Part shown: positions 1 through 49,081 of the stretch, piece by piece | Position numbering within the stretch: position 1 is the first letter of the stretch | Layout of the letters: the number at the start of each line of letters is the position of its first letter | Assembly: GCA_019057815.1 (NCBI GenBank) | Contig: JAHLWR010000025.1 | Coordinates: 1 to 49,081, forward strand | Direction of reading: 5' to 3' | Length of the DNA stretch: 49,081 nt | Source: Candidatus Heimdallarchaeota archaeon | GTDB taxonomy: Archaea; Asgardarchaeota; Heimdallarchaeia; Heimdallarchaeales; Heimdallarchaeaceae | The notes under the pieces: generated by a model | Database searches by the model: none | Seen by the model: the letters and a program-made list of their open reading frames with translations, nothing else | What the model was told of the DNA's origin: nothing | Made by a program: the position numbers and the translations under genes

Positions 1-66
1 TTCAGCTTGTTCTTCAGCTTGTTCTTCAGCTTGTTCTTCAGCTTGTTCTTCAGCTTGTTCTTCAGC
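1..66. repeat. 12-bp tandem repeat (ttcagcttgttc) x5.5 encoding (AEEQ)n in the L31e tail
   Basis: Directly visible at the window start. Confidence 0.95.
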
Positions 67-444
67 TGAGGAAGAAATATCTTCTTCCTCTTCTTCCTCT
101 TCTTCCTCTTCGAGCTCACCAGGAAGTTTAATTCCTCTTAATTCGGGACGACTCTCGATTTCAACCTTTTCAGTAATGAGATGTACGGTTGCTATTTTTT
201 CTTCGTCGATTTCTTCAACGATTGCCCTAATTTTTATTTTACGCGGTGGTTTTCGAATCCCCCTTTTCCACATAAATTCATTTAATTCATTGGTAATTAT
301 TATTTGATCTACTTTGGTGTGTTTTACAACAAACTCTTTGAGAAGTCTAATCGCTCTAGGTGTGCGTTTGTAAGGTGCTACTTTATTTAATTTTGGGAAT
401 AAAGGAACAGTTAGTATTGTTTCAATAGCTTCTGTTTGAGACAT
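1..444 (-). CDS. rpl31e: 50S ribosomal protein L31e with long acidic, repetitive C-terminal extension; runs off the window
   Basis: Manual translation from ATG at 444: MSQTEAIETILTVPL...YKRTPRAIRLLKEFVVKH...ELNEFMWKRGIRKPPRKIKIRA, then poly-E and (AEEQ)n. Follows rpl39e as in the conserved archaeal operon. Not in the ORF track. Confidence 0.95.
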   Translation of the reverse strand, partial: MSQTEAIETILTVPLFPKLNKVAPYKRTPRAIRLLKEFVVKHTKVDQIIITNELNEFMWKRGIRKPPRKIKIRAIVEEIDEEKIATVHLITEKVEIESRPELRGIKLPGELEEEEEEEEEEDISSSAEEQAEEQAEEQAEEQAEEQAE

Positions 445-458
445 AATCTTTCATCCTT

Positions 459-614
459 TCATCGTTTTATTCTACTAGAACGCCATTTACGTCTTTGAGG
501 ATTAGTTCGTACTTTGCGTCCTGTTTTAATCGTGATCCAACTAGGAACAGGAGAACTTCGTTTCATTTCTTTTGCATACCTTAATTTTCTAGGTAAATGT
601 CTGTTTCTTGCCAT
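459..614 (-). CDS. rpl39e: 50S ribosomal protein L39e (51 aa)
   Basis: Manual translation MARNRHLPRKLRYAKEMKRSSPVPSWITIKTGRKVRTNPQRRKWRSSRIKR; typical length and position. Confidence 0.95.
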   Translation of the reverse strand: MARNRHLPRKLRYAKEMKRSSPVPSWITIKTGRKVRTNPQRRKWRSSRIKR

Positions 615-959
615 TTATAATCGCCTAATGTTGATTTTTGTTTCACGTTTTTGTCCTTGAAGTTTTCTCAGAATTTCTTTAAGTTGAAGATCTGATATTT
701 TTTCTGATATTGTGCTTTGTTGAGACAGTTGTATTAGCCGTAATTCAACAGCTTCTGCTAGTTGCGGTCGTGCCAATTTGACATTTGTCAATCTTTGTCT
801 GGCTTCTTCTGTCAGTATTTGTCGTAGGATTGCTTGTTTTTGTGCATCAAGCACAGCTTGATTCTCTTCTTGTACATTTGATGCTTGTTGTTTTTGTAAT
901 TGAGCTAATTTTTTTTGTCTTATAGCTTCTATTTCTTCATCATTATACATTTCTAGCAA
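615..959 (-). CDS. PDCD5/TFAR19-family DNA-binding protein
   Basis: IEAIRQKKLAQLQ...ILRQILTEEARQRLTNVKLARPQLAEAVE; lies between rps19e and rpl39e. Confidence 0.93.
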   Translation of the reverse strand: MLEMYNDEEIEAIRQKKLAQLQKQQASNVQEENQAVLDAQKQAILRQILTEEARQRLTNVKLARPQLAEAVELRLIQLSQQSTISEKISDLQLKEILRKLQGQKRETKINIRRL

Positions 960-1004
960 TCCTCTCTAGTTGAAGGTTAATCTTTAGATCGGTTGATTGG
1001 TTTT

Positions 1005-1478
1005 TTAATATCTTTCCAATTCTGGTATTGTTCTCTTTATTTCTGTGGATAGCTTATCTATGAAAGAATGGCCTTTCGGCGTAACTACTCGCCCTACAAC
1101 AATTCGTCCTTTACTACTATGGCTTTCTCGTTTTTGGATATAATCTGCTTTTTCTAATTGTTGAAGGACTTTTCTAATAATCGCTCCACTACCACGCGCA
1201 AAATGGTTTGGTTTTACACCTCTGCGTTGACGACCACCATAAGCTATTCTAAGGTGTGAAACTCCAATAGGTCCTCTTAGGTAAATTTTACGCAGAACTG
1301 AAGCAGATCTTGTATACCACCAATCTTGTTCATCCGGCGCGTTTTCTTTATGAACACCTGTTTTTGTGTAAGTTGCCCATTCAGGAGGTTTAATTTCGGT
1401 TTCTTTTTTTAATTCTTCAGCAATTCTTTCAATCAATAGATTCGCTGGTACATCATAAGCTGTTGGCATATTATTCAC
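1005..1478 (-). CDS. rps19e: 30S ribosomal protein S19e (probable start ATG 1469)
   Basis: PPEWATYTKTGVHKE, DWWYTRSASVLRKIY, GSGAIIRKVLQQLE. Confidence 0.97.
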   Translation of the reverse strand: MNNMPTAYDVPANLLIERIAEELKKETEIKPPEWATYTKTGVHKENAPDEQDWWYTRSASVLRKIYLRGPIGVSHLRIAYGGRQRRGVKPNHFARGSGAIIRKVLQQLEKADYIQKRESHSSKGRIVVGRVVTPKGHSFIDKLSTEIKRTIPELERY

Positions 1479-1652
1479 TCATTTTCATTTACCGGAAGAG
1501 AAAGCTCTTTTTCGCCTTTTCCGTGTTTGAGGAACAATATTACGTTTAAAAATATTGCTTTGATAGAGATGTGCTTATACATAAAGTAAAAAAACGTTAA
1601 CTCTTGTCAACAACATCACATCATATATCCTCAAACTAAAAAAAGATAGTCT

Positions 1653-1922
1653 GTGTGCTCATTCGAAAGGCAAATAAACAGCTCTAAGAACTACAAATCG
1701 TACTTTACTGGTGAAATGGCGTTGGGATCTAATAAACACATCACAGAAAAAAGAAAGGTCAAGTTTAATTATTCTTTGGACGATATTTTCATTTTGACTG
1801 GTATTCTCTTAAATGGAATGAGCGTAACTGTAAGCTTCATATATGGGCATTTAATAGCCGGTCTGATTCTACTGGTTTGTGAAATTGTGCTAATTGGTAT
1901 TTATACGCTGAAAATGCTATAA
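1653..1922 (+). CDS. small hypothetical membrane protein (2 TM)
   Basis: Two hydrophobic C-terminal segments; start uncertain. Confidence 0.45.
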   Translation: MCSFERQINSSKNYKSYFTGEMALGSNKHITEKRKVKFNYSLDDIFILTGILLNGMSVTVSFIYGHLIAGLILLVCEIVLIGIYTLKML

Positions 1923-1935
1923 ATGAAACACTTGT

Positions 1936-2628
1936 TCATTTGCCAAAACTGTTGATAATATACTGTCCAATTATTTCAAAAGCTTTTTCAATATTGAGAC
2001 CTGTTTTAGCTGATGTTTCTAAGAAAAAGTTCTCAACATTATGAGTTTTTGTCTCTTTGTTTAAGTTTTCAACAAATTCTTTTGCTTCTTCAATCGAAAT
2101 ATTTTGATTGTCAACCAAATCCGTCTTGTTAGCTAGAATAATAGCAGGAACAACGCCTCTTCCACTATCTCTATATAATTCATCTAACCACGATGAAAGA
2201 TTTTTAAAAGTATCTTCACGTGTAATATCAAACACAAGTAATGCACCAAAACAACCTTTGAAGAAGCGAGGTCTGACATTTTTGAACATTGGTTGACCTG
2301 CAAGATCCCAAATTTGGTATTTTATGGTGTGATTTTCAACTACCTTCGTGGTTACGGCAAAATCTGCTCCTAGCGTTGCTAGATGCTCTTTTGGGAATCC
2401 TTCCCCTAAATACCTTTTACGTATTGAAGTTTTACCTACTTTAGCGTCTCCAATGAGAACAAGTTTTATCATATATGTACTTGTAGCTACCTCGTTTGGT
2501 GTTTCTATTTTAAGACTTTCTTCCTCTTTTAGACCCTCGATTTTTTTAATGTTCTCGTCAAAAATAACGGGACCTTTAACTGGTCTAGTTTTTGATTCTT
2601 TTTTTGAAATTGATTTTTTGTTAGCCAT
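1936..2628 (-). CDS. Rab-like small GTPase (eukaryotic signature protein)
   Basis: G1 GDAKVGKT, TLGADF, KYQIWDLAGQ, LVFDIT, NKTD, ETSAK; ~50-aa N-terminal extension; no C-terminal Cys prenylation motif. Confidence 0.93.
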   Translation of the reverse strand: MANKKSISKKESKTRPVKGPVIFDENIKKIEGLKEEESLKIETPNEVATSTYMIKLVLIGDAKVGKTSIRKRYLGEGFPKEHLATLGADFAVTTKVVENHTIKYQIWDLAGQPMFKNVRPRFFKGCFGALLVFDITREDTFKNLSSWLDELYRDSGRGVVPAIILANKTDLVDNQNISIEEAKEFVENLNKETKTHNVENFFLETSAKTGLNIEKAFEIIGQYIINSFGK

Positions 2629-2707
2629 TATCTATAAAACAGTTTTACTTTCCATATTTAAAACTACGTGTTTTTGGCAAAAAATAGTTGATTATCTAAA
2701 TCTGTTT

Positions 2708-3436
2708 TTATATTTCTAAAGAAGGTGTCTTATGAATGATTAAATATTGTTTGGCACTTTTTCCGAGTTTTTCAGCTTCTTGAATAGATAGATGATAAGA
2801 CGATGTTTTGTCTTTGTGAGTACCTTCAATTAATGCAAAATCTGCATTGGAAATATAATCTTTTAGTTTTTCAAAATAACCAGTATCTCCTGTATAGACA
2901 ATCTTTTCCCCATTCTTTCCTGCAGAAAGAATAAAACCAACAGCTGGGATTGAAGAGAGCTCACTCCCGTCAACAAGAGAACCTCGATGTTGAACTGGGA
3001 AAGCTTCAACTTTCAAACCTTCAATAACAAGCTCTCGACTTATCTCAAATAATTCAATTTCATATGAAATAGAATCTCTATAGCTTTTCTTGAATAACTG
3101 TATGATTCCCTTTATTTCAACAACATCTTTAGGGCAAACTATGGTTAATTTACTTCTTCTACCTATCATCCTAAAGAAACCCAGAAGTGAAAAAAGACCT
3201 CCCATATGGTCAAAATGTCCATGAGTTATCAATATTGTATGAATGTTGTTGAAGAAATCTGATTGTAAGTGTAAAAGATCACGAATTATCCCATCACCAA
3301 CATCCATAAGGACACATCTGTTAGTATCTTTGTTTCTAACAAGAATTTGTGTAGCTACACCAGCGAGAGAATGAAGGACTTTTACGGAAAAATTTCTTCC
3401 ATGCCAATCCCAAGTAATACTCTTTGAAGAGACCAT
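2708..3436 (-). CDS. MBL-fold metallo-hydrolase, RNase Z-like
   Basis: LMDVGDG, THGHFDHMGG, YTGDT, IEGT, HLS motifs. Confidence 0.85.
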   Translation of the reverse strand: MVSSKSITWDWHGRNFSVKVLHSLAGVATQILVRNKDTNRCVLMDVGDGIIRDLLHLQSDFFNNIHTILITHGHFDHMGGLFSLLGFFRMIGRRSKLTIVCPKDVVEIKGIIQLFKKSYRDSISYEIELFEISRELVIEGLKVEAFPVQHRGSLVDGSELSSIPAVGFILSAGKNGEKIVYTGDTGYFEKLKDYISNADFALIEGTHKDKTSSYHLSIQEAEKLGKSAKQYLIIHKTPSLEI

Positions 3437-3541
3437 TATGTGACCACAATAGACGAAACTATTAATTCTTTTTGATAAAATAATAACTTAAGACCTATTT
3501 CCAATTCCGATAGATTTTTACTTTGAAAAGAACAATAATGG

Positions 3542-4564
3542 ATGATGAGCTCTTTTCGGTATACACTCGCACAGAATCTATTAAAATGCTCACAAAAATT
3601 TGAAGCACGTAATAAGCAGCATTTAAGTGCAATTATATTACTAATAAGTTACAAAATATATGATGAGGAGAAGGAGCTCTTATTAAAAATAGCAACTCTG
3701 GAAATATATGCTAAAAAGTATAGAAGAACTATAAGAATTATTAACAAATACTTGGATAATAATCCAGAGTCAATAAAAGCATTGAAACTTCAGAGTATCG
3801 CATATAAAAACATGAATGAGCATAAAAACGCGATTAAGATACTTCGAAAAAGCCTGAAAATTAATAAGCATGATGTATGGATTCTATATTCCTTAGGCTC
3901 AAACTATGAAAACACAAATAAAATAAGGATGGCAAAAACATATTTTAGAAAAACAATAGAGGCTGATAAAGCTTATTCAAAAGCATATTTTAGACTTGCT
4001 AATATTTATATGAACGAAGAGAAATTTGATTTAGCAGTAAACCTGTTTCTAGATGGCTTATCCTTAAAAGGCGAATCAGTAATAGAATGGGTTAATCTAG
4101 CCTTGTGTTATATGAAAATGAAGAATAACAAGGCCGCAGAGAAGGTTCTATTAGAAGTAAAAAGGAAGAAAGCGAGTTCACCAGAGATTTTATTCGCTTT
4201 GAGTACTTGTTATATAAATCAATCAAAATACGACAAAGCAAAGAAAATGATAGAACAATTGAACCAAGAAAAAGAATATAAGCTAATTCTGTCATTGAAA
4301 GTAAAATTGGCTCTAGAACAAGGTTTCTACGAAGAAATAGCAAACCTATTAAGGGAAATAAAAAGGAAGGAAAAAAATGCTGAATACTGGTACCTATTGG
4401 CAATATCACAAGCAAACACTAGAAGAGAGAACAAAGCTATAAAGGCACTAAGAAAAGCAATAACAATGGATAAGTCAATGCAAAACGAAGCAAAAAAGGA
4501 TACGCATTTTATGATGATTAGAGAGTTGGTAGAGTTTAAACATATCGTGTATTCAAGACAATAA
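3542..4564 (+). CDS. TPR-repeat protein
   Basis: Repeated TPR-like helix pairs (ILYSLGSNY...A...F, AYFRLANIY...A, WYLLA). Confidence 0.85.
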   Translation: MMSSFRYTLAQNLLKCSQKFEARNKQHLSAIILLISYKIYDEEKELLLKIATLEIYAKKYRRTIRIINKYLDNNPESIKALKLQSIAYKNMNEHKNAIKILRKSLKINKHDVWILYSLGSNYENTNKIRMAKTYFRKTIEADKAYSKAYFRLANIYMNEEKFDLAVNLFLDGLSLKGESVIEWVNLALCYMKMKNNKAAEKVLLEVKRKKASSPEILFALSTCYINQSKYDKAKKMIEQLNQEKEYKLILSLKVKLALEQGFYEEIANLLREIKRKEKNAEYWYLLAISQANTRRENKAIKALRKAITMDKSMQNEAKKDTHFMMIRELVEFKHIVYSRQ

Positions 4565-4660
4565 AAAACAATTGAAGCTAAAAAAAGTTAACATCTGAAG
4601 GATAGAAATATTTTTTATTAACAGAGAAAAAAGGGAAGTGAAGAAAAAAACCTTAGATAA

Positions 4661-4735
4661 GCGGGGTTAGCAGAGCGGTTTATGCAGTGGCCTGCAAAGC
4701 CATGGACGGGAGTTCGAATCTCCCACCCCGCTCCA
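4661..4735 (+). tRNA. tRNA-Cys(GCA), CCA encoded
   Basis: Acceptor GCGGGGT/ACCCCGC, anticodon arm GTGGC-CTGCAAA-GCCAT, T-loop TTCGAAT, U discriminator. Confidence 0.95.
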
Positions 4736-4911
4736 ACTCTAATTTTCTAAGCAACAGTATCCTATCTAGTTTATCTTTTAATTTCCTTTCTTCTGTTCGA
4801 TATTTAATGATTTGAAAAAGAAAAAAGGAGAGAAAAAAACATCACTGAATAATATGAGTTATTCCAAGTTTATTAATATCATGGAAAACATTATATTTTG
4901 TCGGTACCGAC

Positions 4912-5030
4912 AAAAAGGTGGGATGATATTAATGTCATAGATTATGTGAAAATATCGTTAAACCAGTGTTTGAGACATTGAAAAATCACTTAGTAGGTTT
5001 CCAAGAAGTTTACTTATTCCGCTCCTTTTT
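4912..5030 (+). ncRNA. candidate structured non-coding RNA (closing stem plus three hairpins)
   Basis: aaaaagg/ccttttt closing stem; gatgatatt/aatatcgtt, cagtgt/acattg and agtaggtttc/gaagtttact hairpins with many G-U pairs; TATA-like tttattaa at ~4869. Confidence 0.45.
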
Positions 5031-5076
5031 CGAAACATATATCAACCCTCTTTTCCCGCTATTTTAGGTATTATCG

Positions 5077-5964
5077 ATGGTTTTCACTATCTTCATTGGT
5101 GGTTTGTTAGAATTTAATTCTGGTAAAACTACCGTAGCTAAAGAAATGATTACGTTTTTTGAAAATGAAAAATCTATAGTAACAACTCCTTTTAAACCCT
5201 TAAGTGGGAACAATCTCTTTTTTCATTCCCCTCAAATTGAAGAACTCGTGCAAGAGCATTCACACTTTGTGTCACTTGACATACTTGATTTACTTTCTTG
5301 TTCCTCTAATGATGTTTCTCCTATACTAGTAAACCCTGTTCATCGCGTTAATACCCAAGCTTTTCCTTTTTATTTCTCAGAAGAAGGTACATTGAATACC
5401 TTTTTTTCTCGGTTCTCTGGTAGTGTTCCTTTGTTTCAACGTTTTACAACTTATAGTGGAAGAGAAGAACTGAAGAACACTTACATTTTGGATGAATCAA
5501 TATATTCTAATCAAAAGTTTTGGACAAACAGAACCCTTGTTGATTCCGTAATTGAAAGTAATTGTCAACTTAAAAAATATCGAAGTGAACATGAATATTA
5601 TGCTTTGAATAGTCAATATTACGCCAAAGCTGTACAATCTTGTTATGATTATCTTAAAACTAATTCAAACATTATAATTATAGAAAGTTTTAATGATTCT
5701 GCTCATCCTGCATGGTGTATTAGAGATTCTGATATTGTAGTTCTAGTAGGTCCAGGTACAATGTTTGTTTACGAACCCCAATCTTATTTTAGGGCAATTG
5801 ATAACTACAGATCTATCAATCGCAATAAACCAACTACTACCGATGAAATAGTCAAACTCTCCAAACCCACTAAATCCATCTTTCTCTCTGGCAATCCCTT
5901 GAAACAAAAGGAAGAAATAAAGCAATTATGTCAGGATATTTACCCTAAAATTGAAACTAACTAA
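5077..5964 (+). CDS. predicted archaeal P-loop ATPase/GTPase (COG4028-like)
   Basis: GLLEFNSGKTT, FKPLSGNN, VNPVH, IIIESFND motifs. Confidence 0.75.
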   Translation: MVFTIFIGGLLEFNSGKTTVAKEMITFFENEKSIVTTPFKPLSGNNLFFHSPQIEELVQEHSHFVSLDILDLLSCSSNDVSPILVNPVHRVNTQAFPFYFSEEGTLNTFFSRFSGSVPLFQRFTTYSGREELKNTYILDESIYSNQKFWTNRTLVDSVIESNCQLKKYRSEHEYYALNSQYYAKAVQSCYDYLKTNSNIIIIESFNDSAHPAWCIRDSDIVVLVGPGTMFVYEPQSYFRAIDNYRSINRNKPTTTDEIVKLSKPTKSIFLSGNPLKQKEEIKQLCQDIYPKIETN

Positions 5965-6028
5965 TCTACTCCTAATTTATTGTTGGGTTTTTATGTTTAT
6001 GTGCAGTATAATGTCTGAGTGATTTAAA

Positions 6029-6433
6029 ATGGCATTATTTAACTCAAGCATAAACTTAGAATCTATGAACTCTGAACTTATGGAATGTATAAACGAATTG
6101 AGATTCAGGTCTCCTGGCATTATTGATGTTTCCATTGTTTCAGCAGAGGGATTACCAATAGCATCCGTAGTACTTGAACAAATCGAAGAAACTAGATTTG
6201 CTGCGATGACCGCAGCTATGTTGTCTCTGGGGGAGCGTGTTGCATTGGAACTAAAAAAGGGTGGATTAAAGAAAATTTTTGTTGAAGGTGAACATGGACA
6301 TATTATTACAATGCAGGCTGGTGAAAATGCTGTTCTGACTGTAAGCTCAACTCCTGATGCAAAATTAGGATTGTTGTTTTTAGATATGTCTAGAGCTGCT
6401 GAAAAAGTTGCAAGATTGCTTTCCTTTAGTTAG
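6029..6433 (+). CDS. Roadblock/LC7 domain protein
   Basis: VSAEGLPIAS, FAAMTAAMLSLGERVALEL, VEGEHG, AKLGLLFLDM. Confidence 0.93.
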   Translation: MALFNSSINLESMNSELMECINELRFRSPGIIDVSIVSAEGLPIASVVLEQIEETRFAAMTAAMLSLGERVALELKKGGLKKIFVEGEHGHIITMQAGENAVLTVSSTPDAKLGLLFLDMSRAAEKVARLLSFS

Positions 6434-6713
6434 GAAAAACAGTAATCGTTGCCTTTTTAGTTCGGTATCTAAAGCTTTTGTGCTTTCGTCAATCACTTCT
6501 TGACTGAAGTAGAGTTTCAGAAATTCTTCCCCGAAACTAGTTTTACTTAAACCTTGAAGTTTTATTACAAAAACTTTTTCATAGAAATAATTGGATATTT
6601 CTGCCCACTCGTTGAGTTTTCATCAATATAAAAGTAGAAAACTTTCCCACACACTAATTTTGTACTGATACGAAAAAGAGAAAAATGCTAAGCTTTAAGG
6701 TTATATTGATTTT

Positions 6714-9008
6714 ATGTTAAAAAGTGGTAAAAGAGTTTCTTTTGATCAGATAAAGAATGGAATAATTTCTACAGAAAAGCTAATATTTTCTCAGTCTAGT
6801 GATCAAAAAAAAGGTAAAGGACGCTTTTATACACCTGATTTTGTGGTAGATTATATTATTGATAAAACCATACTTTATTCACTAAATAGCAAGTTAAGCA
6901 AAATATTAGGTCTAAAAGAACTAACAAACTTTAAGGAAGCTTTAAAGCAGAGAAATGTTCATATCGCTTCATTGCTATATCATCAGATACTGCCTCAGTT
7001 CACAATTTGCGACATTGCGATGGGTTGGGGTATTTTTCTTTTACGCTCATTTGACTTTTTGTTTGATATTTATTTAACATGTAGTAATATACTAAAAAGT
7101 GAAAATCACGGGAATTTTTCATCATTGGATGACGAAACTATAAAAGAAAAAATAATTTTTTGTATTATTAGAAACAATCTTTATGGTTTAGATATTTCTT
7201 CCGAATCAATTTATTTAGCTAAACTAAAACTGTATGAACGCGCTTTCAAGAACATTAATAGTGAAACTCTAACGTTGATAACACCCAACTTTATTGTAGG
7301 TAATAGTCTTTTAGGGTACGATTTTATTCAAGAAAATCACATTGGAGTTAAAAACATAGATAAAGAATGGGAAAAAAAAGTCTTCTCCATTGTATCACAA
7401 AAAGATATAATTTTTGTAAAAAAATGGCTAATAAAACAACCTTTTATTCATTGGTTTAAACAATTTTCGAGGGTTCACACTTGTGGTGGTTTTGATGTAA
7501 TTGTTGGTAATCCACCATATATAAATGTAAAAAAACTGAATCTGGGTGAACGAAGAGTCTACAAAAGTATCTATTCAACTTATAATCCAAATGGAGACAT
7601 TTCAAATATCTTCTGGGAAAGAGCGTTGAATCTGTGTAGGAAGGGAGGTTTGATTTCATTTATTACTCCGAGATATTGGCTTGAAGGAACTGATAGCGAT
7701 TCCCTAAGACAGTTTTTGTTATCCAATTCTACTATTAGAGAAATTATAGATTTTCGGAGTAATAGAACGGTTTTTTATCAAAGAGAAAGACGTTTAGGAG
7801 TAGATACAGCTATTGTTTCAATTGAGAAAAAACTCCCGGTTCAAACATTAGTTGATGTCTACTTCCTCAATAAAATAGGGACTATATCCCATATCAATAA
7901 GGCTAATTTTTCTAATATAGAGATAAAGCAAGCTGAACTCACGGATAAAAGATGGATTTTTGAAAAGACCCCCATAATTGATTATATGGAAGATCATTCT
8001 TACTACTATCTCGGTGATGATAAGAAATCACAATCATTTACAGGCATTTGTAGTATCGGTAAAGGGTGCTCAACAGGTAACAACAGCATATTTTGTCTAA
8101 AAAAATTATCCAAATCAATCTATGAAGGGTATAATGGTATCCAAATCAACTTACCTGATTCTGAAGTCGATGGTTTACGGTTGTTGATAAAGAATAGAGA
8201 TATACAACAATTTTTCTGGAACAAAAGTGATCAGTATTGGATTTTTTTAAAGGGAAAAAATATAGAAGATTATCCAATATTATTTAATTATTTGAAAAAA
8301 CACAAATCCCGTTTAGAGCGTTCAAAAGCAAAATATAAATTAAAAGATTTTTATGATTACGCTGCCTACCGCTCTCTTTCTTTAATAAATCGTGTGCCTA
8401 AAATAATCTGCCCCTACCAAAATGAAAGAAACAAATTTGCTTTAGTTGATGAAAACTCTCCTTCAACAATAAATGAAACAGATGTTATTACACTAGCGAT
8501 TAAGGATGAATTCATCGAAAAAATAAACTGGTATTATCTCCTTGCTGTTCTTAATTCTACTATGATTCAATATTACACCCAAATAGTGAACAAGAAAATC
8601 TACACTCTATATGATTTCCGTACAAATCAAATTGCCCGAATTCCGATTCCAAACCTACTAAATCAAGAAAATTTCCGGAAAATAGTAAAAACAGTGATTA
8701 ACTTAAGGTTAATCCCAAATGGAGGTTTAAGTCGAGATATTCAAAACCTACAAAAGTCTCTTATCATCACGCTAGACAATCTAGTTTTTGAGACATATTT
8801 TAGAGATAAAATATCATCAAATTTTAATGAAGTGATTGAAGAGGAAATCCTGTTTTTACTAGAAGAAGATGTTGTTGACAGAAATATAAAAAGAAGTTAC
8901 AAAAAGTATCTAGATTTAGTCAACAAAAAGCCAGTAAGCACGCAAATTCATAAAATTCTCTCTTTTCCTGAAGTAATTGAAGTAAAAAAGTATCTGGATT
9001 ATTGTTAG
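6714..9008 (+). CDS. N6-adenine DNA methyltransferase, gamma class (Eco57I/TaqI-like) with C-terminal target recognition domain
   Basis: GRFYTP, motif I DIAMGWGIF, LYGLDI, GNSL, motif IV VGNPPY, YLLAVLNS...IPIP. Confidence 0.85.
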   Translation: MLKSGKRVSFDQIKNGIISTEKLIFSQSSDQKKGKGRFYTPDFVVDYIIDKTILYSLNSKLSKILGLKELTNFKEALKQRNVHIASLLYHQILPQFTICDIAMGWGIFLLRSFDFLFDIYLTCSNILKSENHGNFSSLDDETIKEKIIFCIIRNNLYGLDISSESIYLAKLKLYERAFKNINSETLTLITPNFIVGNSLLGYDFIQENHIGVKNIDKEWEKKVFSIVSQKDIIFVKKWLIKQPFIHWFKQFSRVHTCGGFDVIVGNPPYINVKKLNLGERRVYKSIYSTYNPNGDISNIFWERALNLCRKGGLISFITPRYWLEGTDSDSLRQFLLSNSTIREIIDFRSNRTVFYQRERRLGVDTAIVSIEKKLPVQTLVDVYFLNKIGTISHINKANFSNIEIKQAELTDKRWIFEKTPIIDYMEDHSYYYLGDDKKSQSFTGICSIGKGCSTGNNSIFCLKKLSKSIYEGYNGIQINLPDSEVDGLRLLIKNRDIQQFFWNKSDQYWIFLKGKNIEDYPILFNYLKKHKSRLERSKAKYKLKDFYDYAAYRSLSLINRVPKIICPYQNERNKFALVDENSPSTINETDVITLAIKDEFIEKINWYYLLAVLNSTMIQYYTQIVNKKIYTLYDFRTNQIARIPIPNLLNQENFRKIVKTVINLRLIPNGGLSRDIQNLQKSLIITLDNLVFETYFRDKISSNFNEVIEEEILFLLEEDVVDRNIKRSYKKYLDLVNKKPVSTQIHKILSFPEVIEVKKYLDYC

Positions 9009-9253
9009 TTCTTTATTTGTAAAATAATTGTTTTTCCTCTGAGTTCTATGATATTGCTATTAGTTAATTTTACTATATTTTGAGCAATTGCTTCAACTGA
9101 TTCTTTGGGTATTACATGTAGACATTTTATTTTAATAGTTTTGTCTATTTTTAGTAAAGATTTGATTTCCTTTATGATGTTCTCTGTTATCCCTTTTTTG
9201 CCAATTCTAATTTTTGGGGATCCATGTCGTACTTTATTGATTAATTCTTTCAC
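9005..9253 (-). CDS. yhbY: YhbY/CRM RNA-binding protein
   Basis: PKIRIGKKGITENIIKEI, IKIK, ELRGKTIIL; directly after rnp4. Confidence 0.9.
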   Translation of the reverse strand: MKELINKVRHGSPKIRIGKKGITENIIKEIKSLLKIDKTIKIKCLHVIPKESVEAIAQNIVKLTNSNIIELRGKTIILQIKN

Positions 9254-9605
9254 TGTTACCCTCCTTATTGTGGTATGGAATTCTTGAATATTGGTTACAA
9301 TGGAAACATTTGATAACTAATCTTTTGTTAGATGAGGAAAGCCTAACTCTACAGTTTATCCCTGGGTAGAGAAAAGATTTACAATGTTTACAAAAACGCT
9401 TTTTCCATTGGGGGGGGAACCTTGCCCTTGTTTTCATCTGAATTTTTTTTGCTTGATTAGCATAGTTTTGAGCGAGATTAATATCTGATTTAATGATTTT
9501 ATCTGCTTTTTCTAATAGTTGAATAACTTGATGTTCAACGTCCCTTTCCGATAACGTTAAAGTTCTATTTCTATGAAAACGTTTTCTTTTTGTATTTTTT
9601 GGCAT
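9234..9605 (-). CDS. rnp4: ribonuclease P protein component 4 (Rpp21)
   Basis: KRFCKHCKSFLYPGINCRVRL...IKCFHCNQYSRIPY zinc ribbon. Confidence 0.92.
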   Translation of the reverse strand: MPKNTKRKRFHRNRTLTLSERDVEHQVIQLLEKADKIIKSDINLAQNYANQAKKIQMKTRARFPPQWKKRFCKHCKSFLYPGINCRVRLSSSNKRLVIKCFHCNQYSRIPYHNKEGNSERINQ

Positions 9606-9719
9606 TCTTTTCTTCCTTGATACGGATAAAATGTTGACCTTATCAACATTCCTTCCTTGCAGAACCTTACTCTTGTAATCTTTTAAATAACAATTGGTTC
9701 CTTTTGGTATTTTTTATGT

Positions 9720-10781
9720 CTACTTTGGGGCTGAAGGTATAGTTTTTACAAGCTGTTTCACTTCATCATCTGTAACTTCTTTACCAAAAAAAGACAGGGC
9801 TGGTGAAATCTTCTCTTTTTCGCTTCTCTTCTCTGTTTTTTTAATTTCTAGTGCATTTTTTTCTACTTGTAGTGGAGTAATGACTTTTTGAATCAAATCC
9901 TTATGTGTTTGAGTTTTACTTGATTGTGTTGTTTCAGTTACTTGTAAAACTTCACTGTTTCTGTCTTGAGGTAAAATGTGCTGAAAGTTAACATTAGGAA
10001 TAAGAACTTCTAAATTTAAAACATTGTTCCATAAAATAGCAGTTTGAGTTGTTTTAGTTAAACCTATAGAATGGAGAATTTTATCGTTTTTTATGTCATG
10101 ATACGAATGGAAATTCAAAACACCGGAAATTTTGTGCTGATATTCTTTAGAGAATAAGGCTAGTTTTTCAATGAAATCTTTGCATCCTTCGATGGATAAA
10201 GCGTTAAACGAAATCACGATTCCAAATTGTGTTTTCTTTTTTTTTCTTGCTTTTCTATTTAAGAAACGTGTACTGAGGTGAATTGAACATGAAGGATAAG
10301 TCAAAACTTTCTTAACATATCCTGTAAAATGATTGGAATCATACTTTGAAATCTTTAAAGATAGAAATGTCCAGTATTCTTTCTTGATTTCAACAATTTT
10401 TGGATCTTTAGTTCGTTTGATTTTTGAAGAGAGAAAACTTTGAATTTGCTCTGTTGTTTTCCTGTGATTCAAAGGAGACATAATTAAACGTGAATCAAAA
10501 GGACCAAGTTTTTTCATTCGATTCATTAATGTGGAAACTTTTACTATAAGCTCTCCAATGTCTTTAGCACTGATGAGGAGAAAAAGATTGACTGAATATT
10601 GAGTAATTTTTATAGTGTATGGATAGCCAAACGAATCGATATAGTTAAACAATTTATTTGAGAATTTAGAAAAAGAGCTATTTTCATCCTTTAGAAGCGT
10701 GAAACCTACTATTCCGATTGATTGATTAGTAGACTCCAAAATAATCATGTCTTCTAAATCGTGAATTTGGAGATTAGACAT
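9720..10781 (-). CDS. hypothetical protein downstream of ftsZ
   Basis: 353-aa ORF co-oriented with ftsZ; no recognised motif. Confidence 0.7.
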   Translation of the reverse strand: MSNLQIHDLEDMIILESTNQSIGIVGFTLLKDENSSFSKFSNKLFNYIDSFGYPYTIKITQYSVNLFLLISAKDIGELIVKVSTLMNRMKKLGPFDSRLIMSPLNHRKTTEQIQSFLSSKIKRTKDPKIVEIKKEYWTFLSLKISKYDSNHFTGYVKKVLTYPSCSIHLSTRFLNRKARKKKKTQFGIVISFNALSIEGCKDFIEKLALFSKEYQHKISGVLNFHSYHDIKNDKILHSIGLTKTTQTAILWNNVLNLEVLIPNVNFQHILPQDRNSEVLQVTETTQSSKTQTHKDLIQKVITPLQVEKNALEIKKTEKRSEKEKISPALSFFGKEVTDDEVKQLVKTIPSAPK

Positions 10782-10843
10782 AGTGGTCTAATATGATAAT
10801 TGAACTAAAGAATAAAAAGACCACAAAAAGAAAAAATGGAAAC

Positions 10844-12031
10844 TTATTCTGTCCATAAAGCATCTATTGTCATTTCTTCAGATTTGAAGAGGTAAGGAGA
10901 TCTAACTTCCGCAATTACCACAGTAACAGATACTTCATCATCAGGCATGGTTTCATCTATATTACAACCCCAAACAAATTCAGCTTTAGGATGAATTTGG
11001 TCTGTAATCATGGTTGTGATAGCGTCAACTTCTGTCATAGCTATGTTTCTGTTAGCTTTTATGTTGACTAGAGCTCCAGTAGAAGTAGAAATATCCACAT
11101 CGATAAGAGGGTTAGATAACGCATCTGTAATAGCTTGTATAGCTCTTTTTTCACCCTTGCCATTTCCAACTCCAATAACAGCTGGACCGCTACGACGAAG
11201 AATCTTCTTTGTGTCTGCGAAATCTACATTTACACGTGCAGGAAGAACAACAAGTTCAGTTAACCCAATAACTGCATTAATTAGAACATCATCTGCAATT
11301 TTGAACGCGTCCCACAAAGGAAGTTCAGGGTCATACATTAGTAACATTTCATTTGAGACAACAATAATGGTATTTGAGTGTTCATTCAATTCTTCAAGTC
11401 CTCGGGAAGCAGTTTCCATTTTTGCTTTTCCTTCTGAAGCAAAAGGTAATATACAAACAGAGACAACTAAACATCCCTCTTCTTGTGCAATTTTAGCAAC
11501 GAAAGGTGCGCCACCCGTACCCGTACCCTTCCCTAAACCACATGCAATAAAAACTAAATCGTTACCTCGAACGAGATCACGGATATCGTCTTCGTTCTCT
11601 TCTGCTGCCGCTCGACCTATATTAGGGTCGTTTCCAGCTCCAGTTCCATTTGTTAGTTCCCGACCAATAAGAAGTTTTTTAGTAGCTTTAACACTTAGTA
11701 GATGACGTGCATCGGTATTGATAGCAACAGTGGTGGCCCCTACAATTCCTCCACGCATCATAATGTTATTAATAGCATTGGAACCGGCACCTCCAATACC
11801 CATAGCAAGGATACGGTTATTCCGAAGCACTCGTTGAATAAAGGAATTAGCTTCTTGACTGTCAAATTTGTCAGAATTAGTATCCCTTTTTTGAAGAAAT
11901 TGTTCCAGTTCTTTGTCTGCATTAGAACTCTTGAAGGTATCAGGGGGACTGTTTGAATCATAATTGTCTTTGTAAGATTCTTGATATTTATATTGATTGT
12001 TTTCATTATGCTGTTGAGTCATACCACTCAA
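10844..12031 (-). CDS. ftsZ: cell division GTPase FtsZ
   Basis: GIGGAGSNA, AINTD, GAGNDP.IG, GLGKGTGTGG, PFASEG, T7 loop NVDFAD. Confidence 0.96.
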   Translation of the reverse strand: MSGMTQQHNENNQYKYQESYKDNYDSNSPPDTFKSSNADKELEQFLQKRDTNSDKFDSQEANSFIQRVLRNNRILAMGIGGAGSNAINNIMMRGGIVGATTVAINTDARHLLSVKATKKLLIGRELTNGTGAGNDPNIGRAAAEENEDDIRDLVRGNDLVFIACGLGKGTGTGGAPFVAKIAQEEGCLVVSVCILPFASEGKAKMETASRGLEELNEHSNTIIVVSNEMLLMYDPELPLWDAFKIADDVLINAVIGLTELVVLPARVNVDFADTKKILRRSGPAVIGVGNGKGEKRAIQAITDALSNPLIDVDISTSTGALVNIKANRNIAMTEVDAITTMITDQIHPKAEFVWGCNIDETMPDDEVSVTVVIAEVRSPYLFKSEEMTIDALWTE

Positions 12032-12178
12032 AGGAAATACTATATGATGAATAACAAAGCAAATATTATAGAGAAAATCTCTGTGTATTACGTAAGTCTA
12101 CAGATTGGAACCTAACCTCTGTTAGACATAAATAATGAATTTTTTAATCAAATTTTGAAAAGAAAGGTGAAGTAAGGT

Positions 12179-12279
12179 TGGTGCACGCGCCGGGATTTGA
12201 ACCCGGGTTCCAGCCGTGGCAGGGTTACTCGTGTTTTTTAAATGAACACTCTGAGTCATGCCAGCTAGACTACGCGAGC
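12179..12279 (-). tRNA. tRNA-Gly(GCC) with 26-nt BHB intron at non-canonical position 29/30 (12225-12250)
   Basis: Removing the intron restores CAGCC-CTGCCAC-GGCTG; BHB ACUC/GAGU helix with AGA and AAC bulges. Confidence 0.9.
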
Positions 12280-12307
12280 TTTATTATACACTGTTTCATG
12301 GTTGTTT

Positions 12308-12382
12308 TGGTGCGCCAACCGGGAATTGAACCCGGGTCGTCGACTTGGAAGGCCGAAGTCATAGCCACTAGACTATTAGCGC
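12308..12382 (-). tRNA. tRNA-Gly(TCC)
   Basis: GCGCTAA/TTGGCGC acceptor, TCGGC-CTTCCAA-GTCGA anticodon arm, CCA. Confidence 0.95.
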
Positions 12383-13058
12383 AAACTCGGCTATTCTTCA
12401 TGATTTAATTCCTGTTTTTAATTTTTCCGTTCTTCACTTAAAAATTAGTTGAAAGAATCTATTTTTATCTGAAATATGAAATGTATCAAAAAATAAACGG
12501 ATAATATGATGATTGATATGTTTTTGAAGAAAGCTATTTTTAGACATCTTACTGAAACAAGGCTGTTTTTTAGTGATTTAACCGAGGACACGACCTTAAC
12601 AAATTTATCTCATTCTGGAGTTATAAAACCAGATTAATAGATCCTTTAAGATTCTAGTAAAGGATGGCTGTTCTTTAGATCAAGTGTTCCTTCACATGAT
12701 TTGATTAATAGAATTTTATGTTAGAGGGATTGTAAAAAAATGAAAAGAGTCCACTTCCTTATTAATCGTCAGACTTCAGTACTATGCCTGAAATTCTCAT
12801 TTTTTATGATAATGATGCAAATAAAATAGTCGTCTATCTTGAAATTGTTACTTCAGATTTGTCGGAAGAAAGAATTGATGTTTTTAACAGATCTACCACA
12901 AAAAGCGAGCTCCTACCTGAATACTTGAACATAGCTTACACTATATCGGGTTGATAAGTATTTACTATTAGTTGCTAGAGAAAGTTCCTCCTAAGATTGA
13001 GTATATTATATAAGGGAGAAGATACGATAAAATAGTAATAGGGAAAAGAGGTAAGAGA

Positions 13059-14309
13059 TTATTTTCCCCATCTTTCAAGTGCTTTTGCCAACTCTTGATG
13101 GTCTTTAGCATATTCATCTAGCGATATCCCTTTCAAAGTTGCATCTAGAGCTTGACGCATACCCATCGCACCTTTCCGAGTTCCATCAGGATGTCCGTGT
13201 ATCCCGCCACCAGCTTGTATAATCACATTATTCCCACCATACTTTACTAGGTTAGGTATCTTAGCTGGATATAATCCACCAGAAGCAACTGGAAAGGTAG
13301 TTTTGAGTTCATACATTGGTTCGATTAAAGCTTGCTTAAGTTGAAGTTCAAGTTCGAGATCAGTATCCATTTTCCCTTGTCCATAGGATCCTATATGTAA
13401 TTGATCTCCACCTAACATTCTTACTATCTTAGCTACAGGAAGCATGGAAATTCCGTGTTTTTGATTACGTGTGAAAGCTGCGTGCATTGTCCGATGAACA
13501 TGGATTGGGACTTTAACGCTAGGGTCACGAGCCATTTGAGCAAGTTCTTGATATCCGGTTAAAATTACATCAATCATTAAACATTTTGCACCATTATCTA
13601 AAGCTGTTTCAATACGTTTCCACATTACATCATGAGTCGCAGTAACATTAACTGCATGTATTACAGTTCTACTTGTTTCCTCTTTTACTTGATCTAGCCT
13701 CTCTAATACTTGGATAACTCTGTCTTCAAGAGGACAAAAGTGTTGATCACTCAAATTCTCATCATCTTTAATAAAATCGACTCCACCTACAGCAGCTTCA
13801 TACGCAACATCTGCCCATTCTTGTGCTGTTAAGCCCATTTTTGGTTTAACAATTGTCCCAATATGTGGCCTATTTGGAAATTCTCCTTTGTCTGTTCCTA
13901 TAATCTTTCTAACTCCTTCAATGCCAAATTTTGGTCCAGGAAAACTTTCAGTAATACTTCGAGGAAACTCAACATCTAACCAACGAATATTTCGTAGAGC
14001 TCCTAAACCAAATAAGTTTCCAGCTACCATGGAAAGGATACTAGTTATCCCTGCTTCTAAGTCAAAGGTTTCTGTTTGAAAACCGATAGTGACTTCACCG
14101 CTTTGGTAATCCTCATGATTATCAAAAACCTGTTTGTCTAATACTTCAGCTCTAAGTCGAGCTATATGTGGTTTGCCGACAGTTGTTGTTAAATCTGTCC
14201 ATGTGCCTACTGATTCTTCGTCACATATCTCTTCTGCGGCTTTTTCAACACTTTTCACGTGTTCAACATAATATTTTGCAATTAATAATTCTTTAAATTC
14301 TTCATTCAT
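13059..14309 (-). CDS. rbcL: form III ribulose-1,5-bisphosphate carboxylase
   Basis: EESVGT, GN, KPK, GGVDFIKDDE, HVHR, LHIG, GKM, VASGG, QAGGG: catalytic set intact. Confidence 0.93.
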   Translation of the reverse strand: MNEEFKELLIAKYYVEHVKSVEKAAEEICDEESVGTWTDLTTTVGKPHIARLRAEVLDKQVFDNHEDYQSGEVTIGFQTETFDLEAGITSILSMVAGNLFGLGALRNIRWLDVEFPRSITESFPGPKFGIEGVRKIIGTDKGEFPNRPHIGTIVKPKMGLTAQEWADVAYEAAVGGVDFIKDDENLSDQHFCPLEDRVIQVLERLDQVKEETSRTVIHAVNVTATHDVMWKRIETALDNGAKCLMIDVILTGYQELAQMARDPSVKVPIHVHRTMHAAFTRNQKHGISMLPVAKIVRMLGGDQLHIGSYGQGKMDTDLELELQLKQALIEPMYELKTTFPVASGGLYPAKIPNLVKYGGNNVIIQAGGGIHGHPDGTRKGAMGMRQALDATLKGISLDEYAKDHQELAKALERWGK

Positions 14310-14312
14310 AAT

Positions 14313-15272
14313 TTAAGCACCTTGATTAATAATGTCCATCCCTATTTCTTCGTGAATCATAAATGGATATTTTTCTTGTATTATGAAGTAAATAAAAGAT
14401 GGTGCAAAAACTCCACCTTCTGAAATGATTCCATCAATTAAATCGTGGGATACGGTCTCAAAAGCTGGATTAAGAAATTTCAATCCTTCAGGAGGATTTT
14501 CCCAAATTTCTGAAGAATCTCTCATCTCTATTTCTGTTAACTTTCCTATACTTGTTTCAGGATCATATTTAAGTAAGTTAATAGCGGAATAGAATGGAAT
14601 ATCCATCTCTTTCGCTGCTAGCGCCAAAAGTCTAGTTCCAATTTTGTTTATAACTGTTCCTTGACTAGTTATAGCGTCAGCTCCTGTAATAATTATATCA
14701 ATATTGTAACTGTTTATTACCCAACGCATGGCACTGTCAACTACTTGAGTTGTTGGAACTCCTGCTAAAACTAGTTCTTTTGCAGTGATTCGTCCTTGAT
14801 AAAGTGGTCTTGTTTCAGTGCAAAAGACATTGATTTTTTTTCCTTGTTTATGCGCTTCAAGTATGATTCCAGTTGACAAAGAGGAATGACAATGCGTCAT
14901 TATTGTGCTACCATCTTTTATTCGATGAGCTCCATACGAAATGACTTTCTTTTTTGATTCTTTAAGTAATAAAACATAATCTTTTGAAAATGATACAATA
15001 AGTTCTCGTGCATCCTGCAAAGAAGAAGCTTTTTTGCGAAGATTATACAAAATAAACCTTAATCCATTTCTAAGAGCAGGCTCAGTTGCGCGAGCAGCTG
15101 ATAAAGCTTCTCTAGCTTTTTCTAATTTCACAAACAGCTCTTCTAATGAAGCACAATCAATGTGTTCTCCCAATAATGAAAAAGCGTTTACCCCTTCAAT
15201 AGCTATGTTGGTCGCACCTTGTATTCGAAGAGCTTGGATATCCTCAACAACCTTTAAGAAAGCTGAATTCAA
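14313..15272 (-). CDS. ribose-1,5-bisphosphate isomerase (eIF2B-like)
   Basis: IQGAT, RATEPALRN, MTHCHSS, TETRP.YQG, GAD, NKIGT, NPAF; adjacent to RuBisCO. Confidence 0.92.
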   Translation of the reverse strand: MNSAFLKVVEDIQALRIQGATNIAIEGVNAFSLLGEHIDCASLEELFVKLEKAREALSAARATEPALRNGLRFILYNLRKKASSLQDARELIVSFSKDYVLLLKESKKKVISYGAHRIKDGSTIMTHCHSSLSTGIILEAHKQGKKINVFCTETRPLYQGRITAKELVLAGVPTTQVVDSAMRWVINSYNIDIIITGADAITSQGTVINKIGTRLLALAAKEMDIPFYSAINLLKYDPETSIGKLTEIEMRDSSEIWENPPEGLKFLNPAFETVSHDLIDGIISEGGVFAPSFIYFIIQEKYPFMIHEEIGMDIINQGA

Positions 15273-15408
15273 TTTATGTCACCTAATAAGAGTAAACAAC
15301 ATTATTTTAAACACATAATAAAAAATTGTGGTATGACAGAAAAAGAGAGAACGAAAAGAAAAATTTAAGAAAAGAAGGATAGAACAGAGTATAGAAGTCA
15401 ATATAAAA

Positions 15409-15542
15409 GGGGTATTAGCTCAGCCTGGTTAGAGGTTTATTAGGTCGAGAGCCTAAAACTAACAAGCGTCTGGCTCATAAGTTTTTTGAGCTAAAGCTGA
15501 GGTACCAGATGGTCGGTGGTTCAACTCCGCCATACCCCACCA
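15409..15542 (+). tRNA. tRNA with CAT anticodon (Ile2 or elongator Met) with two introns: 15434-15465 (23/24) and 15480-15503 (37/38)
   Basis: BHB motifs GUUA/UAAC and CUCA/UGAG; splicing restores GCTC/GAGC D-stem and TCTGG-CTCATAA-CCAGA; lacks initiator features. Confidence 0.88.
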
Positions 15543-15707
15543 TTTTCTGATTTTCTTCTATTACGGGGGGGTGCAATATCTATAAATATGTTGTACCTCT
15601 TTTTCTTCTAGTAATGTTTAAGTGTTTTATTAATAAATGAAGAAAACCTGCCTCCTAAACCTCCTCGTCGTATTCCTTCTGAACAAAATGATGAAGAAAA
15701 CCTAAAA

Positions 15708-18164
15708 GTGGAAAAAGAAGTAATAAAAGAATCAACAGAAGAATACCCTCCTAAACCAGTCCGACCGTTTCCTCCTTCTCAACCAGAGTCTACGCCACAA
15801 AAACCAATACTTATTTCAGAAATACCGTCACCTAAGCCTATATTAAGAGATATACTTAAAAAAGAGGAAAAGACACGACCTGAATATTTAGTTGATAGTT
15901 TTCGTACACAAACTACAAGAGAAGAAACTGAAGAGGAGGAAGTTGAAGAAAAAAAGAGAAAGTATGTTTTTTGGTGGGGACTCTTATTCTTCTTTCTTTT
16001 GAATATTATACTTATGTTTCTCCTTGAAATCTCTCTCCATCCACGCGATAGTGTAGCTGCAAGCATAGTTGCATATGCTCTTGGTGCAGTTGGTTTAATA
16101 GGTTATAGTGTTATTGTACGTAGCAAAAAAACTGTTGCTCTTTCTGTACCTCTCTTACTAATACTCCTATTTGGTGCAAGTTTTCTTTTTCACTATGTTG
16201 GTGCTCCAGTATACAATCCATTTGCCCCTATTTCTGAAAGAACTGATTTCCTTTTGGAGACTGCAGAAGCAGGACTTGATCTCTATGGTGGGAACATTAC
16301 ATTACCAGGAAATATTACAATTGAAACAATTAAAGAGTATAGCCAACTTGCTCTCCTAATTGATTTTGTTATTGCTATACCAATGTTTATATTTTCTCTT
16401 CTGGCGCTAACGTGGTTAATACAAATATTTAGATCAGAAATTAAACCAAAAAGGATGATAGCACTGGTTTTTGCACTTCTTTTCTTAATAATTGGTTTGA
16501 TAATTACCCCAATTGTTCATCTTGCCATGGGGAGCCTTGTCAATTTTGGCTCAACATCAACGCAAGGTATAATCCATATAATAAATGGAATTCAAGGAAT
16601 AGATAATTTTGACAATATTACTCAAGAGGAAATTAATCAAATACTAGCGAACTTCAGCTTAGCCGCGGAATATATTCAAGATGGAAGTAAAAGTATCGAG
16701 ATGTTTTCTTTTGTATTTGGTATTATTACAAAAATTACAGATGATCTTCTTCACTTCTTAAATGCATCACTTATACTTCTTGGAGGAATTGAACCGTTTA
16801 TCAGTGGTTCCTATCAGATATACCAAGGATTCCAAGATGTCACTGACGCATTAAATTATAGTATATCGATTCCCTTATGTGTTGAGCCTTATAACAATTC
16901 AACAACAAAAACGTACCGCATTAAAAGGTATCAAATTAATGATAGTCTGTTTGAACAAGGTATGGCAAAAGTTAACGCTGGAATAATCCATCTTGGTAAT
17001 AGTACTGTCCCTATTAAAGATGCATGTGAAGAGGTTAAAAAAATTGAATTCTCGGATATTTACGATATGCTAGACACATTACTTAGGGATAATGCTGAGT
17101 TCGTTAAGACAAAAATACAAGAAATGGAACAGTATCTGTATTTGTTTAATAATGCAACCGGTGCTCTTGAAGCTTTAATTGAACAACCGATGGTTAATGG
17201 TGAGAAATCTCGCTATACTACTCTTACACACTTTTTGTATGGGTCTTATAATTTGATAAAAGCTGCTTTAAACGTTGGTGAGTATAGTTCATTCAATGGA
17301 ACAGAAGTTTTCTTTGAGCAAGCAAATTCAAATTTTAGTGTGGTATATTATGAGTTTGGAAAAGCAGAAGTAATGAGGGTAATTAATTCTGATACACCAT
17401 TTCTTAACAGTACTCTAAACTTTCTATATGATATGGCTGCATTAGCTGTTGGTATTAGTTCCTTTGGACTTGATGTAGGAACTGTTTATGGCGATTTAAC
17501 TCGTGTTGTTGAAAGTTTTGGTATCGGGTATGAGAACATAACTGATTATTATTCATTACAATCCGAGGTTCTTGTTATTATTGGTTTAACCGATAATCTA
17601 ACCAATACCGCATACTCAATAGAAAATAGGATCTCAATTATACAATCAAACGCCAATAATGGAACGTATGAAATGTTTAGCAAACCTAGTCGAAAAATTG
17701 CTAACTTCTTAGATGGTTTTAATTTAACGTCTAATATAATAAATGCAAATAATATTGCCCATTCATTTTATCATCTTTTCAACTCTATGGAACATCTAAA
17801 GTATACATATGCTAATGTAACAGCAGGAGAAACTCATTTTAACAACACGGATTTTGGAGATGCAAACGATAGTTTTGTTGCTGCTAACAATTCTTTCTAT
17901 AGTGCAATGTCTGAGATGGATTTGGCAATTATATATATGAATGAAACTGAAGCCGGTGAAATGGTACAGCTTGAAGATGCAAGAACGGCATTAATAAACA
18001 TAAAAAACACATTAGATAGTATTATTGGTAACTTCAATAATGTATTATCAATCGCAGAAGAAGGACCATTAGCCAATCCTGATGACTTAACAGGAAACAT
18101 TACTATTATTACTAATGCTCTCTCTTCTATAAACAACCAACTTCTAAACGTTGCAGCACAATGA
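15708..18164 (+). CDS. large 5-TM membrane protein with helical, sequon-rich C-terminal ectodomain; paralog of 42465..44708
   Basis: Five hydrophobic segments, Pro/Glu-rich N-tail, about 24 N-X-S/T sequons by eye, C-terminus NVAAQ shared with paralog. Confidence 0.85.
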   Translation: MEKEVIKESTEEYPPKPVRPFPPSQPESTPQKPILISEIPSPKPILRDILKKEEKTRPEYLVDSFRTQTTREETEEEEVEEKKRKYVFWWGLLFFFLLNIILMFLLEISLHPRDSVAASIVAYALGAVGLIGYSVIVRSKKTVALSVPLLLILLFGASFLFHYVGAPVYNPFAPISERTDFLLETAEAGLDLYGGNITLPGNITIETIKEYSQLALLIDFVIAIPMFIFSLLALTWLIQIFRSEIKPKRMIALVFALLFLIIGLIITPIVHLAMGSLVNFGSTSTQGIIHIINGIQGIDNFDNITQEEINQILANFSLAAEYIQDGSKSIEMFSFVFGIITKITDDLLHFLNASLILLGGIEPFISGSYQIYQGFQDVTDALNYSISIPLCVEPYNNSTTKTYRIKRYQINDSLFEQGMAKVNAGIIHLGNSTVPIKDACEEVKKIEFSDIYDMLDTLLRDNAEFVKTKIQEMEQYLYLFNNATGALEALIEQPMVNGEKSRYTTLTHFLYGSYNLIKAALNVGEYSSFNGTEVFFEQANSNFSVVYYEFGKAEVMRVINSDTPFLNSTLNFLYDMAALAVGISSFGLDVGTVYGDLTRVVESFGIGYENITDYYSLQSEVLVIIGLTDNLTNTAYSIENRISIIQSNANNGTYEMFSKPSRKIANFLDGFNLTSNIINANNIAHSFYHLFNSMEHLKYTYANVTAGETHFNNTDFGDANDSFVAANNSFYSAMSEMDLAIIYMNETEAGEMVQLEDARTALINIKNTLDSIIGNFNNVLSIAEEGPLANPDDLTGNITIITNALSSINNQLLNVAAQ

Positions 18165-18208
18165 AGGAAATATTAAGGAAAAAATCTCTTTTTCTACTTT
18201 TTCTATTC

Positions 18209-18943
18209 TCAAGACATCTTCTCTGATTTTGGTGAACTAGTAAATGTTGATTCCTCTTCTAGAGTATGGATACTACCTAAGATTTGAGCAATTACTGAAA
18301 AAAGATCTAGACCATCTTTATATATTGCTATTTTATGGTCTACCATATTTTTCTGCATCTCCTTGATATGACCACGGGGGAAAGCTCCAAAGATAAGCAG
18401 CGGATTAACTGACTTATAATGAATTAATTCTGAATACTCAAGAGCTGTACACTTTTTTCCTTCAACACTAAATTCTATTATAACATCGTGCTCCAATCGT
18501 AACTTTTTAATTAATTCTTCAAGAGATGATTCAGAAAGTTCCATTAATAGTTCATTAGAAGCGGGGGGGATTCGTTTATGTTTGAGTAATTGCAAGATAA
18601 GACCATTAAAACGCTCTAAAGACTTGGGTAAGCGAATTTCTGGGTTAAGAAAGATGATTTTATTGTCACAAGTATGTATTAGAACTTTAATCCTCTTTTC
18701 ACGTGCCAATATAGAGCCAAAAATGGAAAGTAGCGCAAAATGGGTAATATCTGGTCTTCCCCTATTTTCAGCGTCTGGTAAATTCTTCATGAAATTGCTG
18801 TGGTAATTTGCATCAAGTATGATTTCAGTGGGTTTCTTTTTCAATTTGGACAAATATTGTCTAATCTCAAGATCTTTAACAAGTTCAGAGGGAAACATTT
18901 CAAGAGCTGCATTAGCTAGTAGGATAGTGATAAACTTAACCAT
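18209..18943 (-). CDS. nep1: 16S rRNA pseudouridine N1-methyltransferase Nep1/EMG1 (SPOUT)
   Basis: ILDANYH, RGRPDITHFALL, RLPKSLERF.GL, GAFPRG; start reassigned to ATG 18943 (MVKFITIL). Confidence 0.9.
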   Translation of the reverse strand: MVKFITILLANAALEMFPSELVKDLEIRQYLSKLKKKPTEIILDANYHSNFMKNLPDAENRGRPDITHFALLSIFGSILAREKRIKVLIHTCDNKIIFLNPEIRLPKSLERFNGLILQLLKHKRIPPASNELLMELSESSLEELIKKLRLEHDVIIEFSVEGKKCTALEYSELIHYKSVNPLLIFGAFPRGHIKEMQKNMVDHKIAIYKDGLDLFSVIAQILGSIHTLEEESTFTSSPKSEKMS

Positions 18944-19047
18944 ACTTACTCGTGAACTATTATGTACAACTTGCTTTTCAATTTTGCGAGACCAACTAGC
19001 TGTTGGCCAACCGAAAGTTGAAAAAGAATATAAAAAAAAGGGAAATA

Positions 19048-19752
19048 ATGGATACTTGCTACTTTGTTGAATATGATTATTTAGATTACAAGAAAGCACT
19101 GATGTTACAATCTCAAATTAGAGTAATAAAAGAAACTAACAGAGAATATGACGATTTTCTTATGGTTCTACAGCACAATCCAGTTTTTACACTAGGAAAG
19201 CGAGGAAAAAGAGAGGAAATCATAGTTTCTGATAAAATTTTAGAGAAAGAAGGCATAGAAGTTATTGTCACTGATAGAGGTGGAAAAGTGACCTATCACG
19301 GACCTGGACAATTAGTAGGATATTTCCTTCTTGATTTAATCCGTGCAAAGCTGTCCATTCCAGATTTTGTATGGGGGATGGAACAAACAATTATAGAAAC
19401 CGTTAAGCATGAAATGATACTTGGTTTTCGACGAGAAGGGTTTCCAGGAATTTGGGTAAAAAACAATGGGATACCTGCTAAAATAGCTGCAGTTGGAGCA
19501 AAAGCATCAAAGAAAATAACGTCTCATGGATTGGCATTGAATGTAAACACGAACATGAATCATTTTCAAATGATAATACCTTGTGGAATAAAAGAATTTA
19601 CACCAATGTCAATGGAACAATTAATAGGAAAAAAACTCGACATGAAAGAAATTTATCATGTTTTTGAAAAAGCATTTGAAAAGGTATTTGAACGGAAGTT
19701 AATACCGTTAAAAAGCGAAGAATTTGAAGCGAGGATAAGGGAAAATGCCTAG
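19048..19752 (+). CDS. lipB: lipoyl(octanoyl) transferase
   Basis: QHNPVFTLG, DRGGKVTYHGPGQLVGY, KIAAVG, HGLALN, IIPCG; start reassigned to ATG 19048. Confidence 0.95.
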   Translation: MDTCYFVEYDYLDYKKALMLQSQIRVIKETNREYDDFLMVLQHNPVFTLGKRGKREEIIVSDKILEKEGIEVIVTDRGGKVTYHGPGQLVGYFLLDLIRAKLSIPDFVWGMEQTIIETVKHEMILGFRREGFPGIWVKNNGIPAKIAAVGAKASKKITSHGLALNVNTNMNHFQMIIPCGIKEFTPMSMEQLIGKKLDMKEIYHVFEKAFEKVFERKLIPLKSEEFEARIRENA

Positions 19753-20608
19753 ACTGAAGAAACCAGAATGGATGCGTATTGGAAAAATGGACTGGGATGA
19801 AATAAAAAAGATACAAAACATGCTTCGAAAGTTAAATCTACGCACTGTTTGTGAAGAATCGATGTGTCCAAATATCGGAAAATGTTTTGCTAAACAAACT
19901 GCAACATTTTTAGTAATGGGTGACATTTGCACCCGTGATTGTCTATTCTGTGATATAAAACATGGGAAACCGCATCTTTTAGACCCAAAAGAGCCAGATC
20001 ACATCGTTGAAGCTGTGAAAAAACTTGGTTTGAAACACGTGGTTATAACTTCAGTAACAAGGGATGACTTACCTGATGGGGGAGCAGCTCATTTCGCGGA
20101 AATTACTAGAAAAATAAGAGAACATAATAAAAATGTCATAATTGAATTATTGATTCCAGATTTAAAGGGAAAAGAGGAAGACATACGAACTGTTGTAGAA
20201 TCAAGTCCAAATATAGTAAACCACAACGTAGAAGTGGTACCAAGATTATTCAACAAAGTCACTCCACAAGCAAAATATGAAAAATCCTTAAAAGTTTTAA
20301 AATTGGTAAAAGAGATGGATTCTTCTATTTATACAAAATCTGGTTTAATGGTCGGCCTTGGAGAGACAAAAAAGGAAGTATTGGGAGTAATGGAAAATCT
20401 AAGAACAGTTGATTGTGATATACTAACAATAGGTCAATACCTTAAACCTCCAAGTTCAAATCTGGAAATAGAAGAGTATGTAACTCCTGAGTTGTTTAAA
20501 GAATACGCGAAAAAAGGATATGAAATGGGTTTCAAGTTCGTGGCTTCCGCACCCTTTGTAAGAAGTTCTTTTAACGCTGAAGAAGCCGATTTCTTGTTGG
20601 ATAAGTAA
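19745..20608 (+). CDS. lipA: lipoyl synthase (radical SAM)
   Basis: CEESMCPNIGKC, CTRDCLFC, VITSVTRDDL, RSSF. Confidence 0.96.
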   Translation: MPRLKKPEWMRIGKMDWDEIKKIQNMLRKLNLRTVCEESMCPNIGKCFAKQTATFLVMGDICTRDCLFCDIKHGKPHLLDPKEPDHIVEAVKKLGLKHVVITSVTRDDLPDGGAAHFAEITRKIREHNKNVIIELLIPDLKGKEEDIRTVVESSPNIVNHNVEVVPRLFNKVTPQAKYEKSLKVLKLVKEMDSSIYTKSGLMVGLGETKKEVLGVMENLRTVDCDILTIGQYLKPPSSNLEIEEYVTPELFKEYAKKGYEMGFKFVASAPFVRSSFNAEEADFLLDK

Positions 20609-20678
20609 AAAATATTTCTCCTTTCTTGTTGTTGTATATAGAGGAAAAATGGTGATTTAAGGTTTGAAAAAGAAAAAT

Positions 20679-21155
20679 TTATGCCATTATGCCTTGAAGG
20701 GAAGATAACATATTTACTACAATTTCAGGAGTTAAGTTAGTTAGATTGACAATAGTTTTTGTGTGTTTGAACAGTATTTCTTCAATGGAACGAATACTAG
20801 AACCAACTACAGGAACTGAACAGGTGGGAAATACTAAAAATACTAATACAGGAACAAATGACCCATCATCACTTTGATCGTCAATAAGAAGAAGGTCAAA
20901 ACCATAAACAAAAAGTTCCTCAGATAATTGAAACATTCCACGAAAACGACGAGTGTTTGAAAGATTATAAGAAAGACCGTTCATAAGAGTTGTAGTACCC
21001 TTTAGAGCAACTTTCATTAATTGATCCTCATCCAAGAAGGAATGATTATGTAGAATAAGAGGACCGAAAGATTGATCAAACTTAATCATTACAATGCCCA
21101 AATCGACTAAAGTTTCAGAAACGTAACATGAAGTCATATTTACCTGTGTATACAT
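20679..21155 (-). CDS. hypothetical protein, longin/uDENN-like
   Basis: N-terminal strand then FDQSFGPLI (FDxxxGP), helix, beta-hairpin, terminal helices. Confidence 0.55.
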   Translation of the reverse strand: MYTQVNMTSCYVSETLVDLGIVMIKFDQSFGPLILHNHSFLDEDQLMKVALKGTTTLMNGLSYNLSNTRRFRGMFQLSEELFVYGFDLLLIDDQSDDGSFVPVLVFLVFPTCSVPVVGSSIRSIEEILFKHTKTIVNLTNLTPEIVVNMLSSLQGIMA

Positions 21156-21299
21156 TAGTAACTAACCTATATAAGCAAAACAGAGAGTGAATTAAAAGTG
21201 AAAAAATAAGTTTTAAATGTCAGAAAAAGCGAAAAAAGTTGTAAAGAAAAGAAAAAAGTAGTTTGAACAGATGAGATATCAATTAAAACTGATTAAAAT

Positions 21300-21384
21300 T
21301 GGTGCGGGGAGGGAGATTCGAACTCCCGAACCACTAAGGACTGGATCCTAAGTCCAGCGCCTTTGACCGCTCGGCAATCCCCGC
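21300..21384 (-). tRNA. tRNA-Leu(TAG)
   Basis: 85 nt, long variable arm, CTGGA-CTTAGGA-TCCAG, CCA. Confidence 0.96.
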
Positions 21385-21439
21385 AAAAGATTACAAGACC
21401 AAAGGGAGGTATATCAATCTATTTGATTGATTTCTTAAA

Positions 21440-21570
21440 TTTATCCTTGGGTGTTAGAGAACGCACGTTATGAAACTTGGTTAAAATTGCCAGAGGCTTT
21501 TTAACCGTCGTTTGAAGGATTCCCCTCACGTGCATTGAGGGGAGGGAAGGAGCGTGAAGATAAAGGACTA
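21440..21570 (-). ncRNA. putative omega/reRNA scaffold overlapping the tnpB 3' end
   Basis: Hairpin UCCCCUCA/UGAGGGGA (21521-21543) whose loop AUGCACG can pair with CGUGCGU (21461-21467); second hairpin GGUUAAAA/UUUUAACC (21479-21506). Confidence 0.55.
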
Positions 21571-23459
21571 CCTGGTTTTGAAGAGATGTTGAGAACAGCA
21601 TTAAAGTGAGTATTGACTTTTAGCCCACAGTTCTTACAATAAGCATAATCGTAATTACCTACCTTGCGATCGAGTACTCCTCCACAAACGTTATGGAGTA
21701 AACTGGTGCGGAAGGCATTAACTTGCTCTAGGAGAACATCATAACCTAGTTCTGAAGAAGCTAGCCAGACAGCTTTGTCGTAGATGAAAGAGTTATCGGG
21801 CATGGTGTAGATAGCTTTAGCTAGTGCACCTTTGGTTCCTGTAGGGTCAACATTCAATTCCTCGATCTTCAAGACGCGACTGTGGTGTTTAACCATAACT
21901 GAGGCTATAAAGAAAGGTAAAAGACGAAGAATCTCACGCATAATCCTACTCCTGCGGGTATAGACTTTATTCAATTCCCCAAGGAGTTTACAACAACCTC
22001 GAGAATCGCGGTTTTTACGCTTCTTAGCTAATCCTCTATTAAGTTCTTTGAGAACTTTATCAGTTAAGAGGTTATAGCGTTCTGACAGTTTGAGCAAATC
22101 TGGGGGAAGATCAATGGGGGTGTTAAATGTCACCATGAACTGTCCTAAGCGGTTGATGTCTACACCCAAAGTAGGGATATTACCTGAGGGGATAGTAGAA
22201 ATATAGTGGTGTAGGAGTGTAGTTGAGAGGAAACATTCATGTTCTCCTTCTAAAACTACATCTACACGAGGTTTGTAACTGGGAGCTTCACCACTGCTAA
22301 CTTGTAAGATTTTGATAATTGCGCCATTACGCAGATATTCCAAGACTTTGGGAGGGAAGAGCATATGTGCTTTGACTTTCTTTTTTCCTCGTTGAGGAAA
22401 ACCTAACTCTGTCCATCCTTGCTTTCTAACTTTTGCAGTCAATACTTTAGCATTACCTTCGCGGGTAATAACATACTCATTTTTCATTAACAATTTTATT
22501 GGTAGTTTTCCTTTTTTCTTTCTTTTAAATGGTTGAGAAACAACCTTCTCTGGTAGGGTAGAAAGAATTAACTGAGGGACACTCTCCATTAGATGGTCAA
22601 AGAGTGCGAAAACTACTATCAACCTTACAGCTGAAAAAAGCTTTCGGTTTTTCTTACCTATAGATTCGGTTATCTGCTGAGCGAGTTTTTTGAGACTTTT
22701 CCAACGAGATTTTTGAGGAATGTTAATCCACGAAGTGACAAAAGATGCTACTTGCTGTTTATCTTGAACTAATAATTGCAATTTATTTATGAAGGACTGC
22801 TGGTTAGTGGAGAGGTTGGTAATTGACGAAAACTCGTGAATCTTATGTTTATACGCGTCTTCTACGGCTAACACAACTTCTTCATGTGTTATTGTTGGTA
22901 ATATATGATTAAATTTTATCTTGGGGTTTTGGTACTTTTTCGCATATTTTCTGTTCCAGTAGGAGTCTGTTTGTAACCTTGTGCTAGTTAGAAGATTAAT
23001 AACGAACCTTCTTCCCACTTTCCAATATTTCTGGAAACTGTATTCAGTATAAGGTGAGCGTCCGAATATAATCCATTCTAGTAACTGTTGAGGGTTTTTC
23101 TGCCAGAAGTTAAATATTCCTTGTATTTTCTTCTCTTTGTCCACTTTTCCTTTAATAGCTATGTGTAACCAGTGGAAAGCGCTTTCAGCTATATTCGGAT
23201 TTTTACCTACTTCTTTACCCAATTTTCTTGTAAAGAATTTCTCTTTAGGGTTGGAACGATAGAGTTCCAAAGCTTTTGCAACTGTTGAGGGAGTTAGGAG
23301 CATTTTTTGCTCTTTTTCAAGTCTTTTAATTCGCTGGTTGATCTCTACTCTTTTGTTCTTACTCAAGTGTTCAAACGCTAACTGGTAACTTCTCATCACC
23401 TTCGTATGAGGGAGAGAAGAGTGTATTTTTGTTGTTGACTGTGCTTGAGTAGACATCAT
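21501..23459 (-). CDS. tnpB: large TnpB/Cas12-like RNA-guided RuvC protein (652 aa)
   Basis: N-terminal WED-like strand VMRSYQLAF, RuvC-I LGVDIN, RuvC-II KIEELNV, AFRTS, zinc finger HxxC...CxxC, RuvC-III NTHFNAVLNI. Confidence 0.8.
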   Translation of the reverse strand: MMSTQAQSTTKIHSSLPHTKVMRSYQLAFEHLSKNKRVEINQRIKRLEKEQKMLLTPSTVAKALELYRSNPKEKFFTRKLGKEVGKNPNIAESAFHWLHIAIKGKVDKEKKIQGIFNFWQKNPQQLLEWIIFGRSPYTEYSFQKYWKVGRRFVINLLTSTRLQTDSYWNRKYAKKYQNPKIKFNHILPTITHEEVVLAVEDAYKHKIHEFSSITNLSTNQQSFINKLQLLVQDKQQVASFVTSWINIPQKSRWKSLKKLAQQITESIGKKNRKLFSAVRLIVVFALFDHLMESVPQLILSTLPEKVVSQPFKRKKKGKLPIKLLMKNEYVITREGNAKVLTAKVRKQGWTELGFPQRGKKKVKAHMLFPPKVLEYLRNGAIIKILQVSSGEAPSYKPRVDVVLEGEHECFLSTTLLHHYISTIPSGNIPTLGVDINRLGQFMVTFNTPIDLPPDLLKLSERYNLLTDKVLKELNRGLAKKRKNRDSRGCCKLLGELNKVYTRRSRIMREILRLLPFFIASVMVKHHSRVLKIEELNVDPTGTKGALAKAIYTMPDNSFIYDKAVWLASSELGYDVLLEQVNAFRTSLLHNVCGGVLDRKVGNYDYAYCKNCGLKVNTHFNAVLNISSKPGSPLSSRSFPPLNAREGNPSNDG

Positions 23460-23526
23460 TCACTCAGTAATGTTATGTTTAAATTAATATATAAACTACA
23501 TAAAAAACAGCTAGTTTCCTTCTTTG

Positions 23527-23856
23527 TTATTTTCCTCTCTATTGTCTATGTAATCTCCCTACAAATGAAGTGAATAAAGCTATCATGTCTTCCACCAATT
23601 TCTCCTCAGTTGATTGGTTTGATAGCTGATAAGCATTCTTTTTGATTGTCAAGTGTTACTATCATAAACCCACCATGAAGACTTTTCCATTATAGTTAGT
23701 GGGTCACACTACGGAGCTAGCTAGGCTCCCTGTTTCATTGATAGTTTACTGAGGGAAAACTACTTGGTAGTTGCGAAACAGGTAAGTGACGAAGATCACA
23801 CTATCTCTATCTCTAAACAGGACTACAGCTTCTATTGATAATCTGTTTAGTTGATA
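23527..23856 (-). pseudogene. tnpA: remnant of IS607-type TnpA serine recombinase
   Basis: 23527-23616 translates QSTEEKLVEDMIALFTSFVGRLHRQ*RGK*, the IS607 TnpA C-terminal helix (ELVEDL...SF.GRL); upstream fragments LNRL..EAV...IFVTY and HG..IVTL lie in broken frames. Confidence 0.7.
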
Positions 23857-24033
23857 ATTCTAGATTCTCAGAAATGTTTGTTTAATAGATTAGTCTACTG
23901 ATTCTTTTAATATTCTTTTTGAGAGAGATATCATTTTATTTACTAAGTGCGAGTTATCATATTAGCACTCTATCTCAATAAATTTCGATTGATAAAAAGT
24001 CTTAAAGTGTTTCTTAAAAATAAATGATATAAC

Positions 24034-26130
24034 TTATGATTCAAGGAACTGCTTAGCTTCGTGAATAATTTCTTTTTTCCGTTCATCTGATTCATAAGAG
24101 AAACTTTCTGATTTACTTAACCACTCCCTTATGAATTTTTTTGATGGAACTTTCTTACTTTTTACAGCTCCCTCTAATATTGCAGTAGGCACATTTAGCT
24201 CGAGATTATCAGGTAGTTTTTCTTTATTCTTCCAAACCTCTAGAAAGTTGTAAATAGCTTTTTCCCATTGTTTGGTCTGTAAGAATAATACACCTTTCAA
24301 ATAAAGAAGAAGTGCATTAGTTGGGTCTCTTTGTAAACCAGTATCACAAACTTCTATAGCTTTTTCAAAGTTATAATTTTGTATGAACGTGAAGATAATT
24401 TGAGTAACATTTTCTGTTTTTTCTGGTTTAATTTTTGATGCTAGTTCATATTCTCTAATAGCTTCATCCTTTTTTGATAGTTTCATATATACATTTCCAA
24501 GAGAATAATGTGATTCAAAATCTTCAGGATTTATCAATAAGGCAGTCTCAAGCATTTTCTCTGCTATAGTCCATTGTTCTTGAGCTAAGTAAATAAGTCC
24601 AAGTTCTCGATAAGCTAGGTCATATCCAGATGCTTTCTTAATTAATTTTCCTAAATATGAACGAGCATCTATTTTTTCAGAATAACTAATAGCTTTTTTG
24701 TAAATATTTATAGCTTCTTCTATCCTATCCTGCTTTTTGTATATTATACCTAATGAAACGTTAATTAGAGGAAATTCAATACCATGCTTTATTGCTTTTA
24801 AAAGTGCTTTTTCAGCTTCTTCTTCTTGATTATTTGCCAAATAAGATAATGCAATACGAACATATACTCCTTGATGTCTCTTGTTTAATTTGATACATTG
24901 AGAAGCGTAATTAATCGATTTCTCCCATCGTTCTAAATCGAAATAAGATGTACTAAGATGATAATATGCTTGATGATTCTTTGGTTCAATATGAATTATT
25001 CTTTCAAATGCTTGAATTGAGACCAAAAGTAATTCTTCTGTATTTTTACTTTTAATTGCTTGATATTGAGCATTAAAACCAATTTTCAGTAGAGTATCTG
25101 TATTTTCATTAAAGACCAGAATTATCTCTCTAAAAATGTCGCTCACATCTTTTTCTGGTACAATTTCTACAATTTTCTCAATATAAGCTTCTTCAATAAA
25201 TATTTGCTTTATGTTCCAATCTACAAAGAATTCATTTTTATATAAATTTAATAACCATATTTCCCACTCCCAGTCTTCACCTTTTAATTTTCTATATTCA
25301 CAAACCTTCTTAATTTCTGAGAGATCGAAATTCTGTTTTCCTACATAAAGACCACAACAGTATAATCTCTTTATTGATTGTAGTATTATTTGTTCCTTTA
25401 CATCAATTTCTTCTTTATACCTTCTATCCATTTCTACGAAACTAAGTAAAAGAGAACCCACTGTACCATCAAAATTCTGGTTTGCTTGAATCCATTTAAC
25501 ACCAAAGTGTTTCGCGATCCCCAATCCTTCCTCTTTAGATATTCGTTGTATTTCAATTTTATTATTCTCAAAGAGCTCCTCTAATCCAAAATTGAACTCT
25601 TTTTTGAATTTGTTATTTGCTCTTGAATATTCTATTCTAGATCTACAAGCAAACAAAAGAATACAGTCTTGCTTTTGGATTTCTCTAATAACTAAATGGA
25701 AATTTATTCTTGCAACAAATTTATGTAAATCGTCAATTATAATTAGCTTTGTTCTCCAAAATTTAAGCAATCTTGGAAATCTTACATTTGATTCATAAAC
25801 ATCAACATTTTTCACTATTGTTACAGCGTATTTTTTTTCTACTCTTCTTATTGCTTCATAGATGTTCCTTGTTTTTCCACTTAGAGGTTTTCCAATTATT
25901 ATAGTATTTTCCTTGTTTTCCAAAGATTCTACTAGATTCTTCATCTCTTCAGTTTCATAGTAATATTCATGAAACTTGTTAATCTCTAAATGTTTTGGTT
26001 TAATTTTAATAGGTTTTTTCCAAATTACGGTACAAAATTTGGGAATTTTCAAGCTAAGTAAATCAAAACCAATAATACCCAAAATATCTGCTAGCACACC
26101 AATTATATTTAGCATTAGCAAATTCCACAT
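24034..26130 (-). CDS. N-terminal TM, P-loop (STAND-like) NTPase and C-terminal TPR array protein
   Basis: Hydrophobic N-terminus, Walker A GKPLSGKT, Walker B LIIIDD, sensor-like LLFACR, roughly eight TPR-like repeats. Confidence 0.75.
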   Translation of the reverse strand: MWNLLMLNIIGVLADILGIIGFDLLSLKIPKFCTVIWKKPIKIKPKHLEINKFHEYYYETEEMKNLVESLENKENTIIIGKPLSGKTRNIYEAIRRVEKKYAVTIVKNVDVYESNVRFPRLLKFWRTKLIIIDDLHKFVARINFHLVIREIQKQDCILLFACRSRIEYSRANNKFKKEFNFGLEELFENNKIEIQRISKEEGLGIAKHFGVKWIQANQNFDGTVGSLLLSFVEMDRRYKEEIDVKEQIILQSIKRLYCCGLYVGKQNFDLSEIKKVCEYRKLKGEDWEWEIWLLNLYKNEFFVDWNIKQIFIEEAYIEKIVEIVPEKDVSDIFREIILVFNENTDTLLKIGFNAQYQAIKSKNTEELLLVSIQAFERIIHIEPKNHQAYYHLSTSYFDLERWEKSINYASQCIKLNKRHQGVYVRIALSYLANNQEEEAEKALLKAIKHGIEFPLINVSLGIIYKKQDRIEEAINIYKKAISYSEKIDARSYLGKLIKKASGYDLAYRELGLIYLAQEQWTIAEKMLETALLINPEDFESHYSLGNVYMKLSKKDEAIREYELASKIKPEKTENVTQIIFTFIQNYNFEKAIEVCDTGLQRDPTNALLLYLKGVLFLQTKQWEKAIYNFLEVWKNKEKLPDNLELNVPTAILEGAVKSKKVPSKKFIREWLSKSESFSYESDERKKEIIHEAKQFLES

Positions 26131-26298
26131 CTTCCTCCATTTATTCCTTTAATTTTATATAAATACTTTTATTATCAAATGAATCAATTTAAAATATAAA
26201 GCTAAGCTTGTTATTATTGTCTAGTTCAATTTCTACTGGAGTACACAATGTTTTCGTATCACTTTTCGAATTATTATTGCTGTTTACAATTGATTCAT

Positions 26299-27180
26299 TC
26301 ATTTCTTCACATCTTCTGATTCCAATTCCGGATTATTGATGTTAATCAAATAATACAAAACAACAATCATCTTTTTCATTATTTTATACATTAATGGCAG
26401 TATTTGTACTAACTCACTTTTCTTTGAATATCGTTTTTCTCTTTCTAAATCATATCGAGAGGAACTTTGATGTTTTTCAAGATTAGAATGCATAATGACT
26501 ACATATCCTAAAAGTAACATAATATAAAATGTATTTCTTACTTTTTGAAAATATTCGCCAGATTCAAGCATATTTCGAAATACTTCGTTAACTTTGAGTT
26601 TTTGTTCATTAGTAAGTTCTATACTGTATTCGTTTTCAATCTGAGAAAAAATATTGGATTTTGTTCTGTTTAATTCATTCAAAGCAAACTTCATAGGGAA
26701 TTTATCAAACATGAAAACTTCACCCGTCCTAATTTGCTTTTCTAAAGAATCATAGTCTTTTAGTATCATCTTAAGTTGTTTAAGAGGTATATAGAGATCA
26801 TCTTTTGTATGAAATTTTTTCTTAAAATCTGGATGTAGTTTATGAATCACTAGTTTTCGTAAGTTTTGCTCTATTTCAGGATTAATTGTTTTAATTTCAT
26901 CTAATTTTGATTTTATTTCTTTAATAAAAAACTCAACTAATTCATGTCTCACTTCTCTTCTCAACTCTTCTTCGTTGTATTCTTTGAGAAGAGCAATTAT
27001 AGATTTACCAAACTTTTCTACAGCTTGTTGTATATTCGTTACAGCATGAGAATAATCTTCATCCCTATAATCTCTATAATAGGCGTTTAAGTCTCCTTCA
27101 GAATTTCTCAACATTCCCATTACTGTTCTAGTAACTTCATCTTGAGTTTGATTTTCTTCTTTCTTTGAATTTTTATTCAT
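26299..27180 (-). CDS. HEPN domain protein with large insertion
   Basis: DL...DYSHAVTNIQQAVEKFGK...RHEL and C-terminal SSRY match the HEPN (PF05168-type) pattern. Confidence 0.7.
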   Translation of the reverse strand: MNKNSKKEENQTQDEVTRTVMGMLRNSEGDLNAYYRDYRDEDYSHAVTNIQQAVEKFGKSIIALLKEYNEEELRREVRHELVEFFIKEIKSKLDEIKTINPEIEQNLRKLVIHKLHPDFKKKFHTKDDLYIPLKQLKMILKDYDSLEKQIRTGEVFMFDKFPMKFALNELNRTKSNIFSQIENEYSIELTNEQKLKVNEVFRNMLESGEYFQKVRNTFYIMLLLGYVVIMHSNLEKHQSSSRYDLEREKRYSKKSELVQILPLMYKIMKKMIVVLYYLININNPELESEDVKK

Positions 27181-27407
27181 TACATTGAAAATGAGAAATC
27201 CCTATTTAAACATTAAATTTACAGCTCTGGTTATAACAAAAAAAACCATTTTTACTCTCTCTCCTCTTATGCAGTTAGAGAACAGTGGTAGAAGTAAGCA
27301 TTGTACTAAAAATGTAAACGGGAGACACAATAACAAATCTAAAACTAACAAAACATTTTTTTTGGAATTGAAAAAACAAGAAAAATGGTTGAAATAAAAG
27401 TTAACAT

Positions 27408-27517
27408 TGGTGCCCCGACCGGGATTTGAACCCGGGTCTGCGGAGGTCTTTACATGCGGACATCAAACCACAAAATTTGAAAGTCCGCAATGATTGGCCG
27501 AACTACACCATCGGGGC
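27408..27517 (-). tRNA. tRNA-Glu(TTC) with 32-nt intron at 37/38 (27446-27477)
   Basis: BHB CUUU/AAAG with CAA and ACC bulges; spliced arm GCGGA-CTTTCAC-TCCGC; CCA. Confidence 0.93.
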
Positions 27518-27593
27518 AATTAATGTTCCGTTTTTGCTTATTGTCTTTTTAATACTTTTCGTTTCTATCCATTTTGATAATGGTGTATTGCTA

Positions 27594-28367
27594 TTATTCT
27601 ACTAATTTTTCAATGAATTCACCTATTTTCTCAAATGCCTTTTTTCTATTTGGGTCAACTGTTAATATATGATCTCCTTTAGGTATTCTAAGAATCTCTT
27701 TCTTTGTTTTGAGGTTATTATAAATTAATTCTCCTGTTTCAGGAGATATGGTTTTATCTGTTTGTGATTGGATAATTAATGTTGGAGTTTTTATTTTTTT
27801 CATTTTTCTTCTTAGTTTTCGTAAAAATTTGATTATTTGATATGCTGCAGCTACTGAATCGTCAGGATAGGAGAATAAATTGTTCTCAAGGTACCAATTA
27901 TTCCTTTCATCAGTTTTCGGTTTATGCAGTTTAAACCAATGGACAAGTGTTGAGAGAAAAACATCCATCTTTGAGAATTTATATAATGCATTTATCGTAA
28001 AGACACCATCTATTTCTAGCTTGGATGCTAAATAAAGAGATAATCCTCCTCCTAGTGACACCCCTCCTAAGAAAACATTGTTGTATTTTGGGGCATATTC
28101 CTCAAAAATCTTATTTATATCATTCAACCACTCCTTCCAATGAACAGTATCCAAATCTGTTGAAGTTGTTCCATGTCCTGCTAGAAGGATACCATATGTA
28201 TCATATTTTTTCGATTTTAAGAATTCAGCTAAAGGTCGTATCTCGGTAGCCGAAGCGGTAAAACCATGTGTTAGAATTATTAGTGTTTTTGAACTATTGT
28301 TAGGAGATTTGTAAAAGAAGGGTTGAGCTAGATTTCTGAGTTCTTCCTTTGAATGATGCAAAACCAT
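27594..28367 (-). CDS. alpha/beta hydrolase (carboxylesterase / monoacylglycerol lipase-like)
   Basis: HGFT, GHGT, GVSLGG nucleophile elbow, DKTI, DH. Confidence 0.9.
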   Translation of the reverse strand: MVLHHSKEELRNLAQPFFYKSPNNSSKTLIILTHGFTASATEIRPLAEFLKSKKYDTYGILLAGHGTTSTDLDTVHWKEWLNDINKIFEEYAPKYNNVFLGGVSLGGGLSLYLASKLEIDGVFTINALYKFSKMDVFLSTLVHWFKLHKPKTDERNNWYLENNLFSYPDDSVAAAYQIIKFLRKLRRKMKKIKTPTLIIQSQTDKTISPETGELIYNNLKTKKEILRIPKGDHILTVDPNRKKAFEKIGEFIEKLVE

Positions 28368-28506
28368 ATTTTTAGTTTTATTAAACAGTTTTAATTTTTT
28401 GCGTATTTACCACTATTAGTAATAAATTAATTTTTTAGGATTTTAATGCTTGTTTTCCGAAAAAGTTTATTAAACTTTGATTACATATACTTCATTGGTG
28501 AGCCAG

Positions 28507-28740
28507 ATGGCTACAGCATTCATCTTGATAAATAGTGAAATTGGAGAAGAGAAAAGCGTATTAGATCAACTTATGTCCTTACCAAATGTAAAAGAAGCGC
28601 ATGTTGTATATGGTGTTTATGATTTGATAGCTAAAATTGAAGCTGAAACAATGGATCTTCTGAAGAAGATTGTTACGGATAATCTACGAGCACTAGAGAA
28701 CGTACGAAGCACCATGACAATGATTTGTGTAGAGAAATAA
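28507..28740 (+). CDS. Lrp/AsnC ligand-binding (RAM) domain protein
   Basis: AFILIN.E.G.E, EAHVVYGVYDLIAKIE, VRSTMTMI; start ATG 28507. Confidence 0.92.
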   Translation: MATAFILINSEIGEEKSVLDQLMSLPNVKEAHVVYGVYDLIAKIEAETMDLLKKIVTDNLRALENVRSTMTMICVEK

Positions 28741-28882
28741 ATACACATTTCTTTTACATTTGCTTTTCTTTTTTTTGTCTGTGATTTTATTAATGTATTA
28801 GTTGAATTTATCGGAAAATAATAAATCAAGAGAAAAAGTTTTTGGACAAATTTTAAATAAAAGTTGACATTATTTTGCTATC

Positions 28883-29614
28883 ATGATTTATGAATTCATG
28901 TTTATTATTTTAGGTTACTTTATGGGATCAATTCCAGTTGGGCTCATATTAGGATGGATTAAGGGTATTGATATTCGAAAACATGGTTCTGGAAATATAG
29001 GTGCAGCTAATGCTTTTCGTATTTTAGGTAAAAAACTAGGAATAACTACGATGGTTCTTGATATGGTGAAGGGAGCAATAGCCGTTTTGGTTGCTCGGAT
29101 TTATTTGTGGTTTGGAAAATACGATGGTTTTGGAAAATACGATGGTTTTGGAACATCTTCCAGTGATTGGTATTATCTTGATCCAGGTTTTCTCTTGGCT
29201 TGTGTTGCTATCATGGCTGTTTTAGGACATAGTTTTCCTGTTTGGTTAAAGTTTAAAGGCGGTAAATCAGCTAGTGTCGCTGCTGGAGTGATATTCGGTA
29301 TTAATCCAATTGCTTTTGTTATTCTTTATGGTGTTTGGATTCTAGCACTTGTTAAAACTCGTTATACATCTTTATCAAATTTAATTAGTGCACTCACCGC
29401 ACCACCCTTGTATTGGTTTTTCGCAGGTGTGGAGTTCTTCCATAACCGAAGTTGGTGGGCAGCGATTGTTGGTGTTATATTGGTACTTTTTGTTACTTGG
29501 AGACATAAAGAAAATATTAAACGATTGTTTGCAGGAACAGAGAGAAAACTAGGTCAAAAAGAGAAAATTGAGGAGAAAAGTGAAGACACAAAAGAAGTTA
29601 TTGCAACTGAGTAA
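28883..29614 (+). CDS. plsY: glycerol-3-phosphate acyltransferase PlsY
   Basis: GYFMGSIP, DIRKHGSGNIGAAN.FR, DMVKG, GHSFP.WLKFKGGK, RHKENIKRL. Confidence 0.92.
   Translation: MIYEFMFIILGYFMGSIPVGLILGWIKGIDIRKHGSGNIGAANAFRILGKKLGITTMVLDMVKGAIAVLVARIYLWFGKYDGFGKYDGFGTSSSDWYYLDPGFLLACVAIMAVLGHSFPVWLKFKGGKSASVAAGVIFGINPIAFVILYGVWILALVKTRYTSLSNLISALTAPPLYWFFAGVEFFHNRSWWAAIVGVILVLFVTWRHKENIKRLFAGTERKLGQKEKIEEKSEDTKEVIATE
29111..29153. repeat. 18-bp in-frame tandem duplication in plsY (FGKYDG x2)
   Basis: tttggaaaatacgatggt twice, then tttggaa. Confidence 0.9.
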
Positions 29615-30253
29615 TGATCTTTTCTTTTTTATTTTCTAGAAAGATATAAATCTTTCTTCAAATAGATTGATGTGAAACTTCTGGGGAAAAAATTCTACCA
29701 TATATTTTCATCTCATTGGTGATTATTTCTCTAGGGATAGAAAGTATTTGGTTACAAAACTTATACTCAATACCAGAAATGATGTTGTTTTAGAGAGGAT
29801 TCTATTAGCTGGAATTGTAATGAAGGGAGAATTGTTAGAAATTATTTTTGAATTAAACCTCATTGATGAAGAAGAAATCACCATAAAAGAAATTCAGGTT
29901 GAGATTAGTACAGAAGAATATGATTTTACAGGCATATTTGGGATGATGTAACCGTGACGTTGTCAGAAAAAGCCTTTCATAATGTTTCACTTAGTGTTGG
30001 TTTCTTACTAAAAGATAGCTCAAGCTACTATTCTCTGAATAAAGGAGAATGCAACACAGAAAACATATCTCTATTTTTAAAGCAAGAATTCCTAAATTAA
30101 AGTGCATTTGGATTCAAATTTGCTATATATAATCCCAAAACAAAAGAACAATTTTTGATTAGTAGAAAAAAATATTGAGTAAAAGCGAAATCCTTAATTA
30201 TAGAAATGAAAGGTAGAAAGTGAAAAGACTTTGAAGACAATCAAACTAAAACT

Positions 30254-30358
30254 GGCGAGGTAGTCTAGCTTGGTATGATTCTGGGTTTGGGATTTATTTC
30301 ATAAAGAAATAGGCAAAACACTCAGGGATCGAGGGTTCAAATCCCTCCTTCGCCACCA
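30254..30358 (+). tRNA. tRNA-Pro(TGG) with 28-nt intron at 37/38 (30292-30319)
   Basis: BHB UUUG/CAAA with GGA and ACA bulges; GGCGAGG/CTTCGCC acceptor; CCA. Confidence 0.92.
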
Positions 30359-30738
30359 GTATTTTCAATTAATGAAATCTTCTTATTTATGAATTAGACA
30401 CCTTGTTCTTATTTCTAAAATCTTTTTTTACTTTTTTATTCTATTATATTAAGTTTAAATTCAGAACAACTATTAATTTCAACGTTAATAACAGGTTTTT
30501 CATCTGCAGATTGATAAACTTGTCCTTGAATTTGTGGGTATTCTGTGAAATGTACAACTTCATAAACTATTGATTTCCATTAAAAGTAACAATAACCAAC
30601 TGTACACCTCTGTAAAACGTTTTTTCTATCTTACTAGCATTTCAAAAAGCTTTAAGATATGTGTAATCTTCGTTGTTTCATCACTCTCCTATCACATTGA
30701 AAGGCTCTTAAATCTTAAATTCAGTGGGGTTTCAATCA

Positions 30739-31779
30739 ATGCCTATTCTTATTAAATACAAACGTGGGCTTAAAATATGTCGTACAACGGATAATCTAAT
30801 TTTTCTAGCTGATCCCATTTCTGCAAAAGGTGCTCGTGGGTCTCAATCTGTTTTCATTACTCATGCTCATACTGATCATTCTATGGCTTTTCCAAATTCT
30901 GGAACTAAAATCTATTCAAGTAAATTAACAAACGATATTTACCAGGCTCTTACCAGTAAAATCCCTAAAAATGTTCAATTTCTAGACATTAATAAAACTG
31001 AAAAAGTTAAGGGCGTAGATGTTCAACTTCTTCCTGCTGGTCATCTTCTTGGGGCTTCTCAAACCCTTTTCTATTTCGATGAGAAAACGATATTATATAC
31101 TGGCGATATTAGCACAGATAAGATGATTACTGTCCCACAAGCTACTGTTCCAGAGGATGATATTGATACTTTGATTATTGAATCAACATATGGTACTCCC
31201 AATATCTTCTTTGAGCCTAGATCTACCATTAAATTTTCCCTCTTAAAATGGATAATGGACAATCTTCAAAAAAAGCGTGTTCCCGTTATCAATATTGGTT
31301 ATTCTGGTCCAGCTCAAGAAGTAATGGCTTTTCTTAATGAAATGCTTTCAGCTGATATTTATTGTAATGCTAGAGTAAGTGAGGTAAATGAAATTTACAA
31401 ACGGGAAGGCGTTTCCATTAATTGGTACAATTACGATCAATTAAGTGAGGAACCCTTCAGACCAGAAAATAGTATTGTCTTGCTTCCTAGAAGTGCCAAA
31501 AAAACCCCTTCATTTTTAGAAGGGTATAGGCTAGCAAGAGGGATTGTAACTGGACAAGCAGCAAGATTTGCATATTCCAATTTTCAACAATCTTTTCCAT
31601 TTTCGATGCATGCAAACTTTAGAGAACTTCTTGAATTCGTAGAGAGAGTCAATCCAAAGACGGTTTATACAATTTATGGTTATGATTCAGAACTAGCTGC
31701 TGTGATTAGAAACAAATTAAAAATTCCTTCTCGACCACTTAAGGCTATAGGGAAGCCAACACTAGAAGAATATTTCTAA
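30739..31779 (+). CDS. MBL/beta-CASP family exonuclease
   Basis: ITHAHTDH, AGHLLGA, YTGD, IIESTYG, SMHANF; start ATG 30739. Confidence 0.85.
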   Translation: MPILIKYKRGLKICRTTDNLIFLADPISAKGARGSQSVFITHAHTDHSMAFPNSGTKIYSSKLTNDIYQALTSKIPKNVQFLDINKTEKVKGVDVQLLPAGHLLGASQTLFYFDEKTILYTGDISTDKMITVPQATVPEDDIDTLIIESTYGTPNIFFEPRSTIKFSLLKWIMDNLQKKRVPVINIGYSGPAQEVMAFLNEMLSADIYCNARVSEVNEIYKREGVSINWYNYDQLSEEPFRPENSIVLLPRSAKKTPSFLEGYRLARGIVTGQAARFAYSNFQQSFPFSMHANFRELLEFVERVNPKTVYTIYGYDSELAAVIRNKLKIPSRPLKAIGKPTLEEYF

Positions 31780-31837
31780 TTTTTAAAAAATTGAATTGCT
31801 TGTTTTGAAAATAGAAAATTAGAAAATAAGGCAAAAA

Positions 31838-32329
31838 TTAAAGAAGATACTCATCTTCAGTGTCCACTTTTTCTGTAGCTTTTTCAATGACTCTAATTGA
31901 TTCTCCCGATAATGTTACTGGAATCTGAAGATCCATAGCAAGAAGCTCTACTGTTACTTCTTCTTTTCCTATGTTAATATCTATAATTCTTGCTCTTGAT
32001 CCTTTGAATGGTCCGGTAATAACTTCAACAATATCATTGATGTCTACTCCTTCAATAACTGGTCTGGGTATTAGAAAATTCTCTAGTTGATCAATCGGAA
32101 TTTCTTCTGCTCTTGTAGCTCGCGGACGTTTACGGATGTGTCTCACACCTTCAACTAAAAGTTCAACATGGTCTATTGATTCTGCTTCAACAAAAATATA
32201 CCCCTTAAGACCTCCTGGTAATAATATAGAATATATACCTAGATGAGGTCGGTTATCAGCTCTTCGAGCTAGTTGTTCACTCATACTTTGTTCTTGGCCG
32301 ATTGTGGTTCGTAGTGCATAAATTGGCAT
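31838..32329 (-). CDS. spt5: transcription elongation factor Spt5 (NusG)
   Basis: IYALRTTIGQE, KGYIFVEA, KOW VEVITGPFKG. Confidence 0.96.
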   Translation of the reverse strand: MPIYALRTTIGQEQSMSEQLARRADNRPHLGIYSILLPGGLKGYIFVEAESIDHVELLVEGVRHIRKRPRATRAEEIPIDQLENFLIPRPVIEGVDINDIVEVITGPFKGSRARIIDINIGKEEVTVELLAMDLQIPVTLSGESIRVIEKATEKVDTEDEYLL

Positions 32330-32362
32330 GCAATTCACTTCTTTCGGAGTTTTGCTAAATTA

Positions 32363-32554
32363 TTAACTGATTGCACTCATGAGTGTTGAGAATAGCAAAT
32401 GTAGTACAAACCCTACTGCACCAATTATTAAAATACCTATCAGACTCATTTTGGTAGTGATTGATATTTCCTTTCTCGTGGGTCTCTTTGCATGACGAAG
32501 CAAACGCCTACTACTAATAATGAAATTGCGGGTTTTTACTACGAATTTACTCAT
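32363..32554 (-). CDS. secE: protein translocase subunit SecE/Sec61-gamma
   Basis: RRLLRHAKRPTRKE plus TM IGILIIGAVGFVL; upstream of spt5. Confidence 0.92.
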   Translation of the reverse strand: MSKFVVKTRNFIISSRRLLRHAKRPTRKEISITTKMSLIGILIIGAVGFVLHLLFSTLMSAIS

Positions 32555-32619
32555 TGATATACCTCATTCATGAAATTTAATGGCGATTTGTTTGATTACT
32601 TAACAAAGTTTAGGGGAAA

Positions 32620-33117
32620 TCACTCTTCTGCTTTGGCAAGAACATCTTTATACTCACCTTTGTCTATTTCTTTCTGAACTTCTCGAGGATCTTTATCTTC
32701 ACAAGTGACCCCCATACAAACCATAGTTCCTAGAACTTCTTTACAAGCCGCATCTAACGTTGCAGCAGTTAAATCCGACCATTTGGCTTTAGTAGCATTT
32801 ATCAACTGTTCAAATGTTATGTTACCAACTATATTTGTATTGGGTTCTCCAGAAGCTTTGGAAAGTCCAGCTTCTTTTAACACTAGAGCAGAAGCAGGAG
32901 GAATACCAATTTCAAGATCGAAATTACGAGTCTTCTTATTTACTGTAATTTTTACGGGAACTTTCATTCCTGTATATGCTTTAGTTTTATTGTTGATTTC
33001 ATCAACAACTTGTTTAATGTTAACTCCAAGTGGACCTAGTGATGGTCCCATTGCTCCACCTGGAGATGCTTTGCCGCCTTCGACTAGAAGATCAACAGTT
33101 ACTAAATCAGCTGACAT
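32620..33117 (-). CDS. rpl11: 50S ribosomal protein uL11
   Basis: LVEGGKASPG..GPSLGPLGVN, GMKVPVKI, KEVLGT. Confidence 0.96.
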   Translation of the reverse strand: MSADLVTVDLLVEGGKASPGGAMGPSLGPLGVNIKQVVDEINNKTKAYTGMKVPVKITVNKKTRNFDLEIGIPPASALVLKEAGLSKASGEPNTNIVGNITFEQLINATKAKWSDLTAATLDAACKEVLGTMVCMGVTCEDKDPREVQKEIDKGEYKDVLAKAEE

Positions 33118-33478
33118 AGGTTTCCCCTCAATGTAATAAGCTTAAACTCTATTCAGAAGCAAAAGAAACGTTACTTAAAGGTAGCGATGTTTAACAAAAG
33201 CAAAGCATCAGTTTAGTGGCTACAATCGAGCTTAATTTAAATTAATTTAGCTTAATTGGGAAAACGTGTGTTTTATATCACATTTTTACCTTATTGGAAT
33301 TTTTTATTCCTTCTTCCCACTTATAAAAATTACCTAATTATTCAACTTATACTGCCTTTTTATGCGCGTACTGTGTCCTTGCACTATTTTAAAAATAAAA
33401 TATGTTTGACACACTTACAAGAAAACCTTTATAATAAAAAGCAGAACTTTCAATTCGTAGCAGTTTGGAGTATTAACA

Positions 33479-33709
33479 ATGAGTTCTACTAATAAGCCAA
33501 TGGATTTACTTAACCAATCGCGCGAAAAAAGAGTTCTTATTAGATTAAGAGGAAATAGAAGAATGAGAGGAATTCTCAAGAGCTATGATATACATTTGAA
33601 CTTAACATTAACAGATGCCGAAGAAATTGGTGATGAAGGAAGTAATAAACTTGGTGAGGTCATTGTCCGTGGAGACAATGTAATAATGGTAAGTCCTCCA
33701 CCTCAATAA
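33479..33709 (+). CDS. Sm-like (Lsm/SmAP) RNA-binding protein
   Basis: Sm1 RGILKSYDIHLNLTL and Sm2 VIVRGDNV; upstream of rpl37e. Confidence 0.95.
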   Translation: MSSTNKPMDLLNQSREKRVLIRLRGNRRMRGILKSYDIHLNLTLTDAEEIGDEGSNKLGEVIVRGDNVIMVSPPPQ

Positions 33710-33730
33710 TGAATAAGAAGGTTGGATAGT

Positions 33731-33895
33731 ATGACAAAAGGAACCCCCAGTTTTGGGAAACACAATAAAGGGTCACCCCACATAATCTGCAGACGTTGTG
33801 GAAACCGATCTTTTCATCGAAGACATAAACAATGTGCTTCTTGTGGTTTTGGTAAAACATCTACTATTAGAAATTATGCCTGGAACAAAAATTAG
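33731..33895 (+). CDS. rpl37e: 50S ribosomal protein L37e (54 aa)
   Basis: Manual translation [41 protein letters not shown]... Confidence 0.96.
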
Positions 33896-33919
33896 GAAAC
33901 CTCACAATTTCCTTATTTT

Positions 33920-33995
33920 GGGCCGGTAGATCAGCTGGAAGATCGCTTGCTTGGCATGCAAGAGGCCTCGGGTTCAAGTCCCGACCGGTCCACCA
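33920..33995 (+). tRNA. tRNA-Ala(GGC)
   Basis: G3-U70 pair, CTTGC-TTGGCAT-GCAAG, CCA. Confidence 0.96.
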
Positions 33996-34132
33996 CTTCC
34001 CAATTTTGTATCAAATGTTTTCTTTTCTAATTTTGTTGGTTTTCAAAGAAAATATTTTGATAAAATGATGGAAGATTTTACCATTCGCGCACCTTAAATA
34101 GATTTTTATATTATAGTTGAAGTAAGTTTTTT

Positions 34133-35803
34133 ATGGAAAAGTCGTACGATGAGAACCTTGCTCGACTAATGTCAGAAGCTCGTGACCTGTTGAAAAGTGC
34201 GAATTTTACCGAGTCTGCCATGAAATATCTTGAAGCAGCAAAGAATCAAGATGCTGCTAGAGGCATTGAACATGCAAAAGATCTTTATATGGAAGCAATT
34301 AGAGGTTTCATTCACGCATCTGAGGATTATAAAGATAAAAAACAATTCAGAAAGAGTTCTGAAAATCTTTTTTATGTTGCTCAAATTTACAAGCAACTGA
34401 ATGCAAAAGATGATTGGGTAGCGGCTACAAAAGCAATAGTGGAAGATTTAATTAACGCTGCTCAAGAATATTTGCTTTGGAGTGATTACAATAAAGCAGT
34501 AGTACTTATTTCATCAGCGTGTTTTTTCCTCTTTTCAATTGAGGATTTTACAACCGCAGAACAACTCTATTCTCAATATATAAGTCAGATTCAAAATGAT
34601 CCTGGTTTTACGTCAGCTCAACAAATTCTCTATGCAGCAGGACATGCTATTAAAGCGGTAAAAGAAATTGATACTCAAGCTCTTATCAACGCTCAACAAT
34701 TAGTGGGTAATCAACTTAAACCTGGATTAAACCAAATTATGGGGGACCTATTTTTCCCTGCAATAGACAGTGCTGTAGACACAGTGGTGAAAAAATTCCG
34801 CTCAAAAATTAAGTTACCAAAAATTGTTCCTGAGTTAAAAATATCTAAGGATTTAGTTCTAGGCAATCCCACATCTCTAGTAATAACTATTGAAAATGAA
34901 GGTGAAGGGAACGCATTTAATATTCAACTACAACTGAGTTTACCCGAGGAAATTGAACTTTTGGATGGATTGAAAGATTTTATCATTGAAGATTTACCTG
35001 CAAAGCAAAGTGAGGATAATGAACTTCTCATAAGATGTCTTTCAGCTACAGGGGAATCAATTCATGAAATCAGTGCTACTATTATATATTATGATCAATT
35101 ACAAACTAAGCAAACCATGATGATTGGGCCATATGAGTTAATATTCCGCGAGAAAAGCCTTGTAAACGAGCTTGAAAAATCCATAACAGAACTAACAACA
35201 CTGAGTGATGAGTACTATCAAAAACTTGCAAACACTAAACTTCTACCAGAAGAAGTTTGTGAAGAAATTTATTCGATTGTTCCTATAATTCTTAAAAGAT
35301 CAGAAGAAGAGATAAAATCTGAAAATTTCGACGTTGTACAGACAAACATTGAAATTATCAAAAATATTCACCAAATTGCAGATAGCTTAACGAAAGAAGA
35401 GTTCGTTAATTCTATAAAAGAAACTCAAAACCAGAAGATTGAGGAAAAAGTCAGAGATGCAATGATAACTTTAAAAGAAGAATTGGAACAATCATATGAA
35501 GAACGTTCTGAACAAATGAAACAAGAGTTACTACTCCAAAAAGAAACTGAAATTGCGAATATACAAGAACAACTGCGTAAACAGAAAGATGCAGAATTAG
35601 AAGAATTAATGGCTAAGCTCAATGAAGAACACACAAAGGAGTTAGAAGAGGCTAGGCAAGAAATAAGAACAGAAATGGCAAAGGAGTTAGAAGAATATAA
35701 TCAAAGATTCGACATTGAAAAGAAACAAGCCCTAGAAGAACAAGAAGCTCTATTACGTGATGAATTCCAAAAACAACTCTCTGATGCACAAAATCACAAA
35801 TGA
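34133..35803 (+). CDS. alpha-solenoid, Ig-like and coiled-coil protein
   Basis: Helical repeats at N-terminus, beta-sandwich segment LVITIENEGEGNAFNIQL...ISATIIYYD, E/K/Q-rich coiled-coil tail. Confidence 0.75.
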   Translation: MEKSYDENLARLMSEARDLLKSANFTESAMKYLEAAKNQDAARGIEHAKDLYMEAIRGFIHASEDYKDKKQFRKSSENLFYVAQIYKQLNAKDDWVAATKAIVEDLINAAQEYLLWSDYNKAVVLISSACFFLFSIEDFTTAEQLYSQYISQIQNDPGFTSAQQILYAAGHAIKAVKEIDTQALINAQQLVGNQLKPGLNQIMGDLFFPAIDSAVDTVVKKFRSKIKLPKIVPELKISKDLVLGNPTSLVITIENEGEGNAFNIQLQLSLPEEIELLDGLKDFIIEDLPAKQSEDNELLIRCLSATGESIHEISATIIYYDQLQTKQTMMIGPYELIFREKSLVNELEKSITELTTLSDEYYQKLANTKLLPEEVCEEIYSIVPIILKRSEEEIKSENFDVVQTNIEIIKNIHQIADSLTKEEFVNSIKETQNQKIEEKVRDAMITLKEELEQSYEERSEQMKQELLLQKETEIANIQEQLRKQKDAELEELMAKLNEEHTKELEEARQEIRTEMAKELEEYNQRFDIEKKQALEEQEALLRDEFQKQLSDAQNHK

Positions 35804-35818
35804 TGTTGTACAATACTT

Positions 35819-36238
35819 CTAGTCTATACCCATTCTTTTTTTTATTACTATTTCTTTTTTAATTGTGTTTATTTGAACTATATCACCTGTTTTTATTTCA
35901 CTAAAGATGTCGCTCTCTGGTTTGTCTACTAAAGGAATGTCTGCTAGAATCGCTCCTGTAATAACTATTGCTTCTGCAGTGTTGACTATTAAACCAAGGG
36001 GAGCAACACCATTTACTTGTAAACCATATATTATGTAGGAACCAACTGTAGATCCTTTGCTTTCGGGAAACATAAAAATCTTATTAGCAATGCTTTTTCC
36101 ATATAGTGGATTTGATTTATCTAGAATTTTTCCTGTTTCAGGATCAACATCGCCATAAAATGAAATAGGAAGTAGTGAAACAATGGCTTGTCCTTCTTTT
36201 TTTCCTTCAACAATTGGTCTAATAGTAATTGACTTCAT
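35819..36238 (-). CDS. aconitase X small (swiveling, DUF126) subunit; probable phosphomevalonate dehydratase small subunit
   Basis: ISFYGDVDPETG, KGSTVGSY, GAILADIP. Confidence 0.9.
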   Translation of the reverse strand: MKSITIRPIVEGKKEGQAIVSLLPISFYGDVDPETGKILDKSNPLYGKSIANKIFMFPESKGSTVGSYIIYGLQVNGVAPLGLIVNTAEAIVITGAILADIPLVDKPESDIFSEIKTGDIVQINTIKKEIVIKKRMGID

Positions 36239-37434
36239 TCTGTCACGCTCCTTAGAATGTGATTAAGTGATTTGAACGTTACTTTAGTCTGTTTGCTATT
36301 AGAGAGATATTTTGATGCTTTTGCTGAGTTGGTGAGAATATGTTTATACTTTGTTCTAATTATTGGCGACACTACCATACATGTGTCTGTGAAAATTTCA
36401 ACTCCTTTCCTTTCGAGAAAACGTTGAATAGATTGAAATTTTTTGCTATGAGACACCTTTTGTGCAGTAAAAACCCAAAATTTTACATTTTTCTTTAAAA
36501 TCTTATCTTCAAAGAAATTATGAATAATAAGCAATTCTACTAAACTTGCATGAGGACATCCTATTGCAACTAAGTCAAAATCAGTTTCTTTTTGAGCGAA
36601 AAAATCATATACACTTTGCTTTTCAGATTCAGAAAATATGATTCTTTCTTTAATATTATTCAAACTAGTAATATCACTCTCTGGAGTCAAGTTCTTTACA
36701 TGAAATAATGTCACACTTCCAGATGCTGCCATTGCTGACGAAAGCATTTTTGCTTCATTAACGGATAATTGGGGTAACCCGGTAATAAAAGGTGTTTCAC
36801 CGTGAAAGTTTTTACCATACCAGTATCCTAAAGCAGAGAAATCTGATAAACTGTTAAGATTTGTTTCAACATTCACCTTTATTGTAGGTTGTCTTTTTTC
36901 AGTTAAATGAAAATCATACTCAGATGTAAAACCTGTTAGAGCAGCAGCTAGTGATGAAGGACCGCCTTCTCTATTTGTTCTAGCACCAAAAAAACTATTT
37001 GCCATCACTACAGCTGATGATTCACTCCAAGCTAGATGTTCACCATAATTTGGTTGATTGCCAATCAAATATGGAGTGCAAGTCAGTGTTGTTTCTATTC
37101 CCATTTCTTTGTATTTCTCAATTATCTGAAATTGTTTTTCAGCAAACTTCTTACTGATTCCCATTTTCTCCCAATTTTCTCTATCCATTCCTGCAGGGTT
37201 CAACCAACTTGGAACTTTGACTTTCACTTTCTCTTTCGAAAATAGATTAAAAAATGAGAATATAGCTTCACCTACTGTAAAATAGGAAACACCTGCAATT
37301 TGAGCACTTTTTATTGGTATAAGCTTTTCTGCTTCATTGATTTCTCCAATTTTTACGATAAGTTTCATATTTATTGCGATAACCTCTCCCATTTCACCTT
37401 CTAACATCTTTTCTTGGTTTTTTGTTAGAAACAT
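36235..37434 (-). CDS. aconitase X large (DUF521) subunit; probable phosphomevalonate dehydratase large subunit
   Basis: GVSY, TCTPY, AWSESSA, GARTNREG, GCPH, DTCMVVSP, TNSAKA. Confidence 0.92.
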   Translation of the reverse strand: MFLTKNQEKMLEGEMGEVIAINMKLIVKIGEINEAEKLIPIKSAQIAGVSYFTVGEAIFSFFNLFSKEKVKVKVPSWLNPAGMDRENWEKMGISKKFAEKQFQIIEKYKEMGIETTLTCTPYLIGNQPNYGEHLAWSESSAVVMANSFFGARTNREGGPSSLAAALTGFTSEYDFHLTEKRQPTIKVNVETNLNSLSDFSALGYWYGKNFHGETPFITGLPQLSVNEAKMLSSAMAASGSVTLFHVKNLTPESDITSLNNIKERIIFSESEKQSVYDFFAQKETDFDLVAIGCPHASLVELLIIHNFFEDKILKKNVKFWVFTAQKVSHSKKFQSIQRFLERKGVEIFTDTCMVVSPIIRTKYKHILTNSAKASKYLSNSKQTKVTFKSLNHILRSVTE

Positions 37435-37456
37435 TTATGTCACAATTTCCACGATT

Positions 37457-38089
37457 TCAATTATTGTTTGAATACGTACAACTAGTTTTTATGGGGCATT
37501 TTACGCATTTTGGATTGTTCTTTAAGCAGATATTTTTTGCGTGTTGAACAATCAATGCATGGTATTCGTTAAATATCTGAGTTTTATTTTGTAAATTTCT
37601 AATAAGTAGTCTTTGGAGCTCATCATAGTTATTATATTCGTAAATTCCTAGTCTTTTAAATATACGGAAAGCGTAAGAGTCGACAACAAAAACTGGCTTA
37701 TTAAACCAATAGAGAAGAATAGAATCAGCTGTTTCTGGACCAATTCCATTTACTTCAAGAAGTTCATCACGAGAGGGACGTGGATTTATATCTAATAAAT
37801 TCATTAAATTTTTCAACCTTTTTGCTTTAGCATTAAAATATCCCGTTGAACGAATAAGTTTCCCCAAATCCTCTAACGAGATACTTCTCAAACAATCTAT
37901 GGATAAACAATTTGCATGTTTAAGTTTTTCAAGAGCTTTCTCTACATTATTCCAACTTGTTTGTTGAGCTAGAACCGCACCAACAGCGATTTCTAAACCT
38001 TCTCCTGGCCACCAATTTTGTTTTCCGTAAAAATCAGATAGTTTTTTATATATGCTATTAATCCTCTCTTTCATATTATAAAGCTCCAC
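37457..38089 (-). CDS. endonuclease III-related HhH-GPD DNA glycosylase with 4Fe-4S motif
   Basis: WWP, GAVLAQQTSW.NVE, GIGPETAD, VVD, C-x6-C-x2-C-x5-C. Confidence 0.9.
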   Translation of the reverse strand: MELYNMKERINSIYKKLSDFYGKQNWWPGEGLEIAVGAVLAQQTSWNNVEKALEKLKHANCLSIDCLRSISLEDLGKLIRSTGYFNAKAKRLKNLMNLLDINPRPSRDELLEVNGIGPETADSILLYWFNKPVFVVDSYAFRIFKRLGIYEYNNYDELQRLLIRNLQNKTQIFNEYHALIVQHAKNICLKNNPKCVKCPIKTSCTYSNNN

Positions 38090-38179
38090 GAAAGCTCGAA
38101 TAACTACATTCTATTAAGTTTTTGTTTTTAAATCTTAAAACTTAAATCGTCAGACGCATTTCAATAACTAGGGATAGTA

Positions 38180-38773
38180 TTGAGTGCAAAAGATACGATG
38201 GAAGAATTCATGACAGTTGATTGTCCAGCTTGTAATAGTAATAATACAAAAGTGACGCAGAAAATAATGGATATCCCCCATTTCCCTAACATTTGGTTGT
38301 TCGTGTTGGTTTGCCGTGAGTGTAAATATAAATATACTGATTTCATAAATCTAAACGTCAAGGAACCCACACGTTATGTCTATCATGCAAAAAATTCTGA
38401 TGATTATACGACAAAAATTATTCGAGCTTCAAATGGTACTATACGTTTTCCTCAAATTGGTGCAATGATTGAACCTGGCCCTAATGCTGTGAGTTTTATA
38501 AATAATATAGAAGGAGTTCTTAGAGATATTCAAGGAAAAGCACGTTTTTTATTAAGGGATGCAGTAACTGAAGAAGAAAAGCAGAGAATATTAAACTTTG
38601 ATAGTATGATTGATGAATACATCCTTAAAGGTCTACCAATTGATGTAATTGTAGAAGATCCTTTTGGTAATTCTACAATTGTACCTTTTGATTCAAATAA
38701 GCTTGAAACCGAAAAATTATCTCCTGAAGAATCTGAAAAACTTAAAACTAGCTTTAGTGAATTTCAAGTATAA
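38180..38773 (+). CDS. ZPR1-related zinc finger protein
   Basis: CPAC...IPHF...CRECKY, IEPGP, NIEGVL, EDPFGNS. Confidence 0.92.
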   Translation: MSAKDTMEEFMTVDCPACNSNNTKVTQKIMDIPHFPNIWLFVLVCRECKYKYTDFINLNVKEPTRYVYHAKNSDDYTTKIIRASNGTIRFPQIGAMIEPGPNAVSFINNIEGVLRDIQGKARFLLRDAVTEEEKQRILNFDSMIDEYILKGLPIDVIVEDPFGNSTIVPFDSNKLETEKLSPEESEKLKTSFSEFQV

Positions 38774-38789
38774 AGGAGGACTGAGAACT

Positions 38790-40046
38790 TTGCTTTCTTT
38801 ATATGCTGACTTCCACATCCACAGCCCATATAGTAGAGCAACCTCAAAAGCGATGTTGCTTCCTAATCTAGTCGAAAGTAGTAAAAGTGCAGGTTTGAAG
38901 ATTTTAGGAACGGGGGATATTTTGGATTCTCGTTGGCGAGAATATCTGAAAAACCACCTTGTAGAAGAAGATGAGGGTATTTATACATACAAAAAGGATG
39001 ATAGTCTATTTTTTGTTCCTACTGGTGAAGTTGAGGATAATGAAGGGATACACCATTTGTTGCTTCTACCCAGTATTAGTTCTGGTGAAGATTTAGCCTC
39101 TGAATTAGAAAAATCTATGGAAAAGACAATAAAACAATATGGTGGTCGACCCATTATTCCACTAAAAGGAAGCGAATTAGTAGAAATTGTTCATCGATAT
39201 AATGGTCTTATTGGTCCAGCACATGCGTTTACACCTTTTAAATCCATATTTCGTTCGAATAGATATAGGAAATTAAGTGGGAGTTATTTAAACCAAAGCA
39301 TAAAAATTGATTTTGTAGAATTGGGTTTGTCAGCTGATAGCAATATGGCTGATCGTATCAAAGAATTATGGAATTATACCTTTTTAACAAACTCGGATAG
39401 CCACTCTCCCCATCCTTCAAAAATTGGTAGAGAATGCAATTTAATAAGTTTAAACACAATAACTTTTGATGAAATAAGGTTTGCAATAAAGAATATCAAA
39501 GGGAGAAAAATAGAGAAAAACATAGGTTTAGATCCTAGATTAGGTAAATACTATAGTTCATTTTGTTTCAAATGCAGAAGAACAGTAAAATTTGTAGAAA
39601 ATGTAAACGCGTTATATGATGAGAAAAACATCTATTTTGAAAAAGCTGATGAGCATGTTATAATCAAGTCTGTCATTGAAAAGAATGTTCGCTGTCCAGT
39701 GTGTAGAGGTCTAGTTAAATCAGGTGTGAATAATAGAATAAAATCACTAGCAACCACAAAAGAGCGAAATAAGCAACGAGTTGAATACATCAACATTGTA
39801 CCCTTAGTAGAAATAATTGCAACTATACTTGGAATTAAAGGAACAAATACTAAAACAGTATTGAAGGAATACAATAATTTAACCTCAAATGTTGATAATG
39901 AAATTAAGATTTTAACAACAACCCCAATTGAAACAATAAAAAAAGAAAACAAAGTAGTTGGAGAAATAATAGACAAAATGAGAACGAATCAACTAGAAAT
40001 AAACGAGGGAGGAGGAGGAATTTACGGTAAATTACTATTACCTTAA
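38790..40046 (+). CDS. PHP-family endonuclease Q (TIGR00375-like)
   Basis: DFHIHSPYSRATS, GTGD, PAHAFTP, ELGLSAD, NSDSHS, GKY, CxxC...CxxC, GGGGIYG; TTG start 38790 after AGGAGG. Confidence 0.88.
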   Translation: MLSLYADFHIHSPYSRATSKAMLLPNLVESSKSAGLKILGTGDILDSRWREYLKNHLVEEDEGIYTYKKDDSLFFVPTGEVEDNEGIHHLLLLPSISSGEDLASELEKSMEKTIKQYGGRPIIPLKGSELVEIVHRYNGLIGPAHAFTPFKSIFRSNRYRKLSGSYLNQSIKIDFVELGLSADSNMADRIKELWNYTFLTNSDSHSPHPSKIGRECNLISLNTITFDEIRFAIKNIKGRKIEKNIGLDPRLGKYYSSFCFKCRRTVKFVENVNALYDEKNIYFEKADEHVIIKSVIEKNVRCPVCRGLVKSGVNNRIKSLATTKERNKQRVEYINIVPLVEIIATILGIKGTNTKTVLKEYNNLTSNVDNEIKILTTTPIETIKKENKVVGEIIDKMRTNQLEINEGGGGIYGKLLLP

Positions 40047-40058
40047 GATTGATTGTTT

Positions 40059-42176
40059 TTATTTCAGAGTTATTTTTACATCTACGGCTGAGATACCCTT
40101 ACCTTCCTCATAAACAAAGAAGGGATTAATATCCATTTCATCTATGTCTTGTCGAAAATCTTCTGCAAGGTGAGAAATTTTTACTAAAGTATCTAGGACA
40201 GCATCTATGTCTGATGGTGCTTCACCTCTGACACCTTTCAATAGTATGTATGTTTTTGTTTGTTGTAGGACTTTTCTTGCTCCTTCAAAAGTTATTGGGG
40301 CAAGGCCGAAAGCAGCATCTTTCATGAAATTTGTATAAATACCTCCAAGACCTATCATTATCATTGGACCAAACTGCGGATCTTGCAACACACCAGTAAT
40401 TAGTTCTCTCCCCAAAGGTACCATATACTGTACTTCTACAAGTTCTTTGGCATCAGGATAGTGTTTTTTAGTATTTTCCATGATTTCCTCAAAAGCTTTT
40501 CTGGCTTCATCTTTACTCTTAATCATGAGTTTAACTCCACCAATATCACTTTTGTGCAATATTCCTTCTCCTGTAATTTTGATAACTGTTGGAAAACCAA
40601 CTTCTTCTGCGAATTCAGCTGCTTCATCTGCAGAGTGGGCAAGTTTTGTTGGAGGGACATTAATGTTATAAGCGCTAACAACATTTTTAGCTTCGGTTCC
40701 TAATAATGTAGTTCTACCCTCTTTTTTTACATTATCAAAAATCTGTCTAACTTTTTCTCTATTAGCATCAATGGCTTTAATTTCCTCTTCAACTGGTCTG
40801 TTTTTAATTGATGAATAGTGAGCAAGGACCCCCATAGCTTTTACACCTCGCTCTGGTAATGGAAAACAAGGGATTCTGTGTCTTTTTAGATAGTGCATAG
40901 ACGGTCCTAACTCTTCTCCACCAATGAAAATGGCAATAATGGGCTTTTCAGGGTATTTATCATGTAACTCAACTATTTTTTCTGCTGTTTCTTGCCCTTC
41001 TGTCATTGCTTGAGGTGTTAGGATTACGATTACCCCATCAATATTTTCCTCTTGAAGTGCGATTTCTATGATTTTCTCATAATCTTCAGCTTGAGCGGTT
41101 CCAAGGGCATCTATGGGGTTGCCAAAACTTGATGCTGCGGGTAGGAATTCGCGAAGTTTACTCTCAAGATTTTCTGATATTGTGACCAACTCTAATCCTG
41201 CTTTTTCAGCAGCGTCAGTTGCAAGAATACCGGGTCCTCCTGCATTAGTAATAATAACAAAACGATTACCTTGTGGTATGGGCATACAGCTGAAAGCAAA
41301 AGCCATATCAAAAAGCTCTTGTGCCGAATCTGCGCGGATTACTCCACATTTTTCAAAAGCTACATTATAAGAAGTATCAGCACCAACCATACTTCCTGTA
41401 TGGCTTGAGGCTGCTTTTGCACCAGCTTTTGACCTGCCTGATTTAAGAACTAAAACTGGTTTCTTGCGAGTAACTTTCTTACAAACTTCAATAAATTTTT
41501 CGCCTCTATTAATACTCTCTAAATAAGCTAAAATTGCGTATGTATGATCATCATCTGCTAATGCATCAATAAAATCAGTTTCATCGAGATCAGCTTTGTT
41601 ACCAATTGAAATAAAACTTGAAAACCCTATCCCTTCAGCTCTACTCCAATCTAAAATTCCAGTTAATAATGCACCACTTTGTGATAAGAATGCTATATTG
41701 CCTTTGATTGGGGTTTGATCTGCGAAACTAGCGTTAATTGGTGTAATTGTATCAATAACCCCTAAAATATTAGGGCCAACTATTCGTATATTATACTTTC
41801 TAGCTATGCCAACGATCTGACGTTCCATTTTTGCTCCTTCAGAACCTGTTTCTTTAAATCCAGCAGTAATGACAGCAACGTAAGGTACACCTTTTTTTCC
41901 TATTTCTTCCATTAATGATGGAATGAATCTTGCGGGAATACAAACAACTGCAAGATCAACCTGATCGGGGATTTCACTAATTGTTGTATAACACTTAATA
42001 CCTAGTAACTCAAAACCGTATTTTTCAGCTTTTGGATTAACTGCAAAAAGTTTTCCCTTGAATCCACAATCCTTCATATTTCTTAAAGCGGCATAACCGA
42101 CTTTTTTTTCGTTGGAACTGGCACCAATAATTGCTACACTACTCGGACGAAGAAGCTTGTCTAGCTTAGTTAACAT
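40059..42176 (-). CDS. acetate--CoA ligase (ADP-forming), fused alpha-beta
   Basis: IIGAS, ITAGF, GPN, SQSGA, GNKAD, SHTG, NAGG, HKSDIGGV, DINP. Confidence 0.93.
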   Translation of the reverse strand: MLTKLDKLLRPSSVAIIGASSNEKKVGYAALRNMKDCGFKGKLFAVNPKAEKYGFELLGIKCYTTISEIPDQVDLAVVCIPARFIPSLMEEIGKKGVPYVAVITAGFKETGSEGAKMERQIVGIARKYNIRIVGPNILGVIDTITPINASFADQTPIKGNIAFLSQSGALLTGILDWSRAEGIGFSSFISIGNKADLDETDFIDALADDDHTYAILAYLESINRGEKFIEVCKKVTRKKPVLVLKSGRSKAGAKAASSHTGSMVGADTSYNVAFEKCGVIRADSAQELFDMAFAFSCMPIPQGNRFVIITNAGGPGILATDAAEKAGLELVTISENLESKLREFLPAASSFGNPIDALGTAQAEDYEKIIEIALQEENIDGVIVILTPQAMTEGQETAEKIVELHDKYPEKPIIAIFIGGEELGPSMHYLKRHRIPCFPLPERGVKAMGVLAHYSSIKNRPVEEEIKAIDANREKVRQIFDNVKKEGRTTLLGTEAKNVVSAYNINVPPTKLAHSADEAAEFAEEVGFPTVIKITGEGILHKSDIGGVKLMIKSKDEARKAFEEIMENTKKHYPDAKELVEVQYMVPLGRELITGVLQDPQFGPMIMIGLGGIYTNFMKDAAFGLAPITFEGARKVLQQTKTYILLKGVRGEAPSDIDAVLDTLVKISHLAEDFRQDIDEMDINPFFVYEEGKGISAVDVKITLK

Positions 42177-42464
42177 ATCTTTCTATCCCTAATTCCAGCG
42201 AATAGGTTGTAAATTTTAAGTTTGTCGATGTAGAGATAGATGGGTTGAAGAGGAAATACTATCCCAAATAGAAGAAAAATTAAAACTAATACAATCGTGC
42301 TTTACTCTAGCTAGTAGACACTTATGCAAAATTGAATAGAATTTGAATATCGCATCTTATAGCGCCTCTACTTGTAAATAAAACCTCTGCTTAGTTTTTT
42401 TAGTTTCGACAGCTATAAATAGTTTCTATGTCTATAAAGAGGTAACAACAATAAAGATGATTTT

Positions 42465-44708
42465 ATGAGTAAAGAAGAATTTGAACCAATTGACGCTCCG
42501 AAAAAAAAATGGAGTTTTTGGCTTATCGGAACCGGATTTTTTATTGTTTATTTCATTGGATTAATGTTTCTACTCGAAGCAACGCTTAAACCTCGTGAAA
42601 GCGTGGTTGGAGCCGTTATTGCCTATCTGCTAGGAATATTGGGTTTAGTAATTTTTGCTATACTTGTTCGTAGTAAGAAAAAGGCTGCAGCTACTATACC
42701 TCTGCTTCTCATCATAGTTTTTGGTGGTGGCTATTTATTCCATTATGTGATCCCCAATGTTCCTGTTTACAACCCCTTTGCCCCTATTTCTGAGCGTACA
42801 GAGCTTGTTCTTGACGCCTTTGAAGGTGTTAGTCAAGTTATAGGAAATGATAGTCTTCCTGTCGATATAGAAACAATTGAAAAGTACAGTCAATATGCTT
42901 TTCTTATTGATTTGGTTATGGCTTTACCCCTTTTCATATTTGGCACGATAGCACTTGTTTGGCTTGTGCAAATATTCACGGAGAAACCTAAAATACTCAC
43001 AATATTCTCTTCACTATTCGCAGTTGTTTTCTTGATAATTGGACTAATAATATTTCCATATGCACAACTGATGGTGGCGGGTGTCGTAGATTTAGGATCC
43101 AACTTCATTCCAGGTGCCCTCTATGTACAGGAAGGAGCTATGATATTTGCTGAACTTGATACTGCATCTCAAGCTGAAATAGATGAAGCTATAGCTAAGT
43201 TTTACCTTGCATCTGAATACTTCCAAGAAAGTGCTGAAAGTCTTAAAGGATTAAAAACGATGGGTGTTTTTGCAATAGCCAGTCTTATTCCGTACTATGG
43301 GGAGAGTCTACGGGTGCTCACGGACAATCTATATTATATGGCGTCCGCTACCTTGGAATTAGCGGGGGCATTAGGTCCATTTGTTAATGGAACATTTCAA
43401 GTAATGGATGGATTAGATGATGCCATGTCCGCTCTTGGGGGAACACCGATTTCACCTACATCGCCAGAAGGAATTAGAACTCAAGGTTTCGAAGACATTA
43501 ATGACGCTCTATTTGAGCAAGCAATTCTAAAGATTGATCAAGGGATTCTTACCTTAGGTGATTCTATAGGAGCTCTTGAAAATGCGCTCGCAGAAACGGA
43601 AAATATTAATCTTGCTGAAGTATATACTGCTCTTCAAGATATGGGTATAGCTTCAGAAGAAATTGAAGGAAGCCTTGATATGGTAGATGATTATCTGTCG
43701 ATGTTCGGTCAAGGAGCTATAACAGTTATGAAAGCACTATTCACAAAACCTGAGGGTGGAAATTTTGCAACATTCACACACTTCCTGTACGGAGCCTATA
43801 ATTTGTTTAAAGTTGGAAATCTAATAGGAGATATCTCTGCTTTTAATGGAACCTCTCAATACTTCTCTGAAGCCACTGATAACTTCACTTTGGTCTATAG
43901 TCAATTAAATACAGCTGATGTTCTAGCTGTTGCTAATTCTGATACTCCTATACTAAATGTAACCGTGAGTTTTGTAGTTGATATAACAGGTCTATCTGTA
44001 TCACTTTGTCAATTTGGAACTGGTGTAGCACAAACTTTTGAGAGTTTAGATGGCATCTTAGACAATCTTGATATTGGATATGAAAACGTTACTACTTATC
44101 CTGCCTTAATAGGCCAGGTTGATGATTTAGTTTCAATAACTGATGACCTCGTTATAACAGCTGCATTGGTTGATGCTAATGTATCTATTGTACATGATAA
44201 AGCAACAAATCAAGAATATGGGGTAATGAGTGACCCAGCTCTACAATTTAGTGATTTGTTGAACCAATTTGATTTTACAACCAATGTTGGTAATGCTAAT
44301 GCCATTGCACATTCTTTCCTTCATCTTTTCTACGCAATGGAAGCATTAAGTTACACGTATAACAACGTTACAGCTGCTTTTGTAGATTTTGGCACCCCAG
44401 ATTACGCTAGTGCTCTAACAAAATTCAAAGCAGCAAACAATTCTCTCACTGTAGCCAGATATCACATTAATGAATCTATTATTTGGATGGAACATGCACA
44501 ATCTCTTGGTGGAATGATTCAACTAGATACATCAATCGCTGCTTTACAAGCCATAAATACGGGATTAGAAACTGTGGATACAGAAATCGATACTATTTTT
44601 GGTATAGATTGGTTAGTTGATCCTGGATTAGTGGAAACAAGTGTCAACAATATTGTGGATGCATTAGTCCAAGTAAATATCGATTTACAAAATGTAGCTG
44701 CGCAATAG
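42465..44708 (+). CDS. large 5-TM membrane protein with helical ectodomain; paralog of 15708..18164
   Basis: Shared blocks PVYNPFAPISERT, THFLYG.YNL, NSDTP.LN, AHSF.HLF, NVAAQ. Confidence 0.88.
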   Translation: MSKEEFEPIDAPKKKWSFWLIGTGFFIVYFIGLMFLLEATLKPRESVVGAVIAYLLGILGLVIFAILVRSKKKAAATIPLLLIIVFGGGYLFHYVIPNVPVYNPFAPISERTELVLDAFEGVSQVIGNDSLPVDIETIEKYSQYAFLIDLVMALPLFIFGTIALVWLVQIFTEKPKILTIFSSLFAVVFLIIGLIIFPYAQLMVAGVVDLGSNFIPGALYVQEGAMIFAELDTASQAEIDEAIAKFYLASEYFQESAESLKGLKTMGVFAIASLIPYYGESLRVLTDNLYYMASATLELAGALGPFVNGTFQVMDGLDDAMSALGGTPISPTSPEGIRTQGFEDINDALFEQAILKIDQGILTLGDSIGALENALAETENINLAEVYTALQDMGIASEEIEGSLDMVDDYLSMFGQGAITVMKALFTKPEGGNFATFTHFLYGAYNLFKVGNLIGDISAFNGTSQYFSEATDNFTLVYSQLNTADVLAVANSDTPILNVTVSFVVDITGLSVSLCQFGTGVAQTFESLDGILDNLDIGYENVTTYPALIGQVDDLVSITDDLVITAALVDANVSIVHDKATNQEYGVMSDPALQFSDLLNQFDFTTNVGNANAIAHSFLHLFYAMEALSYTYNNVTAAFVDFGTPDYASALTKFKAANNSLTVARYHINESIIWMEHAQSLGGMIQLDTSIAALQAINTGLETVDTEIDTIFGIDWLVDPGLVETSVNNIVDALVQVNIDLQNVAAQ

Positions 44709-44804
44709 CGCACTTTTTTTCTTTTTCTTTTTATAAAAATCGTTTTTGCCTAGATAAGATAACTTTTTTACTATTTGCCATAGTTATCGATAGAGGTATC
44801 TTAC

Positions 44805-45212
44805 ATGACTTCTTCGAATGTCTTCATCTCTTATGATCATGATATTATGAAATTCACAGAAATGCGCGATTCCACGAAATTTGAAAAGATTCTTCAAAGC
44901 GACATAACAGAAATTGGAGCAAAGTTAGATGCATTAGGAATGGATGGTATTCTAATTTTCAGTAGACAAAACAATCGTTGGAATCTTATTTTTGCAAAAC
45001 ATCTAGGTCTAGTTGCACAAAGAACAGCAAGAAGACAAGCTGATACTATTAGTAGATCTGGATTCATGCTCTCTTCAGGGGAAAGAGTAGGTAGAGGGGA
45101 TCCTCTAGAGCAACTTTCAGCTGATAATATTGGAGATTTGAACAAATCTGTTCAGCAAAAATACATTAGTACGGATCTTAGTGGATTTCATGGAGATTCA
45201 AGACAAAACTGA
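44805..45212 (+). CDS. hypothetical protein, possible single gelsolin-like domain; paralog of 48518
   Basis: Shares MDGIL.F, GLVAQRT.RR.AD.ISRSGF.LS.GERVG, IGDL.KSVQ.KYI.TDL.GF.GDSRQ with 48518. Confidence 0.8.
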   Translation: MTSSNVFISYDHDIMKFTEMRDSTKFEKILQSDITEIGAKLDALGMDGILIFSRQNNRWNLIFAKHLGLVAQRTARRQADTISRSGFMLSSGERVGRGDPLEQLSADNIGDLNKSVQQKYISTDLSGFHGDSRQN

Positions 45213-45435
45213 ACTTAATGCTCAAACAACTAAATCATACTATTGTGGTTGAAACCACCTATTTTTTTTATGTTTTTATTATGATTCTTTTTTACTAAAC
45301 TGTTTAAATTGGGATAAGAACCAAACATAGGAGAATTTTATTTTATTAATAGCCGGTTCATTCATGCTAAAAGTGTTTTATAATTTCTCCACTATTTAAA
45401 TGAAATTACGAATCACTCTTATGAGGAATTAATGT

Positions 45436-46311
45436 ATGGTTGATATAACAGGGGAAGAGCCTGAAGAAAGGAGAGAAGGTTTAGCTCACCCTTTAATCGA
45501 CCATAGAAAACAGCTATACTCCAAGTACCAACAAACTTTGGAAAAACAAGAAGAACGTTTTCAAGTATGTATTGACGAAATGCTAGTGATTTTACGGGAT
45601 CATATCCCTGTAGAAATCCTAGTCCAAGCTGTGGCACAACTCGAAAGTATACAACTAAGGTTAGTGACAGATAAGTTAAGAGAAAACAAATTCTTAACTA
45701 GAAACCAAATTGTAGTATATTTTCTTGCCATTTTAGATAATTTGCTTGGGTTAATCTATGAAAAACTTACACAAACCCACTTCAATCTGCTGAGATCAAA
45801 TGTGACTGGGTTAAGCTATGGAAAAACCTTCAGCTACCCTCATATGAAGAAGATTCAAATGAATCTTATTCAAGAGGGTTATATTATGAGAGTAAAGTCC
45901 TTATGTTACACATTGAAATTGAAGGATAAGTTCTGTCAAATTGTTAGTCATATATTTGGGTTGTACCCAAAATTAACCGAAGAACTTCGAGAAATTGAAA
46001 TAACAGGATATTCTTTAATACATACTAAATCAATTCCAAAATTGGAACCAACAAAAGCAGCAGCTGTAGTGTTAGGATTACTTGTTCCATGCTATTTTAA
46101 GGAAAAAAACGAACAAGATTTGATTTGGTGTTTTTTAGAGGAGATAACAAGAGAAAATAAGAAGCAAATGATGAGAAAAGTTTACAGATTCAAAGCAAAG
46201 CTAAAACAAGAGGGAAAGATAGATTTATTTTTCAAAACAGAAGAAAATAGTGTAAAAAACACTAATGGTACTCGTTATACTCAGGACAAATTGGTTCTGT
46301 CTTTTGAGTGA
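45436..46311 (+). CDS. hypothetical helical protein, possibly a degenerate cyclin/TFIIB fold
   Basis: 291-aa ORF; LEPTKAAAVVLGLL resembles a cyclin-box helix. Confidence 0.6.
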   Translation: MVDITGEEPEERREGLAHPLIDHRKQLYSKYQQTLEKQEERFQVCIDEMLVILRDHIPVEILVQAVAQLESIQLRLVTDKLRENKFLTRNQIVVYFLAILDNLLGLIYEKLTQTHFNLLRSNVTGLSYGKTFSYPHMKKIQMNLIQEGYIMRVKSLCYTLKLKDKFCQIVSHIFGLYPKLTEELREIEITGYSLIHTKSIPKLEPTKAAAVVLGLLVPCYFKEKNEQDLIWCFLEEITRENKKQMMRKVYRFKAKLKQEGKIDLFFKTEENSVKNTNGTRYTQDKLVLSFE

Positions 46312-47098
46312 ATTTACCATATCTAATCTCTCCCGTGGAGTAAATTTTATTCTTCAGGATGTAATAAACAGTACTTTTGGACATATTGTAATGACTGGCT
46401 ATCTGTGATGGTAGTGCATTTTGTTTGTAGTATGCTTCATATATTCCACGAATTACTGATTCTTTTTCTTCGTCTATAATAATTGAATTTGTTGAAGTGT
46501 CGATTTTATATCCCAACGGTGGGCGAGTGATAGCTTTACCCGAATGGACTCGTCTTTCTCTACCCAATCTAGCTTTCTCTCTGTATTTGATTAGTTCCTG
46601 CTCTGACATTGCATCAAAAATCCTAGTGATAAGTTTTTCACGATTATTTTCTTGCTCTAGAGGAGAAATATCTTGACTACAATCTTGTATATAACATCCA
46701 TATTTACGTAGAGTGTAGCTAGCAAAACCGAGTAAATCTACGTCACGAGCAATTCTATCCCGATTTTGCACCCAAACTTCTTTAATGGGTTTTCCCGACC
46801 CTTTGTAAAGTTGAATGAGTGATAATAATTGAGAAAAACCTTTCCGTGAGTCTATGTCTGTGTCTCCAGGAACGCTCTCATCGACTATGAATTCTACGAT
46901 TGAGTAGGTGATGTTTGGGTTCCTTTCTTCAACTTCCTTAATCTTATCTAGAATGAACTTTTTCTGGGTTTCAACTCCTCCAGCTTGGTCTGCTGTTGAA
47001 ACTCGAATATAGCCTATTATTTGATGGCATTGCTCATCACTACTATTTATTATCTTATCTTTAACGCTTTTATGAGGTTGTTTATAAAAATCAGCCAT
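46262..47098 (-). CDS. serine recombinase (resolvase catalytic domain plus recombinase DNA-binding domain)
   Basis: YIRVST catalytic Ser, DES.PG...R.GF, DRIARD, helix E, PPLGY, STVYYILKN..Y. Confidence 0.9.
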   Translation of the reverse strand: MADFYKQPHKSVKDKIINSSDEQCHQIIGYIRVSTADQAGGVETQKKFILDKIKEVEERNPNITYSIVEFIVDESVPGDTDIDSRKGFSQLLSLIQLYKGSGKPIKEVWVQNRDRIARDVDLLGFASYTLRKYGCYIQDCSQDISPLEQENNREKLITRIFDAMSEQELIKYREKARLGRERRVHSGKAITRPPLGYKIDTSTNSIIIDEEKESVIRGIYEAYYKQNALPSQIASHYNMSKSTVYYILKNKIYSTGEIRYGKFTQKTEPICPEYNEYH

Positions 47099-47508
47099 TG
47101 ATCATCAACATTTATCGTAAAACTTCCGACGAAAAAGTCTTCTCTTATGCACATATAAAAGGGTTATCGTTCAAATTGGTGGTCAGTTCAATACGGGGAA
47201 CTTATAAGAAGGTAGATATACCTAGTGTTTTTGGTACCTAACAGCATTTCTTGGCCTTCTGTTATATTTATAAGAATGTATAAATGTCTGAAACAAAAGG
47301 TGGTCAATGACCTTAAAGCTTAATTTTTGGGGTAAGAAAAAAAATGATAATAAGAGGCAAAATGGTGCCAGTGCTAAAGAAAATAATACTGAAGATCTTA
47401 TCGATTCTAATTTTAGGATAGCAAAGGAAGCATATCAAGAGTAATGTTTGAAAATTAAAACTAATCAATAATTGAAAAAAGTGATATAGGTTATTAGAAT
47501 AGAAATCC

Positions 47509-48315
47509 TTGATGATAAAAATCATAGATTCAGAAAATAACCCTCTTATTACAAGATGTATTAATATTGCATCTTCTAACTATTTTGAAAACATGATTTT
47601 ATTAGGAGATCTCTATCCTCCTTGCAATAAAGAAACAAAAATATTTGGGGTATTTAATAGTAGCCAACAGATGGAAAATTTATTCTCTATTTATGAAGGT
47701 TTTTCTAGTCCATCTATTGTTATACCTTACAAATGTAAAGACAAAATCTTGAAAGAAATCCTATTATATCTGCAAAATCATATAAAAGACAAATTTGTGA
47801 TACCAAGCTTTGATTTAAAGGGAGATACATTGCGTGAATTCTATGATATCGTAGATACAAGTAGAGAACTATGTATGTACATAAAGAAGAAAGATTTCCG
47901 ACCAGAAACTGATATTGCAATGGTTCAAAAATATCAAGATAAAGATTTAGAGAAAATCAATTTTTTTCATAGTTTCATTTCAGCTGCTCCTTATACTCCT
48001 TCTCAGTTGGAAAGTGGTTATTACCACTATATCGAAGCAGATAGTAAGATTGTAGCTTGTGGAGGAACACATTTTGAAACTCCAAAATTGGCTCAGATAG
48101 GAAATATCTATGTATTACCCAATTTTAGAAGAAAGGGATACGGAAAAAAAGTTGTTTCTACCATTACTGAAGAAATTCTTAGAAACAAGGAATATACTAC
48201 GCTTTTCGTTTTAAAAGACAATCTTTCTGCGCTCTCTTTATATAAAAAACTGGGGCATAGAAATTTTAAACAGGTGAATCTTTACTTTTGTAAGATAAAA
48301 ACAGCTATAAATTAA
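47509..48315 (+). CDS. GNAT-family acetyltransferase
   Basis: IGNIYVLPNFRRKGYG, N.SALSLYKKLG. Confidence 0.88.
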   Translation: MMIKIIDSENNPLITRCINIASSNYFENMILLGDLYPPCNKETKIFGVFNSSQQMENLFSIYEGFSSPSIVIPYKCKDKILKEILLYLQNHIKDKFVIPSFDLKGDTLREFYDIVDTSRELCMYIKKKDFRPETDIAMVQKYQDKDLEKINFFHSFISAAPYTPSQLESGYYHYIEADSKIVACGGTHFETPKLAQIGNIYVLPNFRRKGYGKKVVSTITEEILRNKEYTTLFVLKDNLSALSLYKKLGHRNFKQVNLYFCKIKTAIN

Positions 48316-48517
48316 TCTATTTTATAAGAAAAATCGCTAAAAGTTAAGTTTTTCTTGTAAATCATGGATTTTTTTACTATAGCTACAAAAATCTTTGAAA
48401 TGCATAAATACTAACTCAAGAGTGCTTAAAAAGATTTTTTTACGTGTTGCCTAAAGGGAATAACTTTTTTAATAAAAATATAATTTTCTATTAATTAGTT
48501 TATTTAAGGTTATAAAT

Positions 48518-49081
48518 ATGACATCACCGATTATTTTCTTAGGATATAATCATAATACAGGAGAATTTAAAGAAATTAAAGACAAATCAAAATTTCAAGA
48601 ATTACTTGAACAAGATTCAAAAGAAATTAGTAATAAGCTTGAAGAACTCAGTATGGATGGTATTTTATTCTTTAATAGTGATAAAGAGGAATGGCATCTA
48701 ATATATGGTCGTCATGTGGGATTAGTTGCACAACGAACTGGTCGCAGAATAGCAGATAACATAAGTAGATCCGGATTTTTGCTTTCCACGGGCGAGAGAG
48801 TCGGTGTTAAATGTAGACTTGAACAGTTAACTGAAGATGATATTGGAGATTTGTATAAATCGGTTCAAGAGAAGTACATTGAAACTGATTTAGGTGGTTT
48901 TCGAGGAGATTCGCGTCAAGACGCCTTCCCTGAAGTAGTTCATGCAGTATTAGAAAAACCAAAAGAGATTTCTCCAAAACCTGATCACGAACCTGTTGAT
49001 GAAGCTCCTTTGATTGTGGAAGGCATACCTGAACCCATTGATGAACCTACACCTGAACCCATTGATGAACCTACACCTGAA
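48518..49081 (+). CDS. paralog of 44805..45212 with Pro/Glu-rich repeat extension; runs off the window
   Basis: Manual translation MTSPIIFLGYNH...GLVAQRTGRRIADNISRSGF...GDSRQDAFPE...(PEPIDEPT)n; not in the ORF track. Confidence 0.88.
   Translation, partial: MTSPIIFLGYNHNTGEFKEIKDKSKFQELLEQDSKEISNKLEELSMDGILFFNSDKEEWHLIYGRHVGLVAQRTGRRIADNISRSGFLLSTGERVGVKCRLEQLTEDDIGDLYKSVQEKYIETDLGGFRGDSRQDAFPEVVHAVLEKPKEISPKPDHEPVDEAPLIVEGIPEPIDEPTPEPIDEPTPE
49028..49081. repeat. 24-bp tandem repeat (cctgaacccattgatgaacctaca) encoding PEPIDEPT
   Basis: 2.25 copies visible up to the window end. Confidence 0.92.

Follow-up and report, generated by a model that had tools for sequence, protein, structure and literature searches.

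Introduction

The described systems closest to the locus examined here are TnpB proteins with a rearranged RuvC nuclease site. RIIIr-4 is a major TnpB clade in which the RuvC-III Asp is replaced by His, and clades in which this replacement is conserved have been interpreted as active, while dead TnpBs lose several catalytic motifs (Altae-Tran et al., 2023, PNAS; PMC10691335). The same survey also lists rearranged archaeal branches linked to serine recombinases, names Ser-6 and RIIIr-6 as archaeal branches, and describes RIIIr-4 as devoid of the C4 zinc finger and associated with MazE/RHH. As a large clade, the His-type RuvC-III TnpBs have been catalogued by computation; neither biochemistry nor any other bench test of a His-type TnpB was found in the literature searched.

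The window analyzed is a stretch of 49,081 nucleotides from Candidatus Heimdallarchaeota archaeon (contig JAHLWR010000025.1). A preliminary description had drawn attention to an oversized TnpB/Cas12-like protein in it, referred to below as P0001. Our analysis suggests that its gene encodes an IS607-family Asgard TnpB with a D-E-H active site, which would be RNA-guided and is probably still an active nuclease, a reading to which we assign a probability of roughly 60%. The coordinates of all features are collected in Table 1.

Table 1. Features of the tnpB locus and their positions in the window
Feature	Positions	Strand	Basis or remarks
Candidate guide, first 20 nt of the flank past the right end	21441-21460	-	Unique in the genome
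Right end and putative 3' guide-RNA (omega/reRNA) scaffold	21461-21555	-	Conservation, covariation; element ends at 21461
tnpB ORF, 652 aa (P0001)	21501-23459	-	ORF call, AlphaFold2 domains, structure matches
Domains of P0001			WED strand 21-29; REC-like helical block ~34-306; WED 321-405; split RuvC and TNB zinc knuckle 430-627
RuvC-III His618 codon CAC, motif NTHFNAVLNI	21606-21608	-	N-terminus of helix 617-627; invariant
TNB zinc knuckle H589-x2-C592 ... C608-x2-C611	21627-21695	-	H-C-C-C, not C4
RuvC-II Glu533 codon GAG, motif KIEEL	21861-21863	-	Canonical strand-end position; invariant
RuvC-I Asp434 codon GAC, motif LGVDIN	22158-22160	-	Invariant across the family
tnpB leader with A/T-rich TATA-like box (TTTATATAT) ~30 nt before ATG	23460-23544	-	Sequence conservation among copies only
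IS607 tnpA remnant, aa 142-170 of ~184	23545-23631	-	79% identical to the C27 copy
Piece of a 375-bp mini-element of the same transposon family (positions 145-280 of 380), joined to the upstream side of the tnpA remnant	23676-23809	-	89% identity

Protein architecture and catalytic residues

The ORF, the profile alignment and the AlphaFold2 model (mean pLDDT 84) agree with the earlier assignment of a 652-aa TnpB/Cas12-like protein carrying His at the RuvC-III Asp position. Structure prediction had been proposed as a check on the fold, and both the model, in which a RuvC fold is predicted, and the profile matches place P0001 in the WED-REC-split RuvC-TNB architecture of TnpB. Residues 20-632 match Cas12f/TnpB chains with Z 11.6-13.6 over ~350 aligned residues, and the family profile matches solved Cas12f/TnpB chains with E values from 2.7e-6 to 1e-3. 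The extra length had been located in the helical region after the first WED strand; in the model it is indeed found there, as REC-like helices 34-306 inserted before the remaining WED/RuvC. Similarity of P0001 to canonical TnpB is very low, and Pfam therefore yields only a sub-threshold TNB match. An NCBIfam search with P0001 returned no match.

When the family profile is aligned with solved Cas12f/TnpB sequences, H618 falls on the Asp of the RuvC-III motif N-A-D-x-N-A-A, so the third position of the D-E-D triad of TnpB is occupied by His618. The predicted active site consists of D434, E533 and H618. The RuvC-I Asp and RuvC-II Glu, which had been called intact, were confirmed as D434 and E533, and the HxxC/CxxC zinc finger as H589/C592 and C608/C611. 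All three catalytic residues are invariant in alignment A1 (33 sequences, 41-92% identity), as are the H-C-C-C zinc set, with C4 absent, and residues D604 and E495. Conservation of the His among homologs had been suggested as a test, and the homologs were found to carry His, not Asp, in 33/33 aligned sequences and in 139 of the 142 relatives with a readable motif. The carriers include distant Heimdall-, Hod-, Odin-, Thor- and Helarchaeal proteins, and all named ones are Asgard. Judging from these sequences, the RuvC-III His is a fixed trait of an Asgard TnpB family and not the private decay of one copy.

As a ligand for Mg2+, His is weaker than Asp. Nucleases of the RNase H fold whose last catalytic residue is His do function, as exemplified by the Argonaute DEDH tetrad and by the His in Cas9 and Thermus RuvC sites. 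The D-E-H site probably still supports metal-dependent cleavage, possibly with an altered metal or substrate preference. The site is not of a new kind, since the RuvC-III Asp-to-His replacement has already been catalogued in RIIIr-4.

The missing canonical RuvC-III Asp would also fit a site that is dead or capable of nicking only, in which case P0001 would be an RNA-guided DNA binder similar to TldR, Cas12m or Cas12k, kept in this genome because it serves the host, for instance by repressing transcription with flank-encoded or mini-element guides. We regard this as unlikely. The site is not drifting, given that D434 and E533 are invariant and the His is fixed, whereas dead TnpBs lose several catalytic motifs (PMC10691335). 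Further evidence on this alternative comes from the element, its guides and the window copy, as discussed below.

IS607 element and distribution of the family

Full elements of ~2.74 kb comprise, in order, a left end, a serine-recombinase tnpA, tnpB and a right end. A full tnpA lies upstream of tnpB in ~18 loci, separated from it by a gap of ~90 nt. The product of an intact tnpA from a sister element (P0275) matches NF033518 with 155 bits, above the cut-off of 110 bits, and contains MerR and Resolvase domains, i.e., the MerR-HTH plus serine recombinase combination of an IS607 TnpA, of which the window copy retains aa 142-170 only. The left-end consensus A-C-Y-G-T ... ACTGA ... GTGAAAACTTAYCCAATCTTRCCA is present in full and solo copies, and the element junction is a conserved A-C-Y-G-T. 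At the other side, a right-end 20-mer is kept in 46 loci and is followed by unrelated flanks, forming a sharp conservation boundary. Left and right ends are common to full, solo and mini copies, as is typical of a gene encoded by an insertion sequence. Two Y1 tnpA genes of the same genome were considered as partners and rejected; they belong to ordinary IS605 elements with Asp-type TnpBs of 421-423 aa, which retain the R-D-x-N-A-S motif and the C4 finger.

Most family copies are solo (no tnpA). Their genomic contexts are variable, with no conserved neighbour, and 19 of the 21 genomes of the same family contain 1-6 or more matches each, many of them at contig ends. This behaviour of a mobile IS607 argues against the dead binder proposed above. 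No eukaryotic or viral relatives occurred among 149 representative matches for which the source was checked. The insertion sequence that encodes P0001 as its TnpB belongs to the IS607 family and is limited, among the genomes searched, to the Heimdall group and related Asgard archaea. In the literature searched on Asgard/Heimdall TnpB and on links between Fanzors and Asgard archaea, no description of this family was found.

The same results make it highly improbable that P0001, instead of being a transposon TnpB, represents a CRISPR effector of the Cas12 type or a protein akin to Fanzors. Its 652 aa and enlarged REC are reminiscent of small Cas12s and Fanzors, and its best structure matches include Cas12f. 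However, the gene lies inside IS607 ends beside tnpA, and the CRISPR array that adjoins a Cas12 gene is absent from the locus, as already reported: no CRISPR-like repeats were found within 19-27 kb, and no tandem arrays beyond two short ones within 15-30 kb. Moreover, RuvC-II is canonical and RuvC-III changed, whereas Fanzors relocate the RuvC-II Glu (PMC10530073).

RNA scaffold and putative guide position

A scaffold of ~95 nt overlaps the last ~18 codons of tnpB and its stop. It is predicted to contain a first hairpin with arms CCCCTCA/TGAGGGG, a second hairpin closed by AAAC/GTTT and a pseudoknot in which the loop of hairpin 1 pairs with the last 6-7 nt. In the scaffold alignment 96.6% of the cells are paired, pseudoknot included. 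Ten pairs exhibit double-sided changes, compared to 3.1 in shuffles (0/500 shuffles reach ten), and the pseudoknot pairs vary as CG:39/UA:5 and GC:33/AU:7/GU:5. The position of the tnpB stop drifts inside the scaffold block, where the nucleotides stay conserved. Covariation and the boundary in 46 loci thus support the prediction of a structured RNA overlapping the 3' end of the gene, as known for TnpB. RNAalifold proposed a long-range helix that pairs the N-A-A codons with the 3' end; it was dropped, as the loop-to-3'-end pseudoknot covaries far better. An Rfam search over 20.5-24.5 kb recovered the neighbouring tRNA only.

The flanks diverge directly after the scaffold, as expected at the start of a guide. 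The 3' edge of the scaffold is the transposon end, so that a transcript running on into the flank would carry it as guide. If the complex of protein and RNA acts as in characterised TnpBs, it would recognise a TAM and the guide-matching empty site and cut the DNA there, which would help the element to persist and to home. We infer that the RNA is expressed, the guide used and DNA cleaved. No second genomic target of the guide-like flank of the window copy was found, and a search for second-site targets of 11 guide-position flanks gave chance-level matches only. None of the 11 was convincing from guide position 1, which also speaks against a dead binder with host targets.

The preliminary description had envisaged a distinct archaeal clade with a rewired or dead site. 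Its first part stands; the family is a distinct clade restricted to Asgard archaea, in which RuvC-III is rewired and the REC enlarged. A dead site is not favoured, in view of the invariant D434, E533 and H618, the mobile IS607 and the conserved scaffold.

Decay and selection at the window copy

In line with the earlier remark that its transposase had decayed, the window copy retains only 29 codons of tnpA and has no left end; tnpB, the TATA-like region and the RNA/right end are kept. Two candidates for a left end were rejected. The homology edge at ~23630, with a small inverted repeat taken as an IS605-type hairpin, corresponds to the part of an IS607 tnpA that encodes the C-terminus; a left-end-like string at 23695-23714 is weak, misaligned with real left ends and located inside the mini-element fragment.

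All four tnpB copies of this genome are intact. Its only cognate tnpA (contig C27) is interrupted by a TGA at codon 11. Five complete mini-elements of 375 bp, in which Rfam detected nothing credible, share both transposon ends, and the RNA scaffold occurs in eight additional stand-alone copies that are each bordered by a flank of their own. Copies in this genome have diverged by 8-15%. There has been no recent transposition here, and hence there is no direct sign of homing in use in this genome.

Comparison of five tnpB copies gave dN/dS values of 0.135-0.19 at dS 0.24-0.50, indicative of purifying selection. These data bear on the idea that the window holds a mere relic of tnpB, without function and free of selection, which has yet to gain a disabling mutation. 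The locus is indeed a patchwork in which a truncated tnpA adjoins a piece of a mini-element and the left end is missing, and the absence of recent transposition would agree with such a state. Nevertheless, the 1,959-nt frame has stayed open at this distance from its paralogs with dN/dS of 0.135-0.17 in every comparison involving the window copy, the 41 nt past the stop are 100% identical in three copies, and none of the four genomic copies is disrupted, so that we consider a relic of this kind quite improbable.

Survival of the ORF next to a decayed transposase had been taken as a hint of retention for a host function. An intact tnpB under purifying selection beside a decayed tnpA and left end, a broken sole cognate tnpA and the eight scaffold copies would indeed be compatible with a DNA binder in host service. 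Among TnpB elements, however, loss of tnpA with survival of tnpB is the common state. As solo tnpB is common in this family and the guide-like flank has no second target, retention for a host function is not indicated, and no support was found for a host-domesticated repressor. According to the preferred reading of an active nuclease, the window copy would be an immobilised element whose tnpB and RNA module are nevertheless intact and under purifying selection, and it may serve mini-elements and sister copies in trans.

An extension that we put forward tentatively, and hold to be rather doubtful, is that the D-E-H TnpB is active with changed metal or cleavage behaviour and that the mini-elements are stand-alone guide-RNA genes, a few tnpB copies serving a dispersed multi-guide set in Asgard archaea. 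Each mini-element would then combine its own TATA-like promoter, an extra structured 5' module of ~135 nt and a private guide with the scaffold common to the family.

Significance and comparison with known systems

The Asgard family offers a defined test case, with an intact protein, mapped ends, a scaffold supported by covariation and a clear guide boundary. Natural partners are at hand, namely the broken tnpA and the mini-elements in the same genome and, in a sister genome, a tnpA that is intact. Cleavage of DNA by a D-E-H site, or its absence, would show if "rearranged" means active, and a D-E-H TnpB could give an editor of medium size that differs in its metal or collateral properties. Should the multi-guide reading be true, the system would fall, as a natural intermediate, between transposon nucleases with one guide and systems that are array-based or host-regulatory. 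The restriction to Asgard archaea and the IS607 ancestry bear on which RNA-guided nucleases existed around the time when eukaryotes arose, although no link between the family and Fanzors emerged from this analysis.

With Fanzors, the family shares IS607 ancestry (Fanzor2), an enlarged protein and an Asgard host lineage close to eukaryotes. Their rearrangement concerns RuvC-II, with a relocated Glu, whereas the Asgard family is changed in RuvC-III and has a canonical E533; its named relatives are all Asgard, not eukaryotic or viral. TldR and other dead exapted TnpBs are similar in being TnpB-derived, without a CRISPR array and with a non-canonical catalytic residue, as well as in the loss of tnpA at the window locus. 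However, the Asgard family strictly keeps two of the three catalytic residues, with the third fixed as His, and is multi-copy with transposon ends and no conserved partner gene. A promoter-matching guide, which is characteristic of TldR, was not found among the guide flanks.

As judged from its published description, RIIIr-4 resembles the Asgard family in the conserved His replacing the RuvC-III Asp. RIIIr-4, Ser-6 and RIIIr-6 share with it archaeal members and, in some branches, the link to a serine recombinase, and perhaps also the lack of a C4 zinc finger. Distant Asgard relatives additionally give weak MazE/AbrB domain matches, echoing the MazE/RHH association of RIIIr-4. By contrast, the Asgard family probably keeps a zinc site as H-C-C-C, and its protein is ~650 aa long with a 270-aa REC-like block. 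Its named hosts are Asgard, as opposed to the euryarchaeal and crenarchaeal, MazE-linked, non-mobile set. Finally, compared with canonical IS605/IS607 TnpBs (ISDra2, ISFba1) and Cas12f, the family differs in the RuvC-III His, a His as first zinc ligand and a REC larger by ~250 aa, while it has in common with them the WED-REC-RuvC-TNB fold, a 3' scaffold over the gene end with a pseudoknot beside the guide, and carriage by an insertion sequence with tnpA.

A TnpB family with histidine in RuvC-III

The preliminary description of tnpB proved right on all points, namely its motifs, zinc knuckle, size, extra block and lack of a CRISPR array; no CRISPR-like repeats were found near tnpB in the window. 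The Pfam search of the protein (P0001) gave a single, sub-threshold match, to Cas12f1-like TNB (E 2e-4, 21.9 bits; cut-off 26.3), and the NCBIfam search gave none. A profile from 33 family members, run against PDB sequences, matched Cas12f and TnpB chains (best E 2.7e-6). In this profile alignment the family V-N-T-H-x-N-A-A falls on the V-N-A-D-x-N-A-A of Cas12f/TnpB, and H618 therefore occupies the RuvC-III Asp position.

Structure prediction, a check proposed in the preliminary description, yielded an AlphaFold2 model with a RuvC fold and a mean pLDDT of 84, built on the alignment of 33 members (A1). The top matches by Foldseek and VIA-align were exclusively Cas12f, TnpB and other Cas12 chains (AsCas12f 8dzj, Z 13.6; ISFba1 TnpB 8iaz, 12.6; ISDra2 TnpB 8h1j, 11.6), each alignment comprising ~350 residues across model residues 20-632. 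The surplus with no structural counterpart is modelled as a helical block (34-306) that follows the first WED strand (21-29) and precedes the WED sheet (321-405), while H618 is predicted to start the last RuvC helix (617-627) at its N-terminus, where canonical enzymes have Asp. The tail (640-652) is disordered in the model. Among 56 family members, third-codon-position conservation was raised at tnpB codons ~241-330 (0.65-0.79 vs ~0.55 elsewhere); this stretch is partly Lys-rich, and either biased codon usage or a nucleic-acid signal inside the gene may be the cause.

A word-indexed search returned 131 relatives, nearly all of 620-690 aa, and those with names were all Heimdallarchaeota/Heimdallarchaeaceae except one from Thorarchaeota. 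The three RuvC residues and the four zinc-knuckle residues are invariant in A1 (41-92% identity to the query). Scanning 1.84 billion representatives exhaustively with HMMER recovered only 149 proteins (E<=1e-3), which places the family far from ordinary TnpBs. Where the motif was readable, His was present in 139 sequences and Asp in one, two further regex matches being spurious; thus the His is conserved in homologs, as the preliminary description had asked, and private decay is ruled out. Distant full-length matches, whose C-termini were read manually, carry N-T-H-x-N-A-A or near variants, a few with Gln, and the named ones belong to Heimdall-, Hod-, Odin- and Helarchaeal MAGs. Four very long proteins (P0178, 1669 aa, Hodarchaeales; P0184, 1784 aa, Odinarchaeota; P0162; P0158) contain a C-terminal His-type TnpB RuvC/TNB module, weak MazE/AbrB-like matches ~650-700 residues in and, in some, Pro-rich tails; fusion or wrongly joined gene calls may account for them. 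The source genome also harbors, beside the His-type family, two IS605 elements with a 140-aa Y1 TnpA and an ordinary 421-423-aa TnpB (strong Pfam matches) that retains the canonical Asp (E-R-D-V-N-A-S) and the C4 finger.

Features of the window and of related loci (C, contigs of the source genome; L, retrieved loci)
Feature	Location	Strand	Remarks
tnpB	21501-23459	-	652-residue product
RuvC motifs	P0001		LGVDIN (D434), KIEEL (E533), NTHFNAVLNI (H618)
Zinc knuckle	P0001		H589-x2-C592 ... C608-x2-C611
tRNA-Leu(TAG)	21300-21384	-	same strand, 76 nt past element's right end
Predicted guide position	21460 downward		points into 76-nt spacer before tRNA-Leu(TAG)
RNA scaffold	21461-21555	-	predicted, covariation-supported
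Block with shifting stop codon	21515-21560		also L013-L068
Conserved third positions	~22470-22740		tnpB codons ~241-330
TnpA remnant	23545-23631		residues 142-170 alone, 79% identity
Mini-element fragment	23676-23809		89% identical to positions 145-280 of 375-bp mini-element
P-loop/TPR protein gene	24034-26130	-	698 aa
Complete C27 element	L003:761-3499		~2.74 kb
C27 tnpA	L003:860-1411		TGA at codon 11
Sister MAG tnpA	L011:2041-2592, L012:4360-4911		one with internal stop, other intact (P0275)
Mini-elements (L094-L100)	C8:42394-42773, C1:35384-35757, C20:11814-12187, C27:57832-58204, C12:160785-161136		plus window fragment
Flank after C20 mini-element	C20:12188-12211		match at C46:84487-84504
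IS605 elements (L005, L006)	C8:9736-13104, C4:62155-65523		canonical TnpB

The IS607-type element and its window copy

The source genome (3.74 Mb, 95% complete) carries four intact tnpB copies: that of the window and those of contigs C12 (88% aa identity), C27 (84%) and, more divergent, C22 (43%). DNA homology among the window, C12 and C27 copies stops abruptly 41 nt past the stop codon, and these 41 nt are 100% identical despite a 10-15% ORF difference. With 79 further loci taken from GTDB species genomes, a terminal 20-mer, CCAAGTTTCATAACGTG(C/T)(G/A)T, was found to be conserved in 46 loci whose proteins are merely 57-63% identical to the query, followed by unrelated flank. About 18 loci carry a 170-184-aa ORF ending ~90 nt upstream of tnpB; its intact representative P0275 is an IS607-family transposase (NF033518, 155 bits, cut-off 110; MerR HTH and Resolvase domains). 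The left end is also conserved (A-C-Y-G-T, ~5 nt, ACTGA, ~3 nt, GTGAAAACTTAYCCAATCTTRCCA), lying upstream of tnpA or, in solo copies, fused near the tnpB promoter. Both termini share Y-R-T/GT, which could be the serine-recombinase crossover dinucleotide. The sole cognate tnpA of the genome, on C27, is interrupted at a codon that is Trp in sister copies. Matches to the family, from 1 to 6 or more per genome, occur in 19/21 genomes of the same taxonomic family.

The transposase decay reported earlier beside an intact tnpB is borne out, since a short C-terminal stretch is all that remains of TnpA, and no left end was detectable across the window. The sequence directly upstream was considered as further decayed tnpA, a possibility ruled out by its identity to a mini-element; the locus is thus a patchwork of two truncated elements, an arrangement absent from the other tnpB copies retrieved. 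Every tnpB frame is open, 8-15% divergence notwithstanding, and pairwise dN/dS is 0.135-0.19 at dS 0.24-0.50, all window-copy comparisons included. Very AT-rich DNA directly upstream of the decayed element contains the P-loop/TPR protein gene.

The predicted 3' RNA scaffold and mini-elements

For the 3'-terminal 180 nt of 46 loci, RNAalifold predicted two hairpins, one with CCCCTCA/TGAGGGG arms and one with a longer stem that AAAC/GTTT closes. Pairing of the hairpin-1 loop (CGCACG) with the terminal CGTGCG was tested as a pseudoknot, and covariation was seen at both of its variable positions (CG:39/UA:5, plus one UG; GC:33/AU:7/GU:5). Double-sided changes amounted to 10 pairs vs 3.1 in shuffles and 24 cells vs 6.3, with 0/500 shuffles reaching either value, and 96.6% of cells were paired vs 18-43% with partners slid one to three columns. 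Since G-U pairs work on the sense strand only, an RNA is favoured over a DNA structure. Divergent subclades retain the hairpin via compensatory changes, e.g., CTCCTC/GAGGAG. Within the conserved block the stop codon shifts (...PSxHV* or ...PSTHVRGxx*), a 1-nt indel in a hairpin arm making or removing TAG; because it wanders there, the constraint is on nucleotides rather than protein, and the C-terminal tail of TnpB is dictated by the RNA. A read-through transcript with guide would enter the upstream region of the tRNA-Leu(TAG) gene.

The source genome contains the right-end 20-mer 11 times (0 in the reversed control), 8 of these not adjacent to tnpB. Five are complete 375-bp MITE-like elements, accompanied by several partial copies, and are 86-92% alike. 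Each complete mini-element comprises the left end, a TATA-like box like that of the tnpB promoter, a structured ~135-nt module that has no relation to tnpB, and the shared scaffold, to which one small hairpin is added. The ~240-nt transcript predicted from it has a folding energy far lower than that of shuffled controls (z = -4.0) and had no Rfam match. The existence of mini-elements shows past transposition of the family in this lineage. Given the 8-15% differences among tnpB copies and mini-elements, none of them has moved there recently. The scaffold-plus-flank units could be loaded in trans by surviving TnpBs. From position 6, the C20 flank matches C46 at 18/18 positions (E 5e-4), which may reflect chance or a target-like site.

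Activity and relation to known systems

Functional RNase H-fold nucleases with His in this role include Argonaute (DEDH), and the RuvC sites of Cas9 and Thermus also contain His. We consider it most likely (roughly 60%) that family members are RNA-guided endonucleases whose D-E-H site is active, because His and both acidic residues have stayed fixed across very deep divergence, the family spread as IS607 (19/21 genomes), the RNA module is more strongly conserved than the protein, and nucleases with such a His work. Activity was likewise inferred for a published His clade (Altae-Tran et al., 2023; PMC10691335), which favours the same reading. The main rival, a protein that only binds its target, seems unlikely. 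A TldR-like role, and with it the earlier hint of retention for a host function, is disfavoured, since genomic contexts vary, a conserved partner gene is absent, and 0/11 guide-position flanks have a convincing second target in the source genome. The suggestion of a distinct archaeal clade with a rewired or dead site stands as regards the Asgard-only named relatives and the fixed His, but a dead site ranks below an active one.

The five major TnpB clades include RIIIr-4, which has His in place of the RuvC-III Asp and lacks the C4 finger, and archaea-only rearranged branches, among them the serine-recombinase-linked Ser-6, were also reported (Altae-Tran et al., 2023; PMC10691335). Our literature search retrieved no paper describing the Asgard family, its 650-aa size, RNA or mini-elements. 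Given these published clades, the family probably adds to a kind of His-type RuvC-III TnpB already catalogued computationally; compared by description only, it fits RIIIr-4/Ser-6. The MazE/RHH link reported for RIIIr-4 is echoed by the weak MazE/AbrB matches in 1.3-1.8-kaa Hod-/Odinarchaeal relatives. In Fanzors, by contrast, it is the RuvC-II Glu that is relocated (PMC10530073), unlike the RuvC-III His of the Asgard family. Finally, the layout matches that of TnpB omega/reRNA, with the scaffold over the gene end, the pseudoknot beside the guide and the guide running from the transposon boundary.

Follow-up and report, generated by a model that had tools for sequence, protein, structure and literature searches.

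An RNA fold at the 3' end of tnpB (minus strand, positions 21461-21543) was identified by comparative sequence analysis as the 3' scaffold of the ωRNA of an IS607-type TnpB. The window, i.e. the whole stretch of DNA analysed, comprises 49,081 nucleotides of a contig from Candidatus Heimdallarchaeota archaeon (JAHLWR010000025.1), and relatives of this TnpB were found in genomes carrying the same label. The structured RNA stops at the boundary of the element, and the loop of its hairpin enters a pseudoknot just before the predicted guide. According to the reading preferred here, to which a probability of about 0.78 is assigned, the guide derives from the host flank and would direct TnpB back to empty sites composed of ACCGT plus the guide sequence. 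As far as can be judged from sequence comparison, this ωRNA end belongs to a known type of system, of which it represents a variant distinguished by a short scaffold, a core other than GG and a putative His-type enzyme. The guide itself is ordinary; unusual are the ~85-nt scaffold, the 652-aa TnpB with its His residue, and the 5.8-kb rearranged copy, which is devoid of a left end and of most of tnpA and carries two cargo genes. Coordinates of all features are compiled in Table 1.

Table 1. Features of the tnpB insertion and its surroundings in the window
Feature	Position	Strand	Evidence
Host tRNA-Leu(TAG), neighbour outside the element	21300..21384	-	tRNA scan
Predicted guide, first 16-20 nt past the element end	21441..21460	-	conservation drop after 21461; match to empty allele
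Pseudoknot 3' strand and element right end	21461..21467	-	covariation, two clades
Stem P2: basal 4 bp (21513-21510 with 21476-21473) and nested hairpin 21506-21479	21473..21513	-	covariation
tnpB, 652 aa: WED, enlarged helical REC, RuvC (D434, E533), zinc finger, His618	21501..23459	-	profile, predicted structure, alignment
Stem-loop P1, 7-nt loop forms the pseudoknot	21521..21543	-	covariation
TATA-like box upstream of tnpB	23488..23495	-	sequence; match to promoter region of mini elements
tnpA C-terminal remnant (~28 codons), IS607 serine recombinase	23548..23631	-	64 % identical to residues 182-209 of full TnpA
~140-nt structured RNA domain, without mini promoter; tnpB lies between domain and 3' scaffold	23670..23819	-	
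Cargo: 698-aa protein, weak STAND-NTPase match and TPR repeats, 29 % GC	24034..26130	-	
Cargo: 293-aa HEPN-domain protein, 27 % GC	26299..27180	-	domain match
Short left arm, match to mini-element interior	27237..27273	-	20/21 match to mini C20
Left junction: host ACTGT, then 8-nt repeat of guide bases 1-8	27274..27286	-	

Fold and covariation of the 3' scaffold

A first-pass annotation, made from the sequence alone, had described an 8-bp hairpin (P1, 21543-21521) with the loop AUGCACG, its counterpart CGUGCGU (21467-21461) about 60 nt downstream, and a nested hairpin (21506-21479) covering the stop codon of tnpB; all of these coordinates proved exact on the minus strand, with CGUGCGU located 53 nt past the P1 hairpin and the TAA stop at 21503-21501. 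Single-sequence evidence for the fold is modest and only suggestive, as the hairpin-plus-kissing pattern occurred once in the real window vs five times in 60 shuffled windows and the fold of the whole region reached a z-score of -1.76. The test therefore rests on related copies. Across 48 close homologues, 94.4 % of the cells in P1, pseudoknot, basal stem and P2 were paired, and the scaffold model built from these sequences displayed both-sided changes at 12 pairs, a type of count that is inflated by kinship among the homologues. None of 500 shuffles scored as high as the real alignment of the 48 scaffolds, and slid controls were paired at only 21-41 %. In the same set, P1 was paired to 97.7 % and had an invariant core, the basal stem of P2 was paired to 100 %, and its upper stem showed both-sided changes at seven of 11 pairs. 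The pseudoknot was changed on both sides at four of its seven pairs, in each of two clades; its outermost pair is not conserved, i.e. six base pairs are well supported and the seventh is variable.

In a distant clade (20 homologues, 38-49 % protein identity), P1, basal stem and pseudoknot are kept with 91.6 % pairing. Two P1 pairs are changed on both sides in this clade, the P2 basal AAC/GUU is converted to AAG/CUU, and three further pseudoknot pairs are exchanged, with compensation, between the mobile and the distant clade. Changes that arose independently in two clades, and at several positions, would be hard to explain without a conserved fold. The pseudoknotted ωRNA end proposed initially is hence borne out by covariation in 48 close and 20 distant homologues; the stems and the pseudoknot are conserved among homologous 3' flanks of tnpB, with conservation dropping after 21461. 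An outer stem formed by 8-mers starting at 21564 and 21447, also suggested at first, had to be abandoned, since the host flank containing its 3' arm is different in all other copies and its two arms pair with a probability of ~0.2. Upstream of P1, within the tnpB coding sequence, no conserved structure was found, and the tnpB-linked scaffold is therefore ~85 nt long. Neither the scaffold nor the RNA of the mini elements described below matched an Rfam family.

The conserved end might serve merely as a DNA signal for TnpA, with an incidental RNA fold: recombination requires a conserved right end, and the 3' arm of P2 doubles as an imperfect inverted repeat to the left end of the element family, likely representing a TnpA site. 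P2 and the pseudoknot, however, contain compensated changes along with many G-U substitutions, and the fold is retained in the distant clade without tnpA; this explanation is thereby already largely refuted and is regarded as extremely improbable.

Element boundary, guide and target motif

Conservation stops right after 21461 in all 11 right-end copies of the window's genome and likewise in 47 related full-length loci; therefore, the guide starts at 21460, with the GG at 21446-21445 residing inside it. Of the two starts considered initially, the one near 21460 consequently stands, and the one after the GG at ~21445 falls, along with the presumed GG core. A guide length of 16-20 nt appears plausible.

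The last three bases of the pseudoknot 3' strand (21461-21467) agree with the final three of the motif found at the left flanks of other copies; this motif reads ACCGT and presumably represents the TAM. In 38 of 38 elements with both ends, left-flank position -3 equals right-end position -3 (32 CGT/CGT and six TGT/TGT, five of the latter with a compensating loop change); the search pattern demanded A at -5 and GT at -2/-1, leaving only columns -4 and -3 unbiased, and the six TGT elements may represent one lineage. The ACCGT motif is also seen in left flanks without this filter. The GG crossover dinucleotide is absent from the family junctions, which share CGT or TGT, and crossover therefore takes place within these three shared bases, probably at CG/TG. 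In four further loci (L018, L053, L057 and L063), for which left ends were not found, the right end reads GCAT and is accompanied by a compensating loop base; a third target motif may be represented here.

The empty site was detected in a same-genus sister genome (G001, allele L092), where ACTGT is directly followed by the guide sequence. Thus, the guide corresponds to host flank, specifically to the spacer just upstream of the tRNA-Leu promoter. The guide is variable, derived from the flank and matches an empty site behind a conserved motif. Against the homing reading, the only empty allele seen reads ACTGT and not ACCGT; the window copy may therefore no longer cut its own site.

Further targets of the guide were not apparent. 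In the window's genome, one second match of 14/16 was obtained, which lacked the motif, and the sole motif-plus-8-nt seed was the element's own left junction. Viral contigs of IMG/VR contained two exact 16-mers of the guide, neither with upstream ACYGT, which is by estimate no more than expected for a collection of that size. Across 47 genomes, motif-plus-seed matches were no commoner than for a reversed control, the empty site excepted. The earlier remark that the guide has no second copy accordingly holds well beyond the window, as no TAM-flanked copy was found in the genome, the order or the viral contigs searched. A domesticated element with a fixed guide is not indicated, given the empty same-genus genome and the lack of a TAM-flanked second site; the sequence is best read as an ordinary homing/retention guide.

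The TnpB protein

The 652-aa ORF showed a weak match to the TnpB/Cas12f zinc finger, and both profile and predicted structure (pLDDT 84.5) match Cas12f, ISFba1 TnpB and ISDra2 TnpB with a WED-REC-RuvC-zinc finger architecture. Residues D434 (RuvC-I) and E533 (RuvC-II) are invariant; the canonical D-E-D triad is not preserved, with the RuvC-III Asp being replaced by His618, a residue present in 52 of 52 aligned proteins and also the normal state of mobile copies. With His at RuvC-III throughout the family, DNA cutting by the His-type TnpB remains putative. The Asp-to-His exchange has been described in other TnpB branches, with activity presumed but not shown; archaeal branches of that study are Ser-6 and RIIIr-6 (PMC10691335). 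Values of dN/dS of 0.13-0.17 vs four close copies indicate purifying selection on tnpB. Residues 635-652 (pLDDT < 50) form a disordered tail encoded over the RNA. The window's genome contains three more tnpB copies, with identities of 88, 84 and 41 %, as well as several derivatives without the gene; no viral homologues of the TnpB protein were found.

Composition and history of the insertion

The empty allele joins window position 27282 to 21460, and the insertion therefore measures ~5.8 kb, an extent that, like the cargo, had escaped the first-pass annotation. It occupies the spacer between tRNA-Leu and an intron-containing tRNA-Glu(TTC) (27408-27517, minus strand) that was missed by default tRNA and Rfam scans and found with an intron search. 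From the left, the insertion is composed of the 8-nt duplicate of the guide start, the arm from the mini-element interior, the HEPN gene, the gene for the STAND-like TPR protein, the ~140-nt domain and 42 nt of filler, after which come the tnpA remnant, tnpB and finally the right end. Over 23478-27436, the sequence is confirmed at 100 % identity by an independent Logan contig (L151). The two cargo genes are absent from the empty allele and matched no PADLOC model. The low-GC HEPN and STAND-like TPR genes (24034-27180) sit inside the element as captured genes and have paralogues on C22, C23 and C34; they may constitute a defence pair.

Relatives harbour a tnpA gene with HTH and serine-recombinase domains upstream of tnpB (full-length in L043, L054, L022 and L065), and the family is therefore placed in IS607, as the first-pass annotation had supposed; the window copy itself retains only ~28 codons. 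The TATA-like box preceding tnpB could act as promoter element. In five other loci (L001, L013, L048-L050), tnpA is truncated within ~25 bp of the point at which it breaks off in the window, and these loci have a different upstream segment in common, which contains a 150-aa ORF; a mobile sublineage without tnpA is thereby suggested.

No intact left end was detected: the left-end motif is absent from contig C21, and the junction enters the interior of a mini element. The window copy combines ACTGT on the left with GCGT on the right and has a duplication of 8 nt; discordant junctions were seen in no other element, the junction bases of 38/38 other elements being concordant. Its likely history is a normal insertion followed by break repair that swapped the left end for host sequence via a 7-nt microhomology. 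In a second metagenome (L044), the same site is filled by a different element variant (element 85-96 %, flanks 96-98 % identical), as expected from repeated break-and-repair. The window copy is best explained as immobilised and repeatedly patched by recombination. The locus pairs L043/L051 and L044/window share insertion sites and differ in their tnpB variants, with mosaic identity along the gene; this mosaicism could stem from recombination among copies or from assembly chimeras, and could in part be an assembly artefact of repeats.

Neighbouring tRNA genes and the distant clade

The guide had been noted to read into the region upstream of tRNA-Leu(TAG). Its position there is correct, as the tRNA gene starts at 21384, 76 nt past 21460. 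A special meaning is not supported, because only one site among 46 mobile-clade loci is concerned and this site is empty in the sister genome: two of 46 mobile-clade loci, both at the window's site, lie next to a tRNA gene vs nine of 20 in the distant clade. Judged by these distributions, the tRNA-Leu neighbour is incidental.

A regulatory role, in which the His-type TnpB would bind without cutting and the window copy would be kept to control tRNA-Leu via the guide upstream of its promoter, is considered very improbable. The guide does lie 76-57 nt upstream of tRNA-Leu, beside an A/T-rich TATA-like box conserved in relatives, the copy is no longer mobile, its site is occupied in the second metagenome (L044), and members of the distant clade are fixed beside tRNA genes. 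Yet the filled allele has TGCGT and not ACCGT before the guide match, the insertion is missing from the sister genome, the window's site is the only one of 46 mobile-clade loci near a tRNA gene, and His is normal in mobile copies too.

The distant clade includes L036, L079, L081, L083-L085, L089 and L090 (3' ends); L035, L073 and L074; L076, L078, L086 and L087; and L003 and L038. Its loci have no tnpA and carry fixed guides common to several genomes. Several of these guides look like the antisense of tRNA arms (Cys D-arm, Leu-UAA, T-arms of Met or Pro), and the genes frequently have tRNA-Cys, -Leu, -Asn or -Pro as a neighbour. In the window's genome, the copy on C22 possesses a fixed guide without tRNA match.

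Mini elements and the 5' RNA domain

Gene-less mini elements of ~375-415 bp retain both element ends together with a TATA-like box and the same 3' scaffold, to which a 5' domain of ~140 nt is added. A rival explanation regards the 85-nt piece linked to tnpB as no more than the 3' half of the guide RNA; the complete RNA of ~240 nt would be furnished by the minis, which would act in trans as entire RNAs or contribute a tracr-like 5' partner, and the window would hold a rare copy in which the two halves flank the gene in cis. The 5' domain covaries strongly (97 % paired, both-sided changes at seven of 16 pairs) and was detected in 18-19 of the 24 genomes that contain the mobile clade and in none of seven without it, but minis need the same TnpA, so that this co-occurrence is expected anyway. 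The domain was absent from 77/77 other tnpB loci within the flanks fetched; the window is the only tnpB locus tested with the domain upstream, which is otherwise confined to gene-less minis. The lack of conserved structure in the tnpB coding sequence upstream of P1 would also agree with a split RNA. A near-invariant bulge of the domain is complementary to the P1 3' strand; its variants, however, are G-U-compatible transitions only, without true covariation. Furthermore, P1 and pseudoknot of the distant clade are kept in genomes without detectable 5' domain (G008, G011, G028), and the RNA of ISDra2 can dispense with its 5' half (PMC10097598). Taken together, the split RNA is judged unlikely, and it is similarly doubtful that the His-type TnpB would need the ~140-nt domain supplied in trans by minis, i.e. 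a tracrRNA-like split without CRISPR.

No hammerhead- or HDV-like core motifs were seen by eye in the 5' domain. In two minis (L131 and L004, C12:159356-159685), the domain is partially duplicated in tandem. Four right-end-only fragments (L009, L010, L011, L120) have neither a left end nor the greater part of the 5' domain, and each has its own flank.

Proposed mechanism and comparison with known systems

In the preferred homing reading, the RNA would be transcribed through tnpB past the element end and, as covariation indicates, would fold into P1, P2 and a pseudoknot closing right at this end. The next 16-20 host bases, beginning at the established boundary, would serve as guide. TnpB and RNA would then recognise ACCGT plus a guide match, that is, the empty site after excision or on an element-free chromosome copy. 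By analogy to other IS607/IS605 systems, a cut at the empty site would lead to repair copying the element back. The element's own end, TGCGT, differs from ACCGT at -5 and -4, which would prevent self-cleavage. Such a mechanism was shown for CboTnpB (10.1101/2023.11.20.567912), ISXfa1 (PMC10711439) and IS605 elements of Geobacillus (PMC10055086).

With ISXfa1 (PMC10711439) and the CboIStron TnpB (10.1101/2023.11.20.567912), the Asgard family shares the serine-recombinase tnpA upstream, the RNA overlapping the gene end, the pseudoknot joining a hairpin loop to the bases just before the guide, the guide derived from host flank, and the identity of scaffold end bases with left-flank motif bases. 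Unlike these, it has CGT or TGT instead of GG at the junctions, a putative TAM ACCGT instead of TGGG or GGG, a conserved scaffold of ~85 nt, a protein of ~650 aa with His at RuvC-III, and no group I intron (no Rfam match). ISFba1 TnpB with its RAGATH-18 reRNA (PMC11061315, PDB 8iaz) likewise belongs to the IS607 family and has a pseudoknotted scaffold of the same fold class; the Asgard scaffold, in contrast, matches neither RAGATH-18 nor any other Rfam family. The ISFba1 scaffold comprises 187 nt and is separate from the gene, which encodes a protein of 387 aa (PMC11061315). In the ωRNA of ISDra2 TnpB (PMC10097598, PDB 8h1j), the loop of a stem likewise forms the pseudoknot with the final bases of the scaffold, nested stems come next, and a disordered protein tail is encoded over the RNA, as for residues 635-652 of the Asgard TnpB. 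ISDra2 differs in being an IS605 element with a Y1 transposase and a 116-nt core with triple helix (PMC10097598). The conserved Asgard scaffold is shorter than both this core and the ISFba1 scaffold, which counts against the preferred reading.

The branch RIIIr-4 (PMC10691335) resembles the Asgard family in its RuvC-III Asp-to-His exchange with intact RuvC-I and RuvC-II, but is devoid of the zinc finger and linked to RHH/MazE, whereas the Asgard family has retained this finger and is associated with a serine recombinase. Mobilised standalone ωRNAs acting in trans are known (PMC10691335); the Asgard minis, which have no gene but possess a promoter, the same 3' scaffold and both ends, are similar to these and differ by the extra ~140-nt domain that tnpB-bearing copies lack.

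Significance

No biochemical test of a 650-aa His-type Asgard TnpB was found in the literature searched. For such a protein, it is now established where the scaffold ends and where the guide starts, and a candidate TAM and a naturally empty target are at hand. Directly testable are, therewith, whether TnpBs with the Asp-to-His exchange cut DNA, and whether a scaffold of ~85 nt suffices for the larger protein or the additional domain of the mini elements is required. The ACCGT and ACTGT sublineages represent a natural pair, differing jointly in target motif, element end and pseudoknot loop.
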